Shown piece after piece: positions 1-64,000 of a stretch of 64,000 nt of DNA. The translations under genes and the position numbers were made by a program. This DNA is from Eledone cirrhosa. Lineage: Eukaryota. The first letter of the stretch is position 1. Each line of letters begins with the position of its first letter. Where the stretch lies: assembly GCA_964016885.1 (NCBI GenBank), contig OZ024755.1, positions 19,282,001-19,346,000 of the forward strand, written 5' to 3'. Under the pieces are notes generated by a model. That model was not told the DNA's origin, searched no databases, and was given only the letters and a program-made list of their open reading frames with translations.

Positions 1-1683
1 ACATCTACTGAAAGAGCTTCAATGAATTGAAAGAACTGGAAATTGTTGCTGCTAAAGTAATCCTACTACTACATCTACTGAAAGAGCTTCAATGAATTGA
101 AAGAACTGGAAATTGTTGCTGCTAAAGTAATCCTACTACCACATCTACTGAAAGAGCTTCAATGAATTGAAAGAACTGGAAATTGTTGCTGCTAAAGTAA
201 TCCTACTACCACATCTACTGAAAGAGCTTCAATGAATTGAAAGAACTGGAAATTGTTGCTGCTAAAGTAATCCTACTACTACATCTACTGAAAGAGCTTC
301 AATGAATTGAAAGAACTGGAAATTGTTGCTGCTAAAGTAATCCTACTACCACATCTACTGAAAGAGCTTCAATGAATTGAAAGAACTGGAAATTGTTGCT
401 GCTAAAGTAATCCTACTACCACATCTACTGAAAGAGCTTCAATGAATTGAAAGAACTGGAAATTGTTGCTGCTAAAGTAATCCTACTACCACATCTACTG
501 AAAGAGCTTCAATGAATTGAAAGAACTGGAAATTGTTGCTGCTAAAGTAATCCTACTACTACATCTACTGAAAGAGCTTCAATGAATTGAAAGAACTGGA
601 AATTGTTGCTGCTAAAGTAATCCTACTACTACATCTACTGAAAGAGCTTCAATGAATTGAAAGAACTGGAAATTGTTGCTGCTAAAGTAATCCTACTACC
701 ACATCTACTGAAAGAGCTTCAATGAATTGAAAGAACTGGAAATTGTTGCTGCTAAAGTAATCCTACTACTACATCTACTGAAAGAGCTTCAATGAATTGA
801 AAGAACTGGAAATTGTTGCTGCTAAAGTAATCCTACTACCACATCTACTGAAAGAGCTTCAATGAATTGAAAGAACTGGAAATTGTTGCTGCTAAAGTAA
901 TCCTACTACCACATCTACTGAAAGAGCTTCAATGAATTGAAAGAACTGGAAATTGTTGCTGCTAAAGTAATCCTACTACTACATCTACTGAAAGAGCTTC
1001 AATGAATTGAAAGAACTGGAAATTGTTGCTGCTAAAGTAATCCTACTACTACATCTACTGAAAGAGCTTCAATGAATTGAAAGAACTGGAAATTGTTGCT
1101 GCTAAAGTAATCCTACTACCACATCTACTGAAAGAGCTTCAATGAATTGAAAGAACTGGAAATTGTTGCTGCTAAAGTAATCCTACTACCACATCTACTG
1201 AAAGAGCTTCAATGAATTGAAAGAACTGGAAATTGTTGCTGCTAAAGTAATCCTACTACTACATCTACTGAAAGAGCTTCAATGAATTGAAAGAACTGGA
1301 AATTGTTGCTGCTAAAGTAATCCTACTACCACATCTACTGAAAGAGCTTCAATGAATTGAAAGAACTGGAAATTGTTGCTGCTAAAGTAATCCTACTACC
1401 ACATCTACTGAAAGAGCTTCAATGAATTGAAAGAACTGGAAATTGTTGCTGCTAAAGTAATCCTACTACTACATCTACTGAAAGAGCTTCAATGAATTGA
1501 AAGAACTGGAAATTGTTGCTGCTAAAGTAATCCTACTACCACATCTACTGAAAGAGCTTCAATGAATTGAAAGAACTGGAAATTGTTGCTGCTAAAGTAA
1601 TCCTACTACCACATCTACTGAAAGAGCTTCAATGAATTGAAAGAACTGTAAATTGTTGCTGCCACATCTACTGAAAGAGCTTC
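1..1683. repeat. 70-bp tandem minisatellite, at least 23 near-identical units (runs off the window start)
   Basis: Unit ACATCTACTGAAAGAGCTTCAATGAATTGAAAGAACTGGAAATTGTTGCTGCTAAAGTAATCCTACTAC(C/T) recurs every 70 bp; only the last base varies. Confidence 0.97.
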
Positions 1684-1796
1684 ACCATCATTTCAGATAT
1701 ATGCAAATGGCTGTTTTTCAAAGTTCACAAATAAAGGTGTTTGGAAGAATGATTGAACAAAACATTATAATTTATATATTTATTTCAGAATATATA

Positions 1797-2060
1797 TATA
1801 TACATACATATGCAAGCATGAGAAAATGGACGGAAAAGGATGATGATATATATATATATATCATGGTTTTATATATATATATATATATACATACATATGC
1901 AAGCATGAGAAAATGGACGGAAAAGGATGATGATATATATATATATCATGGTTTTATATATATATATATATACATACATATGCAAGCATGAGAAAATGGA
2001 CGGAAAAGGATGATGATATATATATATATCATGGTTTTATATATATATATACATACATAC
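1797..2060. repeat. About 88-bp unit x3 (retroposon tail plus AT microsatellite)
   Basis: TACATACATATGCAAGCATGAGAAAATGGACGGAAAAGGATGATGAT(AT)nCATGGTTTT repeated three times. Confidence 0.85.
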
Positions 2061-2216
2061 AAAGAAGCAATGTTTATTTTTGTCATAATTATTAACACAC
2101 ACACTTACACATACACACATGTTCACACACACACACACACACATATATGCTTACTTGAACACCAACTGAAAATGATTTAATCAAAAAAAGGTTTACATAT
2201 GGAAATTACATAGGAT

Positions 2217-2380
2217 TTAGTATTCCTGCATTTCTATAGTATGTGCTTGTTTATTTTGGATATTCTTGTCTTTCAGTTTCGCTTGTAACAGAATATGTTC
2301 CACCACTCCACTGCGAACATCCATCTGAGAACATTCCTTCTTCAGCTGTTGCAACGTCTGCTTAATCTTAACAAGTGGGG
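2217..2380 (-). CDS. IFT57: Intraflagellar transport protein 57, last coding exon (10)
   Basis: (A)PLVKIKQTLQQLKKECSQMDVRSGVVEHILLQAKLKDK...QEY* matches the IFT57 C-terminus; AG acceptor at 2382-2381; AATAAA on minus at 2078-2073. Confidence 0.93.
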
Positions 2381-3696
2381 CTTTAAAACAGAAAGAGAAA
2401 GAAAGACTCAGTTTGAGAAACAAATAAAGCTGAAAATGATGGAAAATTTAAGAAAATCAGAAGGCCAAAGTAATAAACATCGTTGCTACTTGCCCAATTG
2501 CACCTCTCAAAGGCAATGACTCAGGACCAAGACCTCTGGCGTTATGCAGTAATACATAAGACCCGACTTCCCACAGGTACAGGCCAAAGCTGGAGCATAT
2601 AGACAGTATGCCACCACCCCCTCCCACTGTGAAGTGGTCGTGGAGGTGTCACAACAAAAATCACCCAGTCCACACTGTAAAGTGGTCGTGTAGGCACCAT
2701 GGTAAAACAGCACCCAGTACTTACTCTAAATGAGGTTGGTGTAAGGAAGGGCATCCAGCTGCAGAAATCAAGCTAAAATCAGTTCCGTATGAGCAAGACA
2801 TGGTCACCTGACCTGGCATTGCGCATAACAGGACAACCTGTCTGACGCATGCTAGCGTGGAAGAATGGACGTAAAACAGTGATGATGATGTTACTTAGTC
2901 ATAAATTAACCCTGATCAATCAGAGATTTGATCAAAGGCCTTCCCATGTTATTTTGTTGGGTTTTTTTTTCGCATATCCTGAAAAAATTCAGGAAGGTCA
3001 CAAGTGGAATGCCTTTGCTCATAAAGCATGGATTATTCCTAGTTAACATTTTAACCCTTTAGCATCTACATTACTCTATATTTACTATTGTATTTTCACA
3101 GTAAAGGTTTTACTTTACATAATTATCTCACATAATATTGAAGATATGAGATTTTGATGTTATTTATTTTGAGAACAATACCTTAACATTGGTATGAGCG
3201 GCCGGTTACAGCTGGTTTGAACAGAAAAAGGTGAGAGAATTCTGGCCAGATATGGCCGGTTTAAATGCTAAAGATTTAATGTTTCCCACATGAAATATGT
3301 TACAACTAACGTAACTATAGCTTACCAAAAAAAGGTTTGGGTGGACCCTTCAATTGTGACAAAGACATGACAACAACTTCTATGCACTCAGTAGAACATG
3401 AGACCATATGTAAATGACATGCAGACATCTGGTCTGTCTGGGAGGTCAGAAGCCCTGCTTCAGTACTGACATGGTCTATGTAGACCTGTTCGACCTTTGC
3501 TAGCAGGGAAAGTGGACATTAAATGATGACGTTGATATCATCATCATCATTTAATGTCCAAAGGTTAGATGAGTTTGAGGCAAGATGGGTCAGGTGGCCA
3601 TGTCTTGCTTATACAGAACTGTATCCGGCTTGGTTTCTATTGCTGGATATAAATACCAAAATACCAAAATAGAATAATTTTTATTGTCTTACTAAC

Positions 3697-3763
3697 CTCC
3701 ATCAGTCATTGTGTTTCCTCTTTCTTCCATTTCAGTTTTCACTTTGTCAAGTTCTTCTGTAAT
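3697..3763 (-). CDS. IFT57: IFT57 coding exon 9
   Basis: ITEELDKVKTEMEERGNTMTDG; AG/GT flanks; phase fits exons 8 and 10. Confidence 0.93.
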
Positions 3764-4264
3764 CTAAAATAAACAAACAAGATTCTATTAAAGCTGGACA
3801 TTTGACATTAAGTATTAACTATCTGAACTACATTGTCTCTCTCTCTGGCTCTTCAGTCTTAGTTAACAAATAAATAAATCCATAGACTTGACACAGTTGG
3901 AGGGTTTCATATACTGGAAATTATGCCAGCATTATATAATACCAACAGAAATAAAAGGGTATACACATACTCTCGGGTCCCAAATAATAGGGGAATGAGG
4001 AGGAAAAAGCTTGAAAAATTTTCTAGGTTGTCTCCATTTATCATTTTAAAAACCTGAATTAGTTGTTTAGTTTACATCTTGAGACCCCAACCCATCCTAT
4101 TTATTTTATAACATATGGGATTTCTAGTAATGTACTTTTTTTTGTCATGTATAATGTTTTTTAATGTATAAAGAAAATTAATTGTTGCAGGGATGCTACC
4201 ACTTAAAATAAAATTTCGCTTCAGATATTATTCAAGACCCAAGAGTACACCAGAAAAGGTTTCA

Positions 4265-4460
4265 GAGACTGACAAAGTAACCATGCTCTGGGATATGCCA
4301 ATCCACTTTGACAGGGAGATCAAGGCTATTGTGCTGCATAGTATTGTCAAGGGCCATTAGAAAAGGAAAGTACTTCCTAATTGAAGTTTCTGTCCCAACA
4401 GATGATAGTCTATCTCAAAACAAAATAAAGAAATTACCTAAATACAAAGATCTTGAAATC
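4265..4460 (+). mobile_element. Decayed RLE-type (R4/NeSL-like) non-LTR retrotransposon endonuclease fragment
   Basis: Frameshifted KVTMLWDMPIH...KYFLIEVSVPTD...KKLPKYKDL. Confidence 0.6.
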
Positions 4461-4499
4461 ATCATCATCATCTTGCAGCCTTGGCTAAAATAGATTCAA

Positions 4500-4725
4500 T
4501 GACAGATCACCACATGGGTCTGTCACTCATGGCAGGAGCTGGGTCCTGAATGTGAACACCAGCATACTTAGCTATGACATCTGGATAAGAGAGCTTGCTG
4601 TGACCCCTTCGTCTTGAGACAGGTGCAGGTTTCCAAAGCACCAAAGAGGACACAGCTTCCTTTGAAGCTCGATGACAATGGCCAGCAAACTTCACCCATA
4701 AGCTACAGACCATTACAGAAGCCAA
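4500..4725 (-). mobile_element. RTE-like LINE 3' ORF fragment
   Basis: KFAGHCHRASKEAVSSLVLWKP...RRGH...SYPDVI, an RTE C-terminal pattern. Confidence 0.6.
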
Positions 4726-4926
4726 ACTCTATGACTTAAAATATGCTTAACATAGAGAAAATACTGCTTCAAGGAACTGCACTTATACTAAATAGAGTAC
4801 TTTCAAGACAAAACTGAAACAGAACTCTGCATGTAGTCAAGGTGCATAGAACTGTGCTCAGTAGTGCAGTGAAAGCATTCAATATAAATAAAACTACTGA
4901 GAAAAATAAAATGATAATAGACTCAC

Positions 4927-5193
4927 TTCCGCTAAAATGCGAGAACGGTCAGTTAATCCACCACTAGCTTGACGGTATCGTTCTTTGATCTCAGCTAGCT
5001 GATCCTGGAAGGCACGGAATTCTGTGAGAGAATGATCCAGTTGCTTGTTCGTATATTTCTCACGGCTACGGATTTTCTCGAGGGATCTGTCTATTTCATC
5101 TTGGAGTTCTTGGAGATAGGACTTTGTTTCTTCCATGGAAACTTCTATGTTGCTCTTGTGCTGATGCATTTGATCGACATGGAGTCGCCAATC
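4927..5193 (-). CDS. IFT57: IFT57 coding exon 8
   Basis: DWRLHVDQMHQHK...LEKIRSREKYTNKQL...ERYRQASGGLTDRSRILAE, conserved IFT57 coiled-coil; CAG/GTGAGT flanks. Confidence 0.96.
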
Positions 5194-5280
5194 CTGCAAA
5201 GATCATTTATAAATGTAAATACCTTCAAAAAAACTAAACCTTTGTATCTCTCAAGCTAGTTAATGAAACCTACTCCTTTC

Positions 5281-5628
5281 ATCATCATCATCATCATCAT
5301 TTTACGTCTGCTTTTTCCCTGCTTGCAAGGGTGGGACGGGAACTGATTCTGGCTTGATTTCTACAGCCGGATGCCCTTCCTAACACCAACCTCATTTACA
5401 GTGAGTGCTGGGTGCTTTTTTCCGTGGCGCCTACATGTCCACTTTGCAGTGGAATGATATGGACCCCAGTCCCTATCATCTCATTTCTACAGCTGAGGAG
5501 TAAACTGGAGTAATGTGAAAAAATAAAGTGTCTTGCTCAAGGAAACAACACATCACCCGGTCTGAGAATTGAACTCACAACCTTTCGATTGCAAGGCCAA
5601 TGCTCTAACCCCTAAGACATGTGCCTCC
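5281..5628 (-). mobile_element. tRNA-headed SINE family B (RTE-type tail ending in (GAT)n)
   Basis: Near copy of 7420-7787 (-) and 40490-40863 (+); A/B boxes, AGGAAGGGCATCC body, (GAT)n tail. Confidence 0.8.
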
Positions 5629-5871
5629 ATAAAAATGGGAATAGAGTTAGTGATGACTACTGTGAAGAGAAATGGAATGAGATGGTTGAGTCATGTGACG
5701 AGGAAGGATGAAAATGACTGAGTAAGAGGAGTGATGGAAATAAATGTGGAAAGAATTAGAAGAGAAGACCAAGAAAGACATGGCCAAAGACAAAGTGGAT
5801 GTTTAAACAATGACAATGATGATGTTGATGATGATGTAAGCCATGGAAAGTTAAAATATAGTTCAGTTTAC

Positions 5872-5994
5872 CTTGTTATCTGTTCTAATTAAAACTTTCA
5901 ACTGTGGTGTAACTCTCTGTACCTCCAGAAGCCATTCATCAAGGTTTGTCTGTGATTCCAAGATACTTTCAGGTTTATTGCTACTGTCTTTCAA
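5872..5994 (-). CDS. IFT57: IFT57 coding exon 7
   Basis: LKDSSNKPESILESQTNLDEWLLEVQRVTPQLKVLIRTDNK; 123 nt, phase 0-0. Confidence 0.93.
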
Positions 5995-6041
5995 CTGAAA
6001 ATAGAATACAATAAATAACCAGTCACTTTACCTCTTTTTGA

Positions 6042-6195
6042 ACAAGAGAGAGGCATTGCTCATGGTCTTTGGACAAGAGAGAAAGGCATTGCTCATGGTC
6101 TTTGGACAAGAGAGAGAGGCATTGCTCATGGTCTTTGGACAAGAGAGAGAGGCATTGCTCATGGCCTCTGGACAAGAGAGAGGGAGGCACTGCTC
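6042..6195. repeat. 33-bp tandem repeat x about 4.5 in an IFT57 intron
   Basis: GGACAAGAGAGAGAGGCATTGCTCATGGTCTTT units, period 33. Confidence 0.9.
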
Positions 6196-6245
6196 ATTTA
6201 ACAATTCTGTCAATACACCACCTTTAATTTGTATTTCAAAATTAC

Positions 6246-6326
6246 CTTTGCTTCTTTGAGGGTCTGTAAGTTATCTAATCTCATCATTGGTTCTTCATCA
6301 AAATCATCACCAGCATCAACTTCATC
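6246..6326 (-). CDS. IFT57: IFT57 coding exon 6
   Basis: DEVDAGDDFDEEPMMRLDNLQTLKEAK, acidic linker; TAG/GT flanks, 81 nt, phase 0-0. Confidence 0.85.
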
Positions 6327-6509
6327 CTACAGGAAATAACAAACAAGAGAGAAAAGATTTTTTTTTTTTAATTAAATATAAAATACAAAGCAAAACTATT
6401 TCTTAAATCATTAACAGTTTCTTCTTACCTTGCTGCATCGTTACATATTTGTAAAGGTAGAGGCATGTAAAGGTAGAGGTGTGTAATGGTAGAAGGGTAT
6501 AAAATCAAT

Positions 6510-6682
6510 AATTGTTTCTACTTTTGGCACAAGGCCAGCAATTACCCAGTACATTACTGGTACTTTATTTTATCGACCCCGTAAGGATGAAAGGCAAAGT
6601 TAACCTCGGCGGGATTTGAACTCAGAATGGCAAGGGCCGTAACTCTATGCATCAAAGCATGGCGTCCAACCCTCTACCGATA
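6510..6682 (-). mobile_element. tRNA-derived SINE family A (more than 20 copies in the window, e.g. 18760-18935+, 20380-20600+, 28342-28465-, 31554-31745-, 37970-38160-, 38577-38790+, 47313-47455+, 49075-49292-, 49468-49655-)
   Basis: Head TGGCAGTATCGGTAGA...GAGTTCAAATCCC (A/B boxes), core TTTGCCTTTCATCCTTACGGGGTCGATAAAATAAAGTACC, end GTAGAAACAATT(ATT)n. Confidence 0.85.
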
Positions 6683-7039
6683 TAAAATCAATAATGGTTT
6701 CTAGTTAACCTGCATGAAGAACTATGTAGTAAGACAGCCTTTGTTGAATCTAGCCATATTAGAATATATTGTTAGTCTTATTCACATCAGTCACCAATCT
6801 GGTACTTTTCTCAAACTCTGAAGGTCTTTGGAGTAATGTTACTCAATAGAGTGTACTGTATAGCTCAGAGATCAGATAGTCGCTCCAGGTAGAGCTGCTA
6901 CTTCTCCAAATTGAGATCCCAAATCCAATATTACGGACACGTGGTCAGAATGTCTCAGGAAAGAATTACTGGTCAGATTTTACAGGCAAAAACCAACACC
7001 ACCACCACCACCACCTCTACCACTATGATGAGTACTTAC

Positions 7040-7136
7040 AACAATACCATCTTCTTCCATTTTATTAAGATCTAGTTCCATGTCTTCAGCCATTACAACA
7101 ATTTCTTCATCTTCCTCTTCTTCAGGATAAATAGGT
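7040..7136 (-). CDS. IFT57: IFT57 coding exon 5
   Basis: (K)PIYPEEEEDEEIVVMAEDMELDLNKMEEDGIV; TAG/GTAAGT flanks. Confidence 0.92.
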
Positions 7137-8464
7137 CTAAAACAGTAGAAAGTTACAAATAAAATAGAATTCAGATAAAAATAAGACTTTCATTTGGATC
7201 AATTATTTATTCAAATCATAAATTCATAAAAACTAAGTCCCTTTTTGAGGCACAAGTCCTGACAAGCTGTTTTAGTGAAAGACCAGCAGTCTTCTACACA
7301 CCACTGATGTTTTCTAAGGAAAATGTAAAGACTGCTACATACATACATACATATATCATCATCATCGTTTAACGTCTATCTTCCATGCTAGCATGGGTTT
7401 AGAATATATCATTTCATTTCATTTTACATCCGCTTTTCCCTGCTTGCAAGGGTGGGACAGGAACTGATTCTGGCTTGATTTCTACAGCTGGATGCCCTTC
7501 CTAACACCAACCTCATTTACAGTGAGTGGTGGGTGCTTTTTTTTCCGTAGCGCCTACTTTACAGTGTGGGCTGGGTGTTTTTTTTTGCCGTGGCACCTCC
7601 ACGACCACTTTACAGTGGAATGATAGGGACCCCAGTCCCTATCATCTCATTTCTACAGCTGAGTAAACTGGAGTAATGTGAAATAAAGTGTCTTGCTCAA
7701 GGAAACAACACATCACCCGGTCTGAGAATTGAACTCTCAACCTTTCGATTGCAAGGCCAATGCTCTAACCACTAAGCCATGAGCCACATAAAGACCCTCT
7801 TCGGTAACAAATGAGCATGGGACTTGCACCTAGGAAGTTCCCTTCTGAAGCACAAGTTTGGGCAAGGGTGTTTGTGTAAGACCAGCAGCCACCCATGCTT
7901 ACCAACCAATGTTGTCCAAGGGAAAGGCAAAGGCTAATATATACATACTTATATATAAAGACCCCCTTCGGTAACAAATGACCATGGAATTTGCACCTAG
8001 AACGTTCCCCTTCGAAGCACAAGTCTTGGAAAGGTGATTTAGTGGAAGTCCAGCAGTCTCCCCCTCCCCATGCCACAGACACCATCCAAGGGAAAGGCAA
8101 AACCCGATACATACATATAAATAGGGGTTTACTATCAGAAGTAAGGAATAAGATCAATATAATTTATGCTATATGTAAAACTAATATCATAGATACTTGT
8201 TTAGGAGAGCAGTGACTCTGATTCAAAATGACTGTATGGAGCAGACATGGACTCTGTAAGCTGTATTTAAAGCAACCCATCTAGGAGAGTAGACACCCTG
8301 AATAAAAATTGATATAGAGTGGCGAGGTCTCTCGAGTCCAGTAAAACAATCTCTCTAATGCTGATGGCACGAATAATGCTCCCAGTCCATGCTGTAAGGT
8401 GGTTAGGGATAGGAAGAGCATCCAGCCATAAAACAACCCTTTCAAAATTATGGAAAGCACTTAC

Positions 8465-8583
8465 TTTGACCATTTGAAGTTTTGTCTCTTTAGTGCTTCG
8501 TCTGCCAGACGATTGAGCACATATATACAGTATTCACCACAACCTTGTTTTAATTTTGAAGGAGCAAAGTTCAGTGTGTAACC
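8465..8583 (-). CDS. IFT57: IFT57 coding exon 4
   Basis: GYTLNFAPSKLKQGCGEYCIYVLNRLADEALKRQNFKWS; TAG/GTAAGT flanks. Confidence 0.93.
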
Positions 8584-9002
8584 CTAAATAGAAGAATATT
8601 CGATGAAAAAGGTTCATTTAAAAAAATAATTTCAGTGTAAATTACAGAAAAAAAACAAATTATTATATATATATATATATACGAGCGAGACACGGTCACC
8701 TGACCAATCTTACCTCAAGTGGGACAACTCCCATCTAACCCATGCTAGCGTGGAAGATAGATGTTAAACGATGATGATGATGATGATATATATTACATTT
8801 ATATATATCATCATCATCATTTAACGTCTATCTTCCACGCTAGCATGGGTTAGACGGGAGTTGTCCCACTTGAGGCAAGGTTGGTCGGTTGACCGTGTCT
8901 CGCTCATATAGGACTATCTGGCAGGTTTTCTAGAGCTGGATGCCCTTCCTAACACCAACCACATTTACAGTGTGGAACTGGGAACTTTATATATATATAT
9001 AT

Positions 9003-9663
9003 CATCATCATCATCATCGTTTAACGTCCATCTTCCACGCTTGCATGGGTTTGGACGGGAGTTTTCCCACTTGAGGCAAGAGTGGTTGTCTTGCTCGCAT
9101 AGGACTGTCTGGCGGGTTTTCTACGGCTGGGTGCCCTTCCTAACACCAACCACGTTTACAGTCTGGACTGGGAGGTTTTTACCGTGTTACCTACATGGCC
9201 ACATTACAGCGTGGACTGTGTGTTTTTTTGTTGTGACACCTACACGACCTCATTTATTTAGGACTGGATGTTGTGGTACCAACATAACTTTACATCGAAA
9301 GGGGTGGTGTGGATGGGGTGGGGGTAGTGGGATGGGGGTGTATTTTTGTTAAGAGGTGCCTACTGACTGTAGTAGGTTTCACTTTGTACTTAGGCAAGGC
9401 GGGTCTTCTGTATTATTGCATAGCGCCAAAGATCTCGGTCCAGTGACATTGTCTTGGAGAGGTGTAAGTGTGTAAGGTCGAGATTTATCAAGTCGTTCCA
9501 GGTTTTTCTGGGTCTGCCTACTCGGTAGTTGCCATCAATTTTGATCGCCCTGCACTTTTTTGTACAGCTGTTGTCTTTCATGCGCATCACGTGACCGTAC
9601 CAACGTAGTCTTCCCTCGAGTAAACAGCATCTGATCCCTCTTATTCCTAATTTCTCACTTAGT
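9003..9663 (-). mobile_element. RTE LINE 3' end (ORF end, 3' UTR and (GAT)n tail)
   Basis: RLRWYGHVMRMKDNSC...GRPRKTWNDLI...DRDLWRYA; same element at 33381-34044 (+) and 35911-36535 (-). Confidence 0.85.
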
Positions 9664-9712
9664 TATATCTATCTATCTAGGGCGGGTAAAATTCCCGAGA
9701 TCCATGGACAAG

Positions 9713-10101
9713 TTATCTCCAGTGGTCTCTGTCTCTCATCATCGCTGCCATGTCCTGCGTCTCCAAGAGACCAGTGTCTGTCCTTAGGGCATCAACATAT
9801 GTCAACCTCGGTCTCCCTCTTCCAGTGTGTCCATGCAGGGGCTCCCACTGGAGCACTGAGTGCAGTGTCAACTCTGGATGTCGGTGAGCATGTCCAGCCA
9901 ACCCCAGTCACCCCTGTGCTACTCTCCAGCTGACTTTTGGGCGGCTCCCGTACAGCTCTGAGTTCTTCATCCTCAGTGTATACTGATTAATGTTCAGAGC
10001 CATCCTCAGCATTCTCGTGAAGCACCCATCCACATTTGAGTGAGTTTCTTGGTCAGTGTCCAAGTCTCAGACCCGTACAGCAGCACAGACTCCACTACAG
10101 C
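9713..10101 (-). mobile_element. Second RTE-family LINE fragment
   Basis: AVVESVLLYGSETWTLTK...LAGHAHRH...WEPLHG..GRGRPRLTYVD. Confidence 0.8.
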
Positions 10102-10132
<31 letters not shown>

Positions 10133-10968
10133 ATATTGTTTAATAAGACAGTTGAAATGCAAATGATAGAGAGAGTGAAATTATATGCTTTACAGTACAA
10201 GGGTTGCCATATATATAAGATATACCTGTGGGCCATAAACAAAAAAAAAAAAAAAAAAAAAAAGTAAGCCATTACAAAAAAAGCTTGCTGATCCCTGTTT
10301 TAGATCCAGTCAGGAATTCAATTGGCATCATCATTAACATCATTTCACATCAATTTTCCACACTAGATGAAACAGTAATTAATTATAAAGTAAATTACCT
10401 TTGCAAATTACTTTTATAATCTGCCTCCCCCACACCACCCCAACCCATGCTCTAAAGTGGTCGTTTTGGTATCAAGACAAAAAGAGGACAGTCCATATTA
10501 TAAAGTGGTTGTGTTGGTGACATGACAAAAAGCGCCCAGTCAACGCTGTAAGGTGGTCGTGCAGGAGTCACAACAAAAAGCGCCCAGTCAACGCTGTAAG
10601 GTGGTCGTGCAGGAGTCACGACAAAAAGCGCCCAGTCAACGCTGTAAGGTGGTCGTGCAGGAGTCACGACAAAAAGTCCCTGGTCCACTCTGTAAATGTG
10701 GTTGATGTTAGGAAGAACATCCAGCCGTAGAAACCTAGCCAAAATCAGTTCTGTATGAGCAAGACACAGCCATCTGATCTGGCTTGTCTCACAATGGGAC
10801 AACTTGTCTAAGCCATGCTAGAGAGGTAAAAAAATGGACGGTAAACGGTGATGTTGATGATGAAGATGGTGGTGATGAATTCAGTTACATCGTAACTGAA
10901 TACACAAAATACATTTGAAATAATGAAATAATTTTTTATTTTTGAAAATAAGTAAAAATAAGCCTTAC

Positions 10969-11022
10969 AAAATCTCGCACCACTTCCAGTATACTTGATA
11001 TTGTAGCATTAGGGTCGTCTTT
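10969..11022 (-). CDS. IFT57: IFT57 coding exon 3
   Basis: KDDPNATISSILEVVRDF (DDPNATIS motif); TAG/GTAAGG flanks. Confidence 0.92.
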
Positions 11023-11542
11023 CTACAAGTAAATCATTAAAAATAAAAAAAATTTTAATGTAATATTTGTAGAATGGAAGTGAAATCAAAACAAGAAAAT
11101 TCTGACAAAGCAAATAGATAAATGGATAAGAATTTATAAATATTGTATTAGTCTCATCAGCACTTCTCTTTAAGCCATTACACTCCTCTTCATAAATTGT
11201 TAGTGATAATTATTGCTAGCCATAGTCATAATTATTGGAGTCATAGGGGCGCCGTATCAACATATGGCATTTCTTGGGCATTTTAAGTCGGGCGGAGCCC
11301 ATTTGTCTCCAGGTCTGAATACAGCAGATTTCTTCCAGAGAAGGATAGAAAGTGTGAAAGAGATATAGAGCAAGAATGTCTTTGCTGATACGGTTTCACA
11401 GTGGTACAGGACATTAAGAGCATTCCTTGAAAGAAAACATCGTAGAATTCATCATAGAAACAACACAAAGTAAAACCTACCACGTGTATGAGAATGAACA
11501 AGAAAATAAAGAATACAAAAGCAACGATTACTAATAAAATAC

Positions 11543-11651
11543 CTCTTGTGGGATATCAAACTGTCTCCCAGTTCCTTGTATCAACCAAGCTGCCAGGCAG
11601 GTGAACATGTAGAACTGTTCACCAGGATTTGTTGGAAGAGCAAAGTAATGC
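11543..11651 (-). CDS. IFT57: IFT57 coding exon 2
   Basis: (R)HYFALPTNPGEQFYMFTCLAAWLIQGTGRQFDIPQE, signature of the IFT57 N-terminal domain. Confidence 0.96.
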
Positions 11652-11799
11652 CTAAAGAAGATAAGATAAGAAAAGAAATAAGAAAAATAGATATAATTAT
11701 TATTAACTAAAAAAGCTACAGTTTAGGACCTCACAACCTGCAAAGGCAGGGGAAGGGCTGCACAAAATATTTACATGGTATATATATATGTATATGTAG

Positions 11800-13697
11800 G
11801 TTTCACAACAAAAAGCACCCAGCCCACACTGTAAAGTTGTCGTGTAGATGACACGATAAAAAGCACCCAGCCCACACTGTAAAGTTGTTGTGTAGATGTC
11901 ACGATAAAAAGCACCCAGCCCACACTGTAAAGTGGTTGTGTAGATGACACGATAAAAAGCACCCAGCCCACACTGTAAAGTTGTTGTGTAGATGTCACGA
12001 TAAAAAGCACCCAGCCCACACTGTAAAGTGGATGTGTAGATGTCAAAATAAAAAGCACCCAGCCCACACTGTAAAGTTGTTGTGTAGATGTCAAAATAAA
12101 AAGCACCCAGCTCACACTGTAAAGTGGTTGTGTAGATGACACGATAAAAAGCACCCAGCCCACACTGTAAAGTTGTTGTGTAGATGTCACGATAAAAAGC
12201 ACCCAGCCCACACTGTAAAGTGGATGTGTAGATGTCAAAATAAAAAGCACTCAGCCCACACTGTAAAGTGGTTGTGTAGATGTCAAAATAAAAAGCACCC
12301 AGCCCACACTGTAAAGTAGTTGTGTAGATGTCAAAATAAAAAGCACCCAGCCCACACTGTAAAGTAGTTGTGTAGATGTCATAATAAAAAGCAGCCAGCC
12401 CACACTGTAAAGTGGTTGTGTAGATGTCAAAATAAAAAGCACCCAGCCCACACTGTAAAGTAGTTGTGTAGATGTCTAAATAAAAAGCACCCAGCCCACA
12501 CTGTAAAGTGGTCGTGTAGATGTCACAATAAAAAGCACCCAGTCCACACTGTAAAGTAGTTGTGTAGATGTCAAAATAAAAAGCACCCAGCCCACACTGT
12601 AAAGTGGTCGAGTAGATGTCACAATAAAAAGCACCCAGCCCACACTGTAAAGTGGTTGTGTAGATGTCAAAATAAAAAGCACCCAGCCCACACTGTAAAG
12701 TGGTTGTGTAGATGTCAAAATAAAAAGCACCCAGCCCACACTGTCAAGTTGTTGTGTAGATGTCAAAATAAAAAGCACCCAGCCCACACTGTAAAGTGGT
12801 TGTGTAGATGTCATGATAAAAAGCACCCAGCCCACACTGTAAAGTAGTTGTGTAGATGTCATAATAAAAAGCACCCAGCCCACACTGTAAAGTGGTCGAG
12901 TAGGTGTCACAATAAAAAGCACCCAGCCCACACTGTACAGTAGTTGTGTAGATGTCAAAATAAAAAGCACCCAGCCCACACTGTAAAGTGGTTGTGTAGG
13001 TGTCAAAATAAAAAGCACCCAGCCCACACTGTAAAGTGGTCGAGTAGGTGTCACAATAAAAAGCACCCAGCCCACACTGTAAAGTGGTTGTGTAGATGTC
13101 AAAATAAAAAGCACCCAGGCCACACTGTAAAGTGGTTGTGTAGATGTCAAAATAAAAAGCAGCCAGCCCACACTGTAAAGTGGTTGTGTAGATGTCAAAA
13201 TAAAAAGCACCCAGGCCACACTGTAAAGTGGTTGTGTAGATGTCAAAATAAAAAGCAGCCAGCCCACACTGTAAAGTGGTTGTGTAGATGTCAAAATAAA
13301 AAGCACCCAGGCCACACTGTAAAGTGGTTGTGTAGATGTCAAAATAAAAAGCAGCCAGCCCACACTGTAAAGTGGTCGTGTAGATGTCAAAATAAAAAGC
13401 ACCCAGGCCACACTGTAAAGTGGTTGTGTAGATGTCAAAATAAAAAGCAGCCAGCCCACACTGTAAAGTGGTTGTGTAGATGTCAAAATAAAAAGCACCC
13501 AGGCCACACTGTAAAGTGGTTGTGTAGATGTCAAAATAAAAAGCAGCCAGCCCACACTGTAAAGTGGTTGTGTAGATGTCAAAATAAAAAGCACCCAGGC
13601 CACACTGTAAAGTGGTTGTGTAGATGTCAAAATAAAAAGCAGCCAGCCCACACTGTAAAGTGGTCGTGTAGATGTCACAACAAAAAGCACCCAGCCG
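11800..13697. repeat. 48-bp minisatellite, about 39 units, derived from a retroposon 3' segment; a shorter array is at 10480-10700
   Basis: AAAAAGCACCCAGCCCACACTGTAAAGTGGTTGTGTAGATGTCAAAAT, period 48; the same unit occurs 1-3 times inside SINE-B and RTE 3' UTR copies. Confidence 0.95.
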
Positions 13698-13705
13698 ACA
13701 AAGGT

Positions 13706-13989
13706 ATTGTTACATCTGGAATGCTCATTGAGAACAGATCTGGAGCAGAACAACAACAGATTATTTCCTTGTTTTATAGTGTTACATCTGGAATGCTCAT
13801 TCAGAACAGATCTGGAGCTGAACAACAACAGATTATTTCCTTGTTTTATATTGTTACATCTGGAATGCTCATTCAGAACAGATCTGGAGCTGAACAACAA
13901 CAGATTATTTCCTTGTTTTATATTGTTACATCTGGAATGCTCATTCAGAAAAGATTTGGAGCTGAATAACACATTATTTCCTTGTTTTA
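13706..13989. repeat. 72-bp tandem repeat x4 ending about 20 bp from the IFT57 exon-1 donor
   Basis: GTTACATCTGG at 13709, 13781, 13853 and 13925. Confidence 0.93.
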
Positions 13990-14010
13990 ATAAGCCAACA
14001 ACCTCCTTAC

Positions 14011-14168
14011 CTGGAAAGTGGTTTCATGTTCATAATTGCCATAAAGTTTTTTTCATAAGTCAGTAGACGAAGTTTTTCCAAAAGTTCTTCCATGTTGACA
14101 AATGGTAAATATGCCATCCCAGGGCTAACATCTTCAGCTTCTTCAGTGCGTCTCTTCTCTTCGGACAT
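14011..14168 (-). CDS. IFT57: IFT57 coding exon 1 (the exon probably begins at 14220)
   Basis: MSEEKRRTEEAEDVSPGMAYLPFVNMEELLEKLRLLTYEKNF...KPLSR then GTAAGG; a second in-frame ATG lies at 14192; CAG acceptor at 14223-14221. Confidence 0.9.
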
Positions 14169-15152
14169 TTTAAAAGGATAACTAGGGACCATAAGAAAAT
14201 TAGAGGCTAAAAACTTCAGACTGAAGAAATATAAAATAAATGAGGTTCTGTCTGCAACATGTTTGGAAATAAGCTAACAAAATAGGCAGTTGCTTGATCT
14301 ACTAGATATAGCAGACTAATTTGCCTCAAATCCAACACTACCATCTTAAAAGTAGAAAGTCACATTTTATAATGTGTTCCATGATTGCATTGATTGAAAT
14401 ACAGTAATACAGAAAACTCGCCTTCCCTTGCGCACGGACTTAAACCTACACTCAGTAGGCACCTCTTAATCCAATATACACCCCCACACCCCCTTACTCT
14501 GTAAAGTTATGTTGGTACCACAAAACATCTAGCCCACACTGTAAAGTGGTTGTGAAGGTATCACAACAAAAAGCACCCAGTCCAAACTGTAAAGTGGTCG
14601 TATAGGAGACATGGCAAAAAACACCCAGCACACACTGTAAATGTGGTTGACGTTAGAAAGGGCATCCAACCGTAGAAAACCAGCCAGAAACAGTACTATA
14701 CGAGCGAGACACAGTCACCCGTCCCAGCTTGCCTCAAATGGGACAAACCTGCTAGTGTGGGAAATAGACGTTAAACGATGATGATGATGATGAAAAAAAA
14801 AAAAGATAGTACGGTCATGGCTTGAATGTCTTTGATCAGACAAAATGCTTAATAGCTTTTAGTTGTGGTGCTTTATGTTCTAAGTTCAAATCTTTTAGTC
14901 ATCAACTTAGCCTGAACCAACTTGGATAAGAAGCGAGCTCCGTAATCATGCAACTATATTTGCTATGACTCTTTACATTCTAAGTTCAAATCCCACTGAA
15001 GTCAAAATCGCCTTTCATCCTTCTGAGGTTGACAAATAAAATATCAACCAAGACCTGCGATCGGTTTAATTTAAACAACTTTATCCTTCCTTTAAATTTG
15101 CTGTCCCTTAAATTAAAAATCAACATTTGTTGAATTTATCGTCCATCAGAAG

Positions 15153-15294
15153 CAGACCTGCCAACCTCTAAAAACCTAAGCGGGAGATTTTACATAATGA
15201 AAGCTATAACTATTTTCACAAGAGAAGACATCTCCCATCCACTTTGGGATGGGTGGGAGCTCTCCCCGTCGTCCAGGAAGAGTTGATAGGTCTG
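15153..15294. mobile_element. Short MITE with TIR CAGACCTGCCAAC and 6-bp TSD (second copy at 53296-53490)
   Basis: TSD CAGAAG at 15147-15152 and 15295-15300; TSD TTACCA around the 53.3-kb copy. Confidence 0.75.
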
Positions 15295-16398
15295 CAGAAG
15301 GATTTGAACATAGAATATGCCCCCACACCCTCCCACTGCAAAGTGGTTGTGGAGGTGTCACGGCAAAAAAGCACCCAACCCACACTGTAAAGTGGACGTG
15401 TAGGCGCCACGGAAAAAAGCACCCAGCACTCACTGTAAATGAGGTTGGAGTTCGGAAGCGCATCCAGCTGTAGAAATCAGCCGACCGGCTACTGCCCACA
15501 ACAGGACAATCCGTCTAACCCATGCTAGCGTGGAAGAGCGGACGTAAAACGGTGATGATGATGAATGTAAATTCAGAAATAAATTTTATCCGGCACTCTA
15601 CCAATTCTGCCACTTTTCTTAGTAACGAAGGAACCACTTATTTTCAAGTCTTTGCATCATTACAACATGTCAAACATTCTTACTATTCATGCTGAATAAC
15701 AAACTGAGGTGGATTGAAGAGCAATGAGCATCGTACCTCGTTATCTGTCTAAGTGAAAGGGTCGATAGTGTAAAATTACACACACACAGGTACACCAGGT
15801 CCGAACACTGAGGAACCAAACTCCTACTGCCATCGCCTCCGTCTCTCTCAACCTCACCATCTCTCACTATTATGAGCAAATGGGGTCCCACGCGCTGGCC
15901 GCCCCACGGCCCCGGCGGACAGATCGACATGCCTCCACCACCATAAACGAAACTTAAGGGCCAACCCGCTCATGGTTCCGGCAGACAAGATGGAGAAGAC
16001 ATTGTCCCTGTCACGCACGGAGGACGGCGAGGGTGACAAGCGGGATTGATTTGTTATTTAATTCAGCTCATCATAACACCACATACATATCACAGGCAAG
16101 TAAAATGAGATTGTGTGACATTTATGCTTTTCTCTGAAGATCAATAGCGATATAAACAAAGAGAAATAGCTACAGCCAGCGAAACAAAAACGAAGATTTA
16201 GCAGGCTGGGAGATAATTCTAAAATAACCCCCAGTGTGGATAAAATAATATAGACTGAAGAATATATTTTAAACGAAACTTTCTTTTTTATATATCTTCA
16301 AAAAATAAGAATAAGTTTAGTAGCTACGGATTAACGAAAGAAAGTTTAAAAACAACAAAAGAAAAACAGTGGCTAATAACAAAAGCAAACATATATAC

Positions 16399-16540
16399 CT
16401 GGGAATCTTTAAAGTGTAGTTTAATTAACCAATTATTATTGAATAGTAAGTTATACTGGAGTAAACTTGTTTAGGAAAAAGTTTATTTTTCTTTATCCAC
16501 CATCATGAAATTGATAACATACAACAGAGCTAGAGAATTA
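16399..16540 (-). other. IFT57: Probable non-coding first exon of IFT57 (5' end approximate)
   Basis: CAG|GTATAT donor at 16399/16398, just downstream of the promoter motifs; the acceptor at 14221 needs an upstream exon. Confidence 0.5.
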
Positions 16541-16544
16541 ATGA

Positions 16545-16602
16545 GCGCATGCGCAGTTATTTATATATGGATTATGTTTTGTTTATTTATGACCATGGCA
16601 AC
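16545..16602 (-). promoter_or_regulatory. Putative IFT57 promoter: NRF1-like GCGCATGCGC (16545-16554) and RFX X-box-like GTTGCCATGGTCAT (16602-16589)
   Basis: Both motifs are read directly. The X-box consensus GTTNCCATGGNAAC is the established regulator of ciliary/IFT genes; one half-site is perfect and one is imperfect. Confidence 0.65.
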
Positions 16603-17329
16603 GATAAAGACATGACATGTTGATATTGACATGTGGGTTGGTTATTGTCATTAGTATGTTGTTGTTGTTGTTGGTCGTGGTCGTGTTGATGGTGTTAAAC
16701 CGGTGAAAAGAATAGAGGGGAAGCAAATCTTGAGAAATGATAGTATATGTAATATTAGATTGCAGTATAGTGATGAATGAACCTTAGGGTAAATTTATAG
16801 AAAAACACCTATCTTGATTTCAGTGAGAAATAACTTTTTCCCCTTTTCCCCGTGTGCTATCAACTAATCTGACGAACATACTCATAATCGACTTTTTCCC
16901 CCGGAAAAATGAGGAGGATTGGGGGAGCCCCCCCCCCCCCCAACCTCCATTTATCGGGGGGAGGGGAGGTCAATTGCGTGCATGTTTGAACATATAGAGG
17001 AGTGGACTAAGATACACCGTATATCATTACAAAACCACTACAAGTCAATCAGGATTTAAGGGTCCACGCATGCAAAACAAACCTCATACCATCCCATTGT
17101 TGTTTAGCTCCAGGTTAATCCTGATTAAGCGGATTTAAGATAAAACATTGTGTCCCATGTTTGAGATTACAATTCTAAAATATGACGTTCACATTTTTTA
17201 AGCTGGTATGTCAGGTTCGGCTTCTGCCTGCTACCATGTAAACCAGTACAACCTGCTTCATGATCGAGTGGTTGGTGACTAAACCGACTCCCCCATCAGA
17301 CCCGAGAAAGAAGCAACAATGAAGGCATC

Positions 17330-17640
17330 AAATTGATGGACCAAGTTATAAAAGTAACAAAGAATCTTCTGGTGTCCTTGGCCCTAGGGCTACCTCCCTA
17401 TTTACCACCATAGGTGCTGAGCTAGCCAGCCGCAGGTGTGAGATTTGGAATAAGGCTCTTCCAGCGCATCTCCCTTACCATCCTCTGGGGAAACGCCTTC
17501 TCCATTCTGTCTGCTGGGGTTGTGGGGAGGCCAGCATGTGAGACCCCCATTTGCTCACCATACGGATTAATAAGCAAAGTTATAAACTATGGTAAATAAA
17601 CCTATTTTCTATAATTAGAAAAAAAAAAAAAATAATAATT
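17330..17640 (+). mobile_element. CRE-clade-like non-LTR 3' fragment with A-rich tail
   Basis: GVLGPRATSLFTTIG...LFQRISLTILWGNAFSIL resembles the CRE RLE C-terminus; poly(A) at 17619-17632. Confidence 0.55.
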
Positions 17641-17984
17641 AGGAGGAACATTATTTTAGATGAAACGCAGTTCAGATTTGTTGAGATGAGGCCCCACTGA
17701 CATCCTCTTCTTAATAAGACAAACAGTTCTTAGCTAAAAGCAAATTGGCCTATAGAAGGCTGTTCAAGTGAAAAGGGCCTGCTCTGAGTATGCATTTGTA
17801 GATTGAAGGAGGACAACTGGGAGAAGACAATTATGTTAGTAGTCAGTGTGACCGTGGTTTTTTCCAGATGTAGAACTTGGAAGTCTCCCCAATATTGGGG
17901 AATTTTACTGTTTCATTTTTTTTATTTACCTTTTTAACACGTTTTCCATGTAAACCTACACTATCATCCTGTACTGTCCTCGAT

Positions 17985-18220
17985 CTTTATGTAAATCCGT
18001 GGTTAGTAAACTCCCTTTATGTAAACCTCTCGTTAATAAACTCTTATTATGTAAAACCTCTCTGGTTAGTAAACTCCCTTTAAGTAAAATCCCTGTGGTT
18101 AGCAAATTCACTTTATGTAAAACCCCTGAGGTTAATAAACTCCCTACATGTAAAACCCCTGTGGTTAGTAAAGCCTGCAGTTAATAAACTTCCTTTATGT
18201 AAAATCTCTGTGGTTAATAA
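17985..18220. repeat. Degenerate about 32-bp tandem repeat x7
   Basis: CTTTATGTAAAACCCCTGTGGTTAATAAACTCC-like units. Confidence 0.8.
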
Positions 18221-19880
18221 AGAAATCATTACTATTATTATTGACAAAACATGGATGAGCTGAAAGAAAAGCTGGGTATAAGAGGAATTAAATGTAGTGT
18301 GCCAGAGAGAAGACTTGAAGTGTATGGATGATGATTGCTGGGTGAAAAAGTGCCAAGAAATTCCAGTGGAAAGAAACGCTGGGCAGAGGTTGTGAGAACT
18401 GATCTCAAATAGCTGAAGCTCATAGAGAAGATCATGAAGGACTGCAACAAGTGGAGGAATGCTGTGCTTGAATAGATCCATCTAACCCATGCAAGCATGG
18501 AAAAGCAGATGCAAAAAGATGATGATATATTTTCCCTGTGTTGGTATGGACTGGCAGGTCTACACCACAGTATATCTCCATTTATCTTAATCCTTGATAT
18601 CTTATCTGTAAGGCTCATAATTTTTACACCTGACCCATTATTCCTTCAATTATTCTTTGATTTACCTTAATCATGGATGTCTTCCACTAACATCTCATGG
18701 CACTTTTATTTTGGTTACAATAAATCAAAAATAACTAAAATATATATAAGAACATTATTCAGTATCGGTAGAGAGTCGGACGCCATGTTTTCCAGCATAG
18801 TTACGTCCCTTTACGGTCTGAGTTCAAATCCCGCCGAGATTAACTTTGCCTTTCATCCTTACGGGGTCGATAAAATAAAGTACCAGTAATGCACTGGGTA
18901 ATTGCTGGCCTTGTGCCAAAAGTAGAAACAATTATTTTTATTAAATGAAAGGTGCAAATATATTATTATAAAAGATGTTTTTATGAAATCAACTATTAAT
19001 TATTTGAGACGTACTAAATTCTATGATACAAACTGCCTTTTTAAAAACTGTTCAGATATAAATTAAAACATTCGTTTTTACGTTTGAAAAGTCCTGAAAT
19101 ATGTTGAAATATACTGGGTAAAAACATTACTTTGTTTCATTTTATTTGTCATCCTTTATTTTTTAAATATTTCTACCACATTGTACTGGCTTTTTGAAAC
19201 AGTCATTTATTCAATCATTTTTTAACATGAAAACTTATCCTGGTTGAATCAAGGGAGGAGTTCAGTCCATTTATTATGGTCAAGTGCCTGATGTCCCTTG
19301 TGGAGACTGGTATATGAGGTTTGGGACAGGGAGAAGAGGTAAAGTGGAAGAGGTGCGTGGCCTAGTGGTAATTGTGTTGAACTTACGATCATAATGTTGT
19401 GGGTTCGATTCCTGGACTGGAATGTGTGTTATGTTCTTGAGCAAAATACTTCATTTTTCATTGCTCCAGTAGACTCAGACGGTGGTGACTTCATCTTATA
19501 ATTCCTGCATATTTTCCAGTGTCGGTGTGTTTACTCATTTGTTATGTCTATAAATGTATTCAGTCTTTGTCAGTCTCAGACACCTAGAAATAATGTAATG
19601 GATGGTTTCATCATTCTTACCACATCCTGCATTGTAGATTTGTTGCAGTCTTGATGATGTGCAGATGATAGGATCTAGTTGGTCTTATACAGCAATAAAT
19701 AGGTCATCTGGCTCTGCTTTTAGTCTGGTGTTCCTTAGCTCATGTTGTGTCATCAGCTGGTTAATATCTAAGTCTCATACCCATTTTTGGTAGTTCATCT
19801 ATATCACCTTATCCTCCCAGGTTTTCTGTAAATCGAACTGACTGGTGTTTTATATTCTACTTCATTAATAATTATTGTAA

Positions 19881-20361
19881 CTAGCAGAAAAAGCCACCCT
19901 TCGGGTGGTTTTCTGCTGGCACGTGTAGCGTGTATATTGATATTATATGCAAGTATATATACATGTAGATATGATACATCAAATAAAATCGTAATTAACA
20001 ATACACACAGAAATTGAATGAAGACTGTGTTACACTGTTTTATGTAATCAGTAACGTAATCCATGATACATTAAAAAAAGACGATATTATATATAAACTG
20101 CATTAGGAAAAAATCAGTGACAGAAAATTAGTATGTTTATTTAAGCGATCGCTAACCGGAAGTGTTGACATTTCAGAAATTTTAAAGAAGTGAATCTTTA
20201 AATAAACAAAATATATTTAATCAACAGTCACAAAATTTAGTAGATAAATTATGTAATATTCATTCATTATTTATTCAAAGTAATCCAACTTATTTTACTA
20301 ATGGGATAAAAAATTATAAACCGTACGCAATCCCGCAGACCTTCCTTTATTATAGTTTAGA
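19881..20361 (-). mobile_element. Non-autonomous Helitron
   Basis: On minus: A|TCTAAACTATAATAAAG... CCACCC-GAA-GGGTGG hairpin ...CTAG|T. Confidence 0.7.
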
Positions 20362-20794
20362 TTATTTATTGTAGCTGTAGGGTGGTGGATTAGCAAAATT
20401 GGTAGAGAAAATCAGAGAAAACGGTTTGTAGTGTTTAGACTTCTACATTCTGAGTTCAAATCCCAGCCGAGGTTAGCTTTGCCTTTTGTTTTTATGGGGA
20501 TCGATAAAGTAAAGTACCAGTAATGCACTGGGGTCGATTTAATAGACTTTCCTCTTCTCTTCAAATTGGTTGGTAACCTTGTGCCAAATGTAGATACAAT
20601 TATTTATCATAGCTGTAAAAACATAATGAAAATATATTTGAATGACTCACAACTGAGTTTCCTACTCAGTTCTCGAGAACTTTGTCTTAGTAAATTTGTA
20701 GTCTTTGTAAAAACAGATGAAAAATAATCTATAACAGGATATATATATATATACATAATCTCACTAAAATGTAAATCCAAGAAACAAGACCAGT

Positions 20795-20934
20795 TCATTT
20801 GAGTTTCTGAAGAGCTGTAGCTATCATTTCATCAAGTTGAGAATTAAGTTTATCTTTATCTCCACAGTTATCAATAATAAAATCCCAATGTTCAACAGCA
20901 TCTAGACCACATTCTGAAGCAGCATCATCCACAC
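20795..20934 (-). CDS. PMVK: Phosphomevalonate kinase, last coding exon (4)
   Basis: (G)VDDAASECGLDAVEHWDFIIDNCGD...LK* (GVDDAxSECGLD motif). Confidence 0.94.
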
Positions 20935-22170
20935 CTTTAAAAGAAGAACGCAGTAGTTAACACCTAATAACAAGATATATATATAAATACGTTCATTTTC
21001 CCTGCTAGCAAGGGTTGGATGGGTAGTCAATACTTAAATCAACACTGAATCAGAGTCACCGATCTCTTCAATGGGCTGGGAGTCCATTGACATTCTACAG
21101 AGTGAGAAATGCTGTACAATCATGGCACCAATGAGGATGTCATGTCTTTGATACAACTGAAAAGTCTTCTTTATTCTTTGTTTGGAAAGTTTTCTACAGT
21201 TGGATGTCCTCCCTATCAACTTTACAGAGTGTGTTTTAATGAAAGAGGTTTCTGTATCCTTGACATATTAAAGTCTTTTCAACCATTTTTGGTATAGTTT
21301 CTACTGTAGGATATTTTGGATATTTCCACAACACTGCTGTGGCAAAGATTATAGGGCACTGGAGTTGATTCATCATCATCATCATCATCACCATTTTACG
21401 TCCGTTCTTCCATGCTAGCATGGGTTAGACGGGTTGTCCTGTTGTGGGCAGTGTCTGGTCGGCTGATCATGCCTTGCTCATACAGGAACTGATTTTGGCT
21501 TGATTTCTACAGCTGGATGCCCTTCTTAACACCAACCTCATTTACAGTGAGTACTGGGTGCTTTTTCCGTGGCGCCTACACGTCCACTTTACAGTGTGGG
21601 CTGGGTGCTTTTTTGCCGTGGCACCTCCACGACCACCTTGCAGTGGGAGGGTGTGGGGGCATATTGTCTATATGCTTCAGCTTGTACCCATGGGGGGTCG
21701 GGTACTCTGTATTGATTGATTGTTGTTATTCTCTCTCTCTCTCTCTCTCCTTCCCTTTGGAAGAAATTAGATGTGTTCAGACCCATGGACATGGGGAGGG
21801 ATGGGCATACCAGCTCTTTAAAATGCACAAGACACACTATCTAGAGTTCAGGGCCCATGAATGAATGAATCTATAATTTTGTAATGTGGGTAAAATGTCT
21901 CAGGAAAAAAAATCCCTGGATGGATTTTACAGGCAAAACCAATTGGCAGGAGACTCAGGGGGTACACTCTGAGCAAGATGGTTGGATAACATCCATGAAC
22001 TCGGCTAGTCTCACTTGGGGCTCCAGCTGGATTAATTGGAGACAGTTGCTTCTAACAGGACCCACTGGAAGGAGTGTTTGAGGACTCTGCCTCCATGTCC
22101 CTCCCAGGAATAAGAGGGCAAAGAAAAAGAAGACAGGTAAAAAACGAAAAGAATAATACCTCAATTTTAC

Positions 22171-22468
22171 CTTTTGTAAATATATATCCTCTCTCTTTTC
22201 TTATTTCTTCCATGGCAGTAATTCGAACAGTCTGTACTTGATCTGTGTATTTCTGAAAGAAGTAATCTAGGTCTGTCTGTCTACGGGCATCACTAATAAT
22301 CCAGATAGGTTTTTTATACTCATTTCCATATTCTTCAGATGTAGCTACCCTGCAGAAATAACTTGGGTCAATATTTCTTCTCTCCTCTCCATATTTTATC
22401 ATCTCCTTTCGGTATTTCTCTTTGTAGTCTGAAGAATCGTTTAATTTTTCATATAATAGGTTGTTTTC
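22171..22468 (-). CDS. PMVK: PMVK coding exon 3
   Basis: ENNLLYEKLNDSSDYKEKYRKEMIKYGEERRNIDPSYFCR...PIWIISDARRQTD...QTVRI...RGYIFTK; CAG/GT flanks. Confidence 0.95.
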
Positions 22469-23627
22469 CTGTAAATTATATAAATGGAATTTAAGAAGGA
22501 ATCAATTGCCCCCTTGCCTTTAATTCAACAAATCAGCATCATCATCAACATCGTTTTTACATGCATCGGTTTGACGGGTCCTTTTCAGCACAATATCTCT
22601 TCACATGTCGCAATCCTTTGACATCACCACTCAGAGTTTCAGCAATTTGAGATCAGTTTTCACCACCTCTGCCCAGGTCTTCCTTGGTCTACATCTACTG
22701 CAGCTTACTTCCACTGGCATTTCTTCACCCAGTGATCACCACATAGACATTACTCCTGATTCTTCTTATACTCAGTTTTTCTCTGCGTTCATCGAAGCTC
22801 TGTCAGACTTCAAGAAATAGCAGTCAAATCTCTGAACAAAATTACAATATGTTCATGATTAGAATGTCTTTCATTATAAAGTCAGCTTGATCAAGGGTGA
22901 GTTAGAGCTAAACAAGTGTTATTCAACTGCTGGGGGGGGGGGGGGGGGGGCAATAGGTTATGTAGCCGGTAAACCCTAAAGGGACGCAACACACATCGCT
23001 ATAGTGTTTCACCTGCTCCTTCCTTCTGTTGTCTGTACCTGTTTATGTATTTACGTGCAGATGTGTGTGTATGTAAAGCGTAACGTACGTTACGAATGGA
23101 CGACTAAATGATTTTAACTTGTTTTTTTAACAATTGATGATGGAATAGATTTCAAATTGTCTAACTCGGGCCGTAACTCATGGTGTCTGACACTCTTACC
23201 AGCTACATAGCCTCTACCGAAAAAAAAAATGAAAATTCAAATCGTGTGCATAGAGTTATGTCCCTTGCCAACTGTTGAAACGAGTCTTAGCATCCTACCA
23301 CCTTAATTAGTTGGTTCACCTAAATGATATACATGTCCATGATAAAAGGCTCAAGCAAAATGTAAAATGTAGTCATCCCCACAAAAAAAAAAAAAAAAAA
23401 AAAAAAAAAAGAAATCTGACAATGGACCCAGACCTGATGTGAAATGTAGGCCTCGATGTAGGATAGTTTAGTTTTTTATGTGTCTTAGCAGTAAGATATA
23501 TATAATAGCAATAATTTCAAGCTTTATGAAATTTTAGCCCAATACTTAATCTATTCAGTCGTTCTGTTGGTAATTACATTACAAATTAAAGACAAAAAAT
23601 GGTTAATCTTGGTTTAAATCAACTTAC

Positions 23628-23691
23628 CTTAGCATATTGAAACTTTATAGGACTTGTCAAACGCATAATCCCACATCTTGAATCAGTTAAT
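23628..23691 (-). CDS. PMVK: PMVK coding exon 2
   Basis: LTDSRCGIMRLTSPIKFQYAK; CAG/GTAAGT flanks; phase consistent. Confidence 0.92.
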
Positions 23692-24208
23692 CTGAAAAAA
23701 TAAAATGACTCAAACTTAACTTCAAGGCTCTTTTTAAAATATATTTATATTAGTCAACATAAATATAGTTGCTGTATGGTTAAAGCAACTCTTGATTACA
23801 CAGTCATGTCATATTATGTTATGAAGAATCTTTTGTCATGTCAAAGACATAGGCACCTCTCTAGTGCTGACACCACGATGAAATGCACCCAGAACACTCT
23901 GTTAAGTGGTTGGCATTTGGGAAAGGTATCCAGCCACATAGTATTAAAACCTTTCTTTCGCACGATTCTATCAAAATATACACGCATGACCAAGGTGACA
24001 ATAGTGGGACTAACTCCATCGCCTTCTGGTTCCAAAGAAAACTTGTTGATGACACAGTCATGTGTGCACCTACATATATATAGAGAGAGTTATGTTATTT
24101 CTATATTTCCTGTGAATTGAAATTACGAACGATTGAATAAATATTGTTCAGTATATATTTAGTTTCTTATTTCGTTATTTAATCAATAACAATTTACGAA
24201 AGACTTAC

Positions 24209-24288
24209 TTCTGAACCATTAAATTAGCGACATAATCCTTCCCCGATTTCCTTTTCCCACTGAATATAAATATTAGTTCGGGACACAT
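24209..24288 (-). CDS. PMVK: PMVK coding exon 1
   Basis: MCPELIFIFSGKRKSGKDYVANLMVQ, the animal PMVK P-loop SGKRKSGKD; GTAAGT donor. Confidence 0.94.
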
Positions 24289-25333
24289 GCTCAAGCAGTA
24301 AACTTTTGAAAGCGGTGTTGACAATGATTTTACTATCCTAAAATGTATGAACAATGTTGACAAATTAATATTTATAGAATATTTTTCTCTGAGGAAAGTA
24401 TTGAAAAATAAAACTTAATTATAAAGTGGACAGACGGATATATATTTATTATATAAATCATTGTCTCTTTGTAATATTTCTAATTAGAGAAAATTAATTC
24501 ATATGTGGAAAAGATAAAATAGAGAACTATGTTTAATGTATCACCGTCTCGCACATGTGTACATTATAACTCTTTAGAACATAAACGAATAATTTGCTGT
24601 GATAAATTTAATATCTACGCTATGATGTAAGATCAGTGAAACATTTTTATGTATAATTGAAAAACACTGCATTTATTATTGTATCTACAGTATATAATTC
24701 TGTTTTTATTAAATGTAAACGTTTAGTATTACGTTATCGTGATGCGATTTCCCATTCCCTGATCTATGCCACCTCACTCGTGTTCTCAGTGTAGCTGGAA
24801 GCACGAATCTCATAAATTTCTACTCCCCACTAAATTATAAGACTTAAAGAAGAAACCTATATTTAGTAACACGTTTGCCTGGCACCATAACGTGTAATTA
24901 TATACTTTTAAACGAATTCGATCGTTGAACTTGTTTCGATTTACTATCTCGGCCAATTACACCATAAAACCGAGAAAAGCCTGAATGTCACTGTCATTCC
25001 TTTCAAACCATTTCACAATTGCTGCTAAATTCTTCAGATATATTTAATTTACCTTATTTCTGTTTTTAAATGTGTAATCTTGTGGTTAAGGAAGATATCA
25101 CTGTTCGTAATTCCACTGTTTCCTTATATTTTACGAACGTAAACTATGATATTACAAAATGTATTTTGTACGTGATTGATGAAAGAACATAGAATAGCAT
25201 ATTCTTGTTCTTGTTTCAATAACGAATTAGTAAACGTCACCAATGACAAACGAAACAGCAACGACAGAAACACGTGTCTTTAAATAATTATTAATTTTTA
25301 AAACACTATTTTTTGTTTTTGTTTTGCAGATAG

Positions 25334-26775
25334 ATGCGGTATTTCAGGAAAACCTTTGATTGTTTAAGATATAAACAATCTTCATTTAGAAAGTTTCTTA
25401 TTCCATGCCAAAGGCGCAAAATGTGTGACAGTACCGAAAATATCCAACCTTCAGTTGTTTCTGACCATTCTTTGCAAGACGTATGCACTACTGTCCGAGA
25501 GGGAAAAGCTGACGTATTTTTACCCAAATCTGTATTTTACAATCCAGTACAAGAATTTAACCGAGATTTAACTATTGCTGTTATTTCGGAATTTACTAAA
25601 AATTTCATTAATGATCCTTGTCATCTGAAGCGGATCGCAGCATTGGAAGAGAACCGTGACAGCAACAATTGTAACAAAAATGAGACAGTTCATGATAAAA
25701 GTAGTCCCAATAATGAAAGCTTATCCACAAAACAGATAGACACTTCTGGTAGTTCTAACAACGATAAAGGTGATAGTAATGAAGAAAATTCAACAGTGGA
25801 ACAATCTCTTGAAGCTGGAAAGTTTTATAAGAATGGGGTTCGTATTTTAGAAGGACTTGCAGCTTCTGGGCTGCGTTCAGTTCGATTTAGCCTTGAAGTT
25901 CCAGGTGTGAAGGAAATCATTGCAAATGATTATGATGAGAATGCTGTTGACTATATAAGAAAGAACATGGACAAAAATGGTGTCAGTAACCTAATGAGGG
26001 CCAATTGTGGAGATGCATCAATGTTTATGTATGAAAACCGTGAATATAAACAAAGTTTTGATGTTATTGATCTCGATCCATATGGTAGTCCTGCCCGGTT
26101 TTTAGATGGCGCAGTGCAAGCTGTGTCAGTGGGTGGCCTTTTGTGTGTGACCTGCACTGACACAGCTGTGTTATGTGGAAATGCAGGTGAGACTTGTTTC
26201 TCAAAGTACAGAGCGATGTCTCTACGTAGTGACTATTGCCATGAAATGGCACTACGTATTATACTTCAGGCTATCGAGACACATGCTAATTGTTATTCTC
26301 GCTATATTGAACCACTTGTTTCCATTAGTGCCGATTTCTATGTACGTGTTTTTGTACGAGTCTTTAAGGGCCAGGGAAAAGTGAAGCAGTCGGTGAGTAA
26401 ATTGGCTATGGTTTACCACTGTGTTGGATGTGGAACATTCAGTCTTCAGCGACTAGGTGAAAAAATACCGACCAAAGGTAACAACTTCAAATACACTCCT
26501 GCGCAAGGCCCACCTGTTGGACAAATTTGTTCACATTGTGGACATAAACATAACGTTGGTGGACCTATCTGGGCTGAAGCAATACATAATAAGGACTTCT
26601 TAAAGCAAGTTCTAACCTCAGTCCAAGAAAAAAAATATCAGTTAAATACTAAAGAACGTATTATGGGAATGCTTTCAGTTGCACATGAAGAACTCTCAGA
26701 TGCTCCATTATTTTATGTTGGAGATGGAATATGTGATAAATTACATTGTGTTGCTCCTAGTCTTTTGCAGTTCAG
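25334..26775 (+). CDS. TRMT1: tRNA (guanine26-N2,N2)-dimethyltransferase, coding exon 1
   Basis: VFYNPVQEFNRDLT, ILEGLAASGLRSVR, FDVIDLDPYGS, GGLLCVTCTD and GGPIW motifs; AG|GTGAGT donor. Confidence 0.97.
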
Positions 26776-27556
26776 GTGAGTTTTACCTTCTTTTTTTTTA
26801 CCTATCATTGACCCGTCCAACCCACACAAGCATGGAAAAGCGGATGTAAAAAGCGATGGTATACCGATTCAAATATAAGTCAACCCACCTATTTTATGTC
26901 TGAGAAATAGGCAAAAATCCAAACCACATTTATAAGCCAAGGCAGCTAATCAACAAATTAAGATGGCATATATAATCTGACCCCTCTCTCCATTTTACCT
27001 TCGGTTTTTTTGTAAAAAATTCCTTGACTTATATTCGAGTAATTAATTATACAGTAATTAAAGAATAAGTTTTTAAGTATTTACTGTATGGTTTAGAATA
27101 AATAAAAGTTTTACTGAAAATTTCTTCAATCATTTTTTTTTAATATTCAAAGTTTCTTATTTTATTTTATTATCTGTTATAGATAAACATATTATATCAA
27201 CTATATTTTACACACAGAAGTTATACAATGATGGAAATATAAAAAAAAAAAAATAGAGACAAACTTAAGTAATGAAAAAAGGAGGAAGGGGTAAAGAAGG
27301 GCAGATCTAGCTGTATAAGAAAGTAAAGGACTATAAATGCCATAAATGAGAAGAAAAGGAGGGAAAGCGCAAGGATTATTAGGCAACGAAAGAAAGAACG
27401 GGTGATAAACTCTACTCCGAAGGGTGGGGCAGTGAATTGGCTGTATGTTCCAATGGATATTAGGGAATCACTTATGTTATTCCATCTAACTTTGTAGATG
27501 AATTCATAGAATCACAGTCCACTTGTTCATATATATATATATATATATATACATAT

Positions 27557-27683
27557 ATAGGAACAAGTATGACCCCGACGGCAGACCTCAAGCCGTTTCG
27601 ACGGCTAATTCTGGACTAATTCAGTCCAGAATTAGCCGTCGAAATGGCTTGAGCTCTGCCGTCGGGGTCATACTTGTTCCTAT
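27557..27683. repeat. 127-bp near-perfect hairpin
   Basis: 61-bp arms with 2 mismatches, 5-nt loop AATTC at 27618-27622. Confidence 0.95.
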
Positions 27684-28151
27684 TACCCACTCTACTACCC
27701 TAAGTATTGAGTATATATCTAACAACAAAAAACTCAACCCCTATGGAAGAAATAACCTAGATAGCAGTGGAGAGCCGACCAGGAGGTGTAACTGTCCTGT
27801 TGGATCCATTTTCCCCCTCGACAACAGATGCAGAGATCGTAATGTGATCTACCAGTGCAACGTGAGGACGGTCCGGGTTTCGGAGAGTATGTCTGTGTTG
27901 GTATAGCCAGGTCTTGAAGTCACAAACGGTTAATCCAATATAAGCTTTGATGGAGGTGTCCGTCCTCACGTTGCACTGGTAGATCACATTACGATCTCTG
28001 CATCTGTTGTCGAGGGGGAAAATGGATCCAACAGGACAGTTACACCTCCTGGTCGGCTCTCCACTGCTATCTAGGTTATTTCTTCCATAGGGGTTGAGTT
28101 GTTTGTTGTGAGATATATACTCAATACTTAGGGTAGTAGAGTGGGTAATAG
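27680..28151 (-). mobile_element. Penelope-like element fragment (GIY-YIG) in a fold-back inverted duplication
   Basis: Minus 28149-27868 reads ...HNKQL...CNC...PLDNRC...VIYQCNV...AYIGLT..DFK....H; arms 27680-27871 and 27960-28151 differ at 2 positions. Confidence 0.85.
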
Positions 28152-28285
28152 CTAAATAAAGCTATTATATATATATATATATATATATATTTAATTAGAA
28201 ACTGAACAACACAAAATATAACTACTCCATTACCAAAGGTTTCTGGGTCTCAGATAATAATATACGTCTGGATCGGTTGTCAGAC

Positions 28286-28343
<58 letters not shown>

Positions 28344-28732
28344 TAGTTTCTACTTTTTGGCACAAGGCCAGCAATTATCCCAGTGTATTACTGGTACTTT
28401 ATTTTATCGACCCCGTAAGGATGAAAGGCAAAGTTAACCTCGGCGGGATTTGAACTCAGATCGTAAATGTTTTAAAAAATAGCCCTGGCATTTCCATGTA
28501 TCTTCAAAATTGTTGAAGTTCAGAAGAGCATGTGTTGCTACTGAACATGGATGGCCTAGCGATTAGGAAATTGGAACCTCACCATGTACACATCCAGAGT
28601 TAACCACAGATAGCATTAGAATGGTGTGTGATATTCAACCTGTTGAGAGTAGACAATACTTGATGATAAGGATGACGATATAAATTTGCTCTTGCAAAAC
28701 AATGTTTTAGTAAATTTTATATTTAACTTCAG

Positions 28733-28823
28733 ATCTGCTCTTTTGAATGCTGGTTATGAAGTGTCATTGTCACATTGTGTTAAAAATTCCCATAAAACAA
28801 ATGCTCCAGCTGAATTCATTTGG
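28733..28823 (+). CDS. TRMT1: TRMT1 coding exon 2
   Basis: (R)SALLNAGYEVSLSHCVKNSHKTNAPAEFIW; CAG/GTAAGT flanks. Confidence 0.95.
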
Positions 28824-28964
28824 GTAAGTATTGTATTTTATTAGTAGAGTGAGAACAAAGATTTAATATAGAAAAGGCTTCTACAGGCATTCCTGATGAT
28901 TTCATACAAATGAAACAGTTCTATTCCTGTAGAAGCCTTTTCTATATACATATTTATATATATA

Positions 28965-29173
28965 TCTATATCCAAAATTAAGATAAATTAAATGAATTTA
29001 ATCTAAATCGAAATTATGGGTGTCATGTCATAACGGCATGCGCCATATCGCCTGGGAATAAGCTCAAAGATATATCCGAACATTTTATAATAACTAGAAA
29101 TTGATTAACATATAAATATACATGAATAATCACAGGAGATAATTTTTACACGCGTGTAACCACGCATAGCTAG
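28965..29173 (+). mobile_element. Short non-autonomous Helitron
   Basis: A|TCTATATCC... GCGTG-TAAC-CACGC hairpin ...CTAG|T. Confidence 0.65.
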
Positions 29174-29763
29174 TTTGGGTAATAATTAAATTTATACCTT
29201 TAAGTATGATTATATATTTATATATATAATTCTTATGAAGCCCTCTTCAGATTTTGATCTTCATATCTATTATTACTATATACATATTTATATTCAGGGG
29301 CGGTCAGTCTAAACGAATGGACGTAGGCTGCCCCTAAACAAATATTCCAATTTTATTTTTATTTTTTGTGTTACCATGATTCTTTTATGATTTTCATGCA
29401 ATGCACCTGATGATGTTGTTGGAATTCTACTGGCCATTGAAATATATATATAGTGTCTGCAGAAATAAATACTTTAAAGGAATCTCAAACTTTATTCAAT
29501 AATATATATATGTGTATACACAGACACACACAATACTGACGGTGCTGTTGTACACCATCTGCAAATGCAGGTGCCGATGTCTAACCAGGTGGTGAAGTAA
29601 CTCTGTTTTTATTTTATAGTGTTCAGTCATTAATATATTTATCTCAGACAAATATAATAAATATTTAAAATGCTTTTTTGAATTTTAATTATTAAATGTA
29701 AAATTTATTAATATAGACTTTTAGAAAATGATTTAATAATTTCTGTTTTGTTTTTGTTAACAG

Positions 29764-30042
29764 GATATAATGAGAGAATGGACCAAAAAGCATCCTGTTA
29801 ATGAGAAAAGGTTACAGCCAGGTTCTGTTTCTAAAGCTATTTTAGATAAGAAAGCTACCCATGATATATCCTTTGATATTCATCCAGATGCCAACCCTCC
29901 ATCTCGTAAACAGGGTCTCTTGCGCTGGCAAGTAAACCCTGAACCAAACTGGGGACCAAGACCAAGAGCTAAAATATTTAATGAAAACCAAGTTGAGAGT
30001 AAACCAAAGGCAGTGAAAGTGAATAAACGGAAATATGAAAAG
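29764..30042 (+). CDS. TRMT1: TRMT1 coding exon 3
   Basis: DIMREW...HPDANPPSRKQGLLRWQVNPEPNWGPRPRAK...KRKYEK; CAG/GTATGT flanks. Confidence 0.95.
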
Positions 30043-31148
30043 GTATGTACTTTTAATGAAACAAGTAGACATCTTTTGTAGTTTATTGTGTTATATTAGG
30101 ATTTAATCTCTCCACTGCATTTAGTATTTACATTATTCTATATCTACTATTGTATTTTCACAGTAAAGGCTTTATCTCATTATTATCTCACATAATATTA
30201 AATATATGATTTTGATGTTATTTATTTTGAGAACAACACTTTAACTTAAGTATGAGCAGTCAGTTACAGCTGGTTCGAACAGAAAGAAGTGAGAGAGTTC
30301 TGGCTGGATATGGTCGGTTTAATACCCCCTAATTGGCCCTTGGGTCTCTTTAATGAAATCCACTCCACTCTAGTAGAAGCTTCTTTGGCTTGATAACAGA
30401 CCATGGACACAGCTTGGCCAAATAGTTAAGAAGTTTGCTCCACAAATATTAGGTCCCAAGTTCAATCCCAATGAAAGGCATCATGGACAAGTGTCTTTTA
30501 CCATATTCTCAGTTTGACCCATACTTTGTGAGTGAAACGGGGTAGACAGACACTGTTTCGAAGCCCGTCAAATGGCCTGTACCTGTAATTCAAAGGGCCC
30601 AGCATACCACACACTATTATGCTGAATCTCCCTGAGAATTACATTTAAGGGTATGTGTGTCTGTGGAATACTCAACCACTTACATTATAATATCTAATGG
30701 ACTGTACCTGTAATTCAAAGGGGCCAGCATGTCACACACTGTGTTATGCTTAATCTCCCTGAGAATTACATTAATGGTACACGTGTCTGTGGAATGCTCA
30801 GCCACGTACACATAAATGTCATGAAGAACTGGTTGCAGGTCTTCGTTATTTTGATCGTTAATGTATTGTTCATTTTCTTTGATGTTGATTAGAGATAAAA
30901 ATTTATTTTGAATAAGGAAGAAAGTACACAGACTGTATTTTCAAAAGATTTTTTACCTTTCAACCTTTCATTGCTATGTTTTCCTTATCGTTTTTACACC
31001 TGTTTTTCCACTTTTACATTGATAACAATAACAACAACAACAACAACAACAATAATTTTATTGAATCATTTTTTCTGTTTGTTTAAATTAAATTTTGGTT
31101 TGAATATTAATGTCAAATTAATTTGTTTACTTTATCTGCTTATTTTAG

Positions 31149-31274
31149 GTAGAACTTGACCTGAAACTGTATTCTTGTAAAAATCTGAAAACAGGAAATT
31201 GTAAACTTGGAGATACTTGTCGATACAGTCATGATTTTGATCAAGTTAACAAAGTCAAAGAAGGAACACAGTAG
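31149..31274 (+). CDS. TRMT1: TRMT1 last coding exon with CCCH zinc finger
   Basis: VELDLKLYSCKNLKTGNCKLGDTCRYSH...TQ* (C-x7-C-x5-C-x3-H, as in metazoan TRMT1); AATAAA at 31366-31371. Confidence 0.9.
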   Translation, partial: VELDLKLYSCKNLKTGNCKLGDTCRYSHDFDQVNKVKEGTQ

Positions 31275-31427
31275 AAATATTCAATTAGTAAAAGATTTGA
31301 AGAAATAGCTTGGAATTCTAAGAGTATTTTTTATATTTTCTAAGTTATTATTATTAATCTTGAAAAATAAATCCTTTTAAATACACTGATTTTTCTAAAA
31401 TTCAAATTATTTAAAAAAAATTTTGTA

Positions 31428-31464
<37 letters not shown>

Positions 31465-31507
31465 AACCCATGCGAGTGTGGAAGAATGGACATAAAAACT
31501 ATGATGA

Positions 31508-31557
<50 letters not shown>

Positions 31558-32199
31558 GTTTCTACTTTTGGCACAAGGCCAGCAATTACCCAGTGCATTA
31601 CTGGTTTGTTATCTTATCGACCACGTAAGGATGAAAGGCAAAGTTAACCTCGACGGGATTTGAACTCAGAATGACAAGGGCTGTAACTCTATCCGTCAAA
31701 GCATGGCATCCGACCCTCTACCGATATTGCCAATCCACCGCCCCTTATGTATAATGTCCACATCATCATAATTTCTGTTTGTTTTCCATGTTGGCATGAG
31801 TCTGATGGGTTGTCACAGACCAGTCAGTTCTTATTTGGAATTACTGAGTTTTTTAAACAGGTTGGAGGACTATGTCCCATTCATATATTCTATTTTGGCA
31901 TGGTTTCTATAGCTGGATGTCCTTCCTAATGTCAGTCACACGAGCTGTATGCATTTTATCATGACACCAGCACTACAGAGTTTGGCATGTCCTCTGCAAG
32001 ACTAACAAGTCCTCTCTACTCTATTTGGTTTCTGTTCTTTCAAAGCAAACATGACAAAGAAGTGTGATTGCCAAGAAGGTGACAAAAGAGCAGAGTGTAA
32101 GTTTGAATGTGGTGATAGTGAATGTCTGGTACATATAGAAAACACAGGGATAGGCAGCTAAATAACAAAATAAGGTAAATAGAGGTGACCAACAACTTT

Positions 32200-32760
32200 T
32201 TAGAGGAATATGAAATGTTAATGAGAGCAAAGATCAACCTGGACAAGTTGGTGGGTGTGCAGCTCAGCACCTAGTGAGGTAAATCCATGCCATTGAATAG
32301 GATTGTAGGTGCTGGACAACAGAACAGTTAAGTTGCTTGGGGTCTGGGCCACCTGCCCCTGGTGGATAAGAACTGGGATGAAGTAATGAGCATGGTGGTC
32401 AATCTTACCCAAAAATGGGCCGATAGGAAACTGTCCCTAAAAGGTCGAGGCAAAGATAGCAAATGTACACATTACTTCCGCCATCTATTACTGCCTGACT
32501 GTCATAACTTGTCCCAGTACATAACTCAACAGATTGGAAAACCTGTGCTTTCACTTCTTGTGACAGGAACAGGTTCCACTGTTCAAGTGATCCATCTGCT
32601 ACCAACACCTTTTATGTGGAGGGCTGGCCATGCCATAGCTGATGATGTGTAAACATGTGCTGAGGTTATGGCATCTGCACATATTCATAAACAGTGAACA
32701 GGTGTGGTTGTCATTTGTGAGACACTTCCTTCCACAGTCATCATGTAGAGTTGGTGACTT
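32200..32760 (+). mobile_element. Decayed L1/Tx1-like LINE fragment
   Basis: Frameshifted V.LLGVW...KNWDEV...LTQKWADRKLSLKGR, typical of the post-RT region of Tx1. Confidence 0.6.
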
Positions 32761-33380
32761 CTGCTTTTGTAAGATTAGACTGCCTCAGCTACATTTTATG
32801 GGGATTTCAATATCAGAGTCAGTGCAGAGTATGATATCAGGTGTATATGGTTTGGTTACCTCAAAGTAATTAAAGTAAACAAAAACATTTAGAGATTGCT
32901 GGAACTATGTTGCACGAGACAGCTATGAATTTCTAAGCTATACTTCACAAATAAAGACAACCATAGAATTTCATAGAAGCATCCTGAATTTCATCATTAG
33001 CATCAACTATATCTTGTTATTGTCACAACAAAAGAAAATGTCTCTGAATATTATTTATGGTTGCAAAAAAAAAAAAAAAAATTAATTTGAGCCCCTTTAA
33101 CCCTATAGCTTTTACATTAGTCTATATGTTTTTTTACAGTAAAGGATTTATCTCACATAATATCAAATTTATGAGATTTTGATATTTATTTTGAGAACAA
33201 TACCTCAACATCAGTATGAGTGGCTGGTTATGGTCAGTTTGAACAGAAAGAAATGAGAGAATGCTGGCTGGTTTAAAAGGTAAAGAGTTAAATATTGGGG
33301 CCTTTGGTTAAAGTTCAATCACCTCATCACACCACCAACAAGTAAACCAAGGTTAGTCTTTTGATTGTGATAAATATTGT

Positions 33381-34044
33381 CAGATGCTGTTTACTCGAGA
33401 GAAGACTACGTTGGTATGGCTACGTGATGTGCATGAAAGACAACAGCTGTATAAAAAAGTGCAGGGCGATCAAAATTGATGGTAGTTATGGAGTAGGTAG
33501 ACCCAGAAAAACCTGGGACGATCTGATATATTCCGACCTTACACACTTGCACCTCTCTAAGACAATGTCACTGGACCAAGATCTTTGGCGCTATGCAGTA
33601 ATACAGAAGACCCGCTTTGCCTATGTACAAAGCAAAACCTACAGTCAGTAGGCACCTCTTAACCAAATATACACCCCAATCCACTACCCCCTACCCTATC
33701 CTCCCACTCCCACCAACACCACTCTCTCTCTGTAAAGTTGGTACCACAACATCTAGTCCAAATAAATGAGATAATGAGATCGAGATCGTGTAGGTGTCAC
33801 AACAAAAAAAAAAAAACACATAGTCCACGCTGTAATGTGGCCGTGTAGGTAACACGGTAAAAAGTTCCCAGTTCCACACTGTAAATGTGGATGGTGTTAG
33901 GAAGGGCATCCAGCCGTAGAAAACCTGCCAGATAGTCCTATACGAGCGAGACACGGTCGCCCGACCAATCTTGCCTCAAGTGGGACAATTCCCATCTAAC
34001 CCATGCTAGTGTGGAAGATGGATGTTAAATGATGATGATGATGA
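33381..34044 (+). mobile_element. RTE LINE 3' end
   Basis: RRLRWYGYVM...GRPRKTWDDLI, followed by 3' UTR and (GAT)n tail. Confidence 0.85.
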
Positions 34045-34384
34045 TTGGAGCCATTGGTTAAAGTGATAAATAATGAGGCCATTGGTTAAAGTTCAATCAC
34101 TCCATCACACCACCAACAAGCAATGGTCTTCTGATTGAGATAGATATCCAATAAGTTCAATTCACTGCAAAGCTATTTTACAGTCTGTCACCCAAGTGTC
34201 AACAAATTAAGTTCTTTGTAGTCAAAGAAACCACCAAACCAGCTCTTTACAATATTGATATTTATTAATAAATAAACAAATTAAGACTGAAATCTTCACA
34301 CTATTTAAATAATACCACTCAGATTAGATGCTTTACAACTTTTCCTCACTTTAAAAAATGCCCATACCTGTTTGCTGGGGATGT

Positions 34385-34415
<31 letters not shown>

Positions 34416-34592
34416 TCGCGTAGCATTCTATATTTAGTTTTTTTTCCCTAGTTATTGTTTAGCCATTAGTCGCCACTCGGTATTCATTTATTACCTTAAA
34501 GAGAGAGTGGGAACGGGAATATAAATGTGTCAATTGTAATGTGTATAGAAAATAACTACCAGTATGTTATCACACTTATAAATATAAATACA

Positions 34593-35849
34593 CTAGCAGT
34601 TTAGCCCGGCGTTGCACGGGTTTGTTCATTTGCTATGAAAAGTTACATACACGTAAACGTGGCTTGAAAGCGAATAAGCTTATCAATTAAGTGCATAAAG
34701 CAGTTGAACCGGTTATTAAAAGTTACGAACCAATTAGCATTTTGGACAATCAATGATGGGTTAATAATCTTCCAATAGCGAATTTAGTAGACCAAAGTTG
34801 CAAGATGGTGGCCCTGATGCCGCTGGGTGTCAGATCTGTCCGCCATGGGTGACCCTACCAGGAAATAGTTTTCCAGACGGCATAGCTCCAACACCTGCAC
34901 CAACATCTATAGCACCTCTTTGTAGACGATATTGCGTGTCATCCCTTGAGGAGTGTAAGCAAAAAGTCCATCCCTGCTCCCTACGTAGTCTGCTAATATG
35001 CAAATCAGGCCAATCAGTCACTGTGTATTTTTGAAAATAGCATATATTTTCACTAGCTCTGGCAATTTGGCAGGTGAACAGTGAGCTGTACTGATGAAGG
35101 GTGATACCCAGAAACATTAGTGTCTGCAGTTCTGTGCGCATGCCAACACAAGAGCAAGAATGAAGTGTTCATTCCACTGACATGGCTATAAAATTGAGGC
35201 TTGTTTGCAAAATTGCAAACGAATCGAATATTATTATTAACATTCGAAAAACTCAGATTACATTTATTGTATTCAGTCATGTAGCGCGAAATTTTCTTTT
35301 CTTTTTTATATATATGTAGAGATTTATAAATACACCAATGCACACACATATGTACATACACATATACATCACATTTTGCTTCGTTTGACATGTCCATGAA
35401 CAAAGGAAATGAATATTTACAAAACCAAAAGATTAGCATGTCCAATTGTCAACTGGTGAGGGGACAAAGGAACAAAATTTCAAATGCCTGCTTAGATTCA
35501 CCATACATATTTTTACACACACACACACATATATATATATATGACAAATATAATTGAGAATTAACATTTCTACTTCTGAATAACAGCTGTTATTACTAAA
35601 ACAACTTGTAAAAGCTATTTTCTTCGCTAAGTGTTTATCTTGAACTCTTAGGAAGAATATAAGCACGGCTGTGAAAGTAAAACAAATAGTTTAAGGTAAA
35701 TTTGATATCAGCATCGAATACAAGGTTAATACAATTGCCAACAAGTAAGTTAACTTTTAATAAGTAAATGATAAACTAACAAAGAATGAAAGAATGCATG
35801 TTTCCACCTGAGCAACTTTGCCACCCATTTCTCATTTTAGATATATAGG
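34593..35849 (-). mobile_element. Helitron-like element, about 1.26 kb
   Basis: Minus 3' end CCCGTGCAACGCCGGG...CTAG|T at 34593; putative 5' end (C)CTATATATCTAAAATGAG near 35849 is less certain. Confidence 0.55.
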
Positions 35850-35877
35850 CCTATGTATTTTACAACTAACTAACTAA

Positions 35878-35910
<33 letters not shown>

Positions 35911-35911
<1 letters not shown>

Positions 35912-36535
35912 CATCATCATCATCTTCGTTTAACGTCCATCTGTGTGTTTTTTGTCGTGACACCTACACAATCTCGATCTCATTATCTCATTTATTTGGA
36001 CTGGATGTTGTGGTACCAACTTTACAGAGAGAGGGTGGTGTTGGCGGGAGTGGGAGGATAGGGTAGGGGGTAGTGGATTGGGGTGTATATTTGGTTAAGA
36101 GGTGCCCACTGACTAGGTTTCGCTTTGTACATAGGCAAGGCGGGTCTTCTGTATTACTGCGTAGCACCAAAGATCTCGGTCCAGTGACATTGTCTTAGAG
36201 AGGTGCAAGTCTGTAAGGTCGGAATTTATCAGATCGTCCCTTGTTTATCTGGGTCTACCTACTCCGTAACTACCATCAATTTTGATCGACTGCACTTTTT
36301 TTATACAGCTGTTGTCTTTCATGCACATCACGTGGCCATACCAACGTAGTCTTATCTCAAGTAAATAGCATCTGATACCTCTTATTCCTAATTTCTCATT
36401 TAGTTCATTTATGCTTTGCCGTTCACGTATATTACTATTACACATCCAATGGAGCATGCATGCTTCATTCCTTTCCAGTCTGCGCAGGTCCTCTGCACAT
36501 AATGCCCATGTCTCACTGCCATGTAGCATTGCTGT
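35911..36535 (-). mobile_element. RTE LINE 3' end
   Basis: MLHGSETWAL...RLRWYGHVM...GRPR, followed by 3' UTR and (GAT)n tail. Confidence 0.85.
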
Positions 36536-36539
36536 TCGT

Positions 36540-36782
36540 ATACCGAAATTTCAAGGCATATTATGCACATAAATTTTCTTGATCCCCTAGGACCCGCATT
36601 AGGTGAAAACCTACATTTTTCCTGCCTCATCGAGAAAAATCTTAAAGATTATCCAGCCATCAGAGTATTCAGTTTATTTTCTTTACATATTGTCCTGGCA
36701 TGCAGTTTTTCCACGTTTAGGTCTGTTGGCGACCTGCGTTCCAAAATACCTTATCCCGTGCAACGCTGGGTACCACTGCTAG
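36540..36782 (+). mobile_element. Helitron 3' portion
   Basis: CCCGTGCAACGCTGGG hairpin then CTAG|T at 36779-36783, the same terminus type as 34593. Confidence 0.6.
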
Positions 36783-38262
36783 TCTAAAATAAAAATATGT
36801 TAATAAAGATTCTAAAGAGACTGAATAAGCTACTGAAGGAGGATTAGAACTCCTGGATACCCTCTTCTCCAATCACATGCACTCTCTCCTGTTTTTAACC
36901 AATAGAGTTGGCCCTTTCACCCGCACTACTGCTTTTGAAAGAGATTTCTAATATTTTTCCTGTCAAACTTGTTAAACAGGAACTACTAGTTTTAAACTCA
37001 GGTTTTAAACTCAGATCTTTTGTGAGTTTTGATGGGAGTAATGGCTGTTAAATATATATTTATTTTCACTGATATATTAAACCTTGAAGTTATTTCTCCT
37101 GTTGGTAACTGAATTTATAGACAATAGGAGATAAAGAAAAACATCCCATCTTGATTTTCATTAAAAACTGATTGTATATATTTTTAGCATTTGTATTCCT
37201 TTTCATACTTCTACATAAACCCATACGCATGTTTCACATGAATAAAAGCAACAGATAAAATTAGTTTACATCCTCAGTTTAAAAAAGGAAGAGAAATTCA
37301 AGTATCTAACTCTGTCATCACATATTGGTCCATGTAAGTTTCCTTTATATAATATGTAAAAACGAATTTTGAAGTTGATATGAATGTAAACATATTTATG
37401 AAGGAAACATAAATACTGATTTCTTTTGACTAGTCTTAAAGTACATAATGTATCTATGTAAATCTTTTTAGTATAGTAGGATTGGGAAATTATTTTAACC
37501 CAGTCCCCTCTAATTGGGAAATTTCTATAAGGGGTTTTAGGGATTTCACCAGCAAGTTGTTTTAAACCACCCATTTTATAAGGGGCTTTAGGGATTTCAT
37601 CAGCAAATAGTTTTAAATTTGAATGCAGTCATAATTTTGCCTGTGAATTCCCTATCCTAGAGATAGATGGTGGTTGAAATCTTAAAACTGAATTTCTCAC
37701 TAAATGCTTCAGAGCCTTATCAAGGAGTTTAAAAGCTCATATGAAATGCATATGATGTTAAACTGATATTTAGGGCTCCTTATTTTTTCCCAATGAAAGA
37801 AAATTTATGGGGACAATTCTAAGCTTTAAAACTGAGTTCAATTGAAATTTAATAAAATTCTCATGGGGCACCAACACATTCCATACCTATTTCATTTTCA
37901 TCTCCCAATTAATTCCTGTCAACACACCATAAATTAATATTTCAGCTCCGGTAACTACTGTTTATTTATAATTATCTCCTTTTAGCACAAAGCCAGCAAT
38001 TATCCCAGTGCATTACTGGTACTTTATTTTATTGACCCCATAAGGAGGAAAGGCAAAATTAACCTCAGCGGGATTTGAACTCAGACCATAAAGGGCCGTA
38101 ACTCTTTGCTGCAAAGAATGGCGTCCGACCCTCTACCGATACTGCTAATCCACTGCCCTACTGTTTATTTATAATGAGAGATAGTTTAGCATCCATCCAA
38201 TACAGATTGTTGGGAATTTATTAAAGATTTTGTAACTAAAATAAATGTTGTTTTCTTTGCAG

Positions 38263-38531
38263 ATGTATATAATTAAAGTGTTTCTTACTTTTATGCTAAT
38301 GGATAAATATGTGTTTACATTACGTCTAATGTTAGACCAAGAAACATTTAATTTTAAATCAGAATCAAAGATTGAAAATGATGTTAAAATAAAACAGACT
38401 TTCATAGAAAATTACCCAAATTTGTTTCACACTAAGACAGAATTGAAAACAGAAAGCACTGACAAAAGGAGGCCTAACGGGTTTGACCAGACAAGAAGGA
38501 AGATTAACCGTGATGATTGTTGTTGTGGAAC
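38263..38531 (+). CDS. Spaetzle/cystine-knot-like secreted precursor, coding exon 1
   Basis: Polypyrimidine-CAG|ATG; MYIIKVFLTFMLM... hydrophobic start, hydrophilic pro-region, ...DKRR...RRKINRDDCCCG; AC|GTAAGT phase-2 donor. Confidence 0.72.
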
Positions 38532-39069
38532 GTAAGTACCAGTATTGCTTTATTTATTTATTATGATTATTGTTGTTGTGGATTGGCAGTATCAATAGAA
38601 CATCGGACGACATGCTTCGCAGCATAGAGATACGGCCCTTTACGGTCTGTGTTCAAATACTACTCAGGATAGCTGAGCCTTTCATACTTACTGAGTCGAT
38701 AAATAAGCATCAGTGATGCACTGGGGTTGATTTAATTGATTTTCCCTTCCCCCAAAATTGCTGGCCTTGTGCCTAAAGTAGAAACAATTATAATTGTTGT
38801 TGATGTCTAACATAGACACATGACCTCATCAAGTAGAGTCCATTATATTGACCTCAGTATTCACAGGATCACCAGCCAACACTCTCGTGTCTCAAATAAT
38901 GCCTATGTCTGCATGTCTGCATGTGTGCGCAGGTATGGATGTTATTGTATGTGTGGATGTGGATGTTTTGACTTATATGTATGGATGTGCATATGTTTTG
39001 TATCTGCACATGTGTACATGCAGTTATTGCATGCAAAATTTTTGGAATGTTTTACTTATTTTTACTCTT

Positions 39070-40120
39070 CCAGTAATTGTAATTTCCTAACTAGTTGTGT
39101 TCTTTCTGTTCCTGTGAAGCCTAGCTTCTCAAGATTTGTTCTGAGGCAGTTACTAACCTTTCCCGGTACCCCGATAATCACAGGTATAAATCTGAAGGTG
39201 GAGTATCTGCAGATTCCTCATTAGTTCTGCACAAATATTCTCCTTTTCGCTAATCTTTGATATTATATTAGTATCTGCTGGGCAGCTAACTTCCACTACT
39301 GTGCATGCCATCTTTTCTCTGTTCCATATCATTATATCTTGTCTGTTATGCTTGCATTTTTGATTGGAACATTTCACCAGTCATCTTTTATATTATGTAT
39401 GTATATGTTTTCCACATTGCTGTAACTTTGAATGTTTATTGTCGGGGCTATCTTTTCTATGGATTGCATTGTATAGTGTTTTGGCCACTACATCATGCCT
39501 CTTAGGTAGATAGTTACTGTTTTGACATCTTTTGACAGTTACTTATGACATGGGTGACATCTTCCATATTAATTCTGCAGAGTCTGCATTTGTTGTCACT
39601 TCTAGGTGTTTTGCCTGCATCCCTATCTCTTTTGTGAATCAGGTATTTTGTATTAATTTCCTGTTCTTGGATTGCAAAAGCATATTCTTCAAAGTGAGAG
39701 TCAATATAACAGTTGTTGGTCCAAGATAAACTACTTTGCCTACCTCTATTACTCTCACCCTAGAGCCTCCTGGCAACATATTCACAGTGGTATTGCTGGG
39801 CAATTTCCCTGAGTATGAGTTTTTGATTATCATACAGGAAGTATCTTTCAAGGAATTCCTTCCCAACCCACATGATCTTATCTGTCTCATGCAGACAGAT
39901 TTGCTTAATAGACAACAAGACCTCCCATACTTCTGGCTCCCTAGACCACAATGTCTAATGTGTTCTTTGTTGTTTAAAAGTTTAAAACAAAAGAACATAA
40001 TTAGGAGATCAAACAACCAAAGTGGACAGTTTCTTACCAGCATTTCAAACAACCATACCTCCGCTTCCACAGTGGATGTTCCATACCAACATTTCCAAAA
40101 CAAGAAACTTGTTGCACCAG
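39070..40120 (-). mobile_element. Decayed RLE-type non-LTR retrotransposon (zinc knuckle and endonuclease) in intron 1 of the Spaetzle-like gene
   Basis: CRINMEDVTHVISNC and HNRQDIMIW...VVEVSCP...KENI..EL...IPVIIG with frameshifts. Confidence 0.7.
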
Positions 40121-40227
40121 AAAATGAACATAATTGAACTCACATATATCAGATTAGATCAGATAATAGTTCAATATGAGATAATATTGAAGTCAGTTAA
40201 TTTTCCTTACTGTTTGTTTATAATTAA

Positions 40228-40458
40228 TCTATCTATCTATTTAATGCTAAAACTCTGTGATTGTGTGCTTGTCTGTAATTTAATACAACCAGAACGTTGT
40301 ATAATGGGAAAATACTTTGAAAGGAAGTTGCTTCTGAAATGGGAATACAAAGGGAATAAAGCAAGTTTCACGTAAATTGGAGTACGGGTTCCCAAGATTC
40401 GGGGTTTTTCTGGCTACCTTCATAAAAAGAGAGAGGTTGTGAGAGAATAGATTCAAAG

Positions 40459-40489
<31 letters not shown>

Positions 40490-40990
40490 AGGCACATGGC
40501 TTAGTGGTTAGAGCATTGGGCTTGCAATTGAAAGGTTGTGAGTTCAATTCTCAGACCGGGTGATGTGTTGTTTCCTAGACCAAGACACTTTATTTCACAT
40601 TGCTCCAGTTTACTCAGCTATAGAAATGAGATGATAGGACTGGGGTCCCTATCATTCCACTGCAAAGTCGACGTGTAGGCGCCACGGAAAAAAGCATCCA
40701 GCACTCACTATAAATGAGGTTGGTGTTAGGAAGGGCATCCAGCTGTAGAAATCAAGCCAGAATCAGTTCCTGTAAGAGCAACACAAAGTCAGCCGACCAG
40801 ACAATCCGTCTAACCCATGCTAGCATGGAAGAATGGACGTAAAACGGTGATGATGATGATGATATATACACATACACACACATATATATATGGGCTTTCC
40901 AATTTCATTTTACATTATATACATGTCTGTATATATTTAAAAAAATATATTTTCAAGTGTACGTGACCCAACGGGTCACAGGTGGTCTAG
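40228..40990 (+). mobile_element. Non-autonomous Helitron with a nested full-length SINE-B (40490-40863)
   Basis: A|TCTATCTATCTATTTAATG... GTGACCC-AAC-GGGTCAC hairpin ...CTAG|T. Confidence 0.7.
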
Positions 40991-41016
40991 TTTCTAATAA
41001 TCTTTCATTTTTCCAG

Positions 41017-41130
41017 CCAAGAAACTTTCAAAATTGTGAAAGAACTGACAACTGTTCATGGAACTGTAAAACAAATTATCAATTTTAAAGGTGCCTATCA
41101 AGTTATTCCTTGGGCTACGTGTTTGAATTG
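41017..41130 (+). CDS. Spaetzle/cystine-knot-like precursor, coding exon 2
   Basis: TTTTTCCAG| (T)QETFKIVKELTTVHGTVKQIINFKGAYQVIPWATCLN(W) |GTAAGT; 114 nt, phase 2-2, open. Confidence 0.8.
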
Positions 41131-41968
41131 GTAAGTAAGGTGTAGACTGTAAATATTTTTCTCCTGCTTCCTTCCTCCTTTCCTTCTGCCATCTCTTTTT
41201 ATGCTGTTTGACCCTTCTTTTTTTTTCTTCTTTTCATTTTCTCCTTTTTTCTTCTTTTTCTGTTACCTTTTATAGTGTGCTTTGTTTCCTATTAGATACT
41301 GTGACACGTTCTCTGCTACCAACCTAGTCACTTTGGCCACAAACCTCGGTACCATGACCCACAATGCAAAAGACAGGACAAACAAGCACTGGAGTTTGTT
41401 TGGCTGCTTCCTCTTTGCACTGGTCACTGTCAAGACTTCAGGTGTCCTCAAACCCCAAACAGCTGATGATCTCCTCTGTAAATTCATAATGACAGTAGCC
41501 CGTTTAAGGAAGGAGTCCCACAAGGTGGGGTGGCTGTTGCAGTGGGTGTCGTTGGCCAATGTCCGCAGCAATACCTTTGCTATTTCATCCGTGAGGTGCA
41601 GCCAAAACACAGCTCTGACTTAGGTGTAGAGTCTGTCACCCTCTCTCCTTCCCTTTTTCTTTCGTTGCTGAATAATCCTTGCCCTTTTCCTCCTATTTAT
41701 AGTCATTTGCAATGCTACTCTCTTTTTCATTATATTTAACTAAATATGAAATTCTTTATTAATTTTATGTGATTTTATCCATATGATTTTTTTCATATGT
41801 CAATAACTTTTCATGACATTGAGAGATTATATATATTGGATAAATAAAATCTATTACATAAAAAAAGGAGTAGACTGTAAAACCCGTTCTCTAGCACCAT
41901 AGTTCTGCCAAAAAAATGTTTGGACATGCAAGCTTAAAATAATTTTCATTTAATTTTCTTTTGTTTAG

Positions 41969-42092
41969 GGGTTCTTGTCTAAACTGCCGCCTAATGAAAA
42001 GAACTATTTCTCTGCTGGCCTGGACAGAAGTAGGGACTGGTAAAAAACCAATGTTTGATTTGTTTTCCGTTCCTATGTATTGCTCATGTTAA
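41969..42092 (+). CDS. Spaetzle/cystine-knot-like precursor, last coding exon
   Basis: TTTTGTTTAG| GSCLNCRLMKRTISLLAWTEVGTGKKPMFDLFSVPMYCSC*; the C...LLA...D.F.VP..CxC ending is typical of Spaetzle domains. Confidence 0.8.
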
Positions 42093-42126
42093 CTTTAATT
42101 CAAACATGTTAATCCTTATTATTTAA

Positions 42127-42348
42127 CCCTTTAGCATTTAAACCAGCCATATCCGGCCAGAATTCTCTCACCTCTTTCTGTTCAAACCGGCCATAACCAG
42201 CCACTCATATTGACATTAAGGTATTGTTTTCAACACAAATATCAAAATTTTGTAGATTCAACATTATGTGAGATAATTATGTGAGGTAAATAAAGCCTTT
42301 ATTGTAAAAATACAATAGTAAATATAGAGTAATATAAATGCTAAAGGG
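42127..42348. mobile_element. piggyBac-type MITE, about 222 bp (also 62199-62419, 45906-46113 and degraded copies near 3055, 30115, 33100, 45530)
   Basis: TTAA|CCCTTTAGCATTTA...TAAATGCTAAAGGG|TTAA. Confidence 0.85.
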
Positions 42349-43759
42349 TTAAACTGATACTTTCAAACTCTACTGAAATCAATGCATAGGATGTATTTCT
42401 TGATAGTTATTGTATTGTCCTCTTCATTATAACAAAAATCATTTTGAAATATGTATTTGTAATGTTTTGTTGATATAAACTGTTCTCTTAGCTCAAATCT
42501 GAGATCAACTCTACCTTTCACTTTTTCAAGGTTAATAAAATAAAGTGCTAGCTCAGGATTTTTAGGATATCTTCCTCTCTTCTTTGCAGTTTCTGAAAGG
42601 TGTAACAACCGTAGGTACTAGATGGTTAAACAAATATTATATCATTATCTAATGTCTAATTTTCCACACTTGCATGGTTTAGACATGTTGTCACATTACA
42701 AGACAAATCAGGTCTGGAGACCACATCATACTCATACAGATCAGTATTTCTGAAAGGTGTTACAGTCATGGGGACTAGATAGTTAAAGAAATATTATATC
42801 ATCATTTAATGTCTATTTTTTCATGCTTGCATGGGTTTGATGGGTTATTATGTTACGAGACAAGTCAGGTCTGGAGACCATGCCATCCTCATACAGATCT
42901 GTATTTTGGCTTGGTTTTTACAGCTGGATGTCCTTCCTAACTCCAACCACATTACAGTGTTACACTGTTTTATATTTATTAACATATTTCTAATGAAATA
43001 CACTACCTATGTATTTCAATTAATTTTGAAAATTATCAAATATCTAGACCCAGGAGTAGACCCTGAGCAAGATGGTTGGATAACATCCACGAGCTCGGCT
43101 GGTCTCACTTGGGGTTCCAGCCAGATCAATTGGAGATGGTTGCTTCTGACAGGACGTGCTGGCATGACTCTCTCAAAAATAAGTGGGTGAAGAAGAAGAT
43201 GATCAAATATTAGGAGGAATTTAATAAAATTACAAATTCTGTATTTAATAACCTAATAATCAGAACACTACTTAATTAAATGCTATACATCCCTTTATCT
43301 AGATATCATTATTATCACCATTTAACATCCATTTTCCACTCTAGCATGTGTTAAATGAATTGTCCCATTGTAAGACAAGTCAAATCAGCAGACTATGCCT
43401 TGCTCATACAGAAATGTTTCTGGCTTGGTTTCTACAGCTGTATACTCTTCCTAACACCAACCACATTTACAGTGTGGACTGGGTACCTTTTATCATGGCA
43501 CCAAATTGATCACTTTAGAGTGTGGACTAGGTGCTTTTTGTCATGTCACCAACACAACCACGTTACAGTGCGAACTAGGCTCTTTTTATCATGACACCAA
43601 CACAATCACTCCACAGTGTGAACTGGGCGCTTTTAATCAGCGTTGTAGTAACTGGCCTTAATAATCACATATAATAATATTGAAATTATTGTGCACAGTG
43701 CTCAAGTGCACTATAAGATCAAAATGTTGGAAGATTAAGTATTTCTATACAAATCCTGT

Positions 43760-44680
43760 TATATAGAAAAAATAAGGATTTGAAAAAAGTGCCTAATGTG
43801 TTTTTATTGTATATAGATGAGATGTGTATAGTGCAGAACGTAAAAAATATTTTTTCACATAAAAAAAAAGTTTTTGTACTTACATATTACATGTATAGTA
43901 AACAACGAAAACTTTTTTTTTTTTTTACATTAAAAAAAAATAGTTCTGTACTTTGTCACCTGTGTAGTTGACAACGAAATTTTTTTTTTTTTTTAGATAA
44001 AAATTTTTTTTGTTGTACTTTTGTACTTTTGTACTTACATATTAGTCCTGGAGAGGGATGGGCTCCACCAGGCTTAAAATGTCAAAGAAGCGCCATATGT
44101 CAATTCGGCGCCCCTACGGCTCTATCAGGAGTCACAGGACCATACATACATAGTTACATATTACGTGTATAGTAAAGAACGAAAGCAATTTTTTTTTTAC
44201 ATTAAAAAAGAAGTTTTGTACTTTGTCACGTGTGTAGTTGACAACAAAACTTTTTTTTTTTTTTTACATAAAAAAAAAAAGATTTTTGTACTTTGTACTT
44301 ACATATTACATGTATAGTAAACGACGAAAAAAAAAGAAGCTTTTTTCATGAAAAAGAATAGTTTTGTACTTAACCGGTTTCGCCCAAAACACTGTTTCAA
44401 AAGTTTGTTTTCCATGCTTAATTTATTAGTTTTCCATTTGCAATGTAAGTGTCACTTATGTTGTTGTTAAAACAAGGGACGCAACTGCTCGTATTTTTGT
44501 CCCTTACGTCTAGGAAAAAACGCAATTCTTGACAAGGAACGTAGTATGCAAAGTGTAAAGTTTTGTTCTCAGTTTTTTTTATGTAAAAATATATTTTTAC
44601 GTTGTATACTATACACGTGATATGTATATAAAATAAAAACACATAAGATGCTTTTTTTCAAATCTTTATTTTTATCCATA
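43760..44680. mobile_element. Fold-back-like element with about 110-bp diverged terminal inverted repeats and internal direct repeats
   Basis: 43775-43870 is the imperfect reverse complement of 44572-44665; TTTGTACTTACATATTACATGTATAGTAAA recurs inside. Confidence 0.6.
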
Positions 44681-44740
44681 TAGATATGGCTTTCTTAATG
44701 GTTTCCTTTGATTGAAACAATTCTAGTCTCGTAGATGCAA

Positions 44741-44785
<45 letters not shown>

Positions 44786-44801
44786 GCTGTAGTAAAAATT
44801 T

Positions 44802-44923
44802 GTAACTCCAAATAAGAAATTGCTGATATAAATTTGTGGCCATCTTTATTTTTATTATGACAGGCTGAATAAGTTTCAGTCCAAAACCCAACGAAACTTA
44901 AGTACCTGTTTATGTCACTGTTG

Positions 44924-44957
<34 letters not shown>

Positions 44958-45079
44958 CAACAGTGACATAAACAGGTACTTAAGTTTCGTTGGGTTTTGG
45001 ACTGAAACTTATTCAGCCTGTCATAATAAAAATAAAAATGGCCACAAATTTATATCAGCAATTTCTTATTTGGAGTTAC
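44802..45079. repeat. 278-bp spacerless palindrome centred on (TA)n
   Basis: GTAACTCC...TTGTAA(TA)nTTACAA...GGAGTTAC; one mismatch between the arms. Confidence 0.95.
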
Positions 45080-48000
45080 TGCCTTCTAGATGTACTGCAG
45101 GACCATGTCTAGCTTGTATGTTCCAATTTTAGTATAGTCTGTACAGTCAGATGTCCTTCCTCACATCAACAATTATAAAGAGTGTATTTATTAGATGTTT
45201 GCCACCAGCACCCGAGGGGTTGCTAAGTCCTCTACATGATTAAAGAATCTTCTCAACCAACTATGGTCTGTGTTTAGTCATGAGATTCAGTTTCTTGAGA
45301 GATCAATCTTCTCTACATTGTTCCAATTGCTCTCCCTTTTCTACAGGTTCTTGTGAGGTCAATCTTCTCTACTTTGTTCCAACTCTTCTTTGGTCTTCCT
45401 ATTCTACAGGTGCTTGAGAAATCAATCTTCTCCACTTTGCTCCAACTCTTCTTTCGTCCGCCCTTTTCTACTGGTTGGTTCCATCCACTTCTAACACTTG
45501 GCACATTTTTGAACAACTGGCACCCTTAAAACCCTTTAGCATCTACATTATTCTACATATACTATTGTATTTTAACAGTAGAAGCTTTATCTTACATAAT
45601 TATCTCACATAATATCGAATCAATGAGATTGTGATATTATTTATTTTGAGAACAATACTTTAACATAGGTATGAGCATCTAGTTATAGCTGTTTGAACAG
45701 AAAGAGGTGAGAGAATTCTGGCTGCATATGGCCAGAACATGAAGAGCTGGAACAAACACTGCAAGGCATTTTGTCCAATGATCTAATGGTTCTATCATTT
45801 ACATCCTTCTTTTTCCTCAATGCATGTATGCATGGTCCTGTAACTCATGAGGGAGTCGTAGTGTCACAATATTGACATATGACATTTTTTGGACATTTCT
45901 TTTAACCCTTTAGCATTTAAAACAGTCATATCCAGCCAGAATTCTCTCACCTCTTTCTGTTCAAACCGGTTGTAACTGGCCACTCATACTTATGTTAAAG
46001 TATTGTTCTCAAAATGAATAACATCAAAATCACATAGATTCGATACTATGTGAGGTAAAGCCTTTACTGTGAAAATATGACAGTATATATAGAGTAATGT
46101 AAATGCTAAAAGGTTAAACCTGGTGGAGCCTATCTCCTTTCTAAGTTTGAATAGAGCAGATTTTTTCCATAGAAGGGTAGAGAGAGTGAGAGAAAAAAGG
46201 AAGTGAGAGAGATAAAGTAAGAATTAACCCAAGTATTGAACTGGTAGTCTCTTTTTAGCAAACTCGAATGGATGAAAGACGAAGTCGACCTTGACTGAAT
46301 TTGAACTGAGAGAACAGAGAGTCAGAACAAACATCACAAAGCATTCTATCTGACATTCTAAAGACTTTGCCAATTCACATCATCATCATCATTATCATCA
46401 TTTAATGTCCATCTTCCACGCTAGCATGGGTTAGACGGTTTTGTTCCATTTGATGCGGGAATGGTTGGGAGACCATGTCTCGCTTGCACGGAAGCGTCTC
46501 TGGCAGGTTTTTTTTTTTTACAGCTGGATGCCCTTCCTAGCACCAACCACATTTACAGTGTGGACTGGGAGCCTTTTCACCTTGTCTCCTACACGACCAC
46601 TTTACAGTGTGGACTGTTGTGTCATCGACAGAGTGGATGGAACCATCATACATATCGCCCACACCTCACCTCCCATACATACAGTTTATTAAAATGAATT
46701 GACAACAAAACTATTGAAACCCATCACATAAACAGATTTAATCATACTGTATTTACAATAAATGGTGAAAAGAAATATCAAGTAGCAGACAAAGTCCTCA
46801 ACTTCCTGGCAGAATTGAACAAACATAAAGAAAGAAAACAAAACAAACAACAAAAAAAAAAACAATAAACAACCAACAAAAAAAAAAACAGTCAGTATTA
46901 ACTATGATATCACTGTTCCGAACAAATTTGTACATAGATTTAACATCTGTATTTGAGTAGACAAGTAGCATGTATATGTGACGTTAGATGTGTGTATGTG
47001 TAAGTGTGTGTGGTTGGGTGTATGTATATGTGGTCGTGTGTGTGAATGTGTGTGTTTGGGTGTGTGTATGTGGTTGAGTGATTGGGTGTGTATATGGTGT
47101 GTGTGTGTGGGTAGGTTTGTGAGTGAGTGTTGATCTAATTAAAGTACTAATTAAAGAACTAATTAAAGTACTCATTAAAGTACTAATTAAAGAAACTAAT
47201 TAAGTACATTTAAGGTAATACTGTTTAAAACCACTTCAGTCAAAGTGAAAAAGGAAGCACAATAAGTATTTCTGCTGGCTTGAGGAATGTGAAAGAATTA
47301 GTGTTGTTCTTGTTGGCATTACGTTCCTTTACGATCTGAGTTCAAATCCTGCCGAGGTTGACTTTGCCTTTCATCCTTACGGGGTCGATAAAATAAAGTA
47401 CCAGTAATGCACTAGGATAATTGCTGGCTTTGTGCCTAAAGTAGAAACAATTATTATTACTATTATCATTAGTAGTAGTAGTTGTAGTAGTAGTGTAATG
47501 TTACTTATTGAAAACTGGGTTCCTTTACATCACATTACAGACAACAGCATTTGTTAATTCCCTCATAGGGCAGGGGTCCTGTTGTTTTTATGTAGTTGTT
47601 GCAGTCCTTATAGGAGGTTAAAAACAATTTTTTTTTAATGATATAGGGTGAGGGGGTTATTTTTCTTTCTCTTCTTTTGCTTGAATATAAAGAATGGATC
47701 ATAAATGAGAGGTGTTGGCCATCTCATTGAAACAAATGTGAAGGAATTCAGTTTATTGGTGAATTGATGTAAGCTCCCAAACTATTGATCTCTCTGTTGT
47801 GGCTGGAAATAGATTTCAAACATAGGTATATAGGTTGTAAATGTTTGTAGTTGGAAAAATTGTATATATGTATGGACTCATAATTCCTGAGGTAGTCCTA
47901 GGGGCACCATATTGACATACAGCATTTCTAGAACATTTTTTCAAAATCAGGCGGAGTCCATCTTCCCTCCAGGTTTGAAGACAGCAGATTTCTTCCAGAG

Positions 48001-48500
48001 AAGGATAGAGAGAGTGAGAGAAAGGAAGTGAGAAAGAGAGATATAGAGGAAGAATCGACCCGAGTATTAGACTGGTACTTTTTTTTATATCAACCTTAAA
48101 TGGATGAAAGGCAAAGTTGACCTCAATGGAATTTGAACTCGGGGAGCAGAGTGTCTGAATGAATATTGCAAAGCATTCTATTATTTGACATTTGAACAAC
48201 TCTGCTAATTCACTGCCATTGTGGAGATTACAACTGACTAAAACTAAACTTTGGTACTTTTTAATTTTGACCTTTATTTTATCAACCCTCAGAAGAATGA
48301 AAAGTCAAAATGATTTTGGCAGTATTTGGTATTTGAACTTAGAACAAAGGGATGGTAACAAAAATACCACAAGGTATTGTCTGTCCCTATTTTGATTCTG
48401 CAAATCCACCACCCTTTTATGTTATTCTCTCTCTCTCTATCATATTTTTTTATTTATGTACTGAGCATTCTACAGTGGTGAATTGGGTTAAATATGCAAA

Positions 48501-48551
<51 letters not shown>

Positions 48552-49291
48552 AATAAAAATAGAAATAAAAATAAGAAAAATAAATAAAAAGAAAAGGAAC
48601 AAGCTTGATAGAGATGAAATATTTTTATAGTGTGATATCATAGAAAACAATTATTACAAAAAAAAACAAAACAACAAACAAACAATTATTCTAAATATTT
48701 ACAGCAATGGAGATAAATAAATGATTTCGTTAATTATTAAGTGATGATGATGATATTTAATAAAATATTAATATTAGTTAAACACATTAAAAATAACAAC
48801 AACAACAATTTCAAATAATATTTAGTAGTTATAAGGGAACATTTTCAAAGATCATTTGAAGCCAATTATATAAAATAAAATAAAAGAAAAGAAATAGAAA
48901 ATGAAAAAAAAACAAAAATTATAAAACAAAAAAAAAACAAAAAAACCCACATTGATAACTAATTTTCTATTATATAAATGTATATTTATATTTACATAAT
49001 TGATCATATAATACATTAAAAAAATAATAGAATAGTAATACTAGTAGCAGTAATAATGATAATTATAATAAAAATAGTTTCTGATTTAGGCACAAAGCCA
49101 GAAATTTCCGGGGAAGGGAAAGTCGATTAAATCGACCCCAGTGTGTGACTGGTACTTTATTTTATCAACCCTGTAAGGATGAAAAGCAAAGCTAACCTCG
49201 GCGGATTTGAATTCAGAACATAAAGGGCCATAACTCCATGCCGTGAAGCAGGGTGTCCGACCCTCTACCGATACTGCCAATCCACCGCCCC

Positions 49292-49330
<39 letters not shown>

Positions 49331-49657
49331 GAATAATATGAAAGGTATTAGATATAAACTAAAAAGAAGGAAATAGTGTCATGATACCTAAGACCACTGG
49401 ATGTGGTCCACCATCTTGACTAAACCAGAAATTTAAAATCAATCCTGAGGATGGACATAATAGTAATAATTGTTTCTACTTTAGGCACAAGGCCAGCAAA
49501 TTACCCAGTGCATTACTGGTACTTTATTTTATCGACCCCGTAAGGATGAAAGGCAAAGTTAACTTCGGCGGGATTTGAACACAGAATGGAAAGGGCCGTA
49601 ACTCTATGCTGCAAAGCATGGCGTCAGACCTAACGATTCTGCCAAGTCACCGCCCTT

Positions 49658-49698
<41 letters not shown>

Positions 49699-49917
49699 TT
49701 TCATTTATTGGTCACAAGGGCTGACATGTAGGGGACATAATAATAATAATACTTGAAAGAATAAAAAGGAGTCAATTGCACATTAAATTGGATTCTAATT
49801 TGAAATAATTTTCCATTTTTTTTCTGTTGACATTTTTGTGTTGTGTAACAGATCTGGATATCACATTGTCCAACTAGAGACAGACATAAATAATTAGAAG
49901 GAGTAAAGAATTTAACA

Positions 49918-49941
49918 GCATATACATATATATATACACAC

Positions 49942-49977
<36 letters not shown>

Positions 49978-50036
49978 GTATGTGTGTGTATGTTTGTGTG
50001 CATATATACTCACAGATATACAACAAAAACATATAT

Positions 50037-50067
<31 letters not shown>

Positions 50068-50101
50068 CATACATATATATATATATATACATACATATAT
50101 A

Positions 50102-50137
<36 letters not shown>

Positions 50138-50908
50138 CATACATATATATATATATACATACATATATACATATATACATACATATATACATACATATAT
50201 ATATATATATACATACATATATATATATATACATACATATATATATATATACATACATATATATATATATACATACATATATATATATATACATACATAT
50301 ATATATATATACATACATATATATATATATACATACATATATATATATATACATACATATATATATATATACATACATATATATATATATACATACATAT
50401 ATATATATATACATACATATATATATATATACATACATATATATATATATATACATACATATATATATACATACATATATATATATATATACATACATAT
50501 ATATATACATACATATATATATATACATACATATATATATATACATACATATATATATATATACATACATATATATATATACATACATACATATATATAT
50601 ATACATACATATATATATATATACATACATATATATATATACATACATATATATATATATACATACATATATATATATATATACATACATACATATATAT
50701 ACATACATACATACATACATATACATACATACATACATACATATACATACGTATACATATATATACATACATACATACATACATACATATACATACGTAT
50801 ACATATACATACATACATACATACATACATATACATACATACATATACATACATATACATACATACATATACATACATACATACATACATACACATACAT
50901 ACACATAC

Positions 50909-50953
<45 letters not shown>

Positions 50954-51344
50954 CATATATATATATACATATATATATATACATATATATATATACATAT
51001 ATATATATACATATACATATATATATATACATATATATATATACATATATATATATACATATATATATACATATATATATATACATATATATATATACAT
51101 ATATATATATACATATATATATATACATATATATATATACATATACATATATACATATACATATATATATATACATATATATATATACATATATACATAT
51201 ATACATATATATATATACATATATACATATATACATATACATATATACATATACATATATACATATACATATATACATATACATATACATATATACATAT
51301 ACATATACATATATACATATATATATATACATATATATATATAC

Positions 51345-51415
<71 letters not shown>

Positions 51416-51450
51416 CATATATATATATATATATACATATATATACATAC

Positions 51451-51483
<33 letters not shown>

Positions 51484-51579
51484 CATACATATATATATAT
51501 ATATATACATACATATATATATATATATATACATACATATATATATATACATACATATATATATATACATACATATACA

Positions 51580-51631
<52 letters not shown>

Positions 51632-51637
51632 CACATA

Positions 51638-51669
<32 letters not shown>

Positions 51670-51689
51670 CATATATATATATATACACA

Positions 51690-51723
<34 letters not shown>

Positions 51724-51842
51724 CATATACATATATATATATATACACATATATATATATATATACACATATATATATATACACACATATATATATATAC
51801 ACATATATATATATATATACACATATATATATATATATACAC

Positions 51843-51884
<42 letters not shown>

Positions 51885-52098
51885 ATATATATATATAAAC
51901 ATATATATATATATATACACACATATATATATATACACATATATATATATATACACATATATATATATATACACATATATATATATATATACACATATAT
52001 ATATATATACACATATATATATATATACATACATATATATATATACACATATATATATATATACACATATATATATATATACACATATATATATACAC

Positions 52099-52131
<33 letters not shown>

Positions 52132-52183
52132 TATATATGTATGTATATATACATATATACACATATATATATACACATATATG

Positions 52184-52215
<32 letters not shown>

Positions 52216-52242
52216 CACATATATATACATATATATATATAT

Positions 52243-52281
<39 letters not shown>

Positions 52282-52465
52282 TATATATATACACATATAT
52301 ATATATATATACACATATATATATATATACATACATATATATATATATACATACATATATATATATATACACACATATATATATATATACATACACACAC
52401 AAACACACATACCAGTATACATATATACAAACATATATATGATTATATATATATTTATATATATT
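49918..52465. repeat. About 2.5-kb compound (AT)n/(ACAT)n microsatellite
   Basis: Almost uninterrupted purine-pyrimidine alternation. Confidence 0.98.
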
Positions 52466-53782
52466 TTATGGGTGTATAATAACTAAGAGCTGTGTAATAC
52501 AACCTGTAGCTAACTACTTGTCTTTAAATGCAATGGAAATAAATGTTATAAAATGCAATAATTTTCTGCTTGAATAAACAGAAAAATAGAATAGAAAATT
52601 AGATATAACAAAATACAATAGTTCATAGATATAGTTATTCCTTTACACAACCACTGGTAATGGCTTTCTGTCATCAATGGTTTGGTTGTTAGTTACCAAC
52701 AAACATTAACTGTTCGTTGCTAGTGATCACTGGTTATTTGATACCAGAAATTTACTGGTGTCGTTGCTGCTTAACAGCAACCATTGGTCATTGGTTAAAG
52801 TTAAAGTCTCTCTTGAACTTGGAGGCTTTATTATGCTGGTGCTTATCCCCGGTTTCCTTGGCGTTAAGCAACTGAGAGTATACAACTCTCCTTGGATAGG
52901 ATGCCGATCTATCACAGGATTAACTTCCCAGTCACTGCTGGTACTCACTCTCAGCTGAGTGTACTGGAGCAATGTGAAATCAAGTGTTTCGCTCAAGAAC
53001 CCAACACACAACTCAGTCAAGGAATCGAACCGATGCCATTACAATCATACATCAAGCATCCTAACCATTATGCCATTGGTCATTGTAAGCAGTATTTAGT
53101 TACTAAATTTGCAATTCTTGGTTTGCTTGTAGGTCACCTAGCAACTATTGGTTGATGAATTGTTACCACATTAATTTAGTAGCTGAATACTTTGCCTTTA
53201 ATTGTTAGTTTGGCTGCCAGTTATCATGCCAATAATCGTTTATTTGGATACTGGTTAAACATACCAGTAATTATTAACTTAATTGCTAGTTACCACATAC
53301 CTGCCAACCTCTAAAAACCCAAATGGGGAGTACCATGAAAAAAAGTGCCTCAAAACAGGGAGAAATGAGACAAAATGGGGAGATTTTACATAATGAAAGC
53401 TATACCCATTTTCTCAAAAGAAGACATCTCTCACCAACCCCAAAGTGGGTCGAAGATCTCCCCGTTGGATGGGGAGATTTGACAGGTCTGTTACCATACC
53501 ATTTCTCAATTTGTTTGCTGGCTACCATATTAGCAACCATTGGCTTTATTGCTGGTCATCATTTCTAGCAATCATTAGTTCAGTAGCTAATTACTCACAA
53601 TCATAGGCTCCTTGTTGGTTCCCAATGTTTCCCCAAAGCTTACTTTATCATAAGGGATGCTATCATTGCTACTAGCTACAGCCAAAAGTCTGTGGTTATA
53701 TCACAAACCAAACCAACAAGCAATTTAATCTTACATGACAGACACTACGTATTTGGCAACAGTTACAAATTATCAATGTTAG

Positions 53783-54071
53783 CAGGGCCAGTGCTACCAT
53801 ATAGGCAAACTAGGCAGCCGCCTCGGACGCTGATTTCAGGGGGAGCCATTTCTCCAAATCAACAACAATTTTGAAAAATAAATAAATAAATAAATTTCAG
53901 TTTATTGAGGGTCGTTTTTTTATCCTGGTTTATTTCATACAGAGACAAATAAATGTTAAAAATCTTTTTAAATTTAATGTTTATAAATATTGAAATTGAT
54001 ATCTTCCTGCTGGGGGATGGGGGCAGAATCTAACCTTGCCTAGGGTGCCAGATAGTCTGGCACCAGCCCTG
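53783..54071. mobile_element. hAT-type MITE
   Basis: TIR CAGGGCCAGTGC...GCACCAGCCCTG with 8-bp TSD AATGTTAG/ATTGTTAG. Confidence 0.75.
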
Positions 54072-55649
54072 ATTGTTAGCCAGCTAACATTGTTTGTAAT
54101 AACAGTTTTACTCCACTTTTCAATCAAGCACCGACTCATTTCGTTACTTGTTTTTCTTTTACAATATTTTAATTTTTAGCCATTTAGGCTATTATAAACA
54201 TATATCATGGTTATAAGAATCCCAATGCTTCAGGGTTTCTGTATTTATTTTTCTTGCATTGCCATTAATTAATAACAAGAATACCATGTGTACGTATGTG
54301 TACAAATGTGTACGTACGTGTACATATGTACATGTGCGGTATATAAATATGAGTGCACATGTGAGTTTAAGTGAAGATGAAGAAGAGATAATGTCATAAT
54401 TGATAGGAATCTTGTTTAATTGGGGAAGAGCCAGGTTGAATATCATGTAGAGATTTGGGAACATTGGAATGGTGAGGCAAAGTCTATGATGCCCTATTAT
54501 GTTTTGATTTATTTTGCCTTGGCACAAAGGACCTATTTTTCTTTTAAGGGATAAGGATATCAATTATTTTATTGATCTTGATACGAGAGAGCAAGAGAAA
54601 GAGATTGATAGATAGATAGATAGAGTTGAAAGATAAAGTTAAATCCAACAGGATTTTATCTCATCACCAGTAAAGCTTTGTGGACATTTAAGTTAACACA
54701 AAGACCCTATATTTTGGGAAAGATGAAATGTAATGACATTTATGAATTTCTCAGAGCCATCAACAGTGTAAGGGAAGTGAAATCACATCAACCAGAATCA
54801 AAACTAAATATATTTTACTCAATACATATTGCACTCTTGGTTATGCAGAAAGTCAACACTTTTTTAAAAAATATTTTTTAAAGAGAAAAACATAGTCAAT
54901 CCCTGTAGGACTTGAAGTGAGGATGCTTCACCATTTGGGTAAATTTCACCACCCTTAATTCATAAATGTTTTTATTGAGGTTTTTACATATTTGCTTCAT
55001 CTTTTCAATAATTAACTTTCATAATTAAATTAGACTTTCTGTACAGTTTGAATTAATTATTTTGAATTCTTTAAAAAACAAAAATCAAAACAATAACTGT
55101 TAGTATTTCCAAATAACATTAATTAAACAACAATTAAATAAGTTATAATTAGTCAAAGGTTTTGCAACTGAATAGTTTTATAATATTATTATTATTTTTT
55201 ATCAGTATATTCCCAATAATAAAGACTGAATCTTTGGATTTACTATTATCCCTTCCTGGCAATAATGCATATAAATTCTTTGCAGACATTCCTAAACGTG
55301 AAGTTAAGTCCTGTTGGATAATTATGTAATTTTTGTCTTTGGAAATATAAAGTGAGAGACTCGGGTGAGATATTAATTGTCTGAAGGAAAGTTTGTACTT
55401 AAGCAAAATAAAAATCCCTTTCTTGCAATATTTAGTTTACATATACTCAACTGATACTCAAAATGGATTTTTTTTTTCTTTATCTTTTTCTTTGGAATAT
55501 TTTCCATGTAACATGGCTGGTTGTTCATGAAGCTTTTTAGTGACAATTTCAGAATAATTTCAGTAGAGCTTTACTCCTTTCAATGGTAGTATATTTTACC
55601 ATTAAGAATTATTATATTTATAGGTAGATATTGTTCTAATGTTACTAGA

Positions 55650-56030
55650 GCTAACTTGGACATATTCGTTGGATGGAAGACGCCTACATCTCAATAGACC
55701 TCATGTATGGAGTGTTCATTGGAAGACTCTGCTGAACAGTTTATCTGCTTCTGTACTTCAAGTAACTGTGTAAGAAAAAACTTCAAGGTAAGATTGCCAA
55801 GCAGAAAGGCAGTGGTGTATAACTCAAGATACCCTTAGTGGAAAAAAAGGAGGGCAAGGTGGAGGGAGAGGATGAGAGATCACCATCTGACCAAGAAGAT
55901 GTACCAAATGTAACAGAGGCAGCAGAACCAATTATTATACTCTTCAGCTTTTTATACATGTAGAGGCAGTGTGGCAATGCCTGTTACAGGAGAGTGGGAC
56001 TACCGACTTCTGAGTCACCACCAGAAATGG
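55650..56030 (+). mobile_element. Decayed RTE (BovB-like) 3' ORF fragment
   Basis: LGHIRWMED...DLMYG... followed by a frameshifted C-x2-C...H zinc-finger-like remnant. Confidence 0.6.
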
Positions 56031-56959
56031 TAAGTAAAACTGAAATGACTACAGGCCATTAATATTGTCATCTCAAATCAATCAAATGCTGATACAATAT
56101 TATAGGAATGACAATAGTAGAACATTGTTTTCTTCTAAATAAGAGAAAACTATTTATCTCTCTAGATAGAAATAACAAATAACTAAATAAATAAATATTT
56201 AAATATGACTCACTATTTAATGGTAGGTTACCAATTACAGTTTTGAAACTTAGTTCTCTTAGAGATTATTTTTTTATATAACCATCAGCATACAATTAAT
56301 TAACTATGAGATCATAATTGTATGTTTTTATACAAATTATTTAAATATTTAATAACTCAACAATGTTTTGTTTATATATATATATATGTGTGTGTGTTTG
56401 TGTGTATGTGTTGTATGAAGGTGGTGCTGCAGCATGGCCAAAGTTATGAGGGCGAAATAGAAATAAAGAACATGAATGCACCCACACATTATATATATAA
56501 TATATATACCACAGGTGCCAGTTACCGATTTAACAATTATATAATAACTACTCAGCATGTCATTGAAATACATATAATGTAATAATTACAATTATGCAAA
56601 CATAACATTTGTCTTAACGTTTTTTCATATTCATATATATATATTCTAAGATACGAAACTTGAATATCAAAATATAACTGCAAAAATTATGTTATATACA
56701 TAACTGATTTATCATTACTATTGATATTTAGTGAATCATAATTAGACGTTTAAGTAATTATTCCAGTATAATTAGACATAAGGATTCTCATCTACTGATC
56801 ATATCTAATGGGTTTTGAATTAAAGAGAAGCTTTAACATTCAGTTTCTTGTTTTATTACAATTTATTATCACTTAGTCAACTCGTTTAAGTTAATCCCTG
56901 TATAGATGAACCCTTCTGATACTAACCCACATGAAACCACTTCTTGGTTTTGCAATAAA

Positions 56960-57210
56960 AAAACCTGTTTACTTTAAATGGTTCTGAATTACAAAACTGT
57001 TTGTTTTATTGGGTTCTACAATGCAAAAAGGCTCATTTTAATTAGTTCTGCATTACAAAACTGTTTGTTTTATTGGGTTCTACAATGCAAAAAGGCTCAT
57101 TTTAATTAGTTCTGCATTACAAAACTGTTTGTTTTAATGGGTTCTGTAATGGGAGAAAAACTGTTTATTTTAACTGCTACTGCAATACAAAATTGTTTAT
57201 TTTAAATTGT
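56960..57210. repeat. 64-bp tandem repeat made of about 32-bp subunits
   Basis: TTACAAAACTGTTTGTTTTA recurs at 56989, 57053 and 57117. Confidence 0.8.
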
Positions 57211-57532
57211 TCATAAATATATTTTAACAATTCTAATATAGTTTTATGTAAGAACTTTTCGTTGAATAATGCTTCAAACACCAGCTTATTAATGAAAAAA
57301 GTTTGTCATTTTACTAAATTCCTCAAACTATTTCAAAGATTAATTGAAACCCATTGACAGCATATTTCAATAGAAATATAGTAACAAAAGGGTTAATTGA
57401 ATGGAAGAGCTAATGCATACCTCTTTATATGTCAGAATGGGTTCTTATGTAGATCAAGTACTATAACTGCCCCAAATGTAGATTAAAATATTGTCACTAA
57501 TAGCATTCTACAATTAAAAAATATTATAATAA

Positions 57533-60025
57533 TAATTGTTTCTACTTTTGGCACAAGGCCAGCAATTTTAATGGGAGGGGAAAATCGATTAAATTGACCC
57601 TAGGGCACTAATATCACTTTATTTTATCGACCCCCGTAAGGATGAAAGGCAAAGCTAACCTCAGCGGGATTTGAACACAGACCGTACAGGGGTGTAACTC
57701 TATGCTGCAAAGCATGTTCTCCAACACTCTACTGATACTGCCAATCCACTGCCAACACTGCTCTTATAATAATAATAATTGTTTCTACTTTTGGCACAAG
57801 GCCAGCAATTACCCAGTGTATTACTGGTACTTTATTTTATCGACCCCATAAGGATGAAAGGCAAAGTTAACCTCGGCGGGATTTGAACTCAGAATGGCAA
57901 GGGCCATGATAATTCCTGGTTGCCTTAAAATCAGTGAGTTATAAAACATCATTCTTATGGGTTCTTCACACATTTTGCACAAGATTCTTTCCATTATAGG
58001 CACAGAAATTATATACACCCACTCAAACATATACACCCTCAAACATATGCATACACTCAAATATATATATACACACTCACTCACTGAAACTTCTGCATTA
58101 TCTTACCAGTCTTACAACTACATGGTTTATTGGTATATATTGGTATATATTGGTATATCACCTCTTAATGCTGACGAGCTTGCTGTCTCTTGTCATTTCT
58201 GGGTGAGATTTGGAAACAGCTCGTACAAACAAAGGCAAAAGCAAAATATAATAATAATTGTTTCTACTTTTGGCACCAGGCCAGCAATTATCCCAGTGCA
58301 TTACTGGTACTTTATTTTTATCAACCCCGTAAGGATGAAAGGCAAAGTTAACCTCGGCGGGATTTGAACTCAGATCATAAAGGGAGGTAACTATGCTTCA
58401 AAGCATGGCGCCCGACCCTCTACCGTTACTGCCAATCCAACGCCTTAAAATATAATAATAATAATGATTTCTAATATAGGCACAAGGCCAGCAATTTGGG
58501 GAGAGTGGCAAGTCGATTAAATTGAACCAGACGTTACTGGTACTTTATTTTATCAACTCCATAACGATGAAAGGCAAAGCTAACCTCAGTGATATTTGAA
58601 CTCAGAACTTAAAGGACCATAACTCTATGTTACAAAGCATGGTGTCTGACGCTCTACTGATATTGCCAATCCACCACCCTAATAATAATAATAAAAATAA
58701 TAATAATTTCTAACACAAGCACAAGGCCAGATATTTGTGGGGAGGGGTTAATTGATCAAATCCTACCCCCATTACATGACTGTTACTATATGATCATAAT
58801 GACAGAGGGCAATAGCTTTAAATGTATTTAATGTATTATATTAGATGAAATATTGAATAACTTATACCGTTTTTTCCCCAATAAATTTAACATTTGGAAT
58901 ATGGTTTAGCTGCTTAAAAATACATGAAATTGGTGGGATATAAAGAAAATGGTAAAAAAATAATAAAGGGAGCAAAGGTCCCTACCTCCACCTCTTGAGA
59001 AGAAAACAAACAAAACAAGGCATGCTTTTGATCTTGAGTAATAAAAAGAAATATCTTCAGTGATGGGGGTGAATCATGTTTTTTTATATATAATTCTTAA
59101 TGAATGAAGGGATGATAAATGGAAAGGATGTGTGTATGGGGTCGGGATGACTGTGTGCGCGTGTTTGTGGATGTGTCTGTGTACATGAATGTGTATGTGT
59201 GGATGTGCATGTAGATGTATGTGTGTGTGTGTGTGAGTGTGCATCTGTGTGTGTTTGCTGATGGATGTTTGTGTATGTATGTGCATCTGTGTGTGTGTGA
59301 GTGTGTGTGTGTGTGTGTGAGTGTGCATCTGTGTGTGTTTGCTGATGGATGTTTGTGTATGTATGTGCATCTGTGTGTGTGTGAGTGTGTGTGAGTGTGC
59401 ATCTGTGTCTGAGTGTTTGTGGCGGGGGAACAGAAAACCAAAAAAAAACAACAACAATGACAAGATAAATAATTCTGAATGAAGAAATTATGGTTGAACG
59501 AGGACATGCAATGTGGGAGGAAGGGGGATGTGTGGAAAATAGGTGCAAAAATAATGATTTCTACTATAGACACAAAGCCAGCAATTTTGGGGGAGGAGAA
59601 AGTCAATTAAATTGACCCCAGTGCATTACTGGTACTTTATTTTATCGACCCCGTAAGGATAAAAGGCAAAGCTAACCTCGGCAGGATTTGAATCCAGAAC
59701 GTAAAGGGGCGTAACTCTGTGCCACAAAGCACACTGTCCGACACAAAACTGATACTGCCAATCCACCGTCCCTGGTTGTAAAAATAATGAAGCCTTAACA
59801 TAATTATTTCAAATTTAGGCAGAAAGCCGGTAGTTTTTTCTCAAGGTGAGGGGAAATAGATTATATTGACCCCCAGTACTTGACTGGTGCTTTATTTTAT
59901 CGACCCTGGATGGATGAAAGGCAAAGCTGACCTCGGCAGGTTTTGAAACCAGAATGTAGAAATTTTTAACCTAATGCTTCAAGGCATTTTAGCCAATGTT
60001 CTACTGATCCTGTGAGTCCACTGCT
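57533..60025 (-). mobile_element. Cluster of at least 7 co-oriented SINE-A copies
   Basis: Copies start near 57533, 57777, 58255, 58465, 58705, 59555 and 59805, often separated by (AAT)n. Confidence 0.85.
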
Positions 60026-61989
60026 CTTAGTCTCAACATAATTAATGAAAATATATTTAAATAATTTTAAAATGGAAGATAAATTGTAGCTATATGAAAT
60101 TATTTTAATCTCAGGTTTAACTTAAAAATAAGAAAAACATCTTTTTCAAACCCACAAAACATCAAAAAATGATATCTACAAATGATGAAACTCATAGCAA
60201 TGTAAAAAAAGTTTTGATGGTGAGATTTTTTATCCTTTTAAAAAATTTATCAGAATGACTGACTGATATATATCATGAAGATATAACATTATCTAATCTT
60301 GCTGATGTCATCTTCAAAGCTATCCTAACCTTAATACTAAATTTAGTTAGAGAATATTTGACTTAATAACAAATTACAAATATAAAACTATTTCAGAAAG
60401 ACAAAAATCTTTAAAAAAAAAAGGACAAGGAGAAAAAAAAAGCAATTTTCTGGATCTGACCAAGGAATCTATGTTTCAATTGATAATACTATCTGTTGGT
60501 CAGAACTCTTAATAGAAGTGTCACTGCTTTTCAGGTGACAAAAGGTGGATTTCAAATTCAGAATACTCGGAGCCAGAACAGATATTGTAAGGCATCCCAT
60601 CTCTAACATTTTAACAATCTTGCCAATCATTGGCTCTTGGACTGGAACTTTATTTATTCATCCCCTGAAGAATGAAAGTTAAAGTTGACCTCGGTGGGAG
60701 CTAAATTCAGAGCACAGTGAGCCCTAATGTCTCTGTCAATTTACCACCTATAATGATGTATAACATAACAACAAAAACAACAATAGTAATAACAACTAAA
60801 AGAGGTTATTGATGTACATGAATGTGTTAAGTCAAAATATGTTGTTTCTAACTAAAATCCTTAAAGCATTCAAATAAGGAAAATATTATAAATTATAAAT
60901 ATATTGTTACTGTTATATTTAATATATTTTTTTTATGGAAGCAACTTTGATAATCTTTTCCCACTAATTCAATGCTGTAAGTGAATTTTATTCTATTTAT
61001 TGAGCTTTAATCAATCATTCAATAATCAATACCTATTTCTAAAAAATATTGTAAAAAAAAAGGATCAGGAATTTCTTTTAAAATAATGTGTTGATTTGAC
61101 AGATTTTGGTTTATAGAATTAAAGTACCACAGTGAATATAAGATTAGTGTGCTTAAGTTGAAAGTATTTGTTTCATTAAATTAAGTATTTTAAATAAATT
61201 ACAAAAAAAAAAAAAGAGATATAAATATATTGATATCATATAAAAACTAATATATTCAAAGCCGATTCTTTAATCAAACTTATTGATTTATCAGCATAAC
61301 CTCTTGAAAATGAGTTTTCTTGGGTGAGGTGAGGTAAATATTTAATAAGTAATAAAAATGAAAAGCCTTGCTCTATTTGTATGATAAAAATTAAAATAAC
61401 AAATGCAAAATATTTTGTTATATTCATCTTATGATGTATTTTGGTACAAAAAAAAAAATACACCAACAAAAAATGTTGAGTTATTAATATAGCTACAAAT
61501 GGTCAACCGAACTATTTTTGACATACTAGTCAAAAATACGATTAATTAAATATACATAGCTTCTCGCATACTGCTAACTTAATAATATAACTTACAGATG
61601 AAGTTATATGAAAGTTCCCAAGATCTGGACTTAAGAACTGGTAAAACAAGCTACAAGGAACTGGGGACAAGTTGGAATTGAAGATAAACAGATATTCTCT
61701 TCTTTTAGATATATACTTAAAGCATATTTAGACCATCTACTTAGCTGTTTATCTTAATATTTGGTAATTTTAATTGAATAATTAATACATTGATCTTAAT
61801 ATTGTATTGAGTGGAGCTTATAATATTAATTCTGATCATTTCAGGCAATTTATTAAATAACTAATTAATAAAATAATAACGTATTAATTAGTAAAAAAAA
61901 TTATAACTTGGTAGATGATGAGGTTAGATTGAAGAATTAAAGGAACAGTCTCCATTTTTCAAGGTTTTCAATTAAATGGAGCACAATAA

Positions 61990-62154
61990 TTATTCATCCT
62001 CCTGTTTTGCTGTGAGTTTTTCATGTTTCTTTGTTTTCTCATCAAATTTCTTTGACTTCCCGTTAAAACACTCCAAGAGAAAATCTTCCATGGTTTCGTG
62101 TAAATGTCTGAATGTATTACCAGTGTTCAGACTGTGTTGTTCATCAGTGTAAAT
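61990..62154 (-). CDS. Last exon of an S9B dipeptidyl peptidase 4/6/10-family gene (rest is outside the window)
   Basis: CAG| IYTDEQHSLNTGNTFRHLHETMEDFLLECFNGK...KLTAKQEDE*; matches the Y.DE.H...HL...M..F...CF C-terminal motif that carries the triad His. Confidence 0.85.
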   Translation of the reverse strand: MYTDEQHSLNTGNTFRHLHETMEDFLLECFNGKSKKFDEKTKKHEKLTAKQEDE

Positions 62155-64000
62155 CTGAAATATAGACAATAAAACTTGACAACAATATTGTTGATTAACC
62201 CTTTAGCATTTACATTACTCTATATTTACTATTATATTTTCATGGTAAAGGTTTTATCTTACATAATTATCTCACATAATATCGAATCTATGAGATTTTG
62301 ATGTTATTTATGTTGAGAACAATACCTTAACATCAGTATGAGCAGCCAGTTACAGCCGGTTTGAACAGAAAGAGGTGAGGGAATTCTAGCCGAATATAGC
62401 CGGTTTAAATGCTAAAGGGTTAACAATAAGAAATAACAAATAGAAGATAAAAGAGAGAAAAGTTGTAGTTGAAGCATTGTATCAGCATTGCACAACAAGA
62501 TGTTTAGTTTTGTCAAAGTATTTATAATATAATGGTTTCTGGTGTAGGCACAAGGTCAATGATTTTTGGAGAGGAGTAAGTTAATTAAATCGACCCCAGT
62601 GTATTACTGGTACTTTATTACATAAGGATGAAAGACAAAGTTAACCTCAATAGGATTTGAACTCAGAAGTTTAAGCATCAGATAAACAATGGTTTCTGAT
62701 TTAGGCACAAAGCCAACAATTTTCGCAGAGGGGAGGGAAAGTTAATGAAATTGACCCCATTGTATTACTGGTAGTTTATAATATAATAACTGTAAGTTAC
62801 TGTATTTCCCAGCATCTAAGACGCTACTTTTTTCCTAAAATAAGTCTAAAAAATCTACCATGCATCCTGGAGGCCGAAAGGTGTTTATAATTGTTTTTCA
62901 AATTTTTGGTTGTCAAAATTAGGGTGTGTGCTTGAGGGCGAAGTGTCTTCGGCACTGGGAAATACGCTAAGTGAGAGAACTTTATTCCAAATGCCGCTGC
63001 CATAAACAAAACTTAAGGGTCAGTCCGTCTCATGGTCCTGGTGGACAGAATGGAGGAGACATTGCTCAGGAGAATGGTGAGAGAGATATGCTGGAACAGC
63101 CTCTTTACCTTGCAGGGCCTGCACTTGTGGGTATCTGGTCAGCTGTGCTTGACCATGATGTCCATAGCCAAGAAAACTAACTCATATTGACTTAGTCAAC
63201 ATAAGTACTGCCAATAATTACTGTGAGTTGTAAGTAGTGGAGTAGACTGGAACATTTATGGATATTTCAAAAGCTTGTAGTGTGGAGTTTAAGATGTCAT
63301 ATAAAGAACATATCTGTAATAGATGTGTTTATATCTCTGTTCCATTTCAGTTATTATATAGGTTAATTGTATAAAAACTAATAATTGTTTCTACTTTTGG
63401 CACAAGGCCAGCAATTACCCAGTGTATTACTGGTACTTTATTTTATCGACCCCGTAAGGATAAAAGGCAAAGTTGGTGGGATTTGAACTCAGAATGGCAA
63501 GGGCCGTAACTCTATGCGACAAAACATGGTGTCCAACCCTCTACCGATACTGCCAATCCACTAATGAATGAAGCATCATGCAGAAGTGATTGCAATGATA
63601 TAGTATGTATGGATCTGCCAGGAGCTGTGACTGACAAATAGTATCAGATGGAAAGACCAATGAAAACCTTGTTTCTTTCATTAGATCTAATGATGGATCC
63701 ATAACTCCTGGCAGAGTATAGGGGGCACAATTGTGATATATAAGGCATGTCTTGGAGACTTTAAGTCTGGCAGAGCCCATCCCCTTTCTAGGTATCTGAA
63801 AACAGCCAATTTCTTCCACAGAGAGATAGAAAGAGGGGTGTGTGTGTGGGGGTGGGGTGGGGGTGGGGGAATTCACCCTTGTACTGGATCGGTACTTTTT
63901 TTTTTTTATCAATCTCATCTCAAAAAGGAGGATGAAATGCAAAGTTGACCATAATTGGATTTGAACTCCGAGTGTGCAGAAAGCTGGAACGAATACCACA

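Follow-up and report, generated by a model that had tools for sequence, protein, structure and literature searches.

The window analyzed here, 64,000 nucleotides of genomic DNA from the octopod Eledone cirrhosa, harbors three coding exons that sum to 507 nt and encode 168 amino acids followed by a stop codon (Table 1). Both introns are in phase 2, both donors read GTAAGT, and the acceptors are pyrimidine-rich and end in AG. When 1,620 nearby GT/AG combinations were scored against the related proteins described below, the originally predicted junctions ranked first (779; runner-up 722), and tblastn with three Octopus proteins matched all three exons, in order, on the plus strand. Exon 1 reached a local score of 84 against the first exon of Octopus bimaculoides isoform X1 and of 58 against that of isoform X2, values attained by none of 2,000 shuffles; exon 2 shares 45% identity with the relatives over 33 amino acids (tblastn E about 1e-6 to 4e-6), and exon 3, which has one match only in the genome, shares 58-61%. 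Splice sites, phases, exon order and junction ranking agree with the 168-residue open reading frame of the original prediction and, as read from the DNA itself, the octopod locus is an intact, single-copy gene with three coding exons. Since a canonical acceptor lies immediately before the ATG at 38263, the transcript probably carries a further non-coding (5'UTR) exon upstream.

Table 1. Features of the octopod gene, in window positions.
Feature	Position	Strand	Remarks
Splice-acceptor-like tract abutting the start codon	38246..38262	+	from sequence
Coding exon 1	38263..38531	+	covers residues 1-89 and 2 nt of codon 90; comprises the predicted signal peptide, the pro-region, a basic site and Cys86-88
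Predicted signal peptide, about residues 1-19	38263..38319	+	hydropathy peak 2.2 at residues 3-11; boundary inferred
Tyr-Pro-x-x-Phe block, residues 51-55	38413..38427	+	shared by the window protein and its 5 relatives
Arg78-Arg79-Lys80, likely cleavage site (inferred)	38494..38502	+	aligns with furin-type RGRR/RERR of X2-type relatives
Cys86-Cys87-Cys88	38518..38526	+	one is knot Cys I, the rest extra; relatives have two Cys here
Coding exon 2	41017..41130	+	first hairpin, conserved Gln118, knot Cys II (125)
Coding exon 3	41969..42092	+	Cys III (131), Cys IV (134), second hairpin, D-x-F-x-V-P-x-Y-C-x-C ending, stop
Possible polyadenylation signal (first AATAAA 3' of the stop)	42289..42294	+	from sequence; further AATAAA at 42534

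Using BLASTP, the spliced product retrieved relatives from three Octopus species (E 3e-34 to 6e-33; 37-41% identity), all of them annotated but unstudied proteins to which orthology was assigned by best match: XP_014782433.1 and XP_052823040.1 from O. bimaculoides (LOC106877899; UniRef A0A0L8GC44, automatically named 'Spaetzle domain-containing protein'), XP_029634877.1 from O. sinensis (LOC115210415) and CAI9721673.1 from O. vulgaris. The relatives have the same length (168-175 amino acids), layout and cysteine spacing as the window protein, which differs from them by a third N-terminal cysteine and by the absence of two N-glycosylation sequons and of a furin consensus. Conservation of the open reading frame and of its cysteines in related species is borne out by these BLASTP and tblastn matches, the knot cysteines being kept in 4/4 full-length relatives; the existence of gene models in three Octopus genomes, on the other hand, weakens the earlier suggestion that automated annotation could miss the gene. 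The orthologues are already in databases, one of them with a Spaetzle label, which limits the interest of the gene as such.

No other relatives were found: a profile search returned 4 proteins among 2,062 candidates, all from Octopus, and a word-seeded search with exon 3 gave no candidate. P0001, one of 3 matches, was rejected as a relative, being a repetitive 857-amino-acid sequence without any matched stretch. No paper naming the relatives' accessions was found in the literature searched, none of the octopus spaetzle/spatzle papers describes the gene as judged by title or by the start of the abstract, and the supplementary files searched for four octopus papers (a PDF of PMC9712504 and a file of PMC9699675 aside) contained no match.

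Whereas one first coding exon was found at the window locus, two alternative exons for the pro-domain are on record in O. bimaculoides (X1/X2), and these isoforms diverge where the window gene has its first intron. No second first exon was detected in the window or in a genome-wide search, the latter being of low sensitivity since it also missed the window's own exon 1. A Tyr-Pro-like motif at 53921 was considered as an alternative first exon and discarded, as it lies in a frame of only 16 codons (E 0.09).

The N-terminus of the window protein is hydrophobic, as originally described, and aligns with that of XP_014782433.1, Asp14 included; this Asp, on account of which the signal peptide had been called weak, is also present in O. 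bimaculoides isoform X1. The pro-region that follows comprises about 60 amino acids, with Tyr-Pro-x-x-Phe as its best conserved block. Of the two basic sites proposed at the outset, KRR precedes a proline, whereas the arginine pair of RRKINR (residues 78-79) is the site that aligns with RGRR/RERR in 3/4 relatives, X1 having none; the window protein itself is devoid of an R-x-x-R furin site. Taken together, we consider it quite likely that the precursor is secreted and cleaved.

Cysteines occupy positions 86, 87, 88, 125, 131, 134, 166 and 168. With the knot numbering set by register with Aedes Spz1C (PDB 7B1C), six knot cysteines follow in order and close with C-x-C, and the spacing 37, 6, 3, 31-32, 2 is common to the window protein and its Octopus relatives. 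The double-cysteine ending that the original prediction gave for Spätzle domains is not there: Cys166 is preceded by Tyr, as is Cys V in all four relatives. Between Cys86 and Pro121 the window protein has no Pro; the relatives have one or two, no more than 4 residues from CC.

Taken singly, the three window exons matched no Pfam family. In 4/4 full-length relatives Spaetzle was the best Pfam match (E 0.008-0.044), with scores of 14.8-17.2 bits that all fall below the cut-off of 27, and membership in this family was accordingly not confirmed. According to PMC2772990, Spätzle proteins carry an aromatic residue at site 133, lack Trp at site 130 and conserve Gln44, and all of them share Pro13 after Cys I. 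Mapped by offset from Cys V or Cys II, using Spz1C and neurotrophin endings, these sites are of the Spätzle type in the window protein for Phe160 (133), Phe157 (130) and Gln118 (Gln44), and Pro13 is missing. Missing as well is the central interchain cysteine of arthropod Spätzle, replaced by Tyr in the octopod protein; in Spz1C this residue, Cys94, precedes Cys V and forms the covalent dimer link, and it is conserved in fly Spz (PMC9427763). On these Pfam scores and residues, together with a knot middle half as long as usual, the octopod protein does not qualify as a canonical Spätzle.

The models of both the fold and the dimer were built from orthologues in place of the window protein. The Atlas model of the O. 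bimaculoides orthologue (pTM 0.59) has a TM of 0.60 to a Spz3 cluster, and the Atlas structure search gave TM values of 0.51-0.55 for NGF clusters, 0.52 for a PF16077 cluster of neurotrophin-1-like type and 0.61 for a mollusc cluster without a name. In the Atlas feature search, XP_014782433.1 scored 0.94 at best, with 10 of the 10 best named matches in one family or clan, and the mature part of the O. vulgaris protein scored 0.89 at best, a lead only. ESM models of orthologues reached pLDDT 67 and 78. AlphaFold2, supplied with alignments of 6-8 rows, yielded pLDDT 44.4 and pTM 0.27 for the full precursor and 44.6 and 0.26 for the mature domain; fold searches with the latter poor model (best Z 2.1, no Foldseek E<=0.001) are uninformative on the fold. 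The family profile matched no PDB sequence at E<=10. Structural prediction thus upholds a cystine-knot fold as far as the ESM fold and dimer models go, but AlphaFold2 returned low confidence; on these models, the orthologue very likely folds as a Spätzle/NGF-clan cystine knot.

As for the dimer, an ESMFold2 homodimer of the orthologue was obtained with an ipSAE of 0.51 versus 0.01 for the best control (pLDDT at least 77), a mark also reached by 17/29 eukaryotic pairs (7/16 animal) and by 0/30 eukaryotic single chains; the runs share at least 65% of contacts. The window protein is identical at 19/25 interface positions versus 14/49 elsewhere (Fisher p 1.2e-4), a conservation not specific to dimerisation since the interface strands also form the core of the fold. 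In the dimer model, a Tyr162-Tyr162' contact sits on the two-fold axis, where Spz has its central disulfide, and the extra N-terminal cysteines are not among the predicted interface residues. These predictions make it likely that the mature domain pairs as a homodimer, although passing this mark may reflect the model's memory of solved NGF and Spz dimers. Of the originally proposed Spätzle/neurotrophin-like knot precursor, the precursor anatomy and the predicted clan fold have held, whereas Spätzle proper and neurotrophin have not; the models suggest a compact variant of the Spätzle/NGF-clan knot proteins and likely a cell-to-cell signal.

Overall, we propose a model in which a cut at Arg78-Arg79 would free a knot domain of about 89 amino acids, which would adopt a compact cystine-knot fold and form a homodimer. 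The dimer would most likely activate a Toll of the multi-cysteine-cluster (mcc) type, which is the weakest step of the model; the genome contains three long LRR-TIR frames that enclose a cysteine cluster, candidate mcc-type Tolls. To this reading, a secreted, cleaved, homodimeric compact knot that acts on an insect-type Toll as a ligand resembling Spätzle, we assign a probability of roughly 0.5. In O. bimaculoides, the two recorded first exons would provide the same knot with a pro-region that contains a furin site (X2) or none (X1), which would allow either constitutive or protease-gated activation, a contrast that would resemble that of fly Spz2/Spz5 versus Spz1.

The same secreted, dimeric knot could instead serve another receptor class, such as an IL-17 receptor or a Torso-like or other kinase receptor, or act as a Noggin-like decoy or antagonist, a possibility we regard as unlikely. 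Cystine-knot families readily switch receptors, the nearest structural neighbours are unnamed mollusc clusters, the Spätzle hallmarks are kept only in part, and the Atlas neighbours at 0.84-0.92 include clusters with the IL17 (13-64% of members) and Noggin (53-93%) families. However, neither IL17 nor Noggin Pfam gave a match at E<=10 in the 4 relatives, and the IL-17 frames of the genome (4/52 loci read) lack Gln-x6-Cys and F-x-V-P-x-x-C-x-C. An hhalign comparison with 4 genome IL-17 frames gave 0.1%; since the Spz comparison was equally blank, these shallow profiles lack power.

It is rather improbable that the gene encodes an exocrine protein restricted to the lineage (of the reproductive tract, egg coat, saliva or mucus) that uses the knot scaffold and has its target in another individual or elsewhere outside the body. 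Exocrine and reproductive proteins typically change rapidly, and here the relatives retrieved all come from Octopus, the mature domain shares 46-48% identity between this genome and Octopus versus 86% for O. vulgaris compared with O. bimaculoides, and divergence is even faster in the pro-region. This divergence may merely mirror species distance, however, and the gene is single copy, with no expansion; moreover, six identifiers or names and three conserved motifs are missing from posterior salivary gland and skin mucus proteome supplements, a weak argument given the unknown coverage of the files.

It is similarly improbable that the gene encodes a genuine but diverged neurotrophin that signals through Trk/p75 in the nervous system of the octopus. 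The NGF dimer is not known to contain the interchain cysteine of Spz, and the predicted octopod dimer likewise lacks it; furin sites in the X2-type relatives, the TM values to NGF clusters and the lack of any other NGF-family match over the cut-off in the genome (an exon-by-exon search, hence weak) point in the same direction. These arguments are countered by the blank result for Pfam NGF (no match at E<=10 in 4 full-length relatives) and by the presence of Phe157 and Phe160 at sites 130 and 133, where neurotrophins have Trp and Ile/Val, respectively; both residues are Spätzle-type according to PMC2772990. In addition, the neurotrophins of Lottia, Capitella and Helobdella are recognisable, so such divergence would be exceptional. 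Finally, the poor AlphaFold2 runs and the unusually tight Cys III-IV spacing of 3 could speak for real exons with another disulfide fold or for a locus silent in Eledone cirrhosa, a reading that is very unlikely in view of the open frame, the GTAAGT donors, cysteines conserved across four species, RefSeq models in two relatives and the confidence of the ESM models.

A Spätzle-like Toll ligand thus being our preferred reading, the window gene has a competitor for this role in the same genome. A more typical Spätzle-domain gene, located separately on C23 (41 bits), keeps the usual Cys II-IV spacing within a single open frame and is at least as good a Toll-ligand candidate. The octopod family gave no significant alignment with this PF16077 gene: 614 of 2,000 shuffles scored as well, and the hhalign probability was <1%. 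A search with the C23 domain found no relative among 58 candidates. The octopod gene, the C23 gene and the three mcc-type Tolls together make a short list of ligand-receptor pairs. An oyster TLR paper (PMC3788107) raises as an open question whether the Tolls of molluscs depend on an endogenous ligand of the Spätzle type, and according to PMC8814914, work to find an NGF-like octopus protein was started but not published. The boldest version of our model, which we consider a long shot, is a miniature non-covalent octopod Spätzle with Cys II-IV halved that serves insect-type Tolls as an endogenous ligand in neural growth or plasticity, with a duplicated first exon in Octopus switching between furin-constitutive and protease-gated activation. 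If true, this would be the long-sought octopus NGF-like factor, working by way of neurotrophin-Toll signaling as in Drosophila and not via Trk. The compact knot and its swappable pro-domains would also appeal to structural biology.

Compared with known systems, the octopod protein shares with arthropod Spätzle (Drosophila Spz1, Spz2/DNT1 and Spz5/DNT2, Aedes Spz1C; PF16077) a predicted signal peptide, a pro-region and a basic site, a six-Cys knot, the conserved Gln, an aromatic residue and Pro before Cys V, and the predicted two-fold dimer. The register with Spz1C includes Gln-x6-Cys II, Cys IV-x8-Leu-[Leu/Val]-Ala and Pro three before Cys V; Cys IV and V are spaced by 32 residues versus 30 in Spz1C, whereas Cys II-III-IV take 6+3 residues versus 9+9 (9 versus 18, half the usual length), and the Spz1C pro-region counts 176 amino acids. 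With neurotrophins (NGF/BDNF; Daphnia, Capitella and Lottia NT; PF00243) it has in common the predicted knot, the absence of a central interchain Cys and a basic site. The oyster CCCGS peptide (76-amino-acid precursor, 42-amino-acid mature form with 8 Cys) was rejected as a counterpart, as its size and cysteine spacing differ and only CCCG is common. Molluscan Spätzle-like proteins resemble the octopod protein in the CC start of the mature domain and the general knot layout; a clam Spätzle homologue (Yu et al. 2015) is cited in PMC6915886, PF16077 is found on 12-25% of the members of Atlas mollusc clusters, and Spz-like knots in molluscs are common, not new.

The original prediction had placed a small cystine-knot precursor gene in the window as three exons, and these coordinates proved right, the exons together comprising 507 nt, i.e. 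168 codons and a stop. The proposed splice junctions were the best among 1,620 alternative combinations; both introns are in phase 2, with GTAAGT donors and pyrimidine-rich acceptors, and tblastn with octopus relatives recovered all three exons in order. Since the start ATG sits immediately 3' of a splice acceptor and the relatives begin at the matching position, the gene likely has, judging from this sequence context, an additional upstream untranslated exon. Using exon 3, exon 1 and the O. bimaculoides protein as queries against the 3.0-Gb E. cirrhosa genome, we obtained a meaningful score at the window locus only in each case, these searches giving lower bounds on copy number.

Interspersed repeats are present in intron 1 and upstream of the gene, and are common to the rest of the window. 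A tandem array of a ~48-nt unit at ~11700-14000, apparently akin to an interspersed repeat frequent in the window, forms long repetitive frames on both strands, and a 2.6-kb TA/CA low-complexity tract at ~49900-52480 (GC ~12% in 50001-52000) yields spurious 800-codon frames. 5' of the window gene lie exons of three housekeeping genes without an obvious connection to it: IFT57, phosphomevalonate kinase and TRMT1. The latter two are divergently oriented, and the bulk of TRMT1 is contained in a single 481-codon frame. That the 29761 frame and a probable zinc-finger exon around 31150-31274 also belong to TRMT1 was judged by eye alone. A 16-codon frame at 53909-53956 (+), resembling the conserved pro-region block, was judged a chance match (E 0.09). 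Elsewhere in the genome, a 216-codon frame at extracted locus L003 (G000:C1 ~172.037 Mb, minus) resembles by eye an ETS-domain transcription factor exon. The IL-17 family, whose expansion in octopus is already known, has 46 of its 52 genome matches in one tandem array (G000:C1:348.6-349.4 Mb).

Coordinates of the window gene, its neighbours and related frames in the E. cirrhosa genome (G000; C, contigs; L, extracted loci)
Feature	Position	Strand	Basis or score
Window gene, exon 1	38263-38531	+	
Window gene, exon 2	41017-41130	+	
Window gene, exon 3	41969-42092	+	
IFT57, phosphomevalonate kinase and TRMT1 exons	4894-5202, 22052-22501, 25334-26779, 29761-30081	-, -, +, +	Pfam (29761-30081 by eye)
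Conventional Spätzle-domain frame	G000:C23:17651006-17651281 (L002:1492-1827)	minus	41.7 bits vs cut-off 27
Multi-cysteine-cluster LRR-TIR receptor frames (on C1, C4, C19)	L025:489-4592, L026:529-3939, L027:932-5341	-, -, +	

When exon 3 was searched exhaustively with HMMER, three proteins were retrieved, one of them a repeat artefact. The two octopus matches were O. vulgaris CAI9721673.1, clustered with O. sinensis XP_029634877.1, and O. bimaculoides XP_014782433.1, labelled 'Spaetzle domain-containing' in UniRef. Identity to the window protein was 41% over 139 columns for CAI9721673.1 and XP_029634877.1, and 37% over 174 columns for XP_014782433.1 (E ~1e-33 in all cases).

The signal peptide had been considered weak because of Asp14; a hydrophobic start (residues 1 to ~19) is present and aligns with that of O. 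bimaculoides isoform X1, in which the Asp also occurs. The pro-region shows little conservation outside a Tyr-Pro-x-x-Phe block. In the alignment, three of the four relatives have furin sites (RGRR/RERR) where the window protein has Arg78-Arg79; the window protein itself contains no R-x-x-R. Cysteines of the mature part (86-88, 125, 131, 134, 166 and 168) are spaced 37, 6, 3, 32, 2; each of the four full-length relatives has 37, 6, 3, 31, 2.

Alternative pro-domains are recorded in database models of O. bimaculoides LOC106877899 (P0003, P0005, P0006), in which isoforms X1 and X2 have the sequence of exons 2-3 in common and differ in signal and pro-regions as far as CC; a furin site is present in X2 and absent from X1. 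Between the first exons of X1 and X2 the similarity is weak (score 51, reached by 1 of 2,000 shuffles) and suggests a first-exon duplication in Octopus, although X1 and X2 could instead represent two collapsed paralogues. The window first exon is nearer to X1 (score 84) than to X2 (58), yet carries an X2-like RR, and no second first exon was found in the E. cirrhosa window or genome searches.

The best Pfam match of all four full-length relatives was Spaetzle (PF16077), at 14.8-17.2 bits and hence below the cut-off of 27. In the ESM Atlas, XP_014782433.1 was placed among cystine-knot clusters (feature score up to 0.94), its structure reaching TM values of 0.61 with an unnamed mollusc cluster, 0.60 with Spz3, 0.52 with a neurotrophin-1-like cluster and 0.51-0.55 with NGF clusters; as a lead, the mature part of the O. 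vulgaris protein fell into the same clan at 0.82-0.89. Two AlphaFold2 models were without usable fold, the alignments being too shallow, and fold searches on them were uninformative. For residues 79-168 of XP_052823040.1, entered twice, ESMFold2 predicted a symmetric dimer (score 0.51, the highest of the three controls reaching 0.01; pLDDT at least 77; contact agreement at least 65%). In a eukaryotic calibration, the dimer mark was reached by 17 of 29 true pairs, among them 7 of the 16 animal pairs and 1 of the 7 pairs lacking an older solved relative, and by none of the 30 single chains, so the predicted dimer may reflect memory of NGF/Spätzle dimers. Of the 25 interface residues, 19 are kept in the window protein, versus 14 at the 49 remaining non-Cys positions (p 1.2e-4), the interface strands doubling as the core of the fold.

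Taken together, the window protein appears to work like a Spätzle/neurotrophin-type precursor, which would most likely be secreted and cut at the dibasic site to give a dimeric ligand. Fly Spz1 is cleaved extracellularly by a serine protease, and Spz2 and Spz5 by furin-like enzymes (PMC9427763, in part), and the two O. bimaculoides pro-regions might by analogy follow these two modes. Another receptor class or a decoy role is unlikely, an exocrine protein is decidedly improbable, and so, a shade more, is a true neurotrophin; a different fold or a silent locus is very hard to credit.

As to a receptor for such a dimeric ligand, nine TIR matches were found in the genome, and three single frames of 1,137-1,470 aa combine LRRs, an internal cysteine cluster and a TIR domain, an architecture that predominates among Drosophila Tolls (PMC10279657, in part). 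Such frames make a putative Toll receptor available, though their presence does not in itself link one to the window ligand, and the C23 Spätzle-domain gene is a competitor for the Toll-ligand role. The C23 frame matched Aedes Spz1C weakly in the PDB (E 0.04), a rough scan found no upstream exons for it, and no significant alignment with the window protein was obtained.

We found no paper naming the orthologues; the supplements of PMC9712504, PMC10138644, PMC7693380 and PMC9699675 held no match in the files covered, and the octopus family is not described in the portions covered of PMC8398477 (including its supplement) and PMC8296651. Spätzle-like knots in molluscs are not new, since a clam homologue has been published (cited in PMC6915886, in part) and PF16077 occurs on 12-25% of members in Atlas mollusc clusters. 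The novelty lies in describing a variant restricted to octopods, whose knot is shortened and lacks the central disulfide, and for which alternative pro-domains are on record. The window gene is a sound candidate for an endogenous Spätzle-type ligand of mollusc Tolls, its role being predicted.

The Spaetzle/neurotrophin-like knot of the original prediction is partly supported, by clan placement, cysteine pattern and predicted fold, but the Pfam scores of its relatives fall short and both the central cysteine and the Spätzle proline are missing; the protein should be filed neither as Spätzle proper nor as neurotrophin. At two of the diagnostic sites of PMC2772990 (seen in part), placed by offset, it is Spätzle-type; the third, a proline following Cys I, is missing. 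Its register agrees with that of Aedes Spz1C in a Gln seven before Cys II, a Leu-x-Ala nine after Cys IV and a Pro three before Cys V. Where Spätzle of fly and mosquito has its central interchain cysteine (PMC9427763), all five sequences, the window protein and its relatives, carry a Tyr that sits on the two-fold axis of the predicted dimer, and the Cys II-III-IV segment spans 9 residues in the octopus family compared to 18 in Spz1C and 20 in the C23 gene.
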